Source: Sphyrna mokarran (Eukaryota). Taken from it: 64,000 nt of DNA. The notes beneath the pieces were generated by a model. The model searched no databases. It was not told where the DNA came from and was given only the letters and a program-made list of their open reading frames with translations. Shown here in pieces: positions 1 to 64,000 of this stretch. The stretch is taken from assembly GCA_024679065.1 (NCBI GenBank), contig JAGIQG010000040.1, forward strand, positions 4,092,001 to 4,156,000. The letters are read 5' to 3'. Made by a program: the position numbers and the translations under genes. Each line of letters begins with the position of its first letter. Position 1 is the first letter of the stretch.

Positions 1-1030
1 ATTTCCTGGAAGGTCTCTCTTCCCATTCTTGAACAATGGGACCACATTCGCTATCCTCCAGTGCTCTGGCACCACACCCATAACCAACGACGACCTGAAG
101 ATCAGAGCCAGAGGCTCTGCAATCTCCTCTCTTGCCTCCCAGAGAATCCTAGGGTAAATCCCGTCCGGCCCAGGGGACTTATCCAACTTCAAACCCTCGA
201 GAATATCTAGCACATCCTCCCTATCTACTTCGATACCTTCCAGTTTGCTACCCTGTACCTCAGTGTTCTCCATAACTACATTTACATCACCCTGCGTGAA
301 TACCGAAGAGAAATATTTATTCAGTGCCTCTCCAATCTCTTCAGGCTCCACGCACAACTTCCCACTGCTGTCTATGACTGGCCCTAATCTTGTCCTAACC
401 AATCTTCTATTTTTAACATATCTAAAGAAAGCTTTAGGATTCTCCTTAATCCTATCAGCCAAAGTCTTCTCGTGTCCTCTCTTAGCTCTCCTCAATTCAC
501 TCTTTAGCTCCATCCTGGCTAATCTATAGCTATCCATTGCACTAACCGAGCCTTCAAGCCTCATCCTGACATAAGCCTCCTTTTTCCTTTTAACCAGCAA
601 ATCAACTTTTTTTGTACACCAAGGTTCTCTTACTCGACCATTTCCTCCTTGCCTGACAGGGACATACTTATCAAGGACTCGCAGCAGCTGCTCCTTGAAT
701 AAGCTCCACATTCCAGATGTTCCCAGTCCCTGTAGTTTCCTAGTCCAATCTATGCACCCTAATTCTCTCCTGATGGCCTCATAATTACCCTTCCCCCAGC
801 TATAACTACTGCCCCCAGCTTCATGCCTATCCCTATCCATCACTAAGGTGAACGTAACCGAATTGTGGTCACTATCACCAAAATGTTCACTAACTTCCAA
901 GCCTAACACCTGGTCTGGCTCATTGCCCAGCACCAAATCCAATGTAGCCTCACCTCTAGTTGGCCTATCCACATACTGAGTCAAAAATCCTTCCTGCACA
1001 CTTTGTACGAAAACTGACCCCTCTAACGAG
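1..1030 (-). mobile_element. 5'-truncated CR1/HER1-type LINE (ORF2 EN-RT linker), runs off the window start
   Basis: Near-identical to 4499-5529 of the full-length CR1 copy; similarity stops abruptly at ~1030. Confidence 0.9.
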
Positions 1031-1594
1031 CTGGGCCTCTCGATTAAAAGGCCGGTGGAAACTGTCCCATCGATGAACTTGCACTTCCCTGGTGATCCAG
1101 AGAGTGTACAGTTCCCTGAGTCACATCGCCTGTGGTCACATATTTCTCGCAGCTCCCAGATAGCCTTCCCTTCCTACTTATGAGTATCTGTTATCTGACT
1201 GCTGTAACTCAGGTCTTGTTGTTGCTGAATTGATCATGATTTGTTTTTCATTCTTCATTGGGAGTTGGTGGTAAGGTCGGGTATTTTGGGGTCTGAATTC
1301 GGTGAGTTAAAACGGAATTGTTACTATTCAGAGTTGAGAATGTGTTGAGAGTAACATCTGATCTCACTAGTGATTGCTTCATTCCTGACAGCGCCAGCTG
1401 GAGACACAGAATCAGCTCATAGCTCATTTCCCCTACATTTCATCGAATCAGTTCAGACTGCCTGTTCTTCAATCGATGACGGCAGTGCGAGGAGCACGGA
1501 ACTATTTGAATTTGTTCTGACAACAACGAACTGAACAAAAGAACATCACAGAACAGGCAATAAGAACTGGAGTGGCCAATAGCGCCCGCTATTA

Positions 1595-1836
1595 GGGATG
1601 ATAATTATAGGATGGATGTCAGAGGTAGGTTCTTTACTCAGAGGGTTGTAGGGGCATGGGATGCCTGCCTGCAGCAGTTGTGGACTCGCCAACTTTAAGG
1701 GCGTTCAAATGGTCAGTAGATAGGCATATGGATAACATTGGAATAGTTTAAGTTAGAGGGTCATTAGATTCATTCCACTGGTCGGCGCAACATCGAGGGC
1801 TGAAGGGCCCGTACTGTAATGTTCTATATTCTATGC
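1595..1836 (+). mobile_element. CR1/HER1-type LINE 3' end
   Basis: 'gatgtcagaggtaggttctttactcagagggttgt' (RGRFFTQRVV), 3' UTR 'catcgagggctgaagggcc', (TTCTATG)-type tail. Confidence 0.85.
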
Positions 1837-2271
1837 TACTTTCATTCAATAATATCAGCTTTGATGTACCTCACGTCCAACTTTTTGCAATATAACGTAT
1901 TATCTATTTGTCTCAATATCCACCAATCTATCTTCTTGAATAAATAAGGTCTCTCCTACGAGACAATAATAATGATGGGTATTAAAATCTTTATTTTTCT
2001 ATATCGGAGTTAAACATTGGGTGGATCCCTTATGACTAATAATTCATGTTGTTTCGATAACAGCGCCAAGATTTGCAAGTTAAAGGGCTGTTCGGAGACG
2101 CGGGAAACTACTTCAAAGACGGGTTTTACAGAGAATGATACACTCAACATCGCAGAAATAAAGCATTCGGGCAAGTTGGTCTTTGTAATGTGTTTTTGTC
2201 ATATCATGTAATTTGCTCATGATCCAGGACACAGATCTGATTCAGTGAGACGAAGTGAGAGTGTCTTCGTT

Positions 2272-2309
2272 GGCTTTCGTACGGCTGACTGTGCCTCTGT
2301 AACAGTGTG
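2272..2309 (-). promoter_or_regulatory. Degenerate 23-type recombination signal sequence of the split V pseudogene
   Basis: Minus strand CACACTG - 22 nt - ACGAAAGCC directly after YHCALSP. Confidence 0.75.
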
Positions 2310-2525
2310 GGGCTCAGCGCACAGTGATACACGGCAGAGTCAGAGACATGGACCCCGGTGATACTTAATGGAGCAGTTTTCTTGACTTTGTCGAAATCAG
2401 CAGAAAACCGGTCGGAGAAATCTGAAGATTTTCCTTCATTCCCCGTGCTATATTTCTTCAGTTAAAAACTCGGAGCTTCCCCAGGATATTGGATGTACCA
2501 GAAAAGAGTATTCTCTGTATATTTT
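2310..2525 (-). pseudogene. TRAV: TCR alpha/delta V pseudogene, 3' half (CDR1 to end)
   Basis: Translates KYTENTLFWYIQYPGEAPSF*LKKYSTGNEGKSSDFSDRFSADFDKVKKTAPLSITGVHVSDSAVYHCALSP; in-frame TAA at 2462-2464; RSS follows. Confidence 0.9.
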
Positions 2526-3138
2526 AGAACATAGAACATAGAACATTACAGCGTAGTACAGGCCCTTCGGCCCTCGATGTTGCGCCGGCCAGTGGACCCT
2601 CTAACCTAAACTATTCCAATATCATCCATATGCCTATCCATTTGAATGCCCCAAAGTAGGCGAGTCCACAACTGCTGCAGGCAGGGCATTCTACACACTC
2701 ACCACCCTCTGTGTAAAGAACCTGCCTCTGATATCCGTCCTATAACTACCATCTCTTAACTCAAAGCTATGTCCCCTCGTGCCGGCCATCACCATCCGAG
2801 GAAAAAGGACCTCACTATCCACCCCATCCAGTCCACCGGCCATCCCACACGCCCCAATCAGGTCACCACGTAACCTTCCTCTCTCCAATGAAAACAACCT
2901 CAGGTCCCTCAGCCTTCCCCACAAGGCCCCCCCACCACACCAGGCAACATCCCTGCAAACCTCCCCTGCACCCCCCCCCAAACGCCCCACACCACCTACA
3001 ATGCGGCGACCAGAACCGCACGCAACACTCCAAGTGCGGCCGCACCAGAGTTCCGCACAGCCGCAACACAACCCCACGGCTCCCAAATTCAATCCCTCCA
3101 CCAACAAAAGCCAACACACCGTACGCCCTCCCAACAAC
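2526..3138 (-). mobile_element. A-to-G hypermutated CR1 LINE, 3' part (outer element of the nested insertion)
   Basis: (TTCTATG)n tail at ~2526; from ~2780 on, T>C changes (plus strand) relative to the unmutated CR1 at 3400-3760. Confidence 0.88.
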
Positions 3139-3219
3139 ATAGAACATAGAACATTACAGAACAGGCCCTTCGGCCTTCGATGTTGTGCCGACCAAAAAAA
3201 AAAGCAATGCCCCTCCAAA

Positions 3220-5996
3220 CTAAACCATTCCCTTCTCTTCCATATACTTATCAATTAACCTCTTAAACGCCACCAAACTTGGCGCATCTACAACAGCTGC
3301 AGGCAGGGCATTCCACTCCCTAATCACTCTTTGATTAAAGAACCTACCTCTGATATCCGTCCTATAACTCATACCCCTTAATTTAAAGCTGTGTCCCCGC
3401 GTGCTAGCTTTCTCCATCCTAGGAAAAAGGCTATCACTGTCCACCCTATCTAAACCTCTAATCATCTTATATGCTTCAATAAGATCCCCTCTTAGCCGCC
3501 TCCTTTCTAACGAAAACAACTCAAATCCTTCAACCTCTCTTCATAGGACCTGCCCTCCATACCAGGCAACATCCTAGTAAACCTCCTCTGTACCCTCTCC
3601 AATGCCTCCACATATTTCTTATAATGTGGCGACCAGAACTGCACACAATACTCCAAGTGCGGCCGCACTAGAGTTTTGTACGGTTGCAACATGATGCTGC
3701 GGCTCCTAAATTCAATCCCCCTACCAATAAAAGCTAAGACTCCATATGCCTTCTTAACAACTTTATCCACTTGACTGCCTCTTTCAGGGATCTATTGACA
3801 CATACACCAAGATCCTTCTGTTCCTCAACACTATTAAGAGCCCTACCATTAGCCCTATACTCTACACATTTATTGTTCCTGCCAAAGTGCATTACCTCAC
3901 ACTTTCCCACATTAAACTCCATTTGCCACCTCTCGGCCCAGCTCTGCAACTTGTCCAAGTCACTCTGTAAACTAAAACACCCCTCTTCACTATCTACCAC
4001 ACCACCAACTTTAGTATCATCTGCAAATTTACTGATCCATCCCTCAATACCCTCATCCAGATCATTTATAAAAATTACAAACAGCAGGGCCCCCAAAACA
4101 GACCCCTGAGGCACACCACTCGTCACCGAACTCCACGATGAATATCTCCCATCAACCCCACCCTCTGTCTTCTATCTGCCAGCCAATTTCTAATCCAATT
4201 AGCTAAATCACCCTCTATTCCACACATCTGCATTTTCTGTAGAAGTCTTCCATGGGCCACCTTACCAAACGCCTTACTAAAGTCCATATATACTACATCA
4301 ACCGCCTTACCCCCATCCACCTCTTTGGTCACTTTCTCAAAAAACTCAATGAGGTTAGTAAGGCATGACCTACCCTTCACGAAACCATGCTGACTATCCC
4401 CAATCAATTCATTTCTCTCTAAATAACTATAAATCCTATCCCTAATAATTATCTCCAATACCTTGCCCACAACAGAAGTAAGACTCACTGGCCTATAATT
4501 CCCTGGAAGGTCTCTCTTCCCCTTCTTGAACAATGGGACCACATTCGCTATCCTCCAGTCCTCCGGAACCACACCCATAACCAACGACGACCTGAAGATC
4601 AGAGCCAGAGGCTCTGCAATCTCCTCTCTTGCCTCCCCGAGAATCCTAGGGTAAATCCCGTCCGGCCCAGGGGACTTATCCAACTTCAAACCCTCGAGAA
4701 TTTCTAACACATCCTCCCTATCTACTACAATACTCCCCAATTTGCAACCCTGTACCTCAGTGCTCTCCACAGCTACATTTCCAGCACTCTGCGTGAATAC
4801 CGAAGAGGAATATTTATTCAGTGCCTCACCAATCTCTTCAGGCTCCACGCACAACTTCCCACTGCTGTCTATGACTGGCCCTAATCTTGCCCTAACCAAT
4901 CTTCTATTCTTAACATATCGAAAGAAAGCTTTAGTATTCTCCTTAATCCTATCAGCCAACGTCTTCTCGTGTCCCCTCTTAGCTCTCCTCAATTCACTTT
5001 TTACCTCCTTCCTGGCTAATCTATAGCTATCCATTGCACTAACTGAGCCTTCAAGCCTCATCCTGACATAACCCTCCTTTTTCTTCTTAACCAGCAAGTC
5101 AACTTTTTTCGTACACCAAGGCTCTCTTACTCGACCATTTCCTCCCTGCCTGACAGGGACATACTTATCAAGGACTCGCAGCAGCTGCTCCTTGAATAAG
5201 CACCACATTCCAGATGTTCCCAGTCCCTGTATTTTCCTAGTCCAATCTATGCACCCTAATTCTCTCCTGATGGCCTCATAATTACACTTCCCCCAGCTAT
5301 AACTACTGCCCCCAGCTTCATGCCTATCCCTATCCATCACTAAGGTGAACGTAACCGAATTGTGGTCACTATCACCAAAATGTTCACTAACTTCCAAGCC
5401 TAACACCTGGTCTGGCTCATTGCCCAGCACCAAATCCAATGTAGCCTCACCTCTAGTTGGCCTATCTACATACTGAGTCAAAAAACCTTCCTGCACACTT
5501 TGTACAAAAACTGACCCTCTAACGAGCTAGAGCTATAGCTATTCCAATCAATATTAGTAAAGTTAAAGTCCCCCATAACAATTACCCTATTACTTTCACT
5601 CCTGACCAGAATTGACTTTGCAATCCTTTCCTCAACCTCTCTAGAACTTTTAGGAGGTCTATAAAAGACTCCCAACAGGGTGACCTCTCCTCTCCTGTTT
5701 CTAATCTCAGCCCATACTACCTCAACAGACAAGTTCTCATCAAACTTCTTTTCTATCACCGTGATACAGTCTTTGACCAATAATGCCACTCCTCCCCCCC
5801 TTCTACCTCCTTCTCTACTCCGACTAAAGCATTTGTACCCCGGAACCTGCAACATCCATTCCTGTCCCTGCTCTACCCAAGTCTCTGAAATGGCCACAAC
5901 ATCGAAGTTCCAGGTACTGGTCCAAGCTGCAAGTTCCTCCCCCTTATTGCGAATACTCCTTGCATTAAAGTATACGCATTTCAAACCATGCCCCAC
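3220..5996 (-). pseudogene. CR1 ORF2 (APE endonuclease + reverse transcriptase) broken by about four frameshifts
   Basis: YFNARS, SETW, GDFN, SDH (EN); KSPGPDG, YRPVSLTS, QHGF, GVPQGSVL, FADD (RT); consecutive overlapping ORF pieces 5478-5996, 4123-5496, 3734-4126, 3507-3770, 3220-3519. Confidence 0.92.
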
Positions 5997-6097
5997 CCCA
6001 CCCGTACGCCGCTGTGTTTTACAACTCTCTTCTATAACCCCCTTACTCTCATCCCTCTCAGCACCCCAACTACTTAGGATCCCACCGCCCCCCCGAA

Positions 6098-7024
6098 TCA
6101 GTTTAAAGCCCCCATCATAGCCTTAGCAAATTTTCCCCCCAAGATATTAGTCCCCCTCTGGTTCAGGTGTAGACCATCTCTCTTGAAGAGGTCCCACCTA
6201 TCCCAGAATGAGTCCCAATTGTTAAGGAACCTGAACCCCTCCCTCCTGCACCATCCACGCAGCCATGAGTTCAAACTTTCCCTTTCTCTGTTCTTCTCTA
6301 AACTATCCCTTGGCACAGGCAAGAGTCCAGAGATAACCACTCTGCCTGTTATGGACCTAAGCTTCCACCCTAACTCCATAAATTTCTGTTTAATATCCCC
6401 TTCCCCTGTCCTACCTACATCATGTGTCCCCACATGAACTATGACTTGGGGCTGACTCCCCTCACCCTTAAGAATCTTAAAAACCCGATCTGCGACATCC
6501 TGGACCCCAGCCCCTGGGAGGCAACACACCAGCCCTGAGTCCCGTTTATTACTATTTACCCTCCTATCTGTCCCTCTAACTATGGAGTCTCCTATAACTA
6601 GGCCTAATCTCTTATTCCCCCCACCCACCTGAGCATTCTCAGCAGGCTCACCCCCAGAGACCTGCTCCCTTTGGTCAGCTCCAGTTGATTCTTCCTCAAC
6701 TGTAGCCTCCAAGACAGAAAATTTATTTTGGAGGGGAACAGCCCCAGGGGATTGTCTCCCCGATTGCTTCTTACCCCTCCTCCTAATAGTTACCCAATTA
6801 TCACTTTTAGGAGTTACAATCTCTTTGTTACTCCTGCCTATATCCTCCTCAACCTCTCGAATTACCCTGAGTTCCTCTAATTCCAGCTCCAGCTCCTTAA
6901 CACGATCCTCAAGGAGCTGCAAATGTGCACACTTCCTGCAGGTGTAATCAGCAGGAACACTACTGGTGTCCCTCACCTCATACATACTGCAGGAGGTGCA
7001 ACGTACTACCTGCACTGCCATCAC
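6098..7024 (-). CDS. CR1 ORF1p: zinc finger, leucine zipper and SGNH/GDSL esterase domain
   Basis: CxxC...CxxC, LEDRVKELELELEEL zipper, LVIGDSIVR, HVGTHD and DGLHLN motifs; intact 308 aa. Confidence 0.9.
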   Translation of the reverse strand: MMAVQVVRCTSCSMYEVRDTSSVPADYTCRKCAHLQLLEDRVKELELELEELRVIREVEEDIGRSNKEIVTPKSDNWVTIRRRGKKQSGRQSPGAVPLQNKFSVLEATVEEESTGADQREQVSGGEPAENAQVGGGNKRLGLVIGDSIVRGTDRRVNSNKRDSGLVCCLPGAGVQDVADRVFKILKGEGSQPQVIVHVGTHDVGRTGEGDIKQKFMELGWKLRSITGRVVISGLLPVPRDSLEKNRERESLNSWLRGWCRREGFRFLNNWDSFWDRWDLFKRDGLHLNQRGTNILGGKFAKAMMGALN

Positions 7025-7038
7025 TGTTACTTTAATTT

Positions 7039-7138
7039 NNNNNNNNNNNNNNNNNNNNNNNNNNNNNNNNNNNNNNNNNNNNNNNNNNNNNNNNNNNNNN
7101 NNNNNNNNNNNNNNNNNNNNNNNNNNNNNNNNNNNNNN
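7039..7138. other. Assembly gap (100 N)
   Basis: Run of N. Confidence 1.
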
Positions 7139-7261
7139 CAGGAGAGAAAAAAAAACTTCTCACACACTTTTATTATTAGGTTAGAGGAGGGGGGAGGGTG
7201 GGATACTCTACCTGTGTAGAGTATCGGGTTACCTCTCTGGACCAATTTATAGAGGCAGAGA

Positions 7262-7645
7262 GAAAAACTACAACTACCGGCAGCCCCTAGTGACGACTTC
7301 CGGTTACAAGTTAGTTTAAATAAAAACGGCAAAAACTACTCCCGCTCGCTGTTTTAAACAAAGAGAAAAGTTAAAAAGCTACTTATCAATCGAACTTCTC
7401 GCTCTCCCAGATCGCTGCCTCTCCGTGCTGCTCCAATGGAACAATGAGGCCGATACCCAGAGGTTAGTACTTATATAGCTTAAAAACTACAACTACCGGC
7501 AGCCTCCTAGTGACGACTTCCGGTTACAAGTTAGTTTAAATATAAAACGGCAAAAACTACTCCCGCTCGCTGTTTTAAACAAAGAGAAAAGTTAAAGAAC
7601 TACTTAACAATCGATGTTAACAATCGACAAACTACTTAACAATCG
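7262..7645. repeat. Two ~130 bp direct repeats plus short TTAACAATCGA repeats in the LINE 5' UTR
   Basis: 'aaaaactacaactaccggcagcc...aatcga' at ~7262-7392 and ~7482-7614. Confidence 0.85.
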
Positions 7646-8358
7646 ACAACCCCACCAACCTGGGTTCCAACTTTCAAAGAGCCACGCACCCGCACCCCAA
7701 GATCCCTCTGCTCGACAACATTACCAAGGGTCCCTCATCAGCCCCACATTTCATATGCCCGTTATTCCTACCAAAGTAAATCACCCCACACCCATCCGCT
7801 CCGAACTCCATCTGCCATCCCACGGCCCAGCTCCACAACCTATCCACATCCCTCCGCAAACCGCAACATCCATCCCCGCCGTCCACAACTCCCCCCACCC
7901 CGGTATCATCAGCAAATCCACCAATCCAACCCTCTACACCCTCATCCAGGTCATCTACAAAAATGACAAACAGCAGTGGCCCCAAAACAGATCCCTGAGG
8001 TACACCACCCGCAACCGCACTCCAGGCTGAACATTTCCCATCAACCACCACCATCCGCCCTCCACCAGCCAGCCAACCCCCAATCCAAACCGCCAAATCA
8101 CCCTCAATCCCATGCATCCGCACCCTCCACAGCAGCCCACCATGGGGAAACCCATCAAACGCCCCACTAAAATCCACATACACCACATCAACTGCCCCAC
8201 CCCCATCCACCTCCCTGGTCACCTCCCCAAAAAACTCAATAAGGTTTGTGAGGCACGACCCACCCCCACAAAACAGCGCCAACCATCCCCAATCAACTCA
8301 TCTCACTCCAGATGCCTACAAATCCTATCCCTTGTGATTCCCTCCAAGACCCCGCCCA
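7646..8358 (-). mobile_element. A-to-G hypermutated CR1 LINE, 5' part (RT region, 5'-truncated)
   Basis: RT motifs altered by A>G: DFSKAF to DFSGAF, KFADDTK to GFADDTG, FINDLDE to FVDDLDE; colinear continuation of 2526-3138. Confidence 0.9.
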
Positions 8359-8580
8359 CTTCGTAACTGCAGTTCAATATTACCGTCTGTCCTTCCGTTA
8401 ATTCAGGCGGCTTCTGGGAAACTGAATCTTGGCCACTCGTTCCTGCAACAACATATAGAATGTGTGAGAAATCTGTGAATAAAAATAACCCGGAAACGCA
8501 CACTGAGGATTTGCACTCAGACCCACCGGGCAACATGGCCATTATTATCAGTAAAACACACGGGGAACACAGGGATCCTG
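8359..8580 (-). pseudogene. TRAV: TCR alpha/delta V pseudogene, leader exon and 5' half (FR1)
   Basis: Leader ...CSPCVLLIIMAMLP G|gtgggt (ends 8527, no upstream ATG seen); acceptor tgcag then GTSGQDSVSQKPPELTEGQTVILNCSYEV (8442-8359), joining in frame to 2525. Confidence 0.85.
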
Positions 8581-8699
8581 ATTGGAAGAAAAAGGCGACA
8601 CTATTTAAAATATGTTGCTGTTTCTAGTCTTGTATCTCCGAGTAAACTCCGGTCAGAGGCAGCTTCAATCATTGGGAAATTGGGGGCCGTTTATCAGTG

Positions 8700-8735
8700 C
8701 TGCCATTGGCTGGTGTCTCAGCTCTGATGTCAGCA
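8700..8735 (-). promoter_or_regulatory. Putative V promoter: CCAAT and CRE-like TGATGTCA
   Basis: 'attggct' ~8706 and 'tgatgtca' ~8725; a similar pair lies upstream of the intact V (~9981 'gattggct', ~10011 'ttacatca'). Confidence 0.45.
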
Positions 8736-9366
8736 ATGGACTAATTGCTACTGGTGAAACTAATAACTGTTAGCGAAACTAATCGGCCTGACATTCACCA
8801 GTCACATTTCGTCCCTGCCTGTGGGTGTCTACACTTCCTCCCTCTTTCAAATCAAAATAGACCATTCAACATGAACAACTGTGCCACAGTTGATTTTTTA
8901 GCTTGCAACCATATTAAAAATACAGTTATGTTTCGTTCACTCACGCGTAGTCCTTTGATGATATTCCCTTACCTGTGTTAATTACTGTATAGCACTTCCC
9001 CCATCTTGACTCTCTGTTTCGAGGCTGCTTTGCTCAAAAAGTCTATTTCTATATTTCTATACCAGAGGGAGTGATAATGTGTCGCCTTACACCTAGGCAC
9101 CTGATCCAGAACGATGATGAGTATAGATTGATGAAGTTATTCGCCCGAGAGGCCTGCGTGCTTGTGTGAATTGGATCAGGAGGTAATTGAATTTGATCCG
9201 GGAGTAATCTGTACGCCAAACGTCATATTTCTCAATGGTGACGATCGTTAACCTCAGCGAGGGAATACAATTCAGACGGCGAGATTGTTTATGGTCTTAA
9301 TTCTCTGCACATTTTGATAAATGCAACTCCTTTTTTATAAAGATCCATTGATGGTGAACTCGCACC

Positions 9367-9405
9367 GGTTTTTGTATGAGGTCCGTGGGAATATCTTTCA
9401 CTGTG
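9367..9405 (-). promoter_or_regulatory. Canonical 23-RSS
   Basis: Minus strand CACAGTG - exactly 23 nt - ACAAAAACC. Confidence 0.97.
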
Positions 9406-9886
9406 GGTCTCAGTGCACAGTAATACACGGCGCTATCTATCAGCTTCAAATCTTTCATGGACAAGTAAAAAGTGCTTTGTTTCTCGTTGAGATTCCCGCT
9501 GAAATGCTCAAACCCAGGAGCCGTGTCGTTAAACCCATAACTATCGACTCTAAGAAGATACTGAGGAGCTCGGTGTGGATGCTGGCGATACCAGAATAGG
9601 CTATAGCTTGTAGCTGAACTCGATACTGAGTAATTGCAGGGTATTGCTGAACCTTCACCCTCTGATGCTTCAACTCTTGGTTCCAACTGGGACACGGAGT
9701 CTCCGTTACTCATCTCTGAAGATAAACAGCAGACACCCAATGGATTAGGATTAAGAGGAAGACAATAATCAAACAGCGATGGGAAAAGGAAATTACACAA
9801 GGATCACGACATATTTTAGGCATGTTCCAGTTTCACTGACCTGCCATCAGAGTAATAACCAGAGTTAGAAATATTTTCACCCCCAT
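9406..9886 (-). CDS. TRAV: Apparently functional TCR alpha/delta V segment; leader exon 9886-9841, V exon 9715-9406
   Basis: MGVKIFLTLVITLMA|EMSNGDSVSQ...AIPCNYS...LFWYRQHPHRAPQYLL...DSAVYYCALRP; GT/AG phase-1 intron; perfect RSS. Confidence 0.95.
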
Positions 9887-10159
9887 AGGTACAGTCTGAA
9901 CTCCAAGAGCAGAAACACGAATCTCTGACTGTAACCGACATGGAATGTGAGAATTTGAAAGAGCAAGGAGTATGCAATACGATTGGCTGGGTTTTATTTC
10001 CCCTCCCATTTTACATCAGCAAATAGACACTTCTTGAAGGAGGTCGTGATATTTTGTAAACGATCACAGAACGCCCTCACGTGGACAATACAACCACATT
10101 AGAAACAGACACAGAACCAAGAGTCCAGATAGATACACTCCGAGAAATATAGAGACACA

Positions 10160-10650
10160 GAAATATCCAGTATAGCTACAATTCTGGGCAAGAAGAAACA
10201 TCCACTCCACATTCACCCTGTTAATACCTCTCAATAGGTTGAAAGGTTTCAATCAAGCTGTCTCTTCCTCTTCTAAACTCCAATAGATGCAAACCCAGCA
10301 ATATCACCCTTTGCTTGTAAAAAACCTGCTCATTCTGGTAATAGTTTTACAAACCTTCTGCGAACATTTTCTAAAGCATTACCATTTTTCTTTACATAAG
10401 GAGACAAATATTGTGCACAATTCTCTAAATATGGTCTCACAAATGCCCTATATAACCGAAACATACCTTGCCTATTTTTGCAATACATTCCCTCATTAAA
10501 AGTGATAACATCCTAGGATATTTCCTAATTAATTGCTGTACTAGTGATTTCTGGACCAGGACAGTCAAATACATTTATACCCCAAAATTTCGTGATCACT
10601 CGCCATTTAAATATTAACCTTATTTCATACTCATCTTGCCAAAATTGAGA
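10160..10650 (-). mobile_element. Old CR1-type LINE fragment
   Basis: Degenerate RT C-terminal sequence ('cttctaaactccaat', 'aatatggtctcac'). Confidence 0.7.
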
Positions 10651-10654
10651 ACTC

Positions 10655-11305
10655 CAACCACCAGGTACACGGCACATGCTCTTGCAACTCGGCCAATGTT
10701 GTCTACCTAATATGCTGTAGGAAAAGTAATGTACATTGGGGAGAACATGCAGACGCTACAATAACGGATGAATCAACATCGCTCGACAATCATGAAGCAA
10801 GACTGTTTCCTTCCTGTTGGCGAACACTTCAGCGGTCACAGGCATTCGGCCTCTGATCTTCGGGTAAGCGTTCTCCAAGGCGGCCTTCATGACTCACCAT
10901 AGCGCAGAGTCGCTGAGCAGAGGCTGATAGGCAAGTTCTGCACACACGAGGACAGCCTCCACCAGGATTTTGGGTTCATGTCACATTATCTGAAACCCCC
11001 ATGACTTGCCTGAACTTGCAACATCTCACTTACTGCACTGTCTGGAGACAATACACATCTCTTTAACCTGTGCTTAATGCTAGCTCCACTCACATTGTCT
11101 GCACCTTTAAGACTTGACCAGTAGGTTAGCTGTAAAAACTCGCATTCTAATCAGTATTCTGTAAACTGTGTGAGTCTTTATATGCCTTTCTCTGATCAGA
11201 ACTTCCTACACATCTGAGGAAGGAACAGCGTTTCCGAAAGCTTGTGGGTTTACTATTACATAAACTGGTTGGACTTCAGCCTGGTGTTGTGAGACTTCTT
11301 ACTGT
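10655..11305 (+). mobile_element. Penelope-like element 3' fragment (GIY-YIG region plus pLTR with hammerhead-like core)
   Basis: Homologous to 30380-31030; NVVYLI...YIGE motif; CTGAGGAA-GGAAC/TTTCC-GAAA at 11214-11239. Confidence 0.85.
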
Positions 11306-11535
11306 ACTGGTACAGTCAGCAGGCCTGGAAAGCTCCCCTGTACGTGGTTCTTCTTATTGGAAAGAATGTGCAAAGGGGCAGCGACCCCAAAGATCAGTTT
11401 TCTTCTAAATTTGATAAAAATAACAAGTCTACCAAGCTAACGATCAGTTATACCATGATCTCCGCTAGCGCCGTGTATTCCTGTGCCATGAAGCCATACT
11501 GCTGCAGAGATATAACACATGTCCTACGAAAAACC
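11302..11535 (+). pseudogene. Inverted, 5'-truncated TCR V fragment with a degenerate RSS
   Basis: LYWYSQQAWKAPLYVV...QFSSKFDKNNKSTKLTISYTMISASAVYSCAMKP, then CATACTG - ~24 nt - ACGAAAAAC. Confidence 0.8.
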
Positions 11536-12447
11536 CACATTGGCAGTTCCAGTTAGTTCCCAGCAGGGAGTGCACACGCACGGCTAATTCAGATTCCGCA
11601 GTGAGGATGCCAAAGATTCATAAATTTACAACAAAACAAAATACAACACTCAAAAACAACAACCAATGTAGTACAATTTCGCAATTACATTAGTTAATGA
11701 TTTTAACTTGCATTTGCAATGGATACAACATTGACAAGCCGATCTGAGATTCTGTAACTCCCTTGTTTTGCTTTTCAATGCATTTCTCTGTCCATTTGTT
11801 CCTAACTGCTTTCCTGGTTTTTGGAAATTGTGCGCATTTCCCTTTCCCAGTCTTTAACGTAAACATTTTCTGTTACTTTGCACATTAATTCAGAAGCTCT
11901 CAAATACAGCTGCTCAGCTTCCCATCCACATTACTGATAAAGATTTTGCAAAGTATTGAATCATTTACGAATCCAGACACTCCTGGTGCGAGTCTGCTGG
12001 TCCGCAGTGTGGAATGAACATTCAGCTACTGCTCTTACAGAGAGGCAAAATTATAGAATTGCAATATGACATTATTATTGAGTTCAGTTCTCTTCAGATT
12101 AATTCTACCTGTGATTGCATTGCTTATGGTAGCCCTGCCCACAGGTTTACTGTGTTGTTCTCACTTTGACCCGTCTCACCTGTGTTGTTTTATTAGAGCT
12201 TTCATTGGAGATATTGATTTTTTTTTCTGCTTTCCCCTGCTTGGCATTCTTTGGATCAGCAGTCCAATGGGGAGGCAAGCTATATTCCCACTCTCAAAGA
12301 GGATTTCGCACACTGCAAAGTTACAAATTGAGAGAACATGGTGTGGAAATATCTCAGACCATTCATTATTCCATCACTTCTTATGAACTAGATGTCTGAG
12401 CTAAAAAAAATCCTCCTCCACCATAATGGGATAATGCCGGTATACTC

Positions 12448-12538
12448 GCCACTCACCCGAGAAAGGAGCAGTGCTCCGATAGCTCGTGATATCAAATAAA
12501 CCGTTTGGACTTTAACCTGGTGTTGTGAGACTTCTTAC
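12448..12538 (+). mobile_element. Penelope pLTR remnant
   Basis: 'ggagcagtgctccgatagc...ggactttaacctggtgttgtgagacttcttac' matches the ends of the other Penelope copies. Confidence 0.75.
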
Positions 12539-13617
12539 GGCATAATAATAACAATCATTTTGTCACATAATACATCAATCTGAAAATCCTGTGATTTCTT
12601 CAGTCGCGCTGGCAAATTAATTCGTTCAAAAACATTTATTTTATATAAACCAACACAAACTTACATTGATTTCGGTAAGAAAAATGAAAATATATCCCAT
12701 TTTCAATTGTTTAGCCCATTAATGATATATCATCTAAGTATGACCAACAATCCCTTTGGAGCTTAAGCTCCAAAGAGCTTGATACATTTGCTGCAACATA
12801 GAGTTAGCAGCGTTTATCTATTATAATTTTGGATGGAATTAACATTTGATAACCACATCGAATGTACACGTTAATCACAGCGGCAATCTCCAGGCAATAT
12901 CTCCCATGATGGATGGGGAGCAAAGATGACGTACAGTGTCTGATGACAAATGTGCCACACGAAGGGCTTGTTTGCTTGCTGTAAACCTCTATGACTGTAT
13001 GACTGAACCTCCCTGTGATTCACCAAGTTCAGCGCCTGCAGTAAGTGAAAGGCACCAGCAGGTGGTTATATTGTATTATTTTCGTCACAGAACAGTGAAA
13101 CATCCGGTTCAACTCCGTTCGAGTTTTCTTCATATAATCTTGACTGCAATCGTGCCATTCCAACACCACTACCTCAATGGAAATTAGGGAAGTGCAATCA
13201 ACATTTGATTCGGCATCGAAGACCACACTCGGTAAAATTAAACTTTAAATGGTTTATTTTGAGGATATTTGTGACATCGCCTCCCGCAGTGAGCCAGAGT
13301 GAGGCGGAATTGCGATTAGTTTTAGCCTGTGTGAACTGAACATTATTTGGATCGGTCAATTATCAAAATATTGTTCCAATAAATCGCGTGCCAAAGCAAA
13401 TTGTGTGTAGTACAAGACTGCATTAAGATAAAGATATAAAAAGCATATGTGCTTCAATTATGGTAAGCGAGTTTTGCATAATGGCCCAGACCAGTAGGGG
13501 GAGAAATTTCATTTCTCATTTTTGAAACTGCGGCCAAGGGATATTTTAACTTTGCATCAGAGAGCACGACCTAGATGCTGGTTTAGTATCTCATCCAGTG
13601 AAGCAGCATGTCAGATA

Positions 13618-14950
13618 GATTTGATTTGATTTATTATTGTCACGTTTATTAGTATGCAGTGAAAAATATTGTTTTTCGCATGCTATAAAGACAAAGCATA
13701 CCGTTCGTGGAGAAGGGAAGGAGAGAGTGCGGATTGTAGTGTCACAGCTAGACTGTAGAGAAATATCACCTTAATACAAGAAGGTCCATTTAAAAGTCTG
13801 TTGGCACAGGGAAGAAGCTACTCTTCAGTCGGTTGGTACTTGATCTCAGATATTTGTATCTTTTCCCCAATGGAAGAAGGTGGAGGAGTAAATGTCCGGG
13901 GTGTGAGGGATCCTTAATTATGCTGGCTGCTTTGGCAGGGCAGCAGAAAGTGTCGACAGAGACAATGGTCGGGAGGTTTGTTTGTGTGATGGATTGGGCT
14001 ACATTCACAACCTTTTGTCGTTTCTTGTGGTCCTGGGCAGAGCAGGACCTATACTAAGCTGTGCTACAACTAGAAAGAAGGCTTTCTTTGATGCATCTGT
14101 AAAACGTGGTGAGAGTCGTAGCTGACAGACCAAATTCCCTTCGTCTTCTGAAACCGTAAGGGCGTTGGTGGACTTTCTTAACTAGGAGAGAGGAGGGCAA
14201 TGGGCAGGACAGATTGTTGATGATCTGGACACTTAAAAACTTGAAGCTCTCGACCCTTTCTATATGTTTCCCGTTGGTGTAGGGACATGTTCTCCTCTAC
14301 TTCTTGACTTCTTGAAGTCAATGACAATCTCTTTCTTTTTCTTGACATTGAGCGAGATTATTGTCATCACATCAATTCACTGGAATCTCTATCTCTTTCC
14401 TGTGATCTGTCTCGATATTGTTGGCGAACTGGTGGTGTCGTCAAACAAAATCGAGTTGAAGGGGAATTTGGCCAAACAGTCAGGTGTATAATGAGTATAG
14501 TAGGGAGCTGAGAACAAAACCTTGTGTGGCACCGACCTTGAGGAGGTGTTGCTATCTATCCTTACTGATTGTGATCTGTGAGTTAGGAAGTTCAGCATCC
14601 AGTCACCAAACCCCAGGCCTATGAGTTTGTAGAATAATTTCGTAGAAATAATGGTGTTGAAGGCTGAGCTATAGTCAATAAAAAGGAGTCTGAAATAGAT
14701 GTCTTTGTTATCTAGGTGTTCGCAAGTTGAGTGCAGGGCCAGAGAGATGGCATCAGCTGTGGGCTTGTTGTTGCAGAAGGCGAACTGTAGTAGATACAGG
14801 CGGTCCTGGTGGTGGAATTAATTGGCGCCATGCTTAGACTTTCAAAGCACTTCATCATGATGGATATCAGAGCGATCGGACGATAGCCATTGAGGTACTG
14901 TGCTTTGCTTTTCTTTGGTATTGGGATGATGGTCATCCTCAGATAGGGAC
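13618..14950 (-). mobile_element. Rex/Babar-type LINE fragment
   Basis: IIPIPKKSKAQYLNGYRPIALISIMMKCFE; LNFLTHRSQSVRI; (CAAAT)n tail; related copies elsewhere in the window. Confidence 0.8.
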
Positions 14951-15238
14951 CTCGGATTGTTGTAAAGATTGAAAACGTGTGCGAATCCACCCATCAGCCC
15001 CCACCCCCAAAACACCATCTTCCCCACCCCATCATCCCCCTCCTCCCTTCTCCGTCATGAGAAGGGAGCCTGCAGCCCACAGATCCTGAGCCATGCAGGA
15101 TCTGAGTTCTCGTCCGGGTCGCCCCCACCCCCGCCCCCCGGGACAGAGGCTTTCCCTGGGTTGACCTTCGAGAAAGTTGCTCTGACGTCTGAAATGGTGA
15201 CCTCATGGTTCATTCGAAGCTTCCAGAGCGGAGGGAAC

Positions 15239-15275
15239 GCTCTGTAGTGTAATGATCACCACATTCACCTAACGA
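15239..15275 (+). tRNA. Possible 5' half of a tRNA-Val-derived pseudogene
   Basis: gtagtgtaatgatcaccacattcacctaac resembles vertebrate tRNA-Val GTAGTGTAGTGGTTATCACGTTCGCCTAAC; 3' half absent. Confidence 0.4.
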
Positions 15276-15829
15276 GAAATTCATTTCAAAAGCGGGTAGA
15301 AACATTTATATGCAGTGTTAACCTCAGAATGAAGAAAAGAGCAATAATCCACGTTTATTGTTACATACTAACTGAATACTGTATCTTACACTGTGTTACA
15401 TTTACCATTCCCCTTTACAATTCTGTACACACTCAAACCCTACAGAACTTTCTTCACTGACTCTCGTTTCCTGCTCTGACAGTTCAAAAAGGTTCCCTCC
15501 AACTTTCGGCTGATTGCTATTGATTTGTGTCAGATTATTAAAAGCTCTTGCGGCACGAATTCCGTTAACAACAGTCACTCGAAGGCACATTTCATTCTGT
15601 TTTAAATATGGAGTCCCAAACTGCACACAATATTCCAGATTTTCAACAAAACACTGAATAACTGTAGCAAGACCTCAAACACCTCAAACCTTAACTCGGT
15701 CCTCAAGGCTGGAAGAAAGAACATGCAACGGAAATGCAAGTGGTCACTCAAAGAATTTGACTTCCTTCATTCAATGTGGCAGCAACGGCAAGTGTGATAA
15801 CAATGTGTCGTTATTTGCCACCATTGATA

Positions 15830-17600
15830 CGATCCAAATAAATTTGGCAAATTGGTTTCAGAGTTGTCTGAGTTGGATGGAGCAGAGGGTAATGGTCCGG
15901 GGCTGTTTTCCAGATTGTAAGCCTATGTCCCGTGGATGCCGAAAGAATTAAGGCACTTGCATCATTGATCTAAATAAATGCTGTGTAGATGATACAAGTT
16001 TTGGCGAGGAGGTAGATAGGGTGGACGTGGCCTTGTGCCACAGGAGGACATAGACGGGTTGGTCGGATGGGCTGATCAATGGCCAATATAATCCGGATCA
16101 ATGTGAGGCGATGCCCTCGGGCAAGACAAACAAAACAAGGGAATACATAATGAAGGGCAAAAACCTGGGAAGATTCGAGGGATCTGGGTGTGCATGTATA
16201 ACAGTTCCCTGATTTAACAAGATAGGTGGATAAAGCGTTTAGTAAGGTTCAGATATACTTCGTCTTTAGCCGAAGCTAGAGTTTAAGAGATCAGGGAGGT
16301 AATGCTGGAACAATATAAAACGGTAGTTAGGTCACAGCTACTTTATAGTCTGCAGTTTTGGAATCCACTTGATAGGTGGGTTGTGATAACACTGGAAATG
16401 ATGGACAGGAGACTTACCTTAATGGATGTTGCCTTGGCTGGAGAGTTTTAGTTATAAAGTGTGATTGGATGGAGGGGTTTTTTTCCTTAGACCAGAGGAG
16501 ACTCGGGGTTTTTTTGGTGGGGGGGGAGGTAGTGGGCGGAGTGGACGTGAGATATGTAAAACTAAGGGCCACAACGGAAGTATACAGTAAGAAACTGTTC
16601 CACTCGATGGAGGGATCAATGACTGGAAGTTAAAGGTTTAAGGCAAGCAGTAGGAGATTTAGAAGGGATGTGACTTGCAGAATGTGCTGGAAGTCGAGAA
16701 CTTACTGCCTGAAAGGATAGTTGAGGCAGAGTCCTTTTAATATTTATAATATATTTAGATGTGTTTTTGCAATGTCCGGGACATACGAGGTTCTGGGTAA
16801 GTGCTGTAAGTGGAATTTGAATAGAGTTGATTGTTTGAATGATGTCGGTGCGATTGGCTGAAGGGCTGCTTTTGTGCACTAGCGCTCTATGACTATTACT
16901 CAGTACTTGTCCCTGTGAAACATGACAAAGGGACTTGGGAATCTTTGTTCAAGTTTCTTTTAAGGTTGACGTGCAAATTCTTTTAGTAGCTATGAAGGTA
17001 AATACAATGTTCGCATTCAAGTCGAGAGGGCTAGAATACAAGAGGAGTGATGTACTTCTGAGACTGTGTAAGGCTCTGGTCAGACCCCATTTGGAATATT
17101 GTGAGCAGTATTGGGCCCCATACCTAAGGAAGGATGTGTTCCGGAGGACCGTCACAAAAATGATCCTTAGGATGAGAGTTTGGAATGGTTGAGGATTCTT
17201 ATTCTGTACTCTTCAGAGTTTAGAAAGATGAGGGGAATATCTTATTGAAGCTTACAGGACATTGCGAGGCTTGGATAGGGTGGACCTGGAAAGGACGCTT
17301 CCACCAGTAGGAAAAACTAGAACCAGAGAGCAAAACATCAGACTAAATGAGCGGTCCATTAAAACAGAGGAGAAGCATTTATTCAGCCAGAGAATGGTGA
17401 ACTCTTTGCTACACAAGACTGTGGAGGCTAGGTCATTGAGAATATTGAAGACAGAGATAGATAGTTTCATGATTAGTAAGTGGGTCTGGAGTTATGAGGA
17501 AAAAGCAGGAGATAGTTGATGAGAAAAATATCAGCCATGATTCAATGGTGGAGCAGATTCGACGGGTCGAGTGATCTAATTCTGCTTCTATGTCTTATAG
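15830..17600 (+). mobile_element. Two adjacent decayed CR1-type LINE fragments (~15830-16895, ~16900-17600)
   Basis: ALVRPHLEYCEQYWAPYLRKD and MRGLDRVD motifs; two 3' tails. Confidence 0.8.
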
Positions 17601-17724
17601 TTTTATTATGGTCTTATTTCTGCTAACATCTCCCAACATTGCTTGGGGTGAAATTATTTCATGTAGATTCGAAGGGCAATATTTTCTGGCTTTTCACATT
17701 TCAGTGCTGGTGCATAACAGAAGA

Positions 17725-18155
17725 CCAGGGGTGAGACACCACCAATCAGGTAAAACAACGGAACTAAACCACCTGCGTGGGCAACAAGAACACGAAACTT
17801 GAGAAACTCGGTATCCCCATCAGCACCAACCAAGCCTCCGCCGGTACCACAGTAGAAAACAATACCGCTACAGGGAAGTGCATTGTCAACTTGTTGGACT
17901 ACACCATTCAACCAGATGAAATCAAAGTTTTCAGTCGAGAGTCCAATTTCTGCCCCACCACCAAAATAGAACTCATTGGCCTTGCAGCAGACATGGAGCG
18001 AATTGTCAGGTGAATGAGACTCCGGTAGTTCTTCAACAAACCTTATGCTGACAACAGCCAATCCAATGAGACAATCCCCAAATTAAATCAGCTGATGAAA
18101 GAGCAGCGCTTTGGAAGTTTCTGATTCCAAATAAAACTTTTGGTCTTTAAACCAG
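17725..18155 (+). mobile_element. Penelope-like element N-terminal ORF fragment fused to a pLTR
   Basis: IVNLLDYTIQPDEIKVFSRESNFCPT resembles the PLE N-terminal motif; CTGATGAA core at 18092. Confidence 0.7.
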
Positions 18156-18169
18156 ATAGAAATCAAGTA

Positions 18170-18470
18170 TTTGATTGGCTGATTCCATCGTTTAGCAACC
18201 CTGCCTCCGATTGGCTGAGGAGGTTAGTTGAGTAATTAGTCTCTAATTAGCTGAGGCAGTCGTTTAGCCATCTAGACCCTGATTGGCGCGGGCAGTCAAT
18301 TAGGGATCTACCTTCTGATTAGCTGAGGTTATCTTTTAGCAATCCTCTCTCTAATTGGCTGTGGCTGTTGTTAGGAATTTGGTCTTTGATTGATGAGATG
18401 CTCAGTTCTTCACTCAGTCTCTTATTGGCTGAGGAGATCAGTTAATCATCCCATGCTTCTTGGTTGTCGC
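18170..18470. repeat. Degenerate 36-bp tandem array (~9 units) with ATTGG/CCAAT cores
   Basis: Cores at 18173, 18209, 18245, 18281, 18317, 18353, 18388, 18423 and 18459. Confidence 0.85.
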
Positions 18471-21400
18471 TCAGTTTTGTTTCTTCATTAAATTAATAAT
18501 TGATGTAACTGGATATTTCACCACGATTCTGATCTGCTCCCTGAATTTGGATTGAGTCACCGCATAAATAAATGTGTTTGTGCAACAGTTTAAATCCCGC
18601 AATATAAATCCGACTGTTTGAAATGTATATTCAGGAATAGTGAGGTAAACTAATCCTCTCACATCTGCATAGAAAAATTTTACAACATAAACCGACCAGA
18701 GCAGAATGAAAGCTCCGGATATACTGAAGAGTAAAATCATTGACTTCCTTCTGCTTTCCATTTCTGGGTCCCTGCGATTATCTCCCTTCGTCTGAGCCCT
18801 CAGTCCTTTCCGCACTCGACTGGTGACTAAAATGTGACTGACTGTCAGAGCATTAATCAACAAGATTAAACTGAATGGGAGCAATGGGGTCAAAACCTGA
18901 TTAAACCAGTTAAAGCCAATCCACCCAGGATCAGTCCAAGCACTTGCCTTGGTAGCACAGCCCCACTTGGCGTTGTCGATTATCAATTGATGTTCAAATA
19001 CAAAGTAGTAGGGAATGTTTTTCAGAGAGAGCAGGACGCCGGTTGTTGCAAGGACCACAGCTGCAGTTTTTCCAGTGCAATATTTAGTTTTCATTTTCTG
19101 GCAGCGAATGGCCACAAATCGATCAAAAGAGAAAGTGACAGTGAACCAGACAGAACAATCTGCAGCTGCAGTCTCAAGGACGGCTTTAACCCGACATACA
19201 GACGTGAGGGACAGGAAATTCAGAGGGAAATAATAATTATTTATGTAGTTGAGAATGGGGTTTATGATGATGAACAGTAGATCCACCGTTGCCATGGCCA
19301 CCAGGTAGCGAGTGGTGCAGATGGAGAGCCCACACTTTCCCCGACTCAGGATCACAATTCCCAGTAAATTAACTGTGAGAAAAACAAGAAATAAGAACCT
19401 AAAAATTAATGAGTACATTTTCTCCATATCTGAACCAATAGTAAGTAGAAGATTTCAATATCAATCCAGTGGGCAAGTCTTCTTGATGTGGCGCTGTTGT
19501 TGGAGGAATTCAGTTAGAGGTTAGCATTGCAGATGGAAAGTAGCCAATGTAACACTGCAAGTTAAGCAGCCTGGTGGGTCAGAAAGCTGTGAATTACACA
19601 TCCCTCATTTTGATGGAGCAAATCTGCAAGTTCTGATCATATAAATATTGTTGAGGGCTTCGATTATTCAAATGTTATGTTTTACAGGATTAACTGGGAC
19701 TGGATGGGCTTCCTAATAAGAGCCGAAAGGCACAGAAATATGCCAGAGATCGGCAATGTAATGTGCCATCCCTTCCTACACCCAATTATAAAAGGCCGCA
19801 CCGGATTGAACATTTCTCTGGACTGGTCAGCTGGTGAAGTTTGATGTAACTTCAGGATTATTCGTCCCCTTTCCAAATCTCTTCCTAATTCTGTCTTTTT
19901 CTCCCAACTTTTCTGTTCCTAGTTTCCAGATTCTTTGTTCTGTTTGTCTCTCTTTCTATTCTTCTCTCCCTGTCTCTGCATCTTCCCCATTTCTTCCCTG
20001 ATCTGACTCTTGCTATCCTCTTCCTCTCCTTTTGCCATTTTCTTCCCCAATCTCCAGATTTCTTTCCCAATCAATCTCTTTCCAATCCTAACACTCATTC
20101 TAGCTTTCTCCCCTTATTTATCAATCTCTCCAAATATTTCTTCCCCACTCTCCCTACATTTATTCTATCTCTCTTCAACATCTCTCTTTCCTGCCATTTA
20201 ACACAGATTCATAGAAATTAGCATCAGGAGGAGACCATTTGGGCTTCCTGCTTTGTCATTTTATCACAATCATGGTTGATCGACAAACTCAATAGCCTAA
20301 TGCTACTTTCTCCCCATAACTTATGATCCCATTCACCCTGAGTGTATATCTACTCGCCTTTTTAATACACTCTATATTTTGACATCAACTTCCTGCAGTA
20401 ATGAATTTCACAACCTCACCATTCTTTGGACAAAGTAATGGCTCCTCATCCCTATCTTAAATGTTCTACCTTGTATCCTCAGGCTGTTATGTCTAGTTCT
20501 AGACACTCCTACCATCGGGAACATCTGTCCTCGCACTGTTAGAATTTTATGAGTCTGTATGAGATTCCCCCTTCATTCAGCTGAACCCCAGCGAAAACAA
20601 TCCTAATCTATCCAAATTCTTCTCATACACCAGTTCTGCCACCCGAGGAATCAGACTGGGAGCCTGCACTCCTTCGAGAGCAAGGACATCCTTCCTCCGA
20701 GAAGTAGACAAAAACTGCACACAATACTCGAGGTGTGGCCTCACCAGCTCCTGTATAATTGTAAGACATATTCCTGCTTCTGTACTCGAAATTTCTTGCC
20801 ATGAAGGCCCACATACAATTTACCTTCTATACTGTTTGCTACATCTGCATGCTTACATTCAGCGACTGGTACACATGGATACCTAAGATCCACGTAACAC
20901 TCCTCTCTCCCAATTTATAGCCATTCAAGTAGTGATCTGCCTTCTTGTTTTTGCTTCCAAAGTGAATAACCTCACATTTATCCAAGTTATGCTGCATCTG
21001 TGATTGATTGAAACACTCACCCAACCTGTCCAGATCATGCTGATGGATCGCTGCACCCTCATCACAGTTCTCTATCCCACCAAAGTTGATACCAACTGCA
21101 ATTTTTGAGACATTACATTTTCTTCATTCGTCAAATCATTAATAGATGTTTGAATAGCTAGTGCATCAGCACCGATCCCTGCAGCATAACAGTACTTACT
21201 CCAGCCAATTTGAAAAGGACAATTTAATTCCTACTCTTCGTTTCATCATTGTTAACTAGTTTTCTAACCATCTCAATACACCTCCCCTAATCCCACATGT
21301 TTTAATCATGCACAGTAATCTCTTATATGGGATTTTGGTGAACACTTTCTGAAAATCCAAATATACCACTTTGACTGGCTCCCCCTTGTCAACTCTATTC

Positions 21401-24302
21401 GCGATATTTTTAAAGATGTTTCTCCTCAACTCTCTCTGTTTCCAACATTTCTCTCGCTCTCGCGCGCTTTCTCTCCATTCCGGTTTATCTCCCCCTGCAT
21501 CTCTCCTTATCTCTCTCTCTCTCCCCTTCTCTCTCAAGTATTATTTATGTGACTTTTCAGCACAGCAGAATGCCAAGGGCAGCAATGTGATGATTTCCTG
21601 ACAGGACAATGGAGAGGCATTTCATTCCCCCAGCCTCACGACTGCTGTAATCCGAATCTAGCCACTGAACTCCATGTGTCTTCTGAGTTCAGACACATAT
21701 CCCCTCAGTGATGGAAATGCATAAACAGCCATGTTGAAAGTGGGAACATACTGTGTCACTTCCTTTGGTACTTTTTTTTAAAAAAAATAAGGCTTCCTAT
21801 GCTTATTAATGTATTGTTGCTGATGCTTTCGTAGAGACTGGGAACTGGAAATAACTTCAACCTGGAGACTCCAGGTACTGTGTCTTTTCACAGACCCTCA
21901 CAGCAATGTGATTTGTGATTATTGGCAAAGGTCGTCAGAAATATTGCATCGCTCCTTTGAACACACAGTGCATGAGAGACGGGGAAAGTTGCAGAGATAT
22001 GGATAGCCAGAAGTACGTCGAAGGAGGGAAGAATTAAAATTGGTGGGCGGGTTGGTGCGGAGATAAGGACATCCACTTTTACAATTAAAGAGAATGACAG
22101 TGGCAGAAGGAGAAAAAGGGAAGGATGTAGGTGAGACGGAGACAGGTGGAAGCCGAAGATCAAAACAGAGATAGTGATGGAAGAAGAGGATTTGAGAAAG
22201 AGAGACAAGATGTGAAGGTCTCCAGGGTATAGTCACTGGATGCAGCTCCTATCACATCCTCTCAGATAGTCTGTGAAGAAAAATCTTGGGAGGATATTTT
22301 AAAAAGTGCTAGGAAGGAACCTGCAGCCCCATACAAGCTAAAAGAGGAAGTTGAGTAGTTTCTGTATACTGAGAGCGGGGCAGGGGATGAGCAAGGTGGA
22401 GGAGGACTAACATTTTTATTCAGTTTTAGAAGATTTTGTTTGTAAATCTCTACCTTTTCTCTATTTCAGATTTCTGCCTGATTTGAAGAAATGAAAGAAA
22501 GGGGAGAGTAAGTGAAAATGAGGAGACCAAAGAGGGAGCGGTATAGAACGATGGAATCATTACAGCACAGGAGCCCTTTGACCAATTGTGTCTGCGTCTG
22601 CATGCGATAAACAGTTGAAATCACATCCAACCCCATCTCCCAGCACCTGACCCAAAACACTGAAGTGCCAATTGCTCATCTAAATGATTTTCAAAGTATA
22701 TGAAGCAACTGCCTTCTACCAGCCTCCCGTACGTGCATTCCAGACGTCACCACCTGCTGGGTTAAAAACGTTTTTCTTCACAATCCCCCTAAACATTCTT
22801 ATCTTCACCTTGAAACCTTGTAATCTGTGACTGACCATTCAGCTAAGGAAAACATCTGCTCCTTCTCTACTCTGCCCATCTCTTTCCTAATCTTGACCAA
22901 CATGATCAGATTGTACCTCAGCTGTTCTGCTCCAAGGAAAACAAAACAAGCTTATCCAACCACTTTTCGTAATTCGATGTCCAATAACAGGCAGCATCCT
23001 GGTGAATCTCCTCTGCATCCTTCCGAAAAAATAGCGACTAGAATTCCGCATGAGTCTCTAGTTGTGGCCTCGCTAATGTTCTATACAACTACAACATGAC
23101 TTCCCCTCTTTTGTAATCTGTCTCGAATGAAATTTGTGTCTTACTGCCCCACAAACATACCCTTCTGCTTTCAAAGATCTGTGGGCAACCATGTCAAGGT
23201 CCACAGTGCTTTCTCGTGTCCTACCATACATTGAATACTTCGTTATCAAATTACTCCTTCCTAACTGTATCATCTCACACTTTTCAGGGTGAAATAGCAT
23301 CTGCCATTTCTCTGCACGTTTGAGTATTCCATTTACATTTTTTTGCAGCCATTACGCGCTCAGTAATACATTATGCACTCTATTAGGCACCCTTCCATTG
23401 ATGGTATTATCAGCAAAATTACTTATCATAGCTCCGACACAGTCATCAATGTGTCAGTTGCATTAATTATGAATAATTAGGGCTCAACATATAACCCTGT
23501 TTTACGCCACTGGACACTGGCTTGCAGTTACTAAAACACGTTTTTATCATCACCCTCTGCCTCGGCAATTTTGAATCAATTTTATCAAATTACGCTGTAT
23601 TCTATGTGAATTAGCCTTCTTTACAGTCCCCCCATGTGGAAACTTGCCAACGCTTTTTTTTGTAAATCCATATAAACCTACCAGCTTTTTCTGACATCTT
23701 GCTGAACATACACTGTGGCCTCCAATGCAACACTGACCACACTTGAATGAATAATTAATTTATAAATTGTAAACACATGGGCATATGTCATAACTAGATG
23801 GATACTTAGATCAGATAGTCTACTCTATTGAATGAACCACAAACGATACAATTCGACATTGACAAATAGACCCTGTCATATTTATTCGCTGGTGTCAGAT
23901 GTTCCATTCTGGTTAGTGTTTCACATTCAAAGTTTAAATTTATTCTTATTCCTTTAAAATTCAGAGAAATCATCTTCAGTGAGATCAATCTCTCAATGTA
24001 CAAATTAAATACAATAATTTCATTGATCAGTGAGCCTGGGAGATGTATCTGATCATGACAATAATTAAAATCATAGAGATAATACAAGATGTTTGATTTA
24101 AATGAATTTCACCATTCACCTAGTGTATATATAACAGTGAACATGAGATCAAGAGGGATATTTTCAGTCAGAGTTGAAAATCAGAAAACTCTTCAAACAC
24201 ACATTGAAACGACTTGACTAATTATAATCACTTACCAGGAATGCCAATAATGGCAATGATTGGGTAGATTATTTTCGCAGCTTTCTCAACTGGATACAGC
24301 AT
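18471..24302 (-). CDS. GPR139-like class A GPCR, two exons (24302-24236; 19372-18471), 322 aa
   Basis: Exon 1 MLYPVEKAAKIIYPIIAIIGIP G|gtaag; acceptor cacag|; spliced length 969 nt in frame; seven hydrophobic segments, DRF, NCCTNTFIY; TATAAA ~90 bp upstream. Confidence 0.92.
19880..20200. repeat. CT-rich low-complexity tract (intronic)
   Basis: Polypyrimidine composition. Confidence 0.8.
20220..21410 (-). mobile_element. Decayed CR1-type LINE (intronic)
   Basis: VYLDFQKVF, KCEVIHFGSKN motifs. Confidence 0.8.
22545..23680 (-). mobile_element. Decayed CR1-type LINE (intronic)
   Basis: FHPEKCEMIQLGRSN; degenerate 3' tail. Confidence 0.7.
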
Positions 24303-25299
24303 TCTCGGTGTAAAGTGATGAGTCCCTTCGTGCTGCTTACAGTATCTGTGCCTTAAACTGTCAGGTTAGATATTCCCAAAACCTTTAATTTATACACTGT
24401 AGAATCACCTGAGGGACATTGGGGGAGAACAATGGTTTGAAGTGTTTTTTTTAACACATGAACAAACGGATTGCAACACTGGGTTCAGTGATGGAAAATA
24501 TTTATTTTTAAATCGACTGACTTCTTTCAAAACACTGGATTTTGCTGATCACATTTATCAACCAATAATAAGAGGAAAGACACTGTCCATTCCAAGGACA
24601 TGAATCATATCTCTAGATCTCAGTTTGTTACAGTGATATCTGGACTGTGACCATTCAGTAAGTTCCAACAGTTACCGTGTTTCTCTGTGTGGTGTTTAAC
24701 TGTCGATATTCAGTGTAGTGACTTAAATGAGCTATGGGTGACCATAAATTCCAAAATTAGGCTAATCAATAATCTGGAAATACTAACGTGCAAAGAGAAT
24801 TATTTTACCCCTAAATCAAATGCAGCAGTTCAAACTGAGGAAACATTTAGAATAATAGGATGCCACAAAACAGTCAGACACTGCAACAGATACAAACACA
24901 TCATCTCATACTAAGAAAACAGATTTAACTGTGATAAGAAATGCACTGACTCCGGCTAACACTTGCTCACATCTGATTCACAACCTTATACTGGGAAAGA
25001 ACCGGGTGAGGATTATGAATGGATAGGAGTGACAGGAGGGAACTCTGAGAAATGAACGCAAAAAAGGGGAATATTGAGAGAAATATATAGGGAGAGGAAC
25101 TGTGGGAAAAATTCTGGGGAGAGCAGATATTGTGAGAGGACTGGTGTTTATGTAAGTAACTTAAACTTGAGAAAATTCAGCTCCATCTTAAATGAATCGG
25201 TGCAGTGTTCACGTTAAATAACTGAGCTGCCATATCGTATCCTGTTCTGGAATACACAAATAGACATGAAGTGAAGACTTGGCCAGAGAAATGGAGGAG

Positions 25300-25810
25300 A
25301 GGATCCGACAGGAAATGGCAACTGGTTTGGGGGAAGAGGGAGAGAGTGATGACTGAAGAGGGAGTTAGATGTCGACGAATACAGATGAGGTGAGTAGGTG
25401 AGAGACACAATTTAAATCAGAGAAGATAGTATAACGATTGAGAGAGTGAGAGACACAGGGATGTATTCAGGGATAAGCTTTGATGCGATAAAAGAAAGGG
25501 AGAAATAACGTAAGAGCAGAGAGATGAGGCGAATGACGAAGACACTAGATGATGGAGGGAGAGCAGAGCCGAGAAATGGAGGGTTGGGGGAGAGAGACAG
25601 AGTGAGCAAGGACAGCCGGGCCAATGGAGGGAGAACGATGTGAGGGAGGCACGTTAGAACCATGGAGGGGTAGATGCTGAAAGGGAGAAGGAACAGGCGA
25701 CGGGAATAGAGATGGCACAAAAGAGGAGGCACAGGGCGATGGAGAGAGAGAGAGATGAAGTGAAAGAGGAGGGATGGGAAAAGAAGTTGGTGGATGATGG
25801 ACGTGGGAAA
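25300..25810. repeat. GA-rich low-complexity tract
   Basis: Polypurine composition. Confidence 0.75.
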
Positions 25811-25819
25811 GTTTGTGTA

Positions 25820-27030
25820 GGTAGTTTGAGTCATGTTGAGATCAAAAACGAGAAGATATTGGGGGTTTTGAGAAACATTGAGATAGGCAAGTCCCGAGGG
25901 CCTGATGGGATATCCCACAAAAAACTGAGAGAGGCAATGAAGGGAATTACTGGGACCTTGAGATAAATCTTTAAATTCTCACTAGCTACAGGGGAGGGCC
26001 CATATGATTGGAGAATAGCCAACGTTGTTGCTTTGTTTAAGAAGGGTGTCAAGAATAATCCAGGTAATATCAGGCTGGTGAGCCTTACATAAGCGATAGG
26101 GAAATTATTAGGGAGAATTCTTCATGATAGGATTACTCTCACTTGGAAATAAGTGGACTTATTAGCGGGAGGCACCATGGATTTGTGAAGGGGTGGTCAT
26201 GTCACACTAACTTGATCGAGTTTATCGAGGAAGTGGCGAAGATGATTTATAAGGGTAGGGCAGAGGATATTGCCTACGTTGACTTCATTAAGGCCTTTGA
26301 CTAGGTACCTCATGGCAGACTGGTGCAGAAGGTAATGTCACATGGGATCAGACGTGAGCTTGCAAGGTGGTTACAGAACTGGCTCAATCCTAGAAGATAC
26401 AGGGCAGTAGTGGAAGGGTGTGTTTCTAATGGAGGGCTGTGACAACTAGTATTCCTCAGGGATCAGAACTGGGACCGTAGCTTTTCATAACACATATAAA
26501 TGATTTGGAGAAAAACTGGTTTGTTCAGTAAGTTTGTGGGTGACACAAGAGATTGGTGGATTTGTGGCTAGCAATGAGAACCATCAGAGAATACAGCAGG
26601 ATATAGATCGAGTGGAGAGATGGCAGATAGAGTTTAATCTGGATAAATGTAAGGTGATGCATTTTGCAAGGTGTAATAAAAATAGGAACTATGCAATAAA
26701 TGGCACAATCCTTTAGAGTATTGAAAGGCAGAATGATTTCAGTGTACAGTACACACGTCACTGAAAGAGACAACACAAGTGGAGAAGATAGTTAAGAAGG
26801 CATATGACATGTTTGCCTTCATCGGCCGGGGTACTGAGTTTAAAAATTTGCAAGTCATGTCGCGACCTTATAGAAACCTAGTTAGGCCGCACATGGAATA
26901 TGGTGTTCAATTCTGGTTACCATACTAAGGATGTGGAAGCTTCGGACAGGGTACAGAAATGATTTACCAGGATATTGCCTGGCATTAGCTATGAGGTAAG
27001 GTTGGAGAATCTTGAGTTGTTCTCACTAGA
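25820..27030 (+). mobile_element. Decayed CR1-type LINE ORF2 fragment
   Basis: KSRGPDGI, WQIEFNLDKCKVMHF motifs. Confidence 0.85.
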
Positions 27031-28901
27031 GAATAATTCCAACCAGTTATATCAAATGTTTGTAGTTATTCAACATTTAAGTTCAATACGTTTATTTAAT
27101 ACAGATATCCTGTCCTGTAATTTCTTTTTTTCTTTGTTTTTTGTTGGGGCGATGGAGGGACATTTGGGGCGACTGGGTTAGAAAAGTTGTGCAGAATGGA
27201 GAAACTCGCCGAGGGAGGGAGGGATGGTAGGCAGCAAGGAGAAATCGAGTCACGAAGGGGGAGTAGGATGAATCAGTGAGAAACGAGGCAAATTGCAGAG
27301 AGACAGGACAAGGGTGGCAGAGGCATGGTGGCACTGTTAGTACTGCTGTTTCACAGCGCCCAGGTCCCAGGTTCAATTCCAGCATCTGCGTGAAACCATA
27401 TAAGCTTCCCTTACCCTACCCCCAATATCTTAATGACTTAGACGTTCCACCCCAGGTAGCAATCTGCTCAATTTTTTCTGCACTCCCTTCCACTGCAACC
27501 ACATACTTTCTAATATGTGGTGTTCAGAACTGCACACACTGCGGTCTCACGAAAGTTGACTACGACTCCAAGATGACATCTCTGCTTTTGTAATTTATGT
27601 CTCAATAGATAAAGGCAAGTGTCCCAAATGTCTTTTTTCCGACTATTGTATCCTTCCATCAGCAGAGATTTAGGGACAAACGCCCCAAGGTCCATTTGTT
27701 CCAAGAACTTCCAGGTGTCATGCCGTTCATTGAAAGCTTCTTTGTCAACTTACTCCTAATAAAGAGCATCACCTCAATTTTCATATTTAAATTCCATCTG
27801 TCACTCATTTGACCTCCCATCTATGTCGTTTTGTAAACCAATATATTTTACCTGACTGAAGCCAAACTGTGAACATATTCTCACTCATCCATGACATGTT
27901 GGGGCTTATTTCAAGCCTAAATATTCCACGTGGATTAATGACTCTGAAACTGTTTCGCAAACCCACAATTATATCTTTGTTCACTTCATGATTTCCAGCA
28001 ACTTGCTGTTCGTAAAATGGAAGCCTTAATACAGAAACCTCTTGTACAGTGCAATGAGACCATGCATTAATTATACTGTGACGGGTAGAATGGGTATGGA
28101 AGGATATGGGCCAAAAGCAGGCAATTGCGATTAGCTTAGAGGTTTTAAAAAAGGCAGCAAGGACAAGTTGGGCCGAAGGGTCTGTTTCCATGCTGTAAAC
28201 CTCTATGAATCTATGACTGTGCACAGACAGTGATCCGCGAAATTTAACCTGAGTCACTGAAGGTGTGAGCCACCAGTGCTAACCTCTGTGTCATCTTGCC
28301 GCCCTTTCTACCTGCATTCAATTTTGCAATAGCCCACCACATTTAAAGAGCAGTTTTGGTATCAACTATAGACCGGTGATGGACTATCATTGATAATTCT
28401 GCTGAATAACCTGAACTTATCATCGTTAAATGACATGGGTTCCAATCCGACGTTGTGTGCCATTGTTTTTAAACCTTGCTACTTTCTGGGTGAACTCCAG
28501 CTCTCCATTCATTACGTAATGTCACCGCTCAAACTGAGTCTTTCTCCATTCCTCGCTGTTAATCGCATACTTTCTGGTTACTGAGTGAAAACTGTCTCTA
28601 TTTCGCTGGAGGTCAAAGAGTTCATTGTTTAATTCTGTTAAAGGTTTTCTTGTCACCGAGCCCAAGATTTGGACCCAGATTTGCTAGATATTTGTGTCAG
28701 TGGAAACAAAAAAATCTACCCTATTAACAGCCAGAATTTACCCTGCATCACCACCTAAATCCTCAGCGGTCTGTAGCCTATTCTCTCTTTTGTTTTGTTC
28801 TTTACATGTGACATTTCCAATTCAGACACAAAAGAGTATATTTCTGTTATACTGATTCTGGCCAGGAAGTAACGCAGGATGTTTATACAGCATAAAGCTA
28901 C

Positions 28902-28973
28902 TTTGTGGACCGGGGATGGAACCCAGGCCCTGGTTGTGAAAGCGCTGAATTTTAACTATCAGGCTACCAAGGA
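28902..28973 (-). tRNA. tRNA-Glu(TTC)-derived pseudogene
   Basis: Minus strand tccttggtagcctgatagttaaaattcagcgcTTTCAcaaccagggcctgggttccatccccggtc aligns to vertebrate tRNA-Glu; acceptor stem broken. Confidence 0.75.
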
Positions 28974-29649
28974 AGTTGATACAAGATTCTTAAACGTATG
29001 TAATCATGAACCATATGCCTTTTATTTTTATTTGTGATGTTTTATTCACCAAAAACGAAGTTCTCCTTTAAATATTCATGTTTAGATCGAACACAAGTGA
29101 CTGTATCAGCCATCGAAAAATAGTGATTCCTGTCAACTGAAGCATGAAATGGACAGTGAGGTGAAATGGTCCCGCAAGCTACTCACGTGACACTTTCAAT
29201 TTCCAAAACCCGCCAACCTCATCACTGTGGCTCTCTTGAAATTTACAAGGTGGATCTTATACACGAGATACATCGATGATTTTTTTTTTCCTTTGGACTC
29301 ACGGCAGGCATTCGTTGCGGAGGGCAACTGACACAAGTCATTTACCAAACAATATCATATCACTTCTCTTCCTGTTTCTGTCCCTTCTTCTCATTCACCT
29401 CTCTCTCGCTGCCAAGCTCTCAGGATCAGTTTAACTGCTTGATATACACACAGAGACAGTTGGTGAACCCGAGCTTTACTTGGAAAGCAGGAAAAGCGAA
29501 TATGTGGCACACGGCATTGAGAGGAAATGGAGTTTAGAGATGACAGTACAAAGAGACACAGATATCTCATTTTCCTCATCCAGTTGCTGATTGCAGGAAT
29601 GTATACAATGTCGATTACTACTTCCACATACGGAGTAGTGTTTGCAGTT

Positions 29650-31065
29650 TGGATCTTATACACGAGATACATCGATGATTTTTTTTTCCTTTGGACTCAT
29701 GGTGAACAATCAGTGAAACAATTATATGATGAAATCAACAAGTTCCACCCCACCATCAGACTCATCATGCAGTGTTCTCCAGAAACGGTTGCATTCTTGG
29801 ACATACGAACCTCCATCAAGGACGGTCACCTCAGCACCTCACTGTACCGCAAGCCGACAGATAACCTTATAATGCTCCACTTCTCCAGCTTCCATCCTAA
29901 ACACGTTAAAGAGGCCATCCCCTACGGACAACGCAGGATCTGCTCAGATAAGGAGGATCGTTACAGACACCTCCAGACACTGAAAGATGCCCTTATAAGA
30001 ACAGGATATGGCGCTCGACTCATCAATTGACGATTCCGATGCGCCACAGCGAAAAACCGCACCGACCTCCTCAGAAGACAAACACGAGACAGAGTACCCT
30101 TCGTCGTCCAGTACTTCCCCGGGGCAGAGAAGCTCCGACATCTTCTCCAGAGTCTTCAACATATCATTGATAAAGACGAACATCTCGCCAGGTCCATCCC
30201 CGCATCCCCACTTCTTGCCTTCAAACAACAGCACAACCTCAAACAGACCATTGTTCGCAGCAAACCACCCAGCCTTCAGGAGAACAGTGACCGCAACACC
30301 ACACAACCCTGCCACAGCAACCTCAGCAAGACATGGCGGATCATCGATATGGATGACATCATCACACGTGAGAACACCATCCACCAGGTACACGGTACAT
30401 ACTCTTGCAACTCGGCCAACGCTGTCTACCTGATACGCTGCAGGAAAGGATGTCCTGAGACATGGTATGTTGGGGAGACCATGCAGATGCTACGACACGG
30501 ATGAATGAACACCACTTGACAATCCCAGGTAAGTGTTCTCTTGCTATTGGCGAACACTTCAGCGGTCACGGGTGTTCGGCCTCTGATCTTCGGATAACGT
30601 TTTCAAGGCAGCCTTCAAGACATATGACAAGGCAAAGTCGTTGAGCAGAGACTGATAACAAAGTTCCGCACACATGAGGATGGCCTCAACCGAGATCTTG
30701 GGTTCATGTCACACTGTCTGTCATCTCCATGATTTGCCTGAACTTGCAACATCTCACTTACTGTCCTGTCTGGGGAAATATCTGTTTAACCTATGCTTAA
30801 TACTATCTCCACTCATATTGTCTGCAGCTTTAGACTTGAATAGCAAATTAGCTGCAAAGACTCACATTCTAATCAGTATTCTGTAAACTGTGTGTGCCTT
30901 CATATGCCCTGTTTGCGATCAAAATACTCCATTCACTTGACGAAGGAACAGCTTTCAGAAAGCTAGTGGCGATTCCTACCAAATTAACCTGTTAGACTTT
31001 AACCTGGTGTTGTGTGGCTTCTGACTGTGTTTACCCCAGTCTAACGCTGGCATCTCCACATCATG
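29650..31065 (+). mobile_element. 5'-truncated Penelope-like element (RT C-half, GIY-YIG, pLTR)
   Basis: RYIDDFFFLWTHG, FHPTI, FLDI, LYRKPTD PLE RT motifs; GIY-YIG-like region ~30420-30500; hammerhead-like core ~30937. Confidence 0.92.
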
Positions 31066-31199
31066 ACCAACCCCCGATCCAAAGAGATTTGAACGATTAT
31101 GGTCAGTATATCTGCTAATTGCACCGTTACAGTCCTCAGCAACCCTCATACATCCCACCCATACCAAATAAATCATTAACTTGATTGTGATGCAGAATG

Positions 31200-31568
31200 C
31201 TTTAAGTTGAAAGAGGTTAACTGAACTTGTTTGTTCAGTGACTGTAATTAATGTCTGACTCCGTGGACCGTAATTGCGTTCTGGAGGGTTTCACTCTTCT
31301 ATTAATAAGGTACTCTTTTCAATGGGAATATCAACTCTGGCACTCTCACCTCGAGTGAGGAGGAGAGGAGAGTTCAGAAACTGAGAATAGATTCCAACAA
31401 CGGATCAGAATCCGAGAACAATAGATTGGAATCTTCCTACAATCGATGGAGATTCCCTCTTGAACATTATCGAGCTGATCGACGTTCAGAGACAATTGGC
31501 TTGCCAGCTCAACGATACATATATGCAAGATGGATGTTATCCAATCTTAGCTATCGTTAGTGTCCCTG
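31200..31568 (+). pseudogene. Orphan paralogous promoter and first exon of a GPR139-like gene
   Basis: (ACG)DQNPRTIDWNLPT...MQDGCYPILAIVSVP G|gcaagt; upstream and intronic flanks similar to 35960-36500. Confidence 0.8.
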
Positions 31569-32109
31569 GCAAGTTTCTCTGTCCAGTTATTTCTTCCATA
31601 AACCCTGCTGAACTGAGTTATTTTTCTGTTTATTCACACTTTGAAAAGAATGAATTCATTCTCTTCAGCTCCAATCACTAATTTCATTGCCAATTCCATG
31701 GCTCCATGCCTTTCTCTAGCTACTATCTGAAATGTTCACAACCACGAATCTGCCTCTGACTCTGACTGGATTTCCAACCCTATATTCTCTCAATCTCAAA
31801 TCCTGTCCACAACCACCTCCATAATATCACAAACCCCCACTTCTGCCTCTGTCCAGCCTCTGAATAAACCTCCATCTCTTGGCCAATATTCTCTTGCTTG
31901 CTCGGACACCTGCTGACTATGGCAAAGTCTGCAAGGATAACAGGATACAAGATGAAGGCATGTAAATTCGCTGGTGTCATGCACCCCTCCCAGTCTTTGC
32001 CCGTTTTAGTAAGAAGTCAGCGAGAGTATGCCTTCCATGCTCGGATGAAATTGTATCTGAAGTCAGCATTGCAGATGTGAGAGCAGCTTTCTCAAATGTC
32101 AGCCCATAG

Positions 32110-32640
32110 ATAAGAAACCCATCGACGCCTGTACAGTCTCAGAAGAGTAAGGAAATTTGGCACGAGATCTACGACTCTCACCAAGTTTTACAGATACACT
32201 ATAGAAAGTATTCCTTCTGGTTGTACCACAGCTTAGACCAATTCCTGCTGTGTTGGAGCCCACAAGAAGCTACAAAACGTTGTAAGCGTTGCCCAATACA
32301 TTACGCAAACCATCCGTTGACTTTGTCTACATGTCCTACTGCCCCGAAAAAGCAGCCAGCATAATTAAGGACATAATGTTTCGTGAATAAGATACAAAAG
32401 TCTGAGGTCATGTACCAGCCGACTCAAGAACAGCTTCTTCCCAGCTGCCATCTTTCGAATGCAGCTACCTTATATTAAGTTGAGCTTCTGTACATCCTAG
32501 CTATGACTGTAGCACGACATTCTGCACGCTCTCTTTTCACTCTCTGTGAACAGTATGTGTGTCTGTATATTGCGTAAGAAAGAATACTTTTCACTATGCA
32601 CCAATACATGTAACAATAATGTATCAAGTCAAGTAAAATC
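32110..32640 (+). mobile_element. Rex/Babar-type LINE 3' fragment
   Basis: Reverse-complement similarity to 13620-14200. Confidence 0.75.
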
Positions 32641-33461
32641 ACAACCCTGCTGTAGCGAGGTCAGAGATTTCACTACCCATTGTGTGAAAAAAATGCCACT
32701 CTGGACACTTTTTTATTTCTCCCATCTCACCTTAAACCTGTGCCCTCTAGTTTTAGATTCCCCTACATTTGGGAAAAGATATTGACTATCTTGCTAACCT
32801 GTGCCGCTCATTATTTTATAGACCTTTGTAAGACCACCCCTCAGCCTCCTACGCTCCAGAGGAAAAAGTCCCAGTCTATTCATCCTCTTCTTATAACTCA
32901 GTCCATCAAGTCCCGGTAGCATGCTAGTAAATCTTTTTCTGCATTCTTTCTAGTTTACTATTATCCTTTCTATAATAGGATGACCACTGCCACACACAGT
33001 ATTCCAGCTGTGGCCTTACCAGTGACTTGTGCAGCGTCAACAAGATGTTCCAATTCTTTTGCAAGTTTGCAGTTCTCGCCATCTCGCGTGTGTTTCGTCT
33101 GAATGTTCCGGTTTCCTTTCCAAAGTTGTGCGGGTAAAGTTTTTGACCATGCTAATTTGACCCTAGTGACAGTGGGACTAGCAGAGTAAGTGTGTGGGTT
33201 TATGGGAATAGAGCATGAGTGGGATTGTGGCCGGTGCAGACTCAATGTGTCATAGAACAGTGATTCGATAAGACGATATCATTATTCATTTTGACTGGAA
33301 AAATCAAGAGTAGCAATGCAAATATAAAGTGTGGTAGGTAATCGACGGGATTGTGGAATGGGCCGGATTCTTCTCTCTGCTGTTGAAACTGGCACCAATA
33401 TCACCCGTGTTTTTGATCAGGAAGCATCTCCATTTAAATCATCTGCTGCAAAAAATGTTCA

Positions 33462-33527
33462 TTCCCTGCCCGGGAATCGAACCGCTGCAGTGAATGCGCC
33501 AAATCGTAACCACTGGGCTACCAAGGA
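33462..33527 (-). tRNA. tRNA-Glu(TTC)-derived pseudogene with a short internal deletion
   Basis: Minus strand tccttggtagcccagtggttacgatttggcgcaTTCactgcagcGGTTCGATTCCcgggcagggaa. Confidence 0.75.
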
Positions 33528-33654
33528 AACTGCCTCCAACGTTTTTGAATCTAATCTATCCATGTTACTTGGCGCTTTGTTTCTATTTTAGCATTTCTTT
33601 ATGAGCACCAGTGATAAATCTCTTCGTGAAACACCTCTTGATATAAACAAATTT

Positions 33655-34290
33655 ATTGCGGAGGCTGGAATCTGAAACAAAAACAGAAAATGCTGGAAAA
33701 CCTCAACAGGTCTGAAAGTGCCTGTGAAGGGAGAATAAAGCTAACGTTCAAAGTCTGAATAATCATTCGTCAGAGTTGAAAACAAAGAAATTTGGACGAG
33801 ATTTATATTGTAATGGTGAGGGATACATGTGTGGGGTAAGTAACAAAGGTGTCACATATAAATACAAAAACAAGGGAATTTTTTTGTATTTATATGTGAC
33901 ATCTTTGTGCGAAGAAAAGGGCTACTGATTGCCCATTAAGAGATCAGAGTGTGTAAATAGCAGGACAAAGGAAGTGTCAGAAGCTGCCTGAGTGTGGTAG
34001 AGGGAGAGGAAGCAATAAGATGGAAAGTGAGATCTTGAGTAAACAATGGAAATTAAATAATAATAAGGTACGAAATAGTAAAAAAAATGACTAAATAAGA
34101 TAAATAAAATAAAACAAAAATAAAAGGAAATGGGGTGATAATTGGGGAGAAGAGATGCTCTGAAGTTGTTGAATTCAGTGTTCAGTCCGGAAGGCAGAAA
34201 GTATTGAATCGGGAGATCGGACAATGTTCCTCTAGTTTGCACTGGAGTGCCTCTTGATATATTGCTTGACGCCCCTTCCATCAGGTTCCT
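33655..34290 (-). mobile_element. Penelope-like element 3' end (second family)
   Basis: PSGLNTEFNNFR C-terminus; minus-strand CTGACGAA core near 33770; related + strand fragment at 43200-43410. Confidence 0.65.
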
Positions 34291-34377
34291 GATGATCAAG
34301 ACTCGACTGGTGATAATTGCCGGTGTTGGATTTGACCTTCGTGAGTTGTGTGTAAGGTTCACACACCTTCCACCTTC

Positions 34378-34476
34378 CACACACCTAACGAAGGAATACC
34401 GTTTCCGAAAGCTTGTGGGATTACTATCAAATAAACTGGTTAGACTTAAACCTGGTGTTGTGAGACTTTTTATTGT
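34378..34476 (+). mobile_element. Penelope pLTR remnant
   Basis: 'ctaacgaaggaataccgtttccgaaagcttgtgg...cctggtgttgtgagact'. Confidence 0.75.
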
Positions 34477-35134
34477 ATTCACATTGATACACGCTGACAG
34501 TGTAGAAAATATCTTTGGATTGTAATATAACCTTAGTGATGGGAGTTCGGTGTGTGAACAGCGTATCTGCCCCTCTGGCAGCGGCAGATACGGGCTGTGT
34601 GATTGTATGCAGATTTTGAAAAAAAAATCTATTGCAAAGATGTTTACAATTGCAAGAGGTTATCTTCTGATTAAAAATATAGAAATAGCATTTAATCTCC
34701 GGTTTAAAACCAAAACTGCTGAATGTCAATATGAGATAGGCACTCAGTGGATTTTATAATCACAGAATCGGAGAATTGTGCTGCCTGGATGGAATCGATT
34801 GTCTACTGTGCATTACTGTCTTTGAAAGAAATATTGGATTTTGTTTCTGGCATCTCTTCTTTGACTACAGCTCTGAAGATCCCACCTCACACACCCAAAA
34901 CCCATCAGTATATGCAATCTCCTTTTGAAGATTTCCAGTGTACCTTCAATGACATATTCCATATTAAAGTAGTATAGTTTAACAACATTCTATTAATCTC
35001 CATTCAGGATATTTTACCAGTTATTGTAAACTTTGGAACTATTCCTTATCCAGTTTTGCCTTACTCTCTCAAAGCTCAATGTTAATTTGAATTAAATTTC
35101 CCGTTCGCCATCATGGATTAAAGAATGCTTTCTA

Positions 35135-35660
35135 TGGCGCACTTGTAGAAATTGATGGGAGTTGTAGCGGACGTGCCAAATTTCCCGAGTCTGCTCAGAA
35201 AGTAGACGCGTTGGTGGAATTTCTTAACCATAATTTTAACATCAAGGAACAGGACAGGTTGTTGATGATCTGGATACTGAAAAACTTGAAGTTCTCAACC
35301 ATTTCTATTTCGTCCCCACTGATTAGACAGGGGCATGCCCTCCAACGTGCTTCCTAAAGTCTATGAATACCTCTTTCGTTTTGTTCACGTTGACAGAGAG
35401 ACTATTGTTGTCACATCAGTTCACCAGACTCTCTATCACTTTCCTATACTTTGTCTCATCGTTGTTTGAGTCCAGACCTACAAAGGGGGTGTCATAAGCA
35501 AATATGAAAATCAAGTTGGATGTGGAATATGTGGTAAAGGTATATAAGGAGTTTAGTAAAGGGCTAAAGACATAGCCTTGCGGAGCACCAGCGTTGAGGA
35601 TAATAGTAGAGGTGGTATTGTTTGCCGATCCTTCCTGAGTGTGGTTTGCAGGTTAGAATG
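35135..35660 (-). mobile_element. Rex/Babar-type LINE fragment
   Basis: Colinear similarity to 14080-14600. Confidence 0.7.
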
Positions 35661-36177
35661 TCTCGGATTTAAAGCAAGAAGCAAAAATTTCTGTCCTCTG
35701 TTGTGGCGTCTCGTGATTTCTTCATGGCTAATATTGCGTTGATACATTTTCAGTAGCCGGTTTTACCGCCTTTTGCTTTTTAAAGCGAGTTGGAGCATTT
35801 CCAACCTCCATTCCTTTGATACCATTCCCATATTTATTGAGGATGGAGTGATTATGGTACGGCCCCACCATTATTTCCATTATTCCTGCCGTTAGCCTCT
35901 TGTGTGCTATGCAGATGGCATATAGCTTCTACAATATTATTATATAAATAGGTTTTGGATTGAAAAAAGTTAACAGATCTTCTTTGTTCAGTGAATGTGA
36001 CTAATGCTAGTCTCAGTAGAACCTGAATGTGGCACCAGGGATGTTCCCATTTCTATTGATAAGGGACCTCTTTCAGCACAATAGCGTGAGCGGGTACGTC
36101 ACCTCCAACATTGAAAGAGATCCGCAGCCTCACAATGAGGAGCAGAAGAAGTCAGAATCTAAGAGCAATAGATTGAA

Positions 36178-39100
36178 ATGGAGACGAATCTGAGAACAAT
36201 GGATTGCAATGTTACAACAGTGGATCAGAACTTGAAAACAGTCGATTGCAATGTTACAACAGTGGATCGGAGTTTCTCCATGGCACTTTTCATGCTTAAT
36301 CAGGATTTGATGCCGTTGACATTAGCATTGTTGATCGAAAATATAGTTCTCGTTATCCAAGCAGTTTACTATCCAATTTTGGCAATTGTTGGTGTCCCTG
36401 GTAAGTCTCCTGATGCAATCTGTTATTCCATAAACAGTGTTGAATTATTTTTGTTCTTTTCACATATATTTTGGGGAAAAATGAAGTCATTTTCTTCAGA
36501 CCCAGTCATCACGATTGTTATATGCCAACTCATTAATGAGAACATAAGAACTAAGAGCAGGAGTAGGTTATCTTGCTCTTCGAACGTGCTCTGCCATTCA
36601 CTGAGATCATGGCTGGTCTTGCATGGACTCAGCTCCACTAACCCACACACTCATCATAACTTTTATTTCCTTTACTATTCAAAAGTTTATCTATCCTTGC
36701 CTCAAAAACATTCATTGAGACAGCCTTAATTGCTTCACTGGGCAAAGAGTTTCACAGATTCACAACCCTTTGGGCGAAGAAATTCCTCCTCTTTTCAGTC
36801 CTAAACCTGCTCACTCTTATTTTGAAGCCATTTCCCCTAGTTTTAGTTTCACCCGCCAGTGTAAACAACTTCCCTGGTTCTATCTTATCTATTCCCTTCA
36901 TAATCTTATGCGTTTCTCTAAGATCTTTCCTCAATCTTCTGAAATCCAATGAGTATAATCTCAGTCTACTCATTCCTTCCTCTTACGCCAATACGCTCAA
37001 CTCCGGAATCAATCTTTATCTTATCCAGCCGCCTTTCGTGCGGCACCTTGTCAAATGGGTTCTAAAAAGAAAGATACACCACATCCATAGGTTCCCCATT
37101 GTCTAATGTGCAAATAGTGTTCTCAAAGGATTCTACCAAATTAGTCAGACATGACCTGCCCTTCATGAACATATGTTGTGTCTTCCCAATAGGACAATTG
37201 ATACTTTAGATGTTTCGCTATTTTTTCCATGATGATAGATTAAATACTTTTCCATGCTGCAGAGGTTAAATTAACCAGCCTATACTTACCCCACTTTTGT
37301 CTATCTCTTTTGTAAAACCGTGGCATCACATTTCCTATTTTCTGCTGGACCACCCCAGAGTCCAGCGAATTTTGGTAAATTATCACTAGAGCATTTTCTA
37401 TTTTCCCTGCCATCTCTATTCGTACCTGGGATGCATTCAACCAGAGCTGGGAGATTTGTCCACTTTTAGCCCATTTGCTTGCCAACGCTACCTCTTTAGT
37501 GATAATGGTAATTTCTCAGCATTCATCTGTTATAGCCTTTGTGTCATCGATTACTGTCATGTTATTTGTGGCTTCCACCGTGAAGGCGAACACAAAATAC
37601 TGGTGCATTGCCTCAGCCATTTCCTCATTTCCAGTTATTACATATCCCTTCTCATCCCCTGATGGACCAATCCTTAATTTAGTCACTTCTTTTCGTTTTA
37701 GATATTCGCAGAAATATTTGCTACCTCTTTTGCTATTCTGAGCTAGTTTACTCTGATAATCCATCTTACTTCACTTTATACCTTTTTCCCTGGCTTTCTG
37801 TTGATTTTTAAAGATTTTTCAATTCTCTAGTTTCCCACTAATCCTTGCCAATTTGTAAGCATTTTCTTTCAATCTGACACTTTCCTTTATTCCCTTAGAT
37901 ATCTATAGCTGATTATATATTTTTCTATGTTCCTTCCTTATCACTAGTACAAACGTTTGCACTGCACTACGGAAAATCACTTTGAAGATCCTTCCCTGTT
38001 CCTCAATTGTCCCACAATAATTTGCTCTTAGGCAACTCCTCCTCATCTCAATGTAGACTCCTTTGTTTAAGCACAAGGCACTGATATTGGATTTTATGTT
38101 GTATCTGTATTTTAAATTCAACAATACTGTGAGCACTTCTACCGAGAGAACCCCTAACTATATAATCATTCATTAGTCCTGCCTCATTGCACAGGACCAG
38201 ATTTAGGATAGCTTGCTTCCTCGTAGGTTCCATTGCATGCTTTTGAAACAAGCTATCGCAGATGCATTCTACGACATCTTCCAAAATACTACGATGACCG
38301 ACCTGGTTTGACCAATTTTAATATTATCCTAGCCATATTACTCCACTTCCACATATTCATAAATAACAGGTCAACAACAAATGTCTGCATCTTAACACAC
38401 AGTTTGTGCTCACCACTATTCCTCTGCTCACTGACCTACAAATGTTTCCTTTAGGCAGAAATTCTTTTTTATTATTCTTATGCTTATAGTCAAATTCCTC
38501 TATGTCTCCATCCCACCAAATAAACCCGATTCCCTTTCCATTCCCCATATTCTGGCAAACGGTTACTTAACCTTTTGTTATGGATCCTGTTATGTTGCGA
38601 GAAAGTTAATGAAGCTGTTTTGTATGGGTTTCTCGAGGTTGCGTTGTGAGCTGTTAGAGGATATTTTGACTCAGTACTCGGTAACATATTAGAAATGAGG
38701 CTCCATGTCTTGTTCCTTGAACAAGACTTGGAGCCTCATGTCAGGGTAAAGACAGTGTTGTCCATGGCAATTAGGTTCAAAGTTTCTATCAACTCCTCTG
38801 GATGTGGAAATTTTCCAAACAGTGCATATGACATGTCTATTCCCATTCACATCTCGCAGCTCTGTCAGAAGCAAAGAAGCGGCAAATTGAGTGATGGGCA
38901 GGAAAACAAGTCCCAGAGACTGAACAATATTTAGCTTTTGAAATTGGGAGAGAAAAGATAAGTTTAAATCAAAATCCAAGTCAAAAATAAAACAAGAACT
39001 GGAATCTGAGCAGGGCACTGTTAATGATTATTACAGCATGGTATACAGATATTAGAGTGGTAACGGAGCTGAAGTGTGGACGGAATAATAGCTGCTCTTC

Positions 39101-40927
39101 ACAGTAGGGGAAATGCCCTTAATAAACCAGCTCCCACAGCACAACAATGCCTCATCGATCAGCAGCATGCTTCTAAGTATTTACAGTTGACAGATCAGAA
39201 TTCTCATCAAGTGCTTACTTAGGGTCGTACTCAACAATGTAGAATAGCGCCTTTAATGCCGTTCTAATGTGAAGAGGGCAGATTAAACCACCCCCGAGCT
39301 CTTCAGAGTTTAAACTTGAGCCAGTATTGTCCATGGCAATTAGGTTCAAAGTTTCTATCAACTACTCTGGATGTGGAAATTTTCCAAACAGTGCATATGA
39401 CATGTCTATTCCCATTCACATCTCGCAGCTCTGTCAGAAGCAAAGAAGTGGCAAATTGAGTGATGGGCAGGAAAACAAGCCCCAGGGACAAAGCTGGACA
39501 TTCACCCTTATCTTGTCCCCGTTTTTCCCAGATGAATATATGGTCAGACTAATGTGAATATGAGATTGTGGGTTTCAAAATGGAGAATTAATCCGACTCG
39601 AGTTTGATAGGCAAAGCCAACCCATCATTTGTTGAACCGTCCCTGCAACTGATTTAAAACTTGTCTCTTTAGTTTCTAATGTCTTGCATGCTCTTTCCTA
39701 CAAACTCCATTGAAATGATCGCATATCTGTCCTCTGCCCATAACAAAACTGCAACCTCTTTGTCCTCTAGTTACCCACCAGTGATGGGTCTCTCCATCAC
39801 TTTTGCATGTCGCATCATTCTTGCCTCCCCTTTCTTCTCACATTTTGTTTTTTTTTTCACATCTGCTTCTCCCAGATCTTCACAGATCTTTCCGTTTCTC
39901 CTCTCTGGTCTTTTTATTTCAGTACATCACAGGATGCAGTAGCACATCTCATTATTTATTCTATTAAATTGGCAACTTGCCTACAACCCGATGTATATTT
40001 TAGTGTTTATTTTCCTTCCTTACAGCGAACTTAATCACGATTGTCATTCTGAAGTGCAAAAAATGTGGTCTCTCCAAATGTGTCACTTGTTATCTGGTGG
40101 CGATGTCAGTGGCTGATCTACTAGTCCTTATCCTTGACCTGTTATTGAGACAAATTCCAGCAGTTTATAATGAATCGTTTCATTTCGTACACTCCATTCC
40201 TGTGTGCAATTTTCACGCTGTTCTGCTCTATTCAGCTACTGACTGTTCAGTCTGGTTCACCGTCACTTTCACCTTTGATCGATTTGTTGCCATTTGTTGC
40301 CAGAAACTGAAAAGTAAATATTGCAACAAGAAAACAGCAGCTATCATTCTGGGAACAGTGGCAGCTCTGAGCTGCCTAAAAAATATTTTCTGGTGCTTCA
40401 TGTTATTAGGTGATTATACATTGTTCAATGACCCCTGGTTTTGTGCTTACAAAAGAGACATTCTGTTCTCTTCATTCTGGGTAACAATCGAATTCATCCA
40501 CAACATTCTAACACCATGTGTTCCATTTGTCCTAATTCTGCTACTGAATGTTTTCACAATCAGACATATTTTGGTGATGAGCAGGGCCCGCAGGAGATTG
40601 CGGTCTCGAAGCAGTGAGGAAAATTACAAAGATCCAGAGATGGAGAGTCGAAGGAAATCCATAATTTTGGTGCTGTTTATTTCCGTCAATTTTGTTCTTT
40701 TATGGTCAACGTTAATGATATTTTCCATATGGAGACGGATGCATGGTTTAGGGTTTCGGTCTATGCACTTAGACTTTTATGTTCTGGAATTAGGTTTCGT
40801 GACGCAACTCCTGAGTTGCTGCACAAACACTGGGATTTATGCCGTCACCCAAACTAAGTTCAGAGAGCAGTTGAAGAATGTGGTGAAAAAACCCTTCATT
40901 GTAATTGTCCAATTCATTCAAAAATGA
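36178..40927 (+). CDS. GPR139-like class A GPCR, two exons (36178-36400; 40026-40927), 374 aa
   Basis: Exon 1 ...YYPILAIVGVP G|gtaagt; acceptor ttacag|; spliced 1125 nt in frame; DRF, DPEMESRRKS, SCCTNTGIY; same intron position and exon 2 length (902 nt) as the minus-strand paralog. Confidence 0.92.
36540..38290 (-). mobile_element. Decayed CR1-type LINE (intronic)
   Basis: RRNFFAQRVVNL, EEMAEAMHQYFVFAFT, AILNLVLCNE; (TTCTTATG)-type tail. Confidence 0.85.
38759..39485. repeat. Pair of near-identical ~158 bp direct repeats (38759-38916; 39328-39485)
   Basis: 'tgtccatggcaattaggttc...gcaggaaaacaag' repeated with ~3 substitutions. Confidence 0.92.
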
Positions 40928-41399
40928 GACCAACTGAAATACTGAGGGTTTGCAATAGCATACCATTTTAAAAATATCCAGGGATACTGGGATGGGGAAT
41001 TGACATGAGTTGCAAACAAATTCCGTTGCAATCCCTCCTCTCTGGTTGGTCAATCCAATTGTCCAACACCCTGCTCCTTCACTAAAATTTGATTGAAAAT
41101 AGTCCCTGAAAGTTCTGCCCCACAACGTCCGGTGCAAATATTCATTAGTTCACCATTGCACACTCATTGGATATAAATCCTTACCTGCTCACCCCATATG
41201 AATTGGGGTTACAAGAAGAGTGGGGAAGGGCTGGAGCTTTTGTAAGGGATATGAGGCCATTCAGATGCCTCTAGAGAGAGGTGACATCTATTTAATTCCA
41301 TAGAATTTAAACTAAGGAAATGTGGGAGGGCAGGGTGGTGGGGGCGAGTGAGGGAGATATAAATATACACAGTGTCCAAGCTCACAATGAACTTTCCAC

Positions 41400-41630
41400 A
41401 ATCATTATTTCACACTGACATAGTCAGATTGTCTCTGAGCTCATATTGGATCCCACATTCCATATTTCATATAGCCATAGAGTCATACTGTCTCTGAGCT
41501 CGCATCAAATGCACCACACTCAATATACTTATATCATCGCCTCATACTATCTCTGAACTCACATCCGCATCCTCTGTATTCAATATTTCACATGGGCATA
41601 GACTCACACTGTCTCTGAACTCACATCTAA
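41400..41630. repeat. Degenerate ~60 bp tandem repeat, four units
   Basis: 't[g/a]tctctga[g/a]ctc' recurs at ~41430, 41489, 41548 and 41610. Confidence 0.75.
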
Positions 41631-41729
41631 TAATCAAGGACAAACAAAAATCAAAATTGAATATTTTTGTCAGTAAAGGGTGATGAATAACTTGAGACGT
41701 CTATGCACACTCATGTGTGCCCATATACA

Positions 41730-41744
41730 CGAGTGTGTGTGTGT

Positions 41745-41785
<41 letters not shown>

Positions 41786-42047
41786 TATGTGTATATGTGT
41801 GTGTGTGTGTGTGTGCGTGTGTCTGTGGGTATGCATATTTGTTTGTCTGTGTGTCTATGTATACAGTGTGTGAGAGTACAAATGGTTCTGTCTGTTTCTG
41901 AGTGTGTTTGTTTTGTCTGTTTGCATCTGTGCGTGCATGTGACTGCCTCTGTCTCTGAGTATTCCTATGCTTGTGTGTGCATATGTGTGTATGTTTTTGT
42001 GTGTATGTGCGTGCCTATGTATATGTATTTGTGAGTGTTTGGCTGTT

Positions 42048-42083
<36 letters not shown>

Positions 42084-42461
42084 GGTTTTCGTGTCTGTTA
42101 TTGCAGGCAATTGGAAAGTCTGGGTCCTGATTACTGAAGGACTGAAGATGCTCTGCAGACTGGTCACTCAGTCTTCATTTGGGCTCCCTCATGTTTGTTA
42201 TCACCGTATCTGTTTGGGTTCCCTCTAGGTGCTATGGGTTTTATCCTACAATTCAAAGATATACAGGTTAGGATAATTAACCATGGTGAATGCAGTGTTA
42301 CGGGGATAGGTGAGGGAAGTATCCTGGGTAAGGTACACTGTCAGAGCGTCGGGCTAATGGCCTCCTTCTGCATTGTAGTGACTCTATGATTCTAAGTAAG
42401 TTGCGCTTGCATTTATGTATGTTTGTATGTGCATGGGTTGCGTGTATCCATATTCATGTGC

Positions 42462-42510
<49 letters not shown>
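41730..42510. repeat. (TG)n microsatellites and degenerate TG-rich tract with an embedded SINE fragment
   Basis: Pure TG runs at ~41733-41820, 42053-42082 and 42466-42510. Confidence 0.95.
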
Positions 42511-42512
<2 letters not shown>

Positions 42513-43749
42513 GGTCGCCATCCAATATCATTAACAAGAAACATTGGTTAGTCTCCAAGAAATTCTCCTTGTCCCCTTTTTTATTAAACAATGTCAGGAT
42601 AGGCAGAGCATATGTATGATACAAAATAAATCAATAAACCTTGCTCTATACCGCACAAGCACTTGTTTACCGAAGTCAAAATCACAGATGGATTTCCACA
42701 AAATGAAGTTCCATCAGCACCATGGCACAAAATAATTCGAGTTCATTTGCAACAGGGGAGAGCTACAGACTAAATCTTCCTCTGCACTGCACCAACAGCA
42801 ATACCCAGGATAACTACTGCACGAGTGATTACAACGTGATTCTGGTTCGATGAGATTTAGTCTTGAGGAAAACTGTAAATGAAATGTGGTTCAAGTCCTA
42901 AGTTAGTAGAAATAAAATTGTACTCTCTTAACTTAACTTATTGAGAATCAGAGAGTTCAACATTTCAGAAGGAGGCAATTAGACCCATTGAGTGTGCACC
43001 GACTCTCTGACAGATTATTTCACCCAGCCCATTTCCCCCATCCTATCCCCAAATCACTAGATTTACCATGGAAAATCAATCTAACCTGCACATCTTTGTA
43101 TTATGGAAGGAAACTGGAGGACATGGAGGAAACCTAGGCATACACGTGGAGAATATACATTGGAGAGACAAAATGCAAACTGGGGTAGCAGTTAGCAAAA
43201 CACCTTTGGTCCTTCTGAAATCAGGGCCCAGAACTTCATGATGCCTGCCATTTGAACACTCCACTCTGCTCTCCTACCAGCATGTCCGATTTGGGCCTTT
43301 CCCAATGTTCCAGTGAAGCTTAAAATAGAATGATAGAACAGCAATTCTTCTTCCCACTTTACAGCTTTCCGGACTGAGCATTGAGTTCAAAACATTCAGA
43401 ACGTGAACTCTGCCTTTGACATTCATCCCCTTTCCATTTATTTTATTTCATTATTTCGTTTCCTCTTGTTCATACATTTTTAATATTTTGCATTCTTATT
43501 TCTAGTTTTCCATTTCGAAAATCTCGCTTTTCCTCTCTCCCTGTTGTACTCTCAGCTAGGCTACACTGCCGCATTTTTACACCTTGCACCTTTGTTCTGC
43601 CATTTACATATTCTGATTAATGGGCGATCAGATTTTGACCATTCCATTCCTATCAATTTTAGCACCAACCCAACCGTACCCCCGCCCAACGCACATCCAT
43701 ACCTCTCATCCTCACAGTAGAAATCTGATATTCCATTTCTTCTGAATTA

Positions 43750-44550
43750 CTTTGCTTACATGATGAACATAGTCAATGATAGAGCAATAAGAAGTTCTGT
43801 GGAACAAAGTGCCCTCAGCATGTTTGTCTATAGATCTCTGAAAGTGGAGGGCATTATAGTAAAGTGATGAGAAAGGCACATGAGACACTTGCCTTTATCA
43901 ATCGTTTACAAAAGCAATCAATCAATTACAAAAGCAGGGGAGTCCTGTTGGAGTTGTGTAGAATTTTGATGATGTCCTTGCTCTACTCTCGTCGATCATC
44001 TTGGTGACCTCCTTGGAATAATCAGTCAAGTTCAGTAATTTCCTCTGCCCCTCTGAGTTTCACTCATTAGTCCATGCTTTTCCAAATGTGCATATATTCT
44101 ATCCCGAAGAATCCTCTCCAATGATTTCCCAAACACCGATGTGAGACTCACCTGTCTACAATTCCCTAGGTGTTTTTTTTCATGAACAGAAGAACATTAA
44201 CATTACTCGCCATATTGTGGGACCTCTTCAGTGGTAGTGGTAGTACAAAGATCGTTATCAAGGCCACAGCAATTTCCTTTCTTACTTCTTTCAGTAAATT
44301 GGTGTAAATCCCATCAGGCTCTGGGGACTTATACATTTTAGCGCTCGTTAAAAGACCCAAAATGACTTCTTTCTGTCACTGAAAAAGCCGTAACACATTA
44401 GCATCCTCCATGCTAATCCAAAAATGCTCCATATCCTTCTCCTTAGTGAACACAGATGGAAAATACTCCTTTAGGATCTCACCCAAATACAATTATTCCA
44501 AGAAAAAGTTTCCTCCTTTATGCTTGAGTAGACAAACATTCTCCCTTGTT
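43750..44550. mobile_element. Two CR1 fragments in opposite orientations
   Basis: KSPEPDGIY on the minus strand; RT C-terminal remnant on the plus strand. Confidence 0.65.
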
Positions 44551-44569
44551 ATCTCTCCTTCAATATCAA

Positions 44570-45265
44570 CAAAACGAAGCACATAGTCATCGACTTCAAG
44601 AAGGTTAGTGGAGGACCAAGTGAAATGTTCAAGGGCTTCAAATTCCTAGATGACTCGATCAGCAATGAAGTGTCCAGGCCCCTCTATAGTTATGAAAGCT
44701 CACCAACGCCTCTACTTTCTCAGAGACTAAGGGAATTTATCATGTCCGCTGCGACTCTCACCAAAGTTTGTTGACGCGCCATAGAAAACATTATTTCTGG
44801 TTGTGTCACAGCTTGGTGTGATCCCTGCTCTGCGCCTAAGACTGTAGAAAAAAAATGCAAGGCGTCGTGAAAGAAGCCTAGGCTACCATTCAAACCAATC
44901 TCCCACCTATTGATACTGAGTACGCTTCCCGCTGCTTCTCAAAAGTAGCCAGCATACTTAAGGATCCTACACACACCGGACATAATCTTTTCCAGCTTCT
45001 TCCGTCGAGAAAATTATTTAAAAATCTGAGGACAAGTACCAACTAACTCAAGAAAAGCTTCTTCCCTGCTGTCATCAAGCCTTTGAATGGACCTATCTCG
45101 TATTAAGTTGATGTTTCTGTACACCCTAGCTGTGACTGTAACAGTGCATTGCGAATTCTGGCCCTTCCTTTATAGATGAACAGTATGCTTTGTCTATGTA
45201 GCACGCACGAAAGAATATTTTTCACTGCATATTAATACAGCTAACAATAATAAATCAAATCAAAC
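44570..45265 (+). mobile_element. Rex/Babar-type LINE 3' fragment
   Basis: Tail 'aataataaatcaaatcaaa'; similar to 13620-14350 in reverse. Confidence 0.8.
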
Positions 45266-45294
45266 CATAAAAGAAACGGCAAATAAAATTGCCA

Positions 45295-45580
45295 TAATGG
45301 TACAGTGGTGAGCACTGCTGCCTCGCAGCGCAAAGAGCCAGGATTCAATTCCGACCTGGGATCACTGTCGGTGTGGAGTTTAGACATTCTCCCCGTGTCT
45401 GCGTGGGTTACCTCCGGGCGCTCCGGTTTCTTCCCAAAGTCCAAAGATATGCTGGTTGCGTTGATTGGCCATGCAATGCTGACCCGAGATTCAGAGGTCT
45501 GGGTGGGATCGTAGTCGTTGTAGAATCAATGAGCCGAATGGCCTCCTTCGGAATGTCGGGATCCGATGGGATTCTATGAT
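45295..45580 (+). mobile_element. HE1-type (V-SINE) tRNA-derived SINE
   Basis: 'cagtggtgagcactgctgcctcgcagcgc...attcaattcc...gtgtggagttt...attctccccgtgtctgcgtgggtt'. Confidence 0.85.
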
Positions 45581-46832
45581 TTTCACTATATCTGCTATAG
45601 CAAAGTGTGTCCACTAGATGGCTATGAAACCTCGATTTTTGGCATTACAGCAAACGGAGATAGTTTCAATTATTACTACAAAGGTTTCGGTCTCTGCTCA
45701 TCTTGAAATGCATACAGCTTATGTTTATACACCACAAAATCACATTTCTGAATGTATGACAATAATTCAGTTATTTCTGTACTCGGCAAAATTCCCAATG
45801 TCATTATGGTTATTCAGAACTTAATTGATATACAACATTGAGTTAAATCTTGGCTAATGTCATAATACTCCGTTTTCTGAATTGTTATTTCACGAGAACC
45901 TGTCTATCCTGATCCTGTACCAGAAGATGTTACTGCTTGCATTTCGCAAAGTTCTGTCTCAGTTATTACATTGCTGGAACCTATCTCTTTTACACGACAT
46001 TTCAAGCACTATTGCACCAGCTCAGCTTCCTGTTCATAAGCAACAGTATCTTGTCCTTGTTATTATTGTGTTATGTCATTTTTCTTCGTTGCTACGCTTG
46101 TCCCTATTAAAGCTTTCATTGACGCAAGGTCTTTGCCATTCATTGCTATGCCAGGCTTTGTCTCAGTTTCTATTATACAATGTCAGGAATCAGATAAAAC
46201 TACACTAGGCCCTGGGTCAGCCTAATTACATTCGATCTTCTTGTGTAATTAAAGCGCCAGACCAAAACCCTTGTTCATTTTCTGCAAGATACTGCCTCAA
46301 TTTAACTTTACTCAGTGATGCACCAGAGACTCGAGCTGGTAAACGTGAACTGCATCAGTCCAAGAAGGCAGCTCATCTCCACCTTCTAAAAGGCAAATTA
46401 GGGAAGGGCAACAGATGCCAGTGACGCCCGCATAAATGATTTGAAATAGTGCAGCAATACAAGGCACTAAAACTAGATGAATATAAACAGCGCAATAATA
46501 ACATGAGCTGTGCCTTAGAGTGATATAAACGAATTTATGGGTTATATTGAATAAGAGAATCATGATCAGATATAATATTAAAATAAACAGTTACTTGTGT
46601 GATCTTCGTAGAAAAATACTTGTGGGAGTCAAATATAACAAAACGATATAAAGGTTTTTTATTCAGAATTGATCAGGTAACTGATTCCAAAAATAATCGC
46701 AGAGAATTAGAACAATTAGAGCATTAGAATTTTACTGATAGGCCCCACTCTTTCAAAAACAGAGACTGCTGGGCCCGGGGTCAGCCTGGAGCCTGATCTG
46801 AGGGAACAATTAGTTTTAGGGCCTTAGCGCAG

Positions 46833-46904
46833 GGTTTTTGTGTCACGGTGACTGACACAGTGAACTGTGTAGCAAACACAGATGCAACAATGAATACAAA
46901 GGAA
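46833..46904 (-). other. RSS-like cassette, possible D-segment relic
   Basis: Minus strand TTCCTTTGT-12-ATCTGTG | TTTGCTA | CACAGTT-21-ACAAAAACC; perfect nonamer but non-canonical spacer. Confidence 0.35.
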
Positions 46905-47091
46905 GGAGTGACTGACTCCACCTGACTAAAAACTAATATTCGAAGGAGAGTACAATCATCGTGGATTTGTGGTATCTGCAGGGCAATGCTGCATTGGTCA
47001 GAGGGAAAGAAAACAGTCTGTTCTTTTCCTTTCTTAGTAGCTATTTACACAGACAAACTGGGGGCAGGCCCTTGCAGAAATATAAGTGTTT

Positions 47092-47990
47092 CAGCATTTA
47101 TGAAACAGACTCATGAGAAGATGGATTGAGATACTGGAAGAGATAGGAAAATTAAAACAAGAAGGAAATGCAGGATGCTGGCAGATAAAGAGTTCAGAAA
47201 CAAAAACAAAAGAAACAAAGGGAGAGAAAATGATAAAATTATGAAAGAAAGGAAGAATTTTCAGCTAAGGAAATATGATGACTGAAAAGTTTAAATATCA
47301 AAATCTCATTAGAGTGGAAAAGGAAACTGTGCAACATTTGTTAAAGACAATTGTACTTCTTGTTCAAAAGAAGTTCTATCCAGTGTCACTCTGTTAAAAG
47401 TGATTGTTTGTGAACAATAATTAATGTATGAATGTTTCCTGTCATTTACCGACATATACAACATGTAGATTCTGTCAAAAGACAAAATCAGTACAAGATG
47501 TCAGCTGTATAAATATTGCATTTTATTCAGTCTCAATTCAGGACAGAGTTGGATCCAGAAAGGATGTTGGTACAATTGTATAGATGAACTATTCAAATAA
47601 CTCTATTGTCAATAATCCACCAAATTTTTAACCCCGTCAAGGATTTTCCTAATTTGTTTTCCGAAGTCACGGTTAAATCTGATTCCATCACCATTTCAGG
47701 CTGTCCATTCCAGTTCACAGCAACTCACTGTGTAAAAGTATATACATAACCTTCTGTCCGCCGATTGGTTACAGACCGCCCTCCCAGTTAAAAAGAAGTA
47801 TATTTTTAATTACCTCTCCCCCAACTTCATGATTTTCAGCACTTACGAAATAGACTCACGAGAAGATGGATTGAGATACAGGGAGAGATAGAAAAATTAA
47901 AACAAGAAAGAACTACAAGGTGCTGGCAGATTGAAAAGCTCAGAAACAAAAAGAAACAGAGGGAGAGAAAATGATAAAATTATGAAAGAT
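47092..47990. repeat. Pair of diverged ~150 bp direct repeats (~47092-47248; ~47837-47989)
   Basis: 'agactca[t/c]gagaagatggattgagatac...gggagagaaaatgataaaattatgaaaga' occurs twice. Confidence 0.88.
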
Positions 47991-47999
47991 GTGAACAAT

Positions 48000-48632
48000 T
48001 TTGTCCTCCATTGCTAAAGTGATGAAGTTTAAGAACAGCAAGGTTATATTGCAACTGTATAAAGGGCTAATGAGGCCGCACATGAAGCAGTATGTACAAT
48101 TTGGGTTTCCCTACTTGAGAAAGGATATACTGGCACTGGAGGAAATGCAGAAGAGATTCACTAGGTTAATTCTGAAGTTGAGAAGTTTGACTTATGAAGA
48201 GAGGCTGACAAAACTGGGGCTATGATCATTGTAATTCAGAAGAATGAGAGGAGATCTTACAGAAACATGTATGATTATGATAGAAATAGATAGGATAGAA
48301 ACAGGGAAGTTGCTTTCACTGACAGATGAAACTTGGGGGCAAAATAAGAGGGAGCAGATTTAGGACTGAGTTGAAGAGGAATTTCTTCACCCAACGGGTT
48401 GTGAAACTGTGGAATTCCCTGTCTAATGAATCTGTTGATGCTACCTTATTATGTTTTAAGGCAAAGGCAGATATATTTCTGAATAATAAAGGAATTAAGA
48501 GTTGTGATGTGCGGGCGGGTAGTGGAGCTGAGTCCATGAAGATAGTGGCCATGATCATTTGAACGACGGAACAGGCTCGAGTGTGAAGATGACCTATTGC
48601 TGCTCCTCGTTCTTATGATCTTATGTTCTTAT
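48000..48632 (+). mobile_element. CR1-type LINE 3' fragment
   Basis: LYKGLMRPH, RNFFTQRVVKLWNSL; (TTCTTATG) tail. Confidence 0.88.
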
Positions 48633-48659
48633 GTAACAAATTATTACTTCCTGCCTTCA

Positions 48660-49500
48660 CGGAACCCGAGTGAGCTGAATGACGGATCCATTGACCGTCC
48701 AATTATGACCTGCAATGGAAACTTTAAACAGATCATAGGCTCAATTGTAAATGTCACCACAATGTGATCTGTGTGTCTCTGTCCAGACTCTTTGGACAGA
48801 TATAGGCTGCATTGACAGATGTTCTCACGGGATTGTGTCCCTTGGATTCATTTTCTGCTCAGAAGTGAGATGTGTAGTTTGGAACTGGCAGCAACAAAAC
48901 AGGAAGATGTGTTACCTGAGAATGAAACAGCCGGCGTCAGTTTGATGTTATCACTGTGAACAGTCTTCCTGCCTGTGAGGGTGAACTCACTCTGACAGCA
49001 TCAAGAGCAACAGCCCAGACTGATGCCGGTCTCACTAATACATTCAACTTCATTTCAATTTTAAAGAATAAAATAAATTATAACATGTGGATTAACAGCA
49101 TTAGAACTCGGGGAGCTCAGTGGCTGATCCACTGACCATCCAGTTATGTCCGGGATTGGAAACTCAGCAGACCGCAACGAACTCATTTGTAAATGTCACC
49201 GCAATATGATCTGTGTGACTCTGCCCTGACTCTGTGGACAGATATAGGCCGCATTGACAGATATTCTCACCAGATTGTGGTCCCTAGATTTATTTTCTGC
49301 TCAGAAATTACGTGTGGTTTGGAACCAGCAGCAAGAATCAGGAAGTTGTGTAACCTGAGAATAAAACAACCGGAACCAGTTTGATGTTACAGTCTTCCTG
49401 CCTGTGGGGGTGGGTGTTGGTGAGGAAGAACTCATGCTGAAAGCATCAAGAACAACCACACAGATTACTGTCGATCTCAGCATTGCATTTACCTCTATTC
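48660..49500. repeat. Tandem duplication of a ~440 bp unit
   Basis: 48751 and 49193 start colinear similar sequence (MSPQCDLC / MSPQYDLC ORFs). Confidence 0.9.
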
Positions 49501-52034
49501 ACATTTAAATCGTTCAAGAAAATGATCATATTTGAGGTTTAAATAGATGAATTGAAGTGAAGATGAACTGAAGATTATCACTGAGAGAAAAGAGGGAAAA
49601 TTAAAGCAATATTTTTTCCCCGCAGACGTGTTCTAAAATAGAAAGTTTAAGGGTGTTATGTATTGTGTGAGAGACATCGAGGAGTTTGTTTTAGGCATTG
49701 AATTTTCCTCTGCTGAGGTTTTTGTGCTTTTCCGTCAGAAGGTGCTTTAAGCAAAAAAAAACTTTTTTTTCAACTAACAGCCAGATCTGTTTCCTGGGTA
49801 CCTGTGTAAGTGACTTAATGGAGACTGGCAGAATGCAGAGAAATTTTCTGATTTAGGTGCAGTCTGAGACAGAAAAAGAGAGGACAGAAGTTCAGTGCGT
49901 CATTTGAAAGATACATTGTCTTGGCAGCAGAATACCCAGCTGTACATCACATTCAAGAGTGTCCAGGGGAATTCATTAACTTTAGGTATTGACTGAAACA
50001 TAATATGTGCAAATAAACATTAAATACTTATCTTATCATGTTTGGAGGCAATAGGAATTGTTCACACAACGGTTAGCATAGGTATCTTACATTGTTATGG
50101 ATGCAGGTTCTATTTCGGCCATAGGAATGGTGTTTGCACATTCTCTCCGTGTGTGCATGAGCTTCCTCCAGGTTTACCTCTTTCCTCATGCAATTCAAAG
50201 GTGTACAGATCAGTTGGAGAGATTATGCTGAATTACCCCTTAGTGTCCATTTGCAGTGAATGCGGCACACATTTATTAACGTCCTCAATCTCTTCTGAAC
50301 AAGAAGTTTCATCACAAGCTTTCAACAACTTTCATTTCACTCGCTCCCTCTTTCTTTCCATTTGTCAGATGCATTTTATGGAATGCTGAGACATTGTCTG
50401 CTTTATTGTTAGGAAACAGTGTAATACAAAGTGAAACACCGATGTATTCAGTAGTGCACGACATAGAGCCTAGCACAATAATATCTGAGATGCAGTCTAA
50501 TGTAGCAAAGATGGCCTCCTGAACGAACAAAAACTCAGAAATAATGATTTGTAGCATTGTCTTCATGCGATAATAAATGAAGCGGCACATTATGTAAACA
50601 GATACAAGATCGATTGCAAATATTCAGACGCTGCATATAAATAGATATGACCTAGTGCATTATTGTACATGACTGCACGAAATGTGTGTGAGAGAGAGTG
50701 AGAGAGGGAAGGAGAGAGACAGAGAGAGAGAGGCAGGGAGAAAGAAAGAGAGAGAGATGCACATTAATGCCACTCTATTTATGATGAATGATCTGCTGAC
50801 TGTTTCTGGTGGGTTTTTTTCAATCCCATGCATCCACAATATCTTCCTGATGAACAACGAAATATTTGATCAGGTTACCGACGGCCAATAAAAGGTATAG
50901 TATTGTGAATTGATTTAGACGAAGAAATTGAGATAAGGAGATTTAGGGAGGAAGTAATAGAGCTTAGGGCCTAGACATATCCCAAATTGGAAAAATAATT
51001 TAAAAAATAACAATATAAATTGCAGAAAGTATTTATTTTAAATTCTATTCAAACATAGTGTAACTGTCATCACTTGTTCTGTAGCTATTTCGGTTTTTTT
51101 CTCTGTCTGAAACAGATGAGCAATTAACGATTGAATAGATATTTAGCCTGTGGGAGCCCAACTGGAGACATTGCGAGTACGCAATTCTGTTTTACATTGT
51201 ATCAGTGTATCAGTTGGAAGGTAAAATAAAATAAGATAGGCAAACAATTTTTTATCGCTAAACTCTGTGGCGTATTGACACAGTGCAACACAATATACAA
51301 TTAATAAAACGTATCTCAACAGGGATTACCTGAACATATTCGAACGAGTGTTGCACCGTTGTTCAGATATTGACCAGTCCCTCAATGTCAGTGGATCACT
51401 TAGAAATTGTTATGACGTTCACGCTAAATATAATAGCAGAAGAACTAGGCGTCTCTCACAGCTACGTATAGATTTTAGCAAAAAATAAATAAACTTTTCC
51501 TTCCAAACAAGAATGGTTGGTATCGGACAGGCACGAATATATATATATATATCTCATGGTTAATAATATCTTGACAGACAACTTATTCATGATCCTGCAA
51601 TGGTTTAACAGAGACAGGCTCTGATGTAATGTAAAGAGACAAATCCTGTGTAATATAAAAAGAAATTGAATCTGATTTAGTATAATCAGATCCGTGGTTT
51701 ACTTTAGTACTAATTAAGAAGGCCTAATGTTGCATAAGTAGAGGAATGGCCTAGTGTGCATAACGAGAAATACGAGCGAATGTAGTATGAAGAGAGGCAG
51801 AGTCTACAGATGTAAAATTAAATATTGGATCTGGTAAAACATAAGTGGAAATGTGGACTGATGTGATGTAATCAGAGAGATGGTTCAGTAAATCCATAAC
51901 TAATAAAACAGTGTCTTCTACATACTTGCCGTTTTGTCAGTGGGTAACAGTTTTTTCCCCTAATGAATAAAACATTCCCATTCATCGCTTTGTACTTCTG
52001 TACTAAACTTCCCATAAACTGTTCAGCTCTAAGG

Positions 52035-52292
52035 GAAATTATGAGTTATAGGACGGATATCAGAGGTAGGTTCTTTACTCAAAGAGTGATTAGGGAGTGG
52101 AATGCCCTGCCTGCAGCTGTTGTAGATGCGCCAAGTTTGGTGGCGTTTAAGAGGTTAGTTGATAAGTATATGGATGAGAAGGGAATGGTTTAGTTAGGAG
52201 GGGCATTGCTTTTTATTTTGGTCGGCACAACATCGAAGGCCGAAGGGCCTGTTCTGTGCTGTATTGTTCTATGTTCTATGTTCTATGTTCTA
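52035..52292 (+). mobile_element. Young CR1 3' end, same family as the full-length copy
   Basis: Almost identical to the reverse complement of 3140-3372; (TTCTATG)n tail. Confidence 0.92.
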
Positions 52293-52734
52293 AATAAACT
52301 CAGCGTTCAGCTGTTATGATAGTGGAGCTCATACATCATTAACATCAAACTCTCAGACCTTGTACATCACATGTTTCCAGATGTCATTTTAGGAATTGAT
52401 GGAATTTTTACATGGATTCCCATTAATCATTGCCATCGAATCAGAATAAGATTCGAGACTAGGAGGAAACATGCCTCTGACAATTAAATACATCCCTGTA
52501 ATATTGGAGACTGATCTCAGACTTTAGACACACTGAGTTAAATGGCATAATGTCAAAACACAAAACGTGATCAGTTATCTCAGTGGAGTCAACATTATTT
52601 TTAAATCAGATGGCAAAATCACACAACAGATATTCAACTCATGATACAACCTGTGACCCAGCGATGATTTTTCACTTGTTCCATAGGGAAACGTGATGAT
52701 ACTTCAATCTAAGGGTTTATGCAGCAACGCTATT

Positions 52735-53240
52735 ATTAAGTTGTTATTACAGAAGATTGAAATAATGCTCTGGGGACAGGAGTTCAAATTCCAGCCCAGC
52801 AGCTGGGGAATTTCAATTCAATTAATTTGTTTCAGCTTAAACAAAATCTTTCTGTGATTAATAACAATCATATTTCATCAAAGCTCAGCTTCTTCTCTCG
52901 TGGTTTTCAGTAGAGGAAATTTTGCTTCTTACTTACAAGATATAGAAAATTGTCAGTAGACAATTGACAATTGACGAATGAATAAATAAAACTCTGTTTA
53001 TCCTATCTGTCCTAAATGTGAGTCCAGTTCCACACTGATGAAGTTGACTGTTAATTCCCTCTGAAATTACCGAAACAGCCATTCAGGTGATTCAAAGCTG
53101 TTGCAGAAGGACAAACACAAATAAAACCGACGAGAGAGCTATTTTCTTTTCAAAACGTTGATTCACAATCGCCTTCTCAGAATGGGGAATTAATGCTGAC
53201 TTTGTCAGTAATGCCCAATCCAGAGAATGAATAAAACATT
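52735..53240 (+). mobile_element. Old SINE (SacSINE1-like); related copy at ~62150-62470
   Basis: 'taatgctctggggacaggagttcaaattcc...gcagctggggaattt' head and 'atgcccaatccagagaatgaataaaa' tail. Confidence 0.6.
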
Positions 53241-54439
53241 CCGGAAATCTAAAATCTAGCTTCCAGAAATCTAAAACAAAACCAACAAAAAAGCCAAGTC
53301 AATAGGCATCAGCAGAAAGTGAAACGTCTTATTATTTCAGGTCAATGACAGGATGTAAAATCTCGTTGATATAATTCTATAGAACTTGGTTCTTCTCTGT
53401 TTTCTGGGCTATTCATTCTTCGACTAAAATCACAAAATTGCTGCTCATGTATTACACGTTAGTTTGTTGGAGCTTGCTGTACAGAAAACACTTGCTGTAT
53501 TTCCAACATTACAGCAGTGAGTAAAGTCAGCGAAAATACATCAGTAAGTTTTAAATATTTTGGGGCGATCTGGGGTCGGGTAAAGCGTTATAAAAAGACA
53601 AGTTCTTTCCAAGTGTTAACATTTTAAAATGCAACATCTAATACGTTGAAAGCTCTGAGTTTAATGTGATTATGTTCACTCCTCTGCCTGATGTTTTACC
53701 TTGTCTGGTTTTAATAGATTATATCAATCACATTGGCATTCAGTTGAATACCAGCACTTTCGAATATCTTGTATTAATTGTGACATCAGAACATTCAGAA
53801 CAAATTCTTGATCAGAAGGGTTTGTTTTTACTTGAATTAACTAACACCTGGGCAAAATGGATATTCATGAAGCTTCTATTCCTTTTGAACCATCTGTCAA
53901 TATAATTAAATTAAATCAGTATTTTGAATTGAAACCAATCAATGAGTGACAGTTTGTCTAATTTTGCTGTTACGAACATTTCATTGTAACCAGTGAGCTG
54001 TTTATGTAAATAAATACAGAAATAGAAGTTCCAGATTAGAATTATTGATTGACAAAATACAACAAATATTTTCCCATCAACACAGCACAGAAATAGAAGT
54101 AAACCTGCAAATAGATCAACGGATTCCAGTCATGATTGTTTTTGGACATATTTTTCATCACTTTTACGCACAAAACAACCAAAAATCATATTTATGTGAA
54201 AATTTAAAAAAAAATCCCTCTAATCTCGAAATATAAGGACACGGCAAATATATTTGCGGATATTTCATGTGCTTAATCTCTCCATGTTTTCCTTCTGTCT
54301 GATTCTGTGTCATGTCTTGTCTCTGCACGATGGGTCATTGTCTTACTCAACAATATCAAGCCAAAACCCAGCTAATGTATTCTCTCAGCCCGATTCATAA
54401 GTTTCGAACTAAATGGATCTAATTCAATTAATCATAACT

Positions 54440-54900
54440 TGTAGATGGAGCTTTATTCCAAAATGTATCGTGATAATTCCCTGCATCTTACACATCCTGT
54501 ACCAGCATCAAATTGTTTGAATGGACAGTATGGAGATATTTTGGCAGTTTCGCAACATTCTACATTTGCTGCAAATGTTTGATTGAGACAGTGCAAATGG
54601 AGTTTCACTTTGTCTCTATCCGTACTGCACCTGCTTTGAAGTGTTTAATGGTGCAATGTGGAAGGAGCTTTACATTCAATATCTAGCTGCATGCTACACC
54701 TTCCTTTGGTATTTTTGCTGGCACACAAGTTCCTGTCCCCATGTTGCACTCATCTGTGACCCTGTCTCTGCTTGTGTTAAATTATTTAATCTCGATGTCG
54801 GTTTATATTAAAGAAGATTCTGTCTCTGTCCGTGTTACACTAGATGTACTCTCTATTTACACTAAACTAGATGTTGTCTCCGTTTATATCACATATTACA
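54440..54900. repeat. Highly degenerate ~60-65 bp satellite-like array
   Basis: Recurring 'ggagcttta', 'tgtttga/tgtttaatgg', 'ctgtctctg' units. Confidence 0.45.
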
Positions 54901-54924
54901 TGTGTCTGCACCTCTTTTGAGTGC

Positions 54925-55790
54925 ACTGGCCCAATTGATCAAGATCTCATTGCAATTGGAGATAACCTTCTTCACTGTTCACTATGCCACCAACCTTGAA
55001 TACACTGAGGGAGAAATTAGCATGGTCTGAAAACTTATTAACCATGCCCTCTACATTCTCATCCAAATCATTAATATAAATGACAAATAATATTGAATTC
55101 AGCACTGATCCCTGAGGCATACTACTAGTCACAGGCCTCTAGTTCGAAAAAAAACCTCTACAACCAACCTCTGGCTTCATTTAGATATCTCACCCTGGAT
55201 CCGTGAGATTTTACCTTATGCAACAATCTAACATGTGGTACCTTGTCAAAGGCCTTGCTAAAGTCCATGTAGACAGCGTCAACTGCACTGTCCTTGTCTA
55301 CTTTCTTTGTTACCCCTTCAAAAAATGCAATCAAATTTGTCAGGCATGATTTTCCACACACAAAGCCATGCTGACTGTCCCTACTCAGTCCTTGCGTCAC
55401 AAAATGCCTATAGATCCTACCTCTCAAAATACCTTCTAACAATTCACACAATTTAAGTCTGAGGCTTAATTGCCTATAGTTCCCACGCTTTTCCGTGCAC
55501 CTCTTTTTAAACAAAGGCACAACATTTGCCATTCTCCAATCTTCAAGCACCTCACCCGTGACTATTGATAGACAAATATAGCTGCTAGGGGATCCACAAT
55601 TTCCTCCCAAGCCTCCCTTAATGTCCTGGGAAACACTTCATCTGGTCCTGGGGACTTATCTACCTTGATGCACTTTAAGACTTTCAGCACCTCCTTTCCT
55701 TTCTCCTCAAGACATCGCTATTTATTTCCCCAAATTGCCTAATATCCACGTTTTTCTCAACGTAAATACTGATGAGAAATATTCATTTGA
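54925..55790 (-). mobile_element. CR1-type LINE RT fragment
   Basis: DWRMANVVPLFKK, QHGFVCGKSCLTNL, VYMDFSKAFDKVPH, PQGSVL. Confidence 0.9.
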
Positions 55791-55954
55791 TCTAATGAAC
55801 TATTTATTAATCTAATTAAGTATTAGAGCAATGATCGTGATTGAAACTCTTGTAATGTAAGAAGAATGTTGTTCCAGTTTAGTATACACAGGTAAAGGTT
55901 CTGCTACAGTAGGAATTGGGGCATAGTCTCTTGCGAGATTGAACTTTGAAGCAC

Positions 55955-56245
55955 TATTTGCACACAAGTTGGCTTATATTAATACTGAAATGAAGTGACT
56001 GCAGAAGTCCCCTAGACGTCATCCTCTGGCGCCTGTTTGAATGCACTGAGCGAGGAATTAGCATAGTCAAAATGCACCTAACCAGTACCTTTTCCGGACT
56101 GTGGGAGGAAACTGGAGTACCAGGAGGAAACCCATACAGAAACAAGGAGAACGTGCAGACTCTGCACAGACAGTCACTCAAGCTGGGAATTGACCCCGTG
56201 TCCCTAACGCTGTGAGGCAGCAGTGTGAAACACTGTGCCACAGCG
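55955..56245 (-). mobile_element. HE1-related SINE
   Basis: tRNA-like head 'tggcacagtg...ctgctgcctcacagcg...gggtcaattccc' and V-domain on the minus strand. Confidence 0.8.
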
Positions 56246-56499
56246 CTGCTCAGATTAACTGAGGCATCATTCAGCGCATTCATAATTCAGAAAGTATCGT
56301 GTAAACAGGGCCTTGGCCTCATGTATGTACAACTGATGATAAGCCGACCAGAGAAAGAGTGGAGACAGGATTTGCTGCAATGTGATTTAGACATGCCTAT
56401 TACAATACAAACAGAGGTGGGGCTAGTTGAAAATAAGCATGGTTAAGACATGTTCAAAATTATTTAATGACATGTTGATGTCTCTGGAAAATTGGCATT

Positions 56500-58520
56500 T
56501 GATGCCACTATTTTTTTTTCTTTGAGAATGTGGTTGTGAGTCCTCTTCTGGAACCATTGCATTACATACTGAGAAAGTATACCCACAGTGCTGATAGGAA
56601 GGGAGTTATAAGATTTAAAATGCTGTTGAAGGATTATGTTGCTCATGTATAAGTTGTATAATTCTGATTGAGTTGTATATCTTTGATGCAGAGAGTGAAT
56701 GTTTGAAGTAGTGGATGGGCTGTTGCTCGAGCCAGCTATGTTTTGCTCGGTGATATCGAGCTATGTGGGTGTTGCTTCGGGGCCACAAGTCAGGTAAAGT
56801 GGAGAATATTCAATTACAATCCTTACTTTTGCCCTGTATATGATGGATAGGTTTTGCAAAGTCAGGAGGTGAGTTACTCAACGCACAATCCCGTTTCTGG
56901 CCTGTGCTTGTCGCAACAATATTTACATGACTGTCCCAGTTCACTTTTTCGTCAATGGTAATGATGATAGTAGGGGTTTCAGCCATAGCCATGCATTTAA
57001 TGACAAGGGGAGATGTTTGAATCTCTCTTAATTGAGTGGGTCATTCTTTGCCATTTGGGTGATATGGATGTCACTCGCCACTTCATTTCAAAGCCTAAAT
57101 GTTTCCTCAGTCTTGCTGCTTATGGACAAGGTCTGCTTCACTATCTGAGGAATCGCAAATATGCTGAACATTGTGCATTCATCAGGGAATATCCCACTTC
57201 TGACCTTGTAATGAAAGGTGAAGATTAAGCCGAGCACACTATCCCGAGGACTTCCTACAGCAATGCTCTATGTCTGGTCACTCTATTATAGAAAGAATAT
57301 TATTAAACTAGAAAGAGTGCAGAAAAGAGTTACTAGGATGCTACCGGGACTCGATGGTTTGAAATAAAGGCAGAGGCTGGATCGACTGGGCCTTTTTTCT
57401 CTGGAGTGTAGAAGGCTGAGGAGTGATCTTATAGAGTTCTATAAATTAATGAGGGGCATAGATTAGCAAGATAATCAATATCTATTTCCAAAGGTAGGTT
57501 AGTATAAAACAAGAAGGCATAGATTTAAGGTGAGAGAGGAGAAGTGTCTGGAGGGGGGGGGACGCATTTTTTCACTCAGAGGGTGGTAAGTATCTGGAAC
57601 AAACTGCCAGAGATACTAATAGAGGCGGGTACAATTTTGCCTTTTAAAAAGCATTTAGACATGGGTAAGATGGGTATAGCGGGAAATGGACCGAATGCAG
57701 ATAAATGGGACTGGTTTTGGTGTTTTAAAAAGGGTGGCCTGGGCAAGTTGGGCCGAAGGATCTGTTTCCGTGCTGTAAACCTCTAACTCTGTCGAGATGA
57801 TTGGCTTGAAACAACCACAACCAACTTACTCTGTCTTCGGTGAGACTGAAGCCAGTGGAATGTTTTCCCCTGGATTCCCATTCATTGAGGCTTCGCTTAC
57901 ACTCCTTGCTGCCACAATCGTTCAAATGCTGTGCTGATGTCGAGGGCAGGCTCTCTAACCTCACTTTATTAAATCAGCTATTTCCACTATATTTGAAGTA
58001 AGTTTAAATGATTTCTGGAAATGAGTTCCCCAGTAGACTGGGAGCTGGGCAAATTGTTATCATTACTATTATCGCTTATTGGATAATCCTCAATACCTTC
58101 TGCCACGTTGATCGAATAAGGGCTCATTGGGCGAAATTTGGTCGAGTTGAATTTGTCCTGCCTTTTGCAATCAGACATGTTTGCCAAAATTCCATAATGT
58201 TGTGTCTTTGATAGTGTCATAGCTGTACTTGTATAGATTGGTTGGGGCATATCTAGTCCGAGACCACAAATCGTCATTATTGTTGCTGAAACATTGTCAG
58301 GACGAATAATCTTTACAGAGTCCAATGCTTTTAGTATGGGGTTAGATCACAGATCAGTCACGATCATGTTGCATGGCCGACCGAGCTCCAGGAAATGAAT
58401 GACCTACTTCTGTCCCTATCTCCCTATGCTATCATGTGAAATGAGTTGAACTTCTCGGGGACTGGCATCTGTGATGTTAGGAACCTCAGGAGGAGGCCGA
58501 GATGGAGCATCCCTTTGGCA
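56500..58520 (-). mobile_element. Old L2/CR1-clade LINE fragments, interrupted by a CR1 3' end at ~57280-57790 (+)
   Basis: Degenerate RT remnants (VNWDSHVN; PPEVPNITDAS); similar sequence at ~59990-60660. Confidence 0.55.
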
Positions 58521-59089
58521 CTTCTGGCTGATGGTAATAGCAATTATTTCAATCGTGTTCCTTTTCCTACTTGTTGAGCTCCACCACCTTAAAAATGGGG
58601 GTTTAATTGAGGCTTCTGCTGCGTTTTTTAAAAAGTGCCCATTACCAATCAGGGCTGCATGTGGAAGAACAGCAAAGTTACATCCTGTCTGTAAAAAATC
58701 GAAGCAGAGTGGACATGTGAAGTATGCATTGTTGTAAATTAGTTGAAACAAGATGCCTTATGATACATAATATAATCAGAGACAGGGCCCATTCCAACAT
58801 AGACACATATGGAAGCCAATTCAAAATGAATCGACACAGGATCCAATATAGTACCTATTGAAGCAGTGTCTGAATCATTAAATGTAACCGATCAAGATTT
58901 CAATTCCATCTGCTGGCAAAACTCTGCAATTACAGTTAACTGTGAAAATATCGTTGTCGGGCATGATCAAGAATTCACATCCATAAATTAATATTACATC
59001 TATAACCTAATGTCACATCCACTTCTGTGGAAGGTGCCAAAATTTAAGGTGCAACGAAATATAGATGTACGTTTTTGAATAAAGCAGGT

Positions 59090-59930
59090 TTAAGTGGTGT
59101 CCTACAGGAATTTGTTTAGGGGCCTCAATTATGCATAATATTCACCAGCAGCTTAGATAATGCCATACATAGTTAAGTTTCCAAATGATATTGATCAAGG
59201 TATTTTTCAGAAGGCGCAAAATTAAATTCAGTTGATGTCCAGTGAAATTTGGAAGTTCAGATGCACAGCTCCTTAAAATACCACAAACTGATCCAAAAAA
59301 TCAAGGAGGCCAACGGAATGCGGTCTTCATATCTAAAGGGAAGAGATATAGGGATGCAGATGTTGTGCTGCAATTATGCAAAATCCTTGTTAGACCCCAA
59401 TTAGAGTACTGTACGCGGGCGTGGGTAACACACCTTGGAAGGTATTGGCCCTAGAGGGAGTTCCACGTAGCTTTACAAGAATTATACCTGGTCTTAAAGG
59501 ATGAGGTTGCGAAGAAAAATTAGGCACATTAAGACTTTTTCTCTAGAATTCAGAAGTTTGAAGATGCTCCGAGAGGGTTCTACAAAATATTTACAGGGAA
59601 GGACAGGGTGGATAAGGATAAAATGTTTCCTCAAGTTGAACACTCGAGAATAAAGACCATATTTTTTTTTGAAAAAGGATTAAGCCATGCTGAAGAATTG
59701 ATGGAAAGCATTTCTACACGCAAAGGCTTATAAACTTTGGAACTTTCTTCAAAAGTCGGTGGGTGATGTTTCAGTTGTTAAATTTAAGTCTGAAATAGTT
59801 TCTTTTATTGAACAGAGTTATCAAGGGATATAGGCTCAGGGCAGGTCCATGGAGTTAAGTTATAGATGAGCCATGATTTTATAGAATGGCGGGGCGAGTT
59901 CGAGGAGCTGAATGGCCTACTCCTGTTCCA
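59090..59930 (+). mobile_element. Decayed CR1-type LINE 3' fragment
   Basis: ILVRPQLEYC; tail 'gctgaatggcctactcctg'. Confidence 0.75.
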
Positions 59931-61214
59931 AAGTTGGCAGGTCGGCATCAGAACAAAATGTCTCAATCCATGGTAATATATTTTTGTTCATCTTGATTAG
60001 GAGGAGGCATTCGAAAGCTAATGGTGAGCAGCCTTCTTGAATTACTGCAGAACCTGTAGCGTAGGTATACACACAAAACTGTTATAGAGGGAGTTCCATG
60101 ATTTTGACCCAGTGAAGGAAGGGCGATGTACTTCCAAATTAGATATATGGATAACTTGGAGGGGAATCTATTGGTGATATTGCCAGGTAACTGTTACATC
60201 TGTCCTCCAGGTGATAACTGCCATGTGGTTGGAAGTGATGGCTATGGAGTCTTGGTGAGTTCCTGAAGTGAAACTTGTAGGTCATACACAATACTGCTGT
60301 TGTTTGTCGATGGTGGATGGAGTGAGCATTTCTAAATGCTAGGCCAGTCAAGCCGGATGTTTTGTTCCCAATGGTATAAATCTTCTTAATTGTTGTTTGG
60401 ACTGCACGCATTCAAGCAAGGGAACAGAAATCTATTACTCTTCTGATTTCGGTGGTGGATAGGATTGAGGAGTCAGGAGGTGGGTTACTCACAGCAGGCT
60501 GACTTGATATTCCAACCGGAGCATTTTTATACCTCGTTAATTCAGTGATTAGCCAATGGCAACCCCGACGATATTTTTAAAGTATCGTAATATCATTGAG
60601 TGACAATGGACAATGGGCAGATTTTCCCTTTCTGGAGATAGTCATTGCCTGACACGAGTATTATGAATAATCTTCAATTCACAAAAATAAATTAATATTT
60701 CGCCTATTATTTACAACATTTTATCTGATACAAATGTAGTTGCAGTTTATTTAATATAACTTATTGAAATTCAAATATATTGAGACCATATTGACCTTTC
60801 TATTACTCAGGAATTAAATCTGCACCAGAATTCAGCGGTAATGGAATTAATTCAGAGGATAATGAACAGCCTCTACGCTTTATTGACATGTAATCACCAC
60901 ATCATTACACAGAAACTCCTGATACATTATTGGAGTTTTTGACATTTTTGAAATGACGGTAGAACTGAAAGTATTTGTATCTAATGTGAACGTTATAGAA
61001 CCTTAAAATCCAGTTTAATTTTTACATTGGTCTGGAAAGTAATTCACCACTTGAAGCTGTCCAGTGAGTTTCATAATACTTTTTTGGCCACTTTATTTAC
61101 TTTTTTAGCCTGTTACCTTCAGTAATTTGGATGATGATATACTGAGTCATTTGTTGCACTCGAAAGAGCCACATGTTCCAAATATTAAATCTACCCTAAT
61201 CAACCTAATCATGT

Positions 61215-61790
61215 TGATTAGGCCGCAGCTGGAGTAGTGTGTGCAGTTTTGGTCGCCGCATTCGAGGAAGGGTACATTGGCCTTGGAGGGGGTGTGGAGA
61301 AGGTTTACTAGGTTGATACCGGAGATGAGGACGTTGGATTATGAGGAGAGACTGAATAGGCTAGGTTTGTACTCTTTGGAGTTTAGAAGACTGAGAGAGG
61401 ATCTTATAGAGACGTATAAGATAATGAAGGGGATGGATAGGGTAGAAGTTGAGAGACTCTTCCCGCTTAGCAAAGATAGCAGGACTAGAGGGCACAGCCT
61501 CAAGACTGGGGGGGGAGGGTTCAGATCGGAATTGCGGAGGCGTTTCTTCACGCAAAGGGTGGTGAATCTTTGGAATTCTCTGCCTGATGAGGTGGTGGAG
61601 GCTTCCTCACTGAATATGTTCAAGTCAAGAGTGGATAGGCTTTTAATTGACAGGGGAATTAAGGGTTACGGGGAGAAAGTGGGAAAGTGGTACTGAACCA
61701 CTGCAGATCAGCGATGATCTTATTGAATGGCGGGGCAGGCTCGAGAGGCTGTATGGCCTACTCCTGCTCCTATTTCTTACGTTCTTATGT
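61215..61790 (+). mobile_element. CR1-type LINE 3' fragment
   Basis: QFWSPH...LYSLEFRRLREDLIETYKIMKG...FFTQRVVNLWNSLP. Confidence 0.92.
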
Positions 61791-63749
61791 TCACACTTTC
61801 CAGCTTGGATTTGAAGATCCACCATCAGCAGGAGGAAGGGGTAAGAAATCAGACTACTCTGACACAGCCGCAGTTCATTTCCTCCCGATAGCCCGGGGAT
61901 GGAATTCACCCAGAAAATCTGGAAGGGTTAAACCTTATGAATTGACACAATTGTAATAAAGGGCCAGCTTCGATTTTTGAAGTAGTAAAATGCAAGTATG
62001 CTAATGTCGAACAACAAATTTCAGGACCAGCTATCGTCACATCCATCAATCCATTCACTGATTCCTCAAATAAAACATTCAGGCACCCAAATAACGTTCA
62101 TCCCTATATCAAGAGAAGCAATTCGTTATTTTTTGTGTAGATGATGATGCAATATTAATGCCAGTGGACAGTAATGCAAAAGCCCAAGCCAGAGATGTAG
62201 GAACACGAGATTAATTGCGATCATGGCAGCTGGTGGAATTTGATTTCAATCAATAAATCTGGACTCATACTTACAGTGACCAGATTAACCACTCTGATTC
62301 CCCAATCAAGGAAATCTACCCTCCTTACTTGTAACTCCAGATAGACAGCAATATCCGTAACTGGACAATGCTTTCTGAGATGCCCAAGTACACCAGTCAG
62401 TTGAAAATAAATTAAGCACAGAAAACAAATGTTTTTTCAGAGACTCCCACATCCCATGGAAGAATAAAGTGAAATAAAACACAAGCAGACTTGTTTATGT
62501 AGTTTAAATTATATCACCTCTCTGAATCAACTCTCACAATCTGCCTGTATTTACTTCTATGCACCGATCATTGTGTTTGATGTATTGGAGAGATCATCAT
62601 TGTTGCTAATAAGGTGCCAGAGAAGTTGGTTAGCCTTCTGTTCCTAAGAAATAGGAATCATTCATGTAGGGTTTATAACTTTAAAAATCATTAAGTTGCC
62701 TCCAGTACTGTTGCTGGACAGATTTGTTTATAAATAAACCCCATTGATAATGCTAAGAGTTTGAAGTTGGCTTGCAGCCAAGTGCTCAGCGCTGAGGAAA
62801 CAGATCTTCGAGTTTCTGAACAAACACCCTCAGATGCTTCCTGGAAATATCTTCGGGTAGTTGGCAGCAGGCTGGACTGCTGCCAAATACTGCATGGGAC
62901 AGATTAACGTGAATATTAAGAATAAAACGAGACTTAACCAGTTATACAATAAATGATTGATTCCCACAAGAAAGACGCCTTTTAAATTGCATTCATTCCA
63001 AGCAAATATTTTAAATGAATGCACGGCTCATTATGTGACCAAACAGTGTCAGAAACTAGAAAATTTGTAGGTGCTATTCAATTGTATAACTTCCAAATAA
63101 ATGTCCTTTCAACAATTAAAACCACTTTTTGAGCGACTTCGTGAAGTGCACGAAAGACATGTTGATGTCCCCAATCCCTCAGTCCAATAACATCAGTGTA
63201 ATGGAGCAAAAATGAAAATAATTAAAAGCAAAAACAGTCGCATAACTGCCTTGAACAACGAGGATTCCTGGAATACTCTCAGTCTTCTGCCCCTTATTAA
63301 AAAAAAAGTCTCTTGTACCTGAGTGCCATGTTCTGTTGTGCAGAATCATCTGATTTCGATTATTTAACAGTACCTCTCAGATCTGCCAATCTGTAAAGAA
63401 ATGACCAGTTCATAACCTAGTTCAACCAAATTAAAATATTTATTCTTGTGTTATTGTGCAATATGTCGCAAAATCCTGATGTCTGTGCTCCCATTACTAG
63501 TGAATGTTAGGCAGCTAGTGACTAATAAAATGAGCTGCAATAATTTGGATGCTGATTTTCCTTGTCCATTTTGATTCATTACATTCTCTGTCAAGTATCA
63601 ATTTCAATTTATATTTCTCTGTTAACTCAATTAATTATAAGCGAACCAGATTTCTTTTACCGTTAATTTTCACAGGGTCAAGGGACTTCTGGAGAAATAT
63701 AAGGTGTAACATTGTATCATGTGACATTTTCTTTTTTTAAAATTCATTC

Positions 63750-64000
63750 GTGGGCGGCACGGTGACACGGTTGTTAACATTTCTGCCTCACAACGCCAGG
63801 GACCCGGGTTCAATTCCCTGTTTGTGTCTCTGTGGAATCTGCACATTCTCCAATTGTCTGCCTATTTACTCATACGGGCCAAGAATTTACTGCTTAGGCT
63901 GATTGGCGATGACAATTTGTCCCGTGGTATCAAGGAAATTAGCAAGGAATATAAGAGGGATGATGGGCATAGGGCGTGAGTGGGAATGGTGTTCGACCCG
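63750..64000 (+). mobile_element. HE1-type SINE
   Basis: 'gggcggcacggtgacacgg...ctgcctcacaacgccagggacccgggttcaattcc'. Confidence 0.8.

What the first reader, a model, noticed from the sequence alone, without database searches (positions are those of the whole stretch)
2770..8358. Germline LINE copy carrying >1 kb of A-to-G hyperediting (ADAR-like footprint fixed by retrotransposition)
Seen: segments ~2780-3138 and 7646-8358 are one CR1 copy whose differences from the unmutated CR1 beside it are overwhelmingly T>C on the plus strand, i.e. A>G on the element's sense strand. Example: 8181 caccacatcaactgccccacccccatccacctccctggtcacctcccc vs 4291 tactacatcaaccgccttacccccatccacctctttggtcactttctc. 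Conserved RT residues are destroyed (KFADDTK to GFADDTG, DFSKAF to DFSGAF), while Asp/Glu codons, where A follows G, are largely spared. The last ~250 nt of the element look unedited. Known: ADAR hyperediting of dsRNA gives clustered A-to-I changes, disfavours a 5' G, and inosine is copied as G by RT; APOBEC editing would give G>A instead. Inference: an ADAR-edited LINE RNA was reverse transcribed into the germline, giving fossil evidence of dsRNA/ADAR action on shark CR1 elements.
Basis: partly seen in the sequence, partly recalled or inferred. Interest (0 to 1): 0.92.

Follow-up and report, generated by a model that had tools for sequence, protein, structure and literature searches.

The report
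RNA-editing scars in inherited LINE copies
A retrotransposon copy inside an immune-receptor gene carries about 150 one-stranded A-to-G changes with the fingerprint of the RNA-editing enzyme ADAR, and about twenty other copies in this genome show the same scar, so heavily edited RNA is occasionally written back into inherited DNA.

Summary
Confirmed and extended. Window 2525-3138 plus 7646-8359 is one 5'-truncated CR1 LINE copy (1.33 kb, minus strand). It sits in a T-cell-receptor-like V exon and is split by a younger, unedited CR1. Against 29 close siblings, 152 of 354 sense-strand adenines read G, against 26 other changes. The last ~235 nt are untouched (0 of 49). Neighbour preference is 5' U>A>C>>G and 3' G highest, U lowest, close to human ADAR1. 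Targeted searches found 21 more such copies (a few only lightly edited) on 16 other contigs, in at least three subfamilies. Each has its own tract ends and private edits; roughly 1 copy in 1,500 is affected. All are sense-strand; two antisense probes found none. CpGs created by the edits have since decayed (16/239 vs 27/1198), so the changes are old genomic DNA. No raw reads of this species were listed. Best reading: ADAR-hyperedited LINE RNA was reverse transcribed into the germline (0.88); the duplex partner is unidentified. No precedent appeared in nine literature searches; one key paper was not held. This scan earlier noted the same pattern in L1 copies of two other genomes (unchecked).

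The parts
2525..2759 (-). Unedited 3' end of the edited CR1 copy: end of ORF2, ~70-nt 3' UTR and (ATGTTCT)n tail
   Evidence: 0 of 49 sibling adenines changed; ORF2 stop placed from sibling L006
2760..3138 (-). Hyperedited tract, 3' portion (ORF2 C-terminal region)
   Evidence: 55 of 100 adenines read G; positions
7646..8359 (-). Hyperedited tract, 5' portion (RT domain), up to the 5' truncation point
   Evidence: 101 of 207 adenines read G; sibling match ends at 8359
3139..7645 (-). Younger near-full-length CR1 of another subfamily nested in the edited copy; unedited; assembly gap at 7039-7138; 5-bp overlap at 3134-3138 / 7646-7650
   Evidence: 98-99% to its own siblings; at most 1 A>G per 100 nt bin; ORF1 and frameshifted ORF2 pieces
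8360..8442 (-). 5' part of the interrupted antigen-receptor V exon (framework 1 up to the first Cys); not edited
   Evidence: translation; in four other organisms only 1 of 23 listed differences in 8413-8650 has the edit polarity
2310..2524 (-). 3' part of the interrupted V exon (CDR1 to YHCALS), with one in-frame stop
   Evidence: translation
2272..2309 (-). Recombination-signal-like sequence of the V segment (heptamer, 22-nt spacer, nonamer-like)
   Evidence: pattern scan

Best explanation
A CR1 RNA became double-stranded over a long stretch (here ~1.08 kb) by pairing with complementary CR1 RNA. An ADAR deaminated about half of its adenosines, near saturation. The RNA kept its 3' tail and was still used by CR1 reverse transcriptase for target-primed reverse transcription in a germ cell. 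Inosine templated C, so the new, 5'-truncated insertion carries G at each edited site on the sense strand. The copy was dead on arrival, later aged like other DNA and received a nested insertion. This happened independently many times, in about 1 of 1,500 copies of this family. SHOWN: spectrum, strand, context, sharp tract ends, recurrence, independence, later ageing. INFERRED: ADAR as the enzyme, the RNA stage, germ-cell timing, and that ORF2 protein came in trans or was made before editing. NOT KNOWN: whether the partner strand was an inverted copy in the same transcript or a separate antisense RNA.
For: Inside the tracts of all 22 places: A>G 1861, A>C 13, A>T 28, G>A 69, C>T 75, T>C 35. 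Context in 15 other copies, window excluded: 5' U .74, A .68, C .41, G .20 (p=1e-106); 3' G .55, A .51, C .43, U .38. Human ADAR1 is 5' U>A>C>G and 3' G>C~A>U (PMC3113232 Table 3). About 50% conversion matches hyperedited avian retroviral inverted repeats (PMC12925331). A 5-edit sense motif gave 12 hits, 11 in edited CR1 copies. Two antisense motifs gave 3+1 hits, none in a T>C tract, against roughly 12 expected if both polarities were equally common. Edits stop at the element boundary; in 12 of 22 copies the tract reaches within 15 nt of the 5' truncation. Two edited copies are split by later insertions that lack the pattern. New CpGs decayed at 16/239 vs 27/1198 (p=0.001); in the window copy 5/26 vs 0/85. 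Edits fall on codon positions 59/55/40 with 112 amino-acid changes. A_deamin domains occur at several multi-exon loci on 6 contigs.
Against: No raw reads or RNA for this species were listed. No duplex partner was found; opposite-orientation CR1 next to the new insertions is no commoner than for unedited copies (4/21 vs 16/77), though the insertion site is not the donor site. Ectopic human L1 RNA was reported unedited over >2.5 kb, and ADAR1 restriction did not need the deaminase domain (PMC5224506). Shared edits between copies exceed the trinucleotide expectation slightly (2731 vs 2580 over 90 pairs; five tested pairs p<=0.001); I read this as wider site preference, but it is not explained. 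The 3' C rate is lower than in human ADAR1. The antisense control rests on two short motifs and an estimated sensitivity. The A_deamin family also includes ADAT1 and ADAD proteins, which I did not separate.
Confidence: 0.88

Rival explanations
1. ADAR edited the RNA, but the edited cDNA was patched into an existing CR1 copy (gene conversion or template switch) rather than inserted whole.
For: Some tracts are short and internal (L149 150 nt, L146 166, L071 178, L074 177). In L149 and L071 the tract is nearer subfamily B (0.7-1.1%) than its flanks are to their nearest copies (2.4-3.5%); the unedited 5' 99 nt of L032 match another subfamily exactly.
Against: In the window copy, L065, L068, L070, L075 and L091, tract and unedited parts point to the same subfamily at similar distance. 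In 12 of 22 copies the tract runs to the 5' truncation point. The L149/L071 differences rest on 1-2 versus about 5 expected changes.
Confidence: 0.05
2. A DNA-level adenine-changing process acted after insertion: ADAR on DNA in a hybrid, a TpA-directed mutator, or polymerase-eta-type somatic hypermutation of the V locus.
For: UA is among the most edited contexts, the window copy lies in a V exon, and ADAR can act on DNA in hybrids (cited in PMC12925331).
Against: Strictly one strand, tied to the element and not the locus: sense T>C at TA is 21/1341. AA contexts are edited as much as UA. The V flank and the nested element are unedited. 21 other copies lie on 16 other contigs. Deamination of first-strand cDNA would give the opposite polarity (inference).
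Confidence: 0.03
3. Error-prone reverse transcription (dC opposite A, nucleotide-pool imbalance, or a DGR-like adenine-mutagenic RT) or another adenosine modification such as m6A.
For: Would also be sense-specific and limited to the element (inference).
Against: A>C and A>T are 13 and 28 against 1861 A>G, unlike DGR A>N (recalled). GAC, the m6A core (recalled), is among the least changed (20/125). Tracts have sharp, copy-specific ends within one reverse-transcription event, and the context matches ADAR.
Confidence: 0.03
4. Sequencing or assembly artefact.
For: No raw reads were available; an assembly gap lies inside the nested element; clustered mismatches can be sequencing errors (PMC2873906).
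Against: The artefact described there is G-to-A. The pattern skips the nested element, resumes across the scaffold gap, always follows element polarity at 22 places, and shows later CpG decay at edit-made CpGs.
Confidence: 0.01

Closest known systems
APOBEC 'DNA editing' footprints in genomic retroelement copies (Knisbacher & Levanon PMC4866542; Lindic et al. PMC3880073, lizard L1 85/32872)
   Same: Clustered, strand-biased transitions acquired during retrotransposition and fixed in a small share of copies
   Different: Those are sense G>A from cDNA deamination, mostly in LTR elements; lizard CR1 showed none. Here it is sense A>G with ADAR context. Those screens looked for G>A and used C>T as control.
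ADAR hyperediting of long dsRNA from repeats (Porath et al. PMC5625713; Eggington et al. PMC3113232)
   Same: Clusters of A>G, 5' G depleted, 3' G favoured; abundant in elephant shark brain RNA
   Different: Seen in RNA only; here the edits are in the genome sequence and have aged there
A-to-G hypermutated avian retroviruses (Rous-associated virus, avian leukosis virus; as reviewed in PMC12925331)
   Same: Nearly 50% of adenosines changed in a duplex region and carried through reverse transcription
   Different: Exogenous retroviruses, short LTR or inverted-repeat regions; not a germline non-LTR element and not a recurring genomic class
ADAR1/L1 interaction in human cells (Orecchini et al. PMC5224506)
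   Same: ADAR meets LINE ribonucleoprotein
   Different: That work found no editing of L1 RNA and editing-independent restriction; rare events near 1 in 1,500 would have been invisible to bulk Sanger sequencing (inference)
CR1-clade LINE
   Same: RT domain, endonuclease-like and esterase-like regions in the full-length neighbour, short 3' UTR, short-repeat tail, 5' truncation, no clear target duplication
   Different: Nothing unusual apart from the edits; subfamily name not assigned

Membership tests
ADAR hyperediting footprint | Dense A>G on one strand with few other changes | tested here: met
   152 vs 26; 1861 A>G vs at most 75 of any other type in 22 places
ADAR hyperediting footprint | 5' neighbour U>A>C>G | tested here: met
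   reference order from PMC3113232
ADAR hyperediting footprint | 3' G preferred, U least | tested here: met
   G .55, A .51, C .43, U .38; C is below A, whereas hADAR1 has C~A
ADAR hyperediting footprint | Edited region was double-stranded RNA | tested here: inconclusive
   Sharp tract ends fit a finite duplex; no partner identified
ADAR hyperediting footprint | Host encodes ADAR | tested here: inconclusive
   PF02137 exons on 6 contigs; not separated into ADAR, ADAD and ADAT1
ADAR hyperediting footprint | Inosine in the RNA; loss of pattern without ADAR | not testable with these tools
   no RNA run listed
APOBEC DNA editing of retroelements | Sense-strand G>A clusters | tested here: not met
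   G>A 6 vs A>G 152
TpA-directed DNA hypermutation | TA changed on both strands | tested here: not met
   sense T>C at TA 21/1341; AAG edited 265/332
DGR-type adenine mutagenesis | A changed to all three other bases (recalled) | tested here: not met
   A>C 13, A>T 28, A>G 1861
CR1 LINE | ORF2 with RT domain | tested here: met
   RVT_1, E 8e-37, in sibling L006
CR1 LINE | APE endonuclease and esterase-type ORF1 | tested here: inconclusive
   motifs recognised by eye in the nested element's frames (motif labels recalled); no profile scan
CR1 LINE | Short 3' UTR with short-repeat tail, no poly(A) (recalled) | tested here: met
   stop ~70-80 nt from the end; (ATGTTCT)n tail
CR1 LINE | Placement in the CR1 clade on an RT tree | not tested
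   no tree built

The most novel reading that the evidence does not exclude
ADAR hyperediting of LINE RNA is a recurring germline event whose products still retrotranspose. Genomes therefore hold an unscreened, datable archive of germline dsRNA: each edited copy records the extent of one duplex and the neighbour preference of the ADAR of its time, across CR1 subfamilies of different age and possibly across animal lineages.
Probability: 0.7. Interest if true: 0.85.

Novelty: new variant of a known kind. Interest (0 to 1): 0.76.

Why it matters
Whether ADAR actually edits LINE RNA that goes on to insert is open: the human cell-culture work I read found L1 RNA unedited. These copies are in vivo, single-molecule records that it happens in a germline and that RNA with inosine at half its adenosines is still a template for target-primed reverse transcription. 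A purine-collapsed, strand-aware screen makes the rate, age and lineage spread directly measurable in any assembly. Such copies also look about 16% diverged when they are about 2% old, so they mislead repeat dating and subfamily calls. The low rate (about 0.06%) says editing is a minor route of CR1 inactivation among copies that inserted; edited RNAs that were destroyed leave no record.

Tried and rejected
Raw-read check: no RNA holder listed, and no run held more than 0.10 of the words. Four contig sets from other organisms, laid on 7600-8700, gave no piece spanning the edited tract. Two contigs start at 8359 with 65 and 156 unlaid letters before it; this fits an empty site, but the letters were not shown.

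One edited subfamily or a duplicated edited copy: rejected. All 90 pairs with >=40 shared adenines have private edits on both sides. Window and L068 share the most edits (58 vs 44.8 expected) but no non-A>G variant.

Obligate hairpin in one donor: L072 and L141 come from one sub-lineage (1 non-purine difference in 493 nt; 45 shared edits, 18 and 12 private). That sub-lineage has 308 matches, and only 1 of the first 100 listed shows two or more A>G in 28 nt, so editing hits a minority of its RNAs.

Inverted neighbour at the insertion site: no enrichment. A special fold at the 3' end: z -1.1, not significant.

Dropped before counting: L076 (no tract), L145 (not CR1), and duplicate fetches of the same place. 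L146 (11/42), L074 (13/52) and L091 (36/175) are kept but light.

Literature: nine searches listed no paper on ADAR-type tracts in germline LINE copies. Carmi et al. 2011 is not held and subscription journals are mostly missing. No supplements were read; those of the APOBEC screens may tabulate A-to-G clusters.
Full report
1. What is in the window. Self-comparison shows 2528-3138 and about 7690-8359 each matching a neighbouring repeat at 73%, with plus-strand T>C dominating. A search of the genome (2.77 Gb, 1658 contigs) with 7700-8350 returned only the window at 100% and then copies at 83-84%; 40 of 3483 candidates were scored. In those siblings the two segments are contiguous with a 5-bp overlap, so they are one minus-strand copy, 5'-truncated at 8359 with its tail at 2525. 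The 4.5 kb between them is a near-full-length element of another subfamily, 98-99% identical to its own siblings, with ORF1 and a frameshifted ORF2 and at most 1 A>G per 100-nt bin. A sibling ORF2 carries RVT_1. The flanks are two halves of a V exon with a recombination-signal-like sequence at 2272-2309. They are in frame with no visible target duplication; a small target deletion is not excluded. A second V nearby is a V-set domain with TCR-alpha chains among many antibody hits, so 'TCR-alpha-like' is a resemblance. The host is a jawed vertebrate; 'shark' fits the CR1 load reported for sharks and rays (PMC13343379, passages) but was not tested.

2. The observation. Against 29 siblings, in 1313 columns with at least 80% agreement, the sense-strand changes are A>G 152 of 354 adenines, G>A 6, C>T 8, T>C 3 and 9 transversions. 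The siblings differ from their majority by 1-10 bases in about 700; they were chosen as closest to the edited copy, which slightly favours A>G in them. The tract runs from 236 to 1321 nt from the 3' end, with 156 of 307 adenines changed and 0 of 49 in the 3' remainder. The 5' neighbour rates are U .74, A .66, C .54, G .20 and the 3' rates G .64, A .54, C .42, U .31. Human ADAR1 prefers 5' U>A>C>G and 3' G>C~A>U (PMC3113232, passages and Table 3).

3. It recurs. Two 91-nt heavily edited queries (30 of 40 scored hits fetched from each) gave 15 further edited copies. A five-edit motif gave 12 hits: 11 edited CR1 copies, six of them new, and one non-CR1 hit. That makes 22 places on 17 contigs, in at least three subfamilies, with 0.2-7% background divergence. 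Tracts span 150 to about 1,950 nt, with 21-68% of adenines changed; L165 is edited along its whole 1,950 nt (342 of 534 against the nested element). The context in the other copies repeats that of the window. The unedited form of the motif occurs 74,427 times. With a context-based sensitivity of 0.23 this gives about 48 edited copies at that site, or 1 in about 1,500. This is a rough figure for one position in one family.

4. Independent events. Tract ends differ: 3' ends lie from about 0 to 524 nt from the tail. Every one of 90 pairs has private edits on both sides. Shared edits total 2731 against 2580 expected from trinucleotide context, a small but real excess. L072 and L141 derive from one sub-lineage yet were edited separately, and most of that sub-lineage's listed copies are unedited.

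5. Strand and timing. Two motifs for the opposite polarity gave four hits, all old diverged repeats or poor matches without a T>C tract. About 12 hits were expected under symmetry; that figure includes a guessed coverage factor. T>C at sense TA is 21 of 1341, which excludes a two-strand TpA process. The V flank is not edited: 1 of 23 listed differences from four other organisms has the edit polarity. The edits predate later events: the nested element here and a young antisense copy inside L167 lack them. Cytosines turned into CpG by an edit have decayed at 16 of 239, against 27 of 1198 non-CpG cytosines and 30 of 253 old CpGs; in the window copy it is 5 of 26 against 0 of 85. An instrument error would not produce that. 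No run of this species was listed, so reads were not checked.

6. Mechanism. Sense-only, element-bounded A>G with ADAR context and sharp ends is what long dsRNA edited to near saturation and then reverse transcribed would leave. The edited RNA is very unlikely to have encoded a working ORF2 protein, so the protein came in trans or was made before editing (inference). The partner strand is unknown. With a copy of this family every 40 kb or less in both orientations, either an inverted copy in a read-through transcript or a separate antisense RNA is plausible. The mostly unedited sub-lineage argues against an obligate hairpin in that donor. The genome has A_deamin loci on six contigs, not typed further.

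7. What is known. APOBEC G>A footprints in genomic retroelements are established (PMC4866542, passages; PMC3880073, passages; PMC2873906, passages). ADAR hyperediting of repeat RNA is widespread, including elephant shark brain (PMC5625713, passages). A-to-G hypermutated avian retroviruses are known (PMC12925331, passages). Human L1 RNA was reported unedited (PMC5224506, passages). Nine searches of the held library (listings and abstract starts only) showed no report of ADAR-type tracts in germline LINE copies. Carmi et al. 2011 was not held and no supplements were read, so prior mention is not excluded. Earlier notes of this scan describe the same pattern in L1 copies of two other genomes and an A>G excess in dinoflagellate LINEs; these are unchecked AI notes, not support.

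8. Verdict. Real, germline, recurrent, and best explained by ADAR-edited RNA being retrotransposed (0.88). It is a new variant of the known class of editing footprints in retroelements, with a different enzyme, substrate and stage. Interest 0.76.

Noticed in passing
window 2272-2524 and 8360-8442; 9367-9704: The locus is an antigen-receptor V cluster. The interrupted V has an in-frame stop and lacks 6 bp present in four other organisms. A second V with a 23-nt-spacer signal at 9405 has an open frame.
   Followed up: partly
window 2760; L070; L144: Three tracts from different subfamilies end 233-238 nt from the 3' end, and short unedited 3' fragments of about 240 nt occur at window 1594-1835 and 52040-52285. 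Unexplained.
   Followed up: no
L066:1965-2000: The tail region holds a 16-nt unit with two edited positions twice in tandem, as if slippage copied an already edited template.
   Followed up: no
L167 (G000:C760:27380000-27388000): A second edited copy split by a young antisense CR1 of about 1.3 kb that lacks the pattern, with a 5-6 nt overlap.
   Followed up: yes
L091 (G000:C2:52985879-52989579): A very young edited copy: 3 non-A>G differences in 1334 nt, with about 43 edits; best candidate for being polymorphic and for tracing its donor.
   Followed up: partly
window 1-1032 and 4498-5528: Another CR1 copy 95% identical to the nested element lies at the window start.
   Followed up: no
window 7263-7393 / 7482-7614 and gap 7039-7138: A 131-nt direct repeat (96%) in the nested element's 5' region, beside the assembly gap.
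   Followed up: no
L148:100-200: A small separate piece shows 9 of 22 A>G; may be another short edited fragment.
   Followed up: no
G000:C1:87878109 and 87880942: Two copies 2.8 kb apart in opposite orientation share the same rare variant, suggesting an inverted duplication that could form a perfect duplex if transcribed.
   Followed up: no
G000:C949:17306124-17387010: A_deamin exons appear twice about 67 kb apart, suggesting a tandem duplicate of an ADAR-family gene.
   Followed up: no
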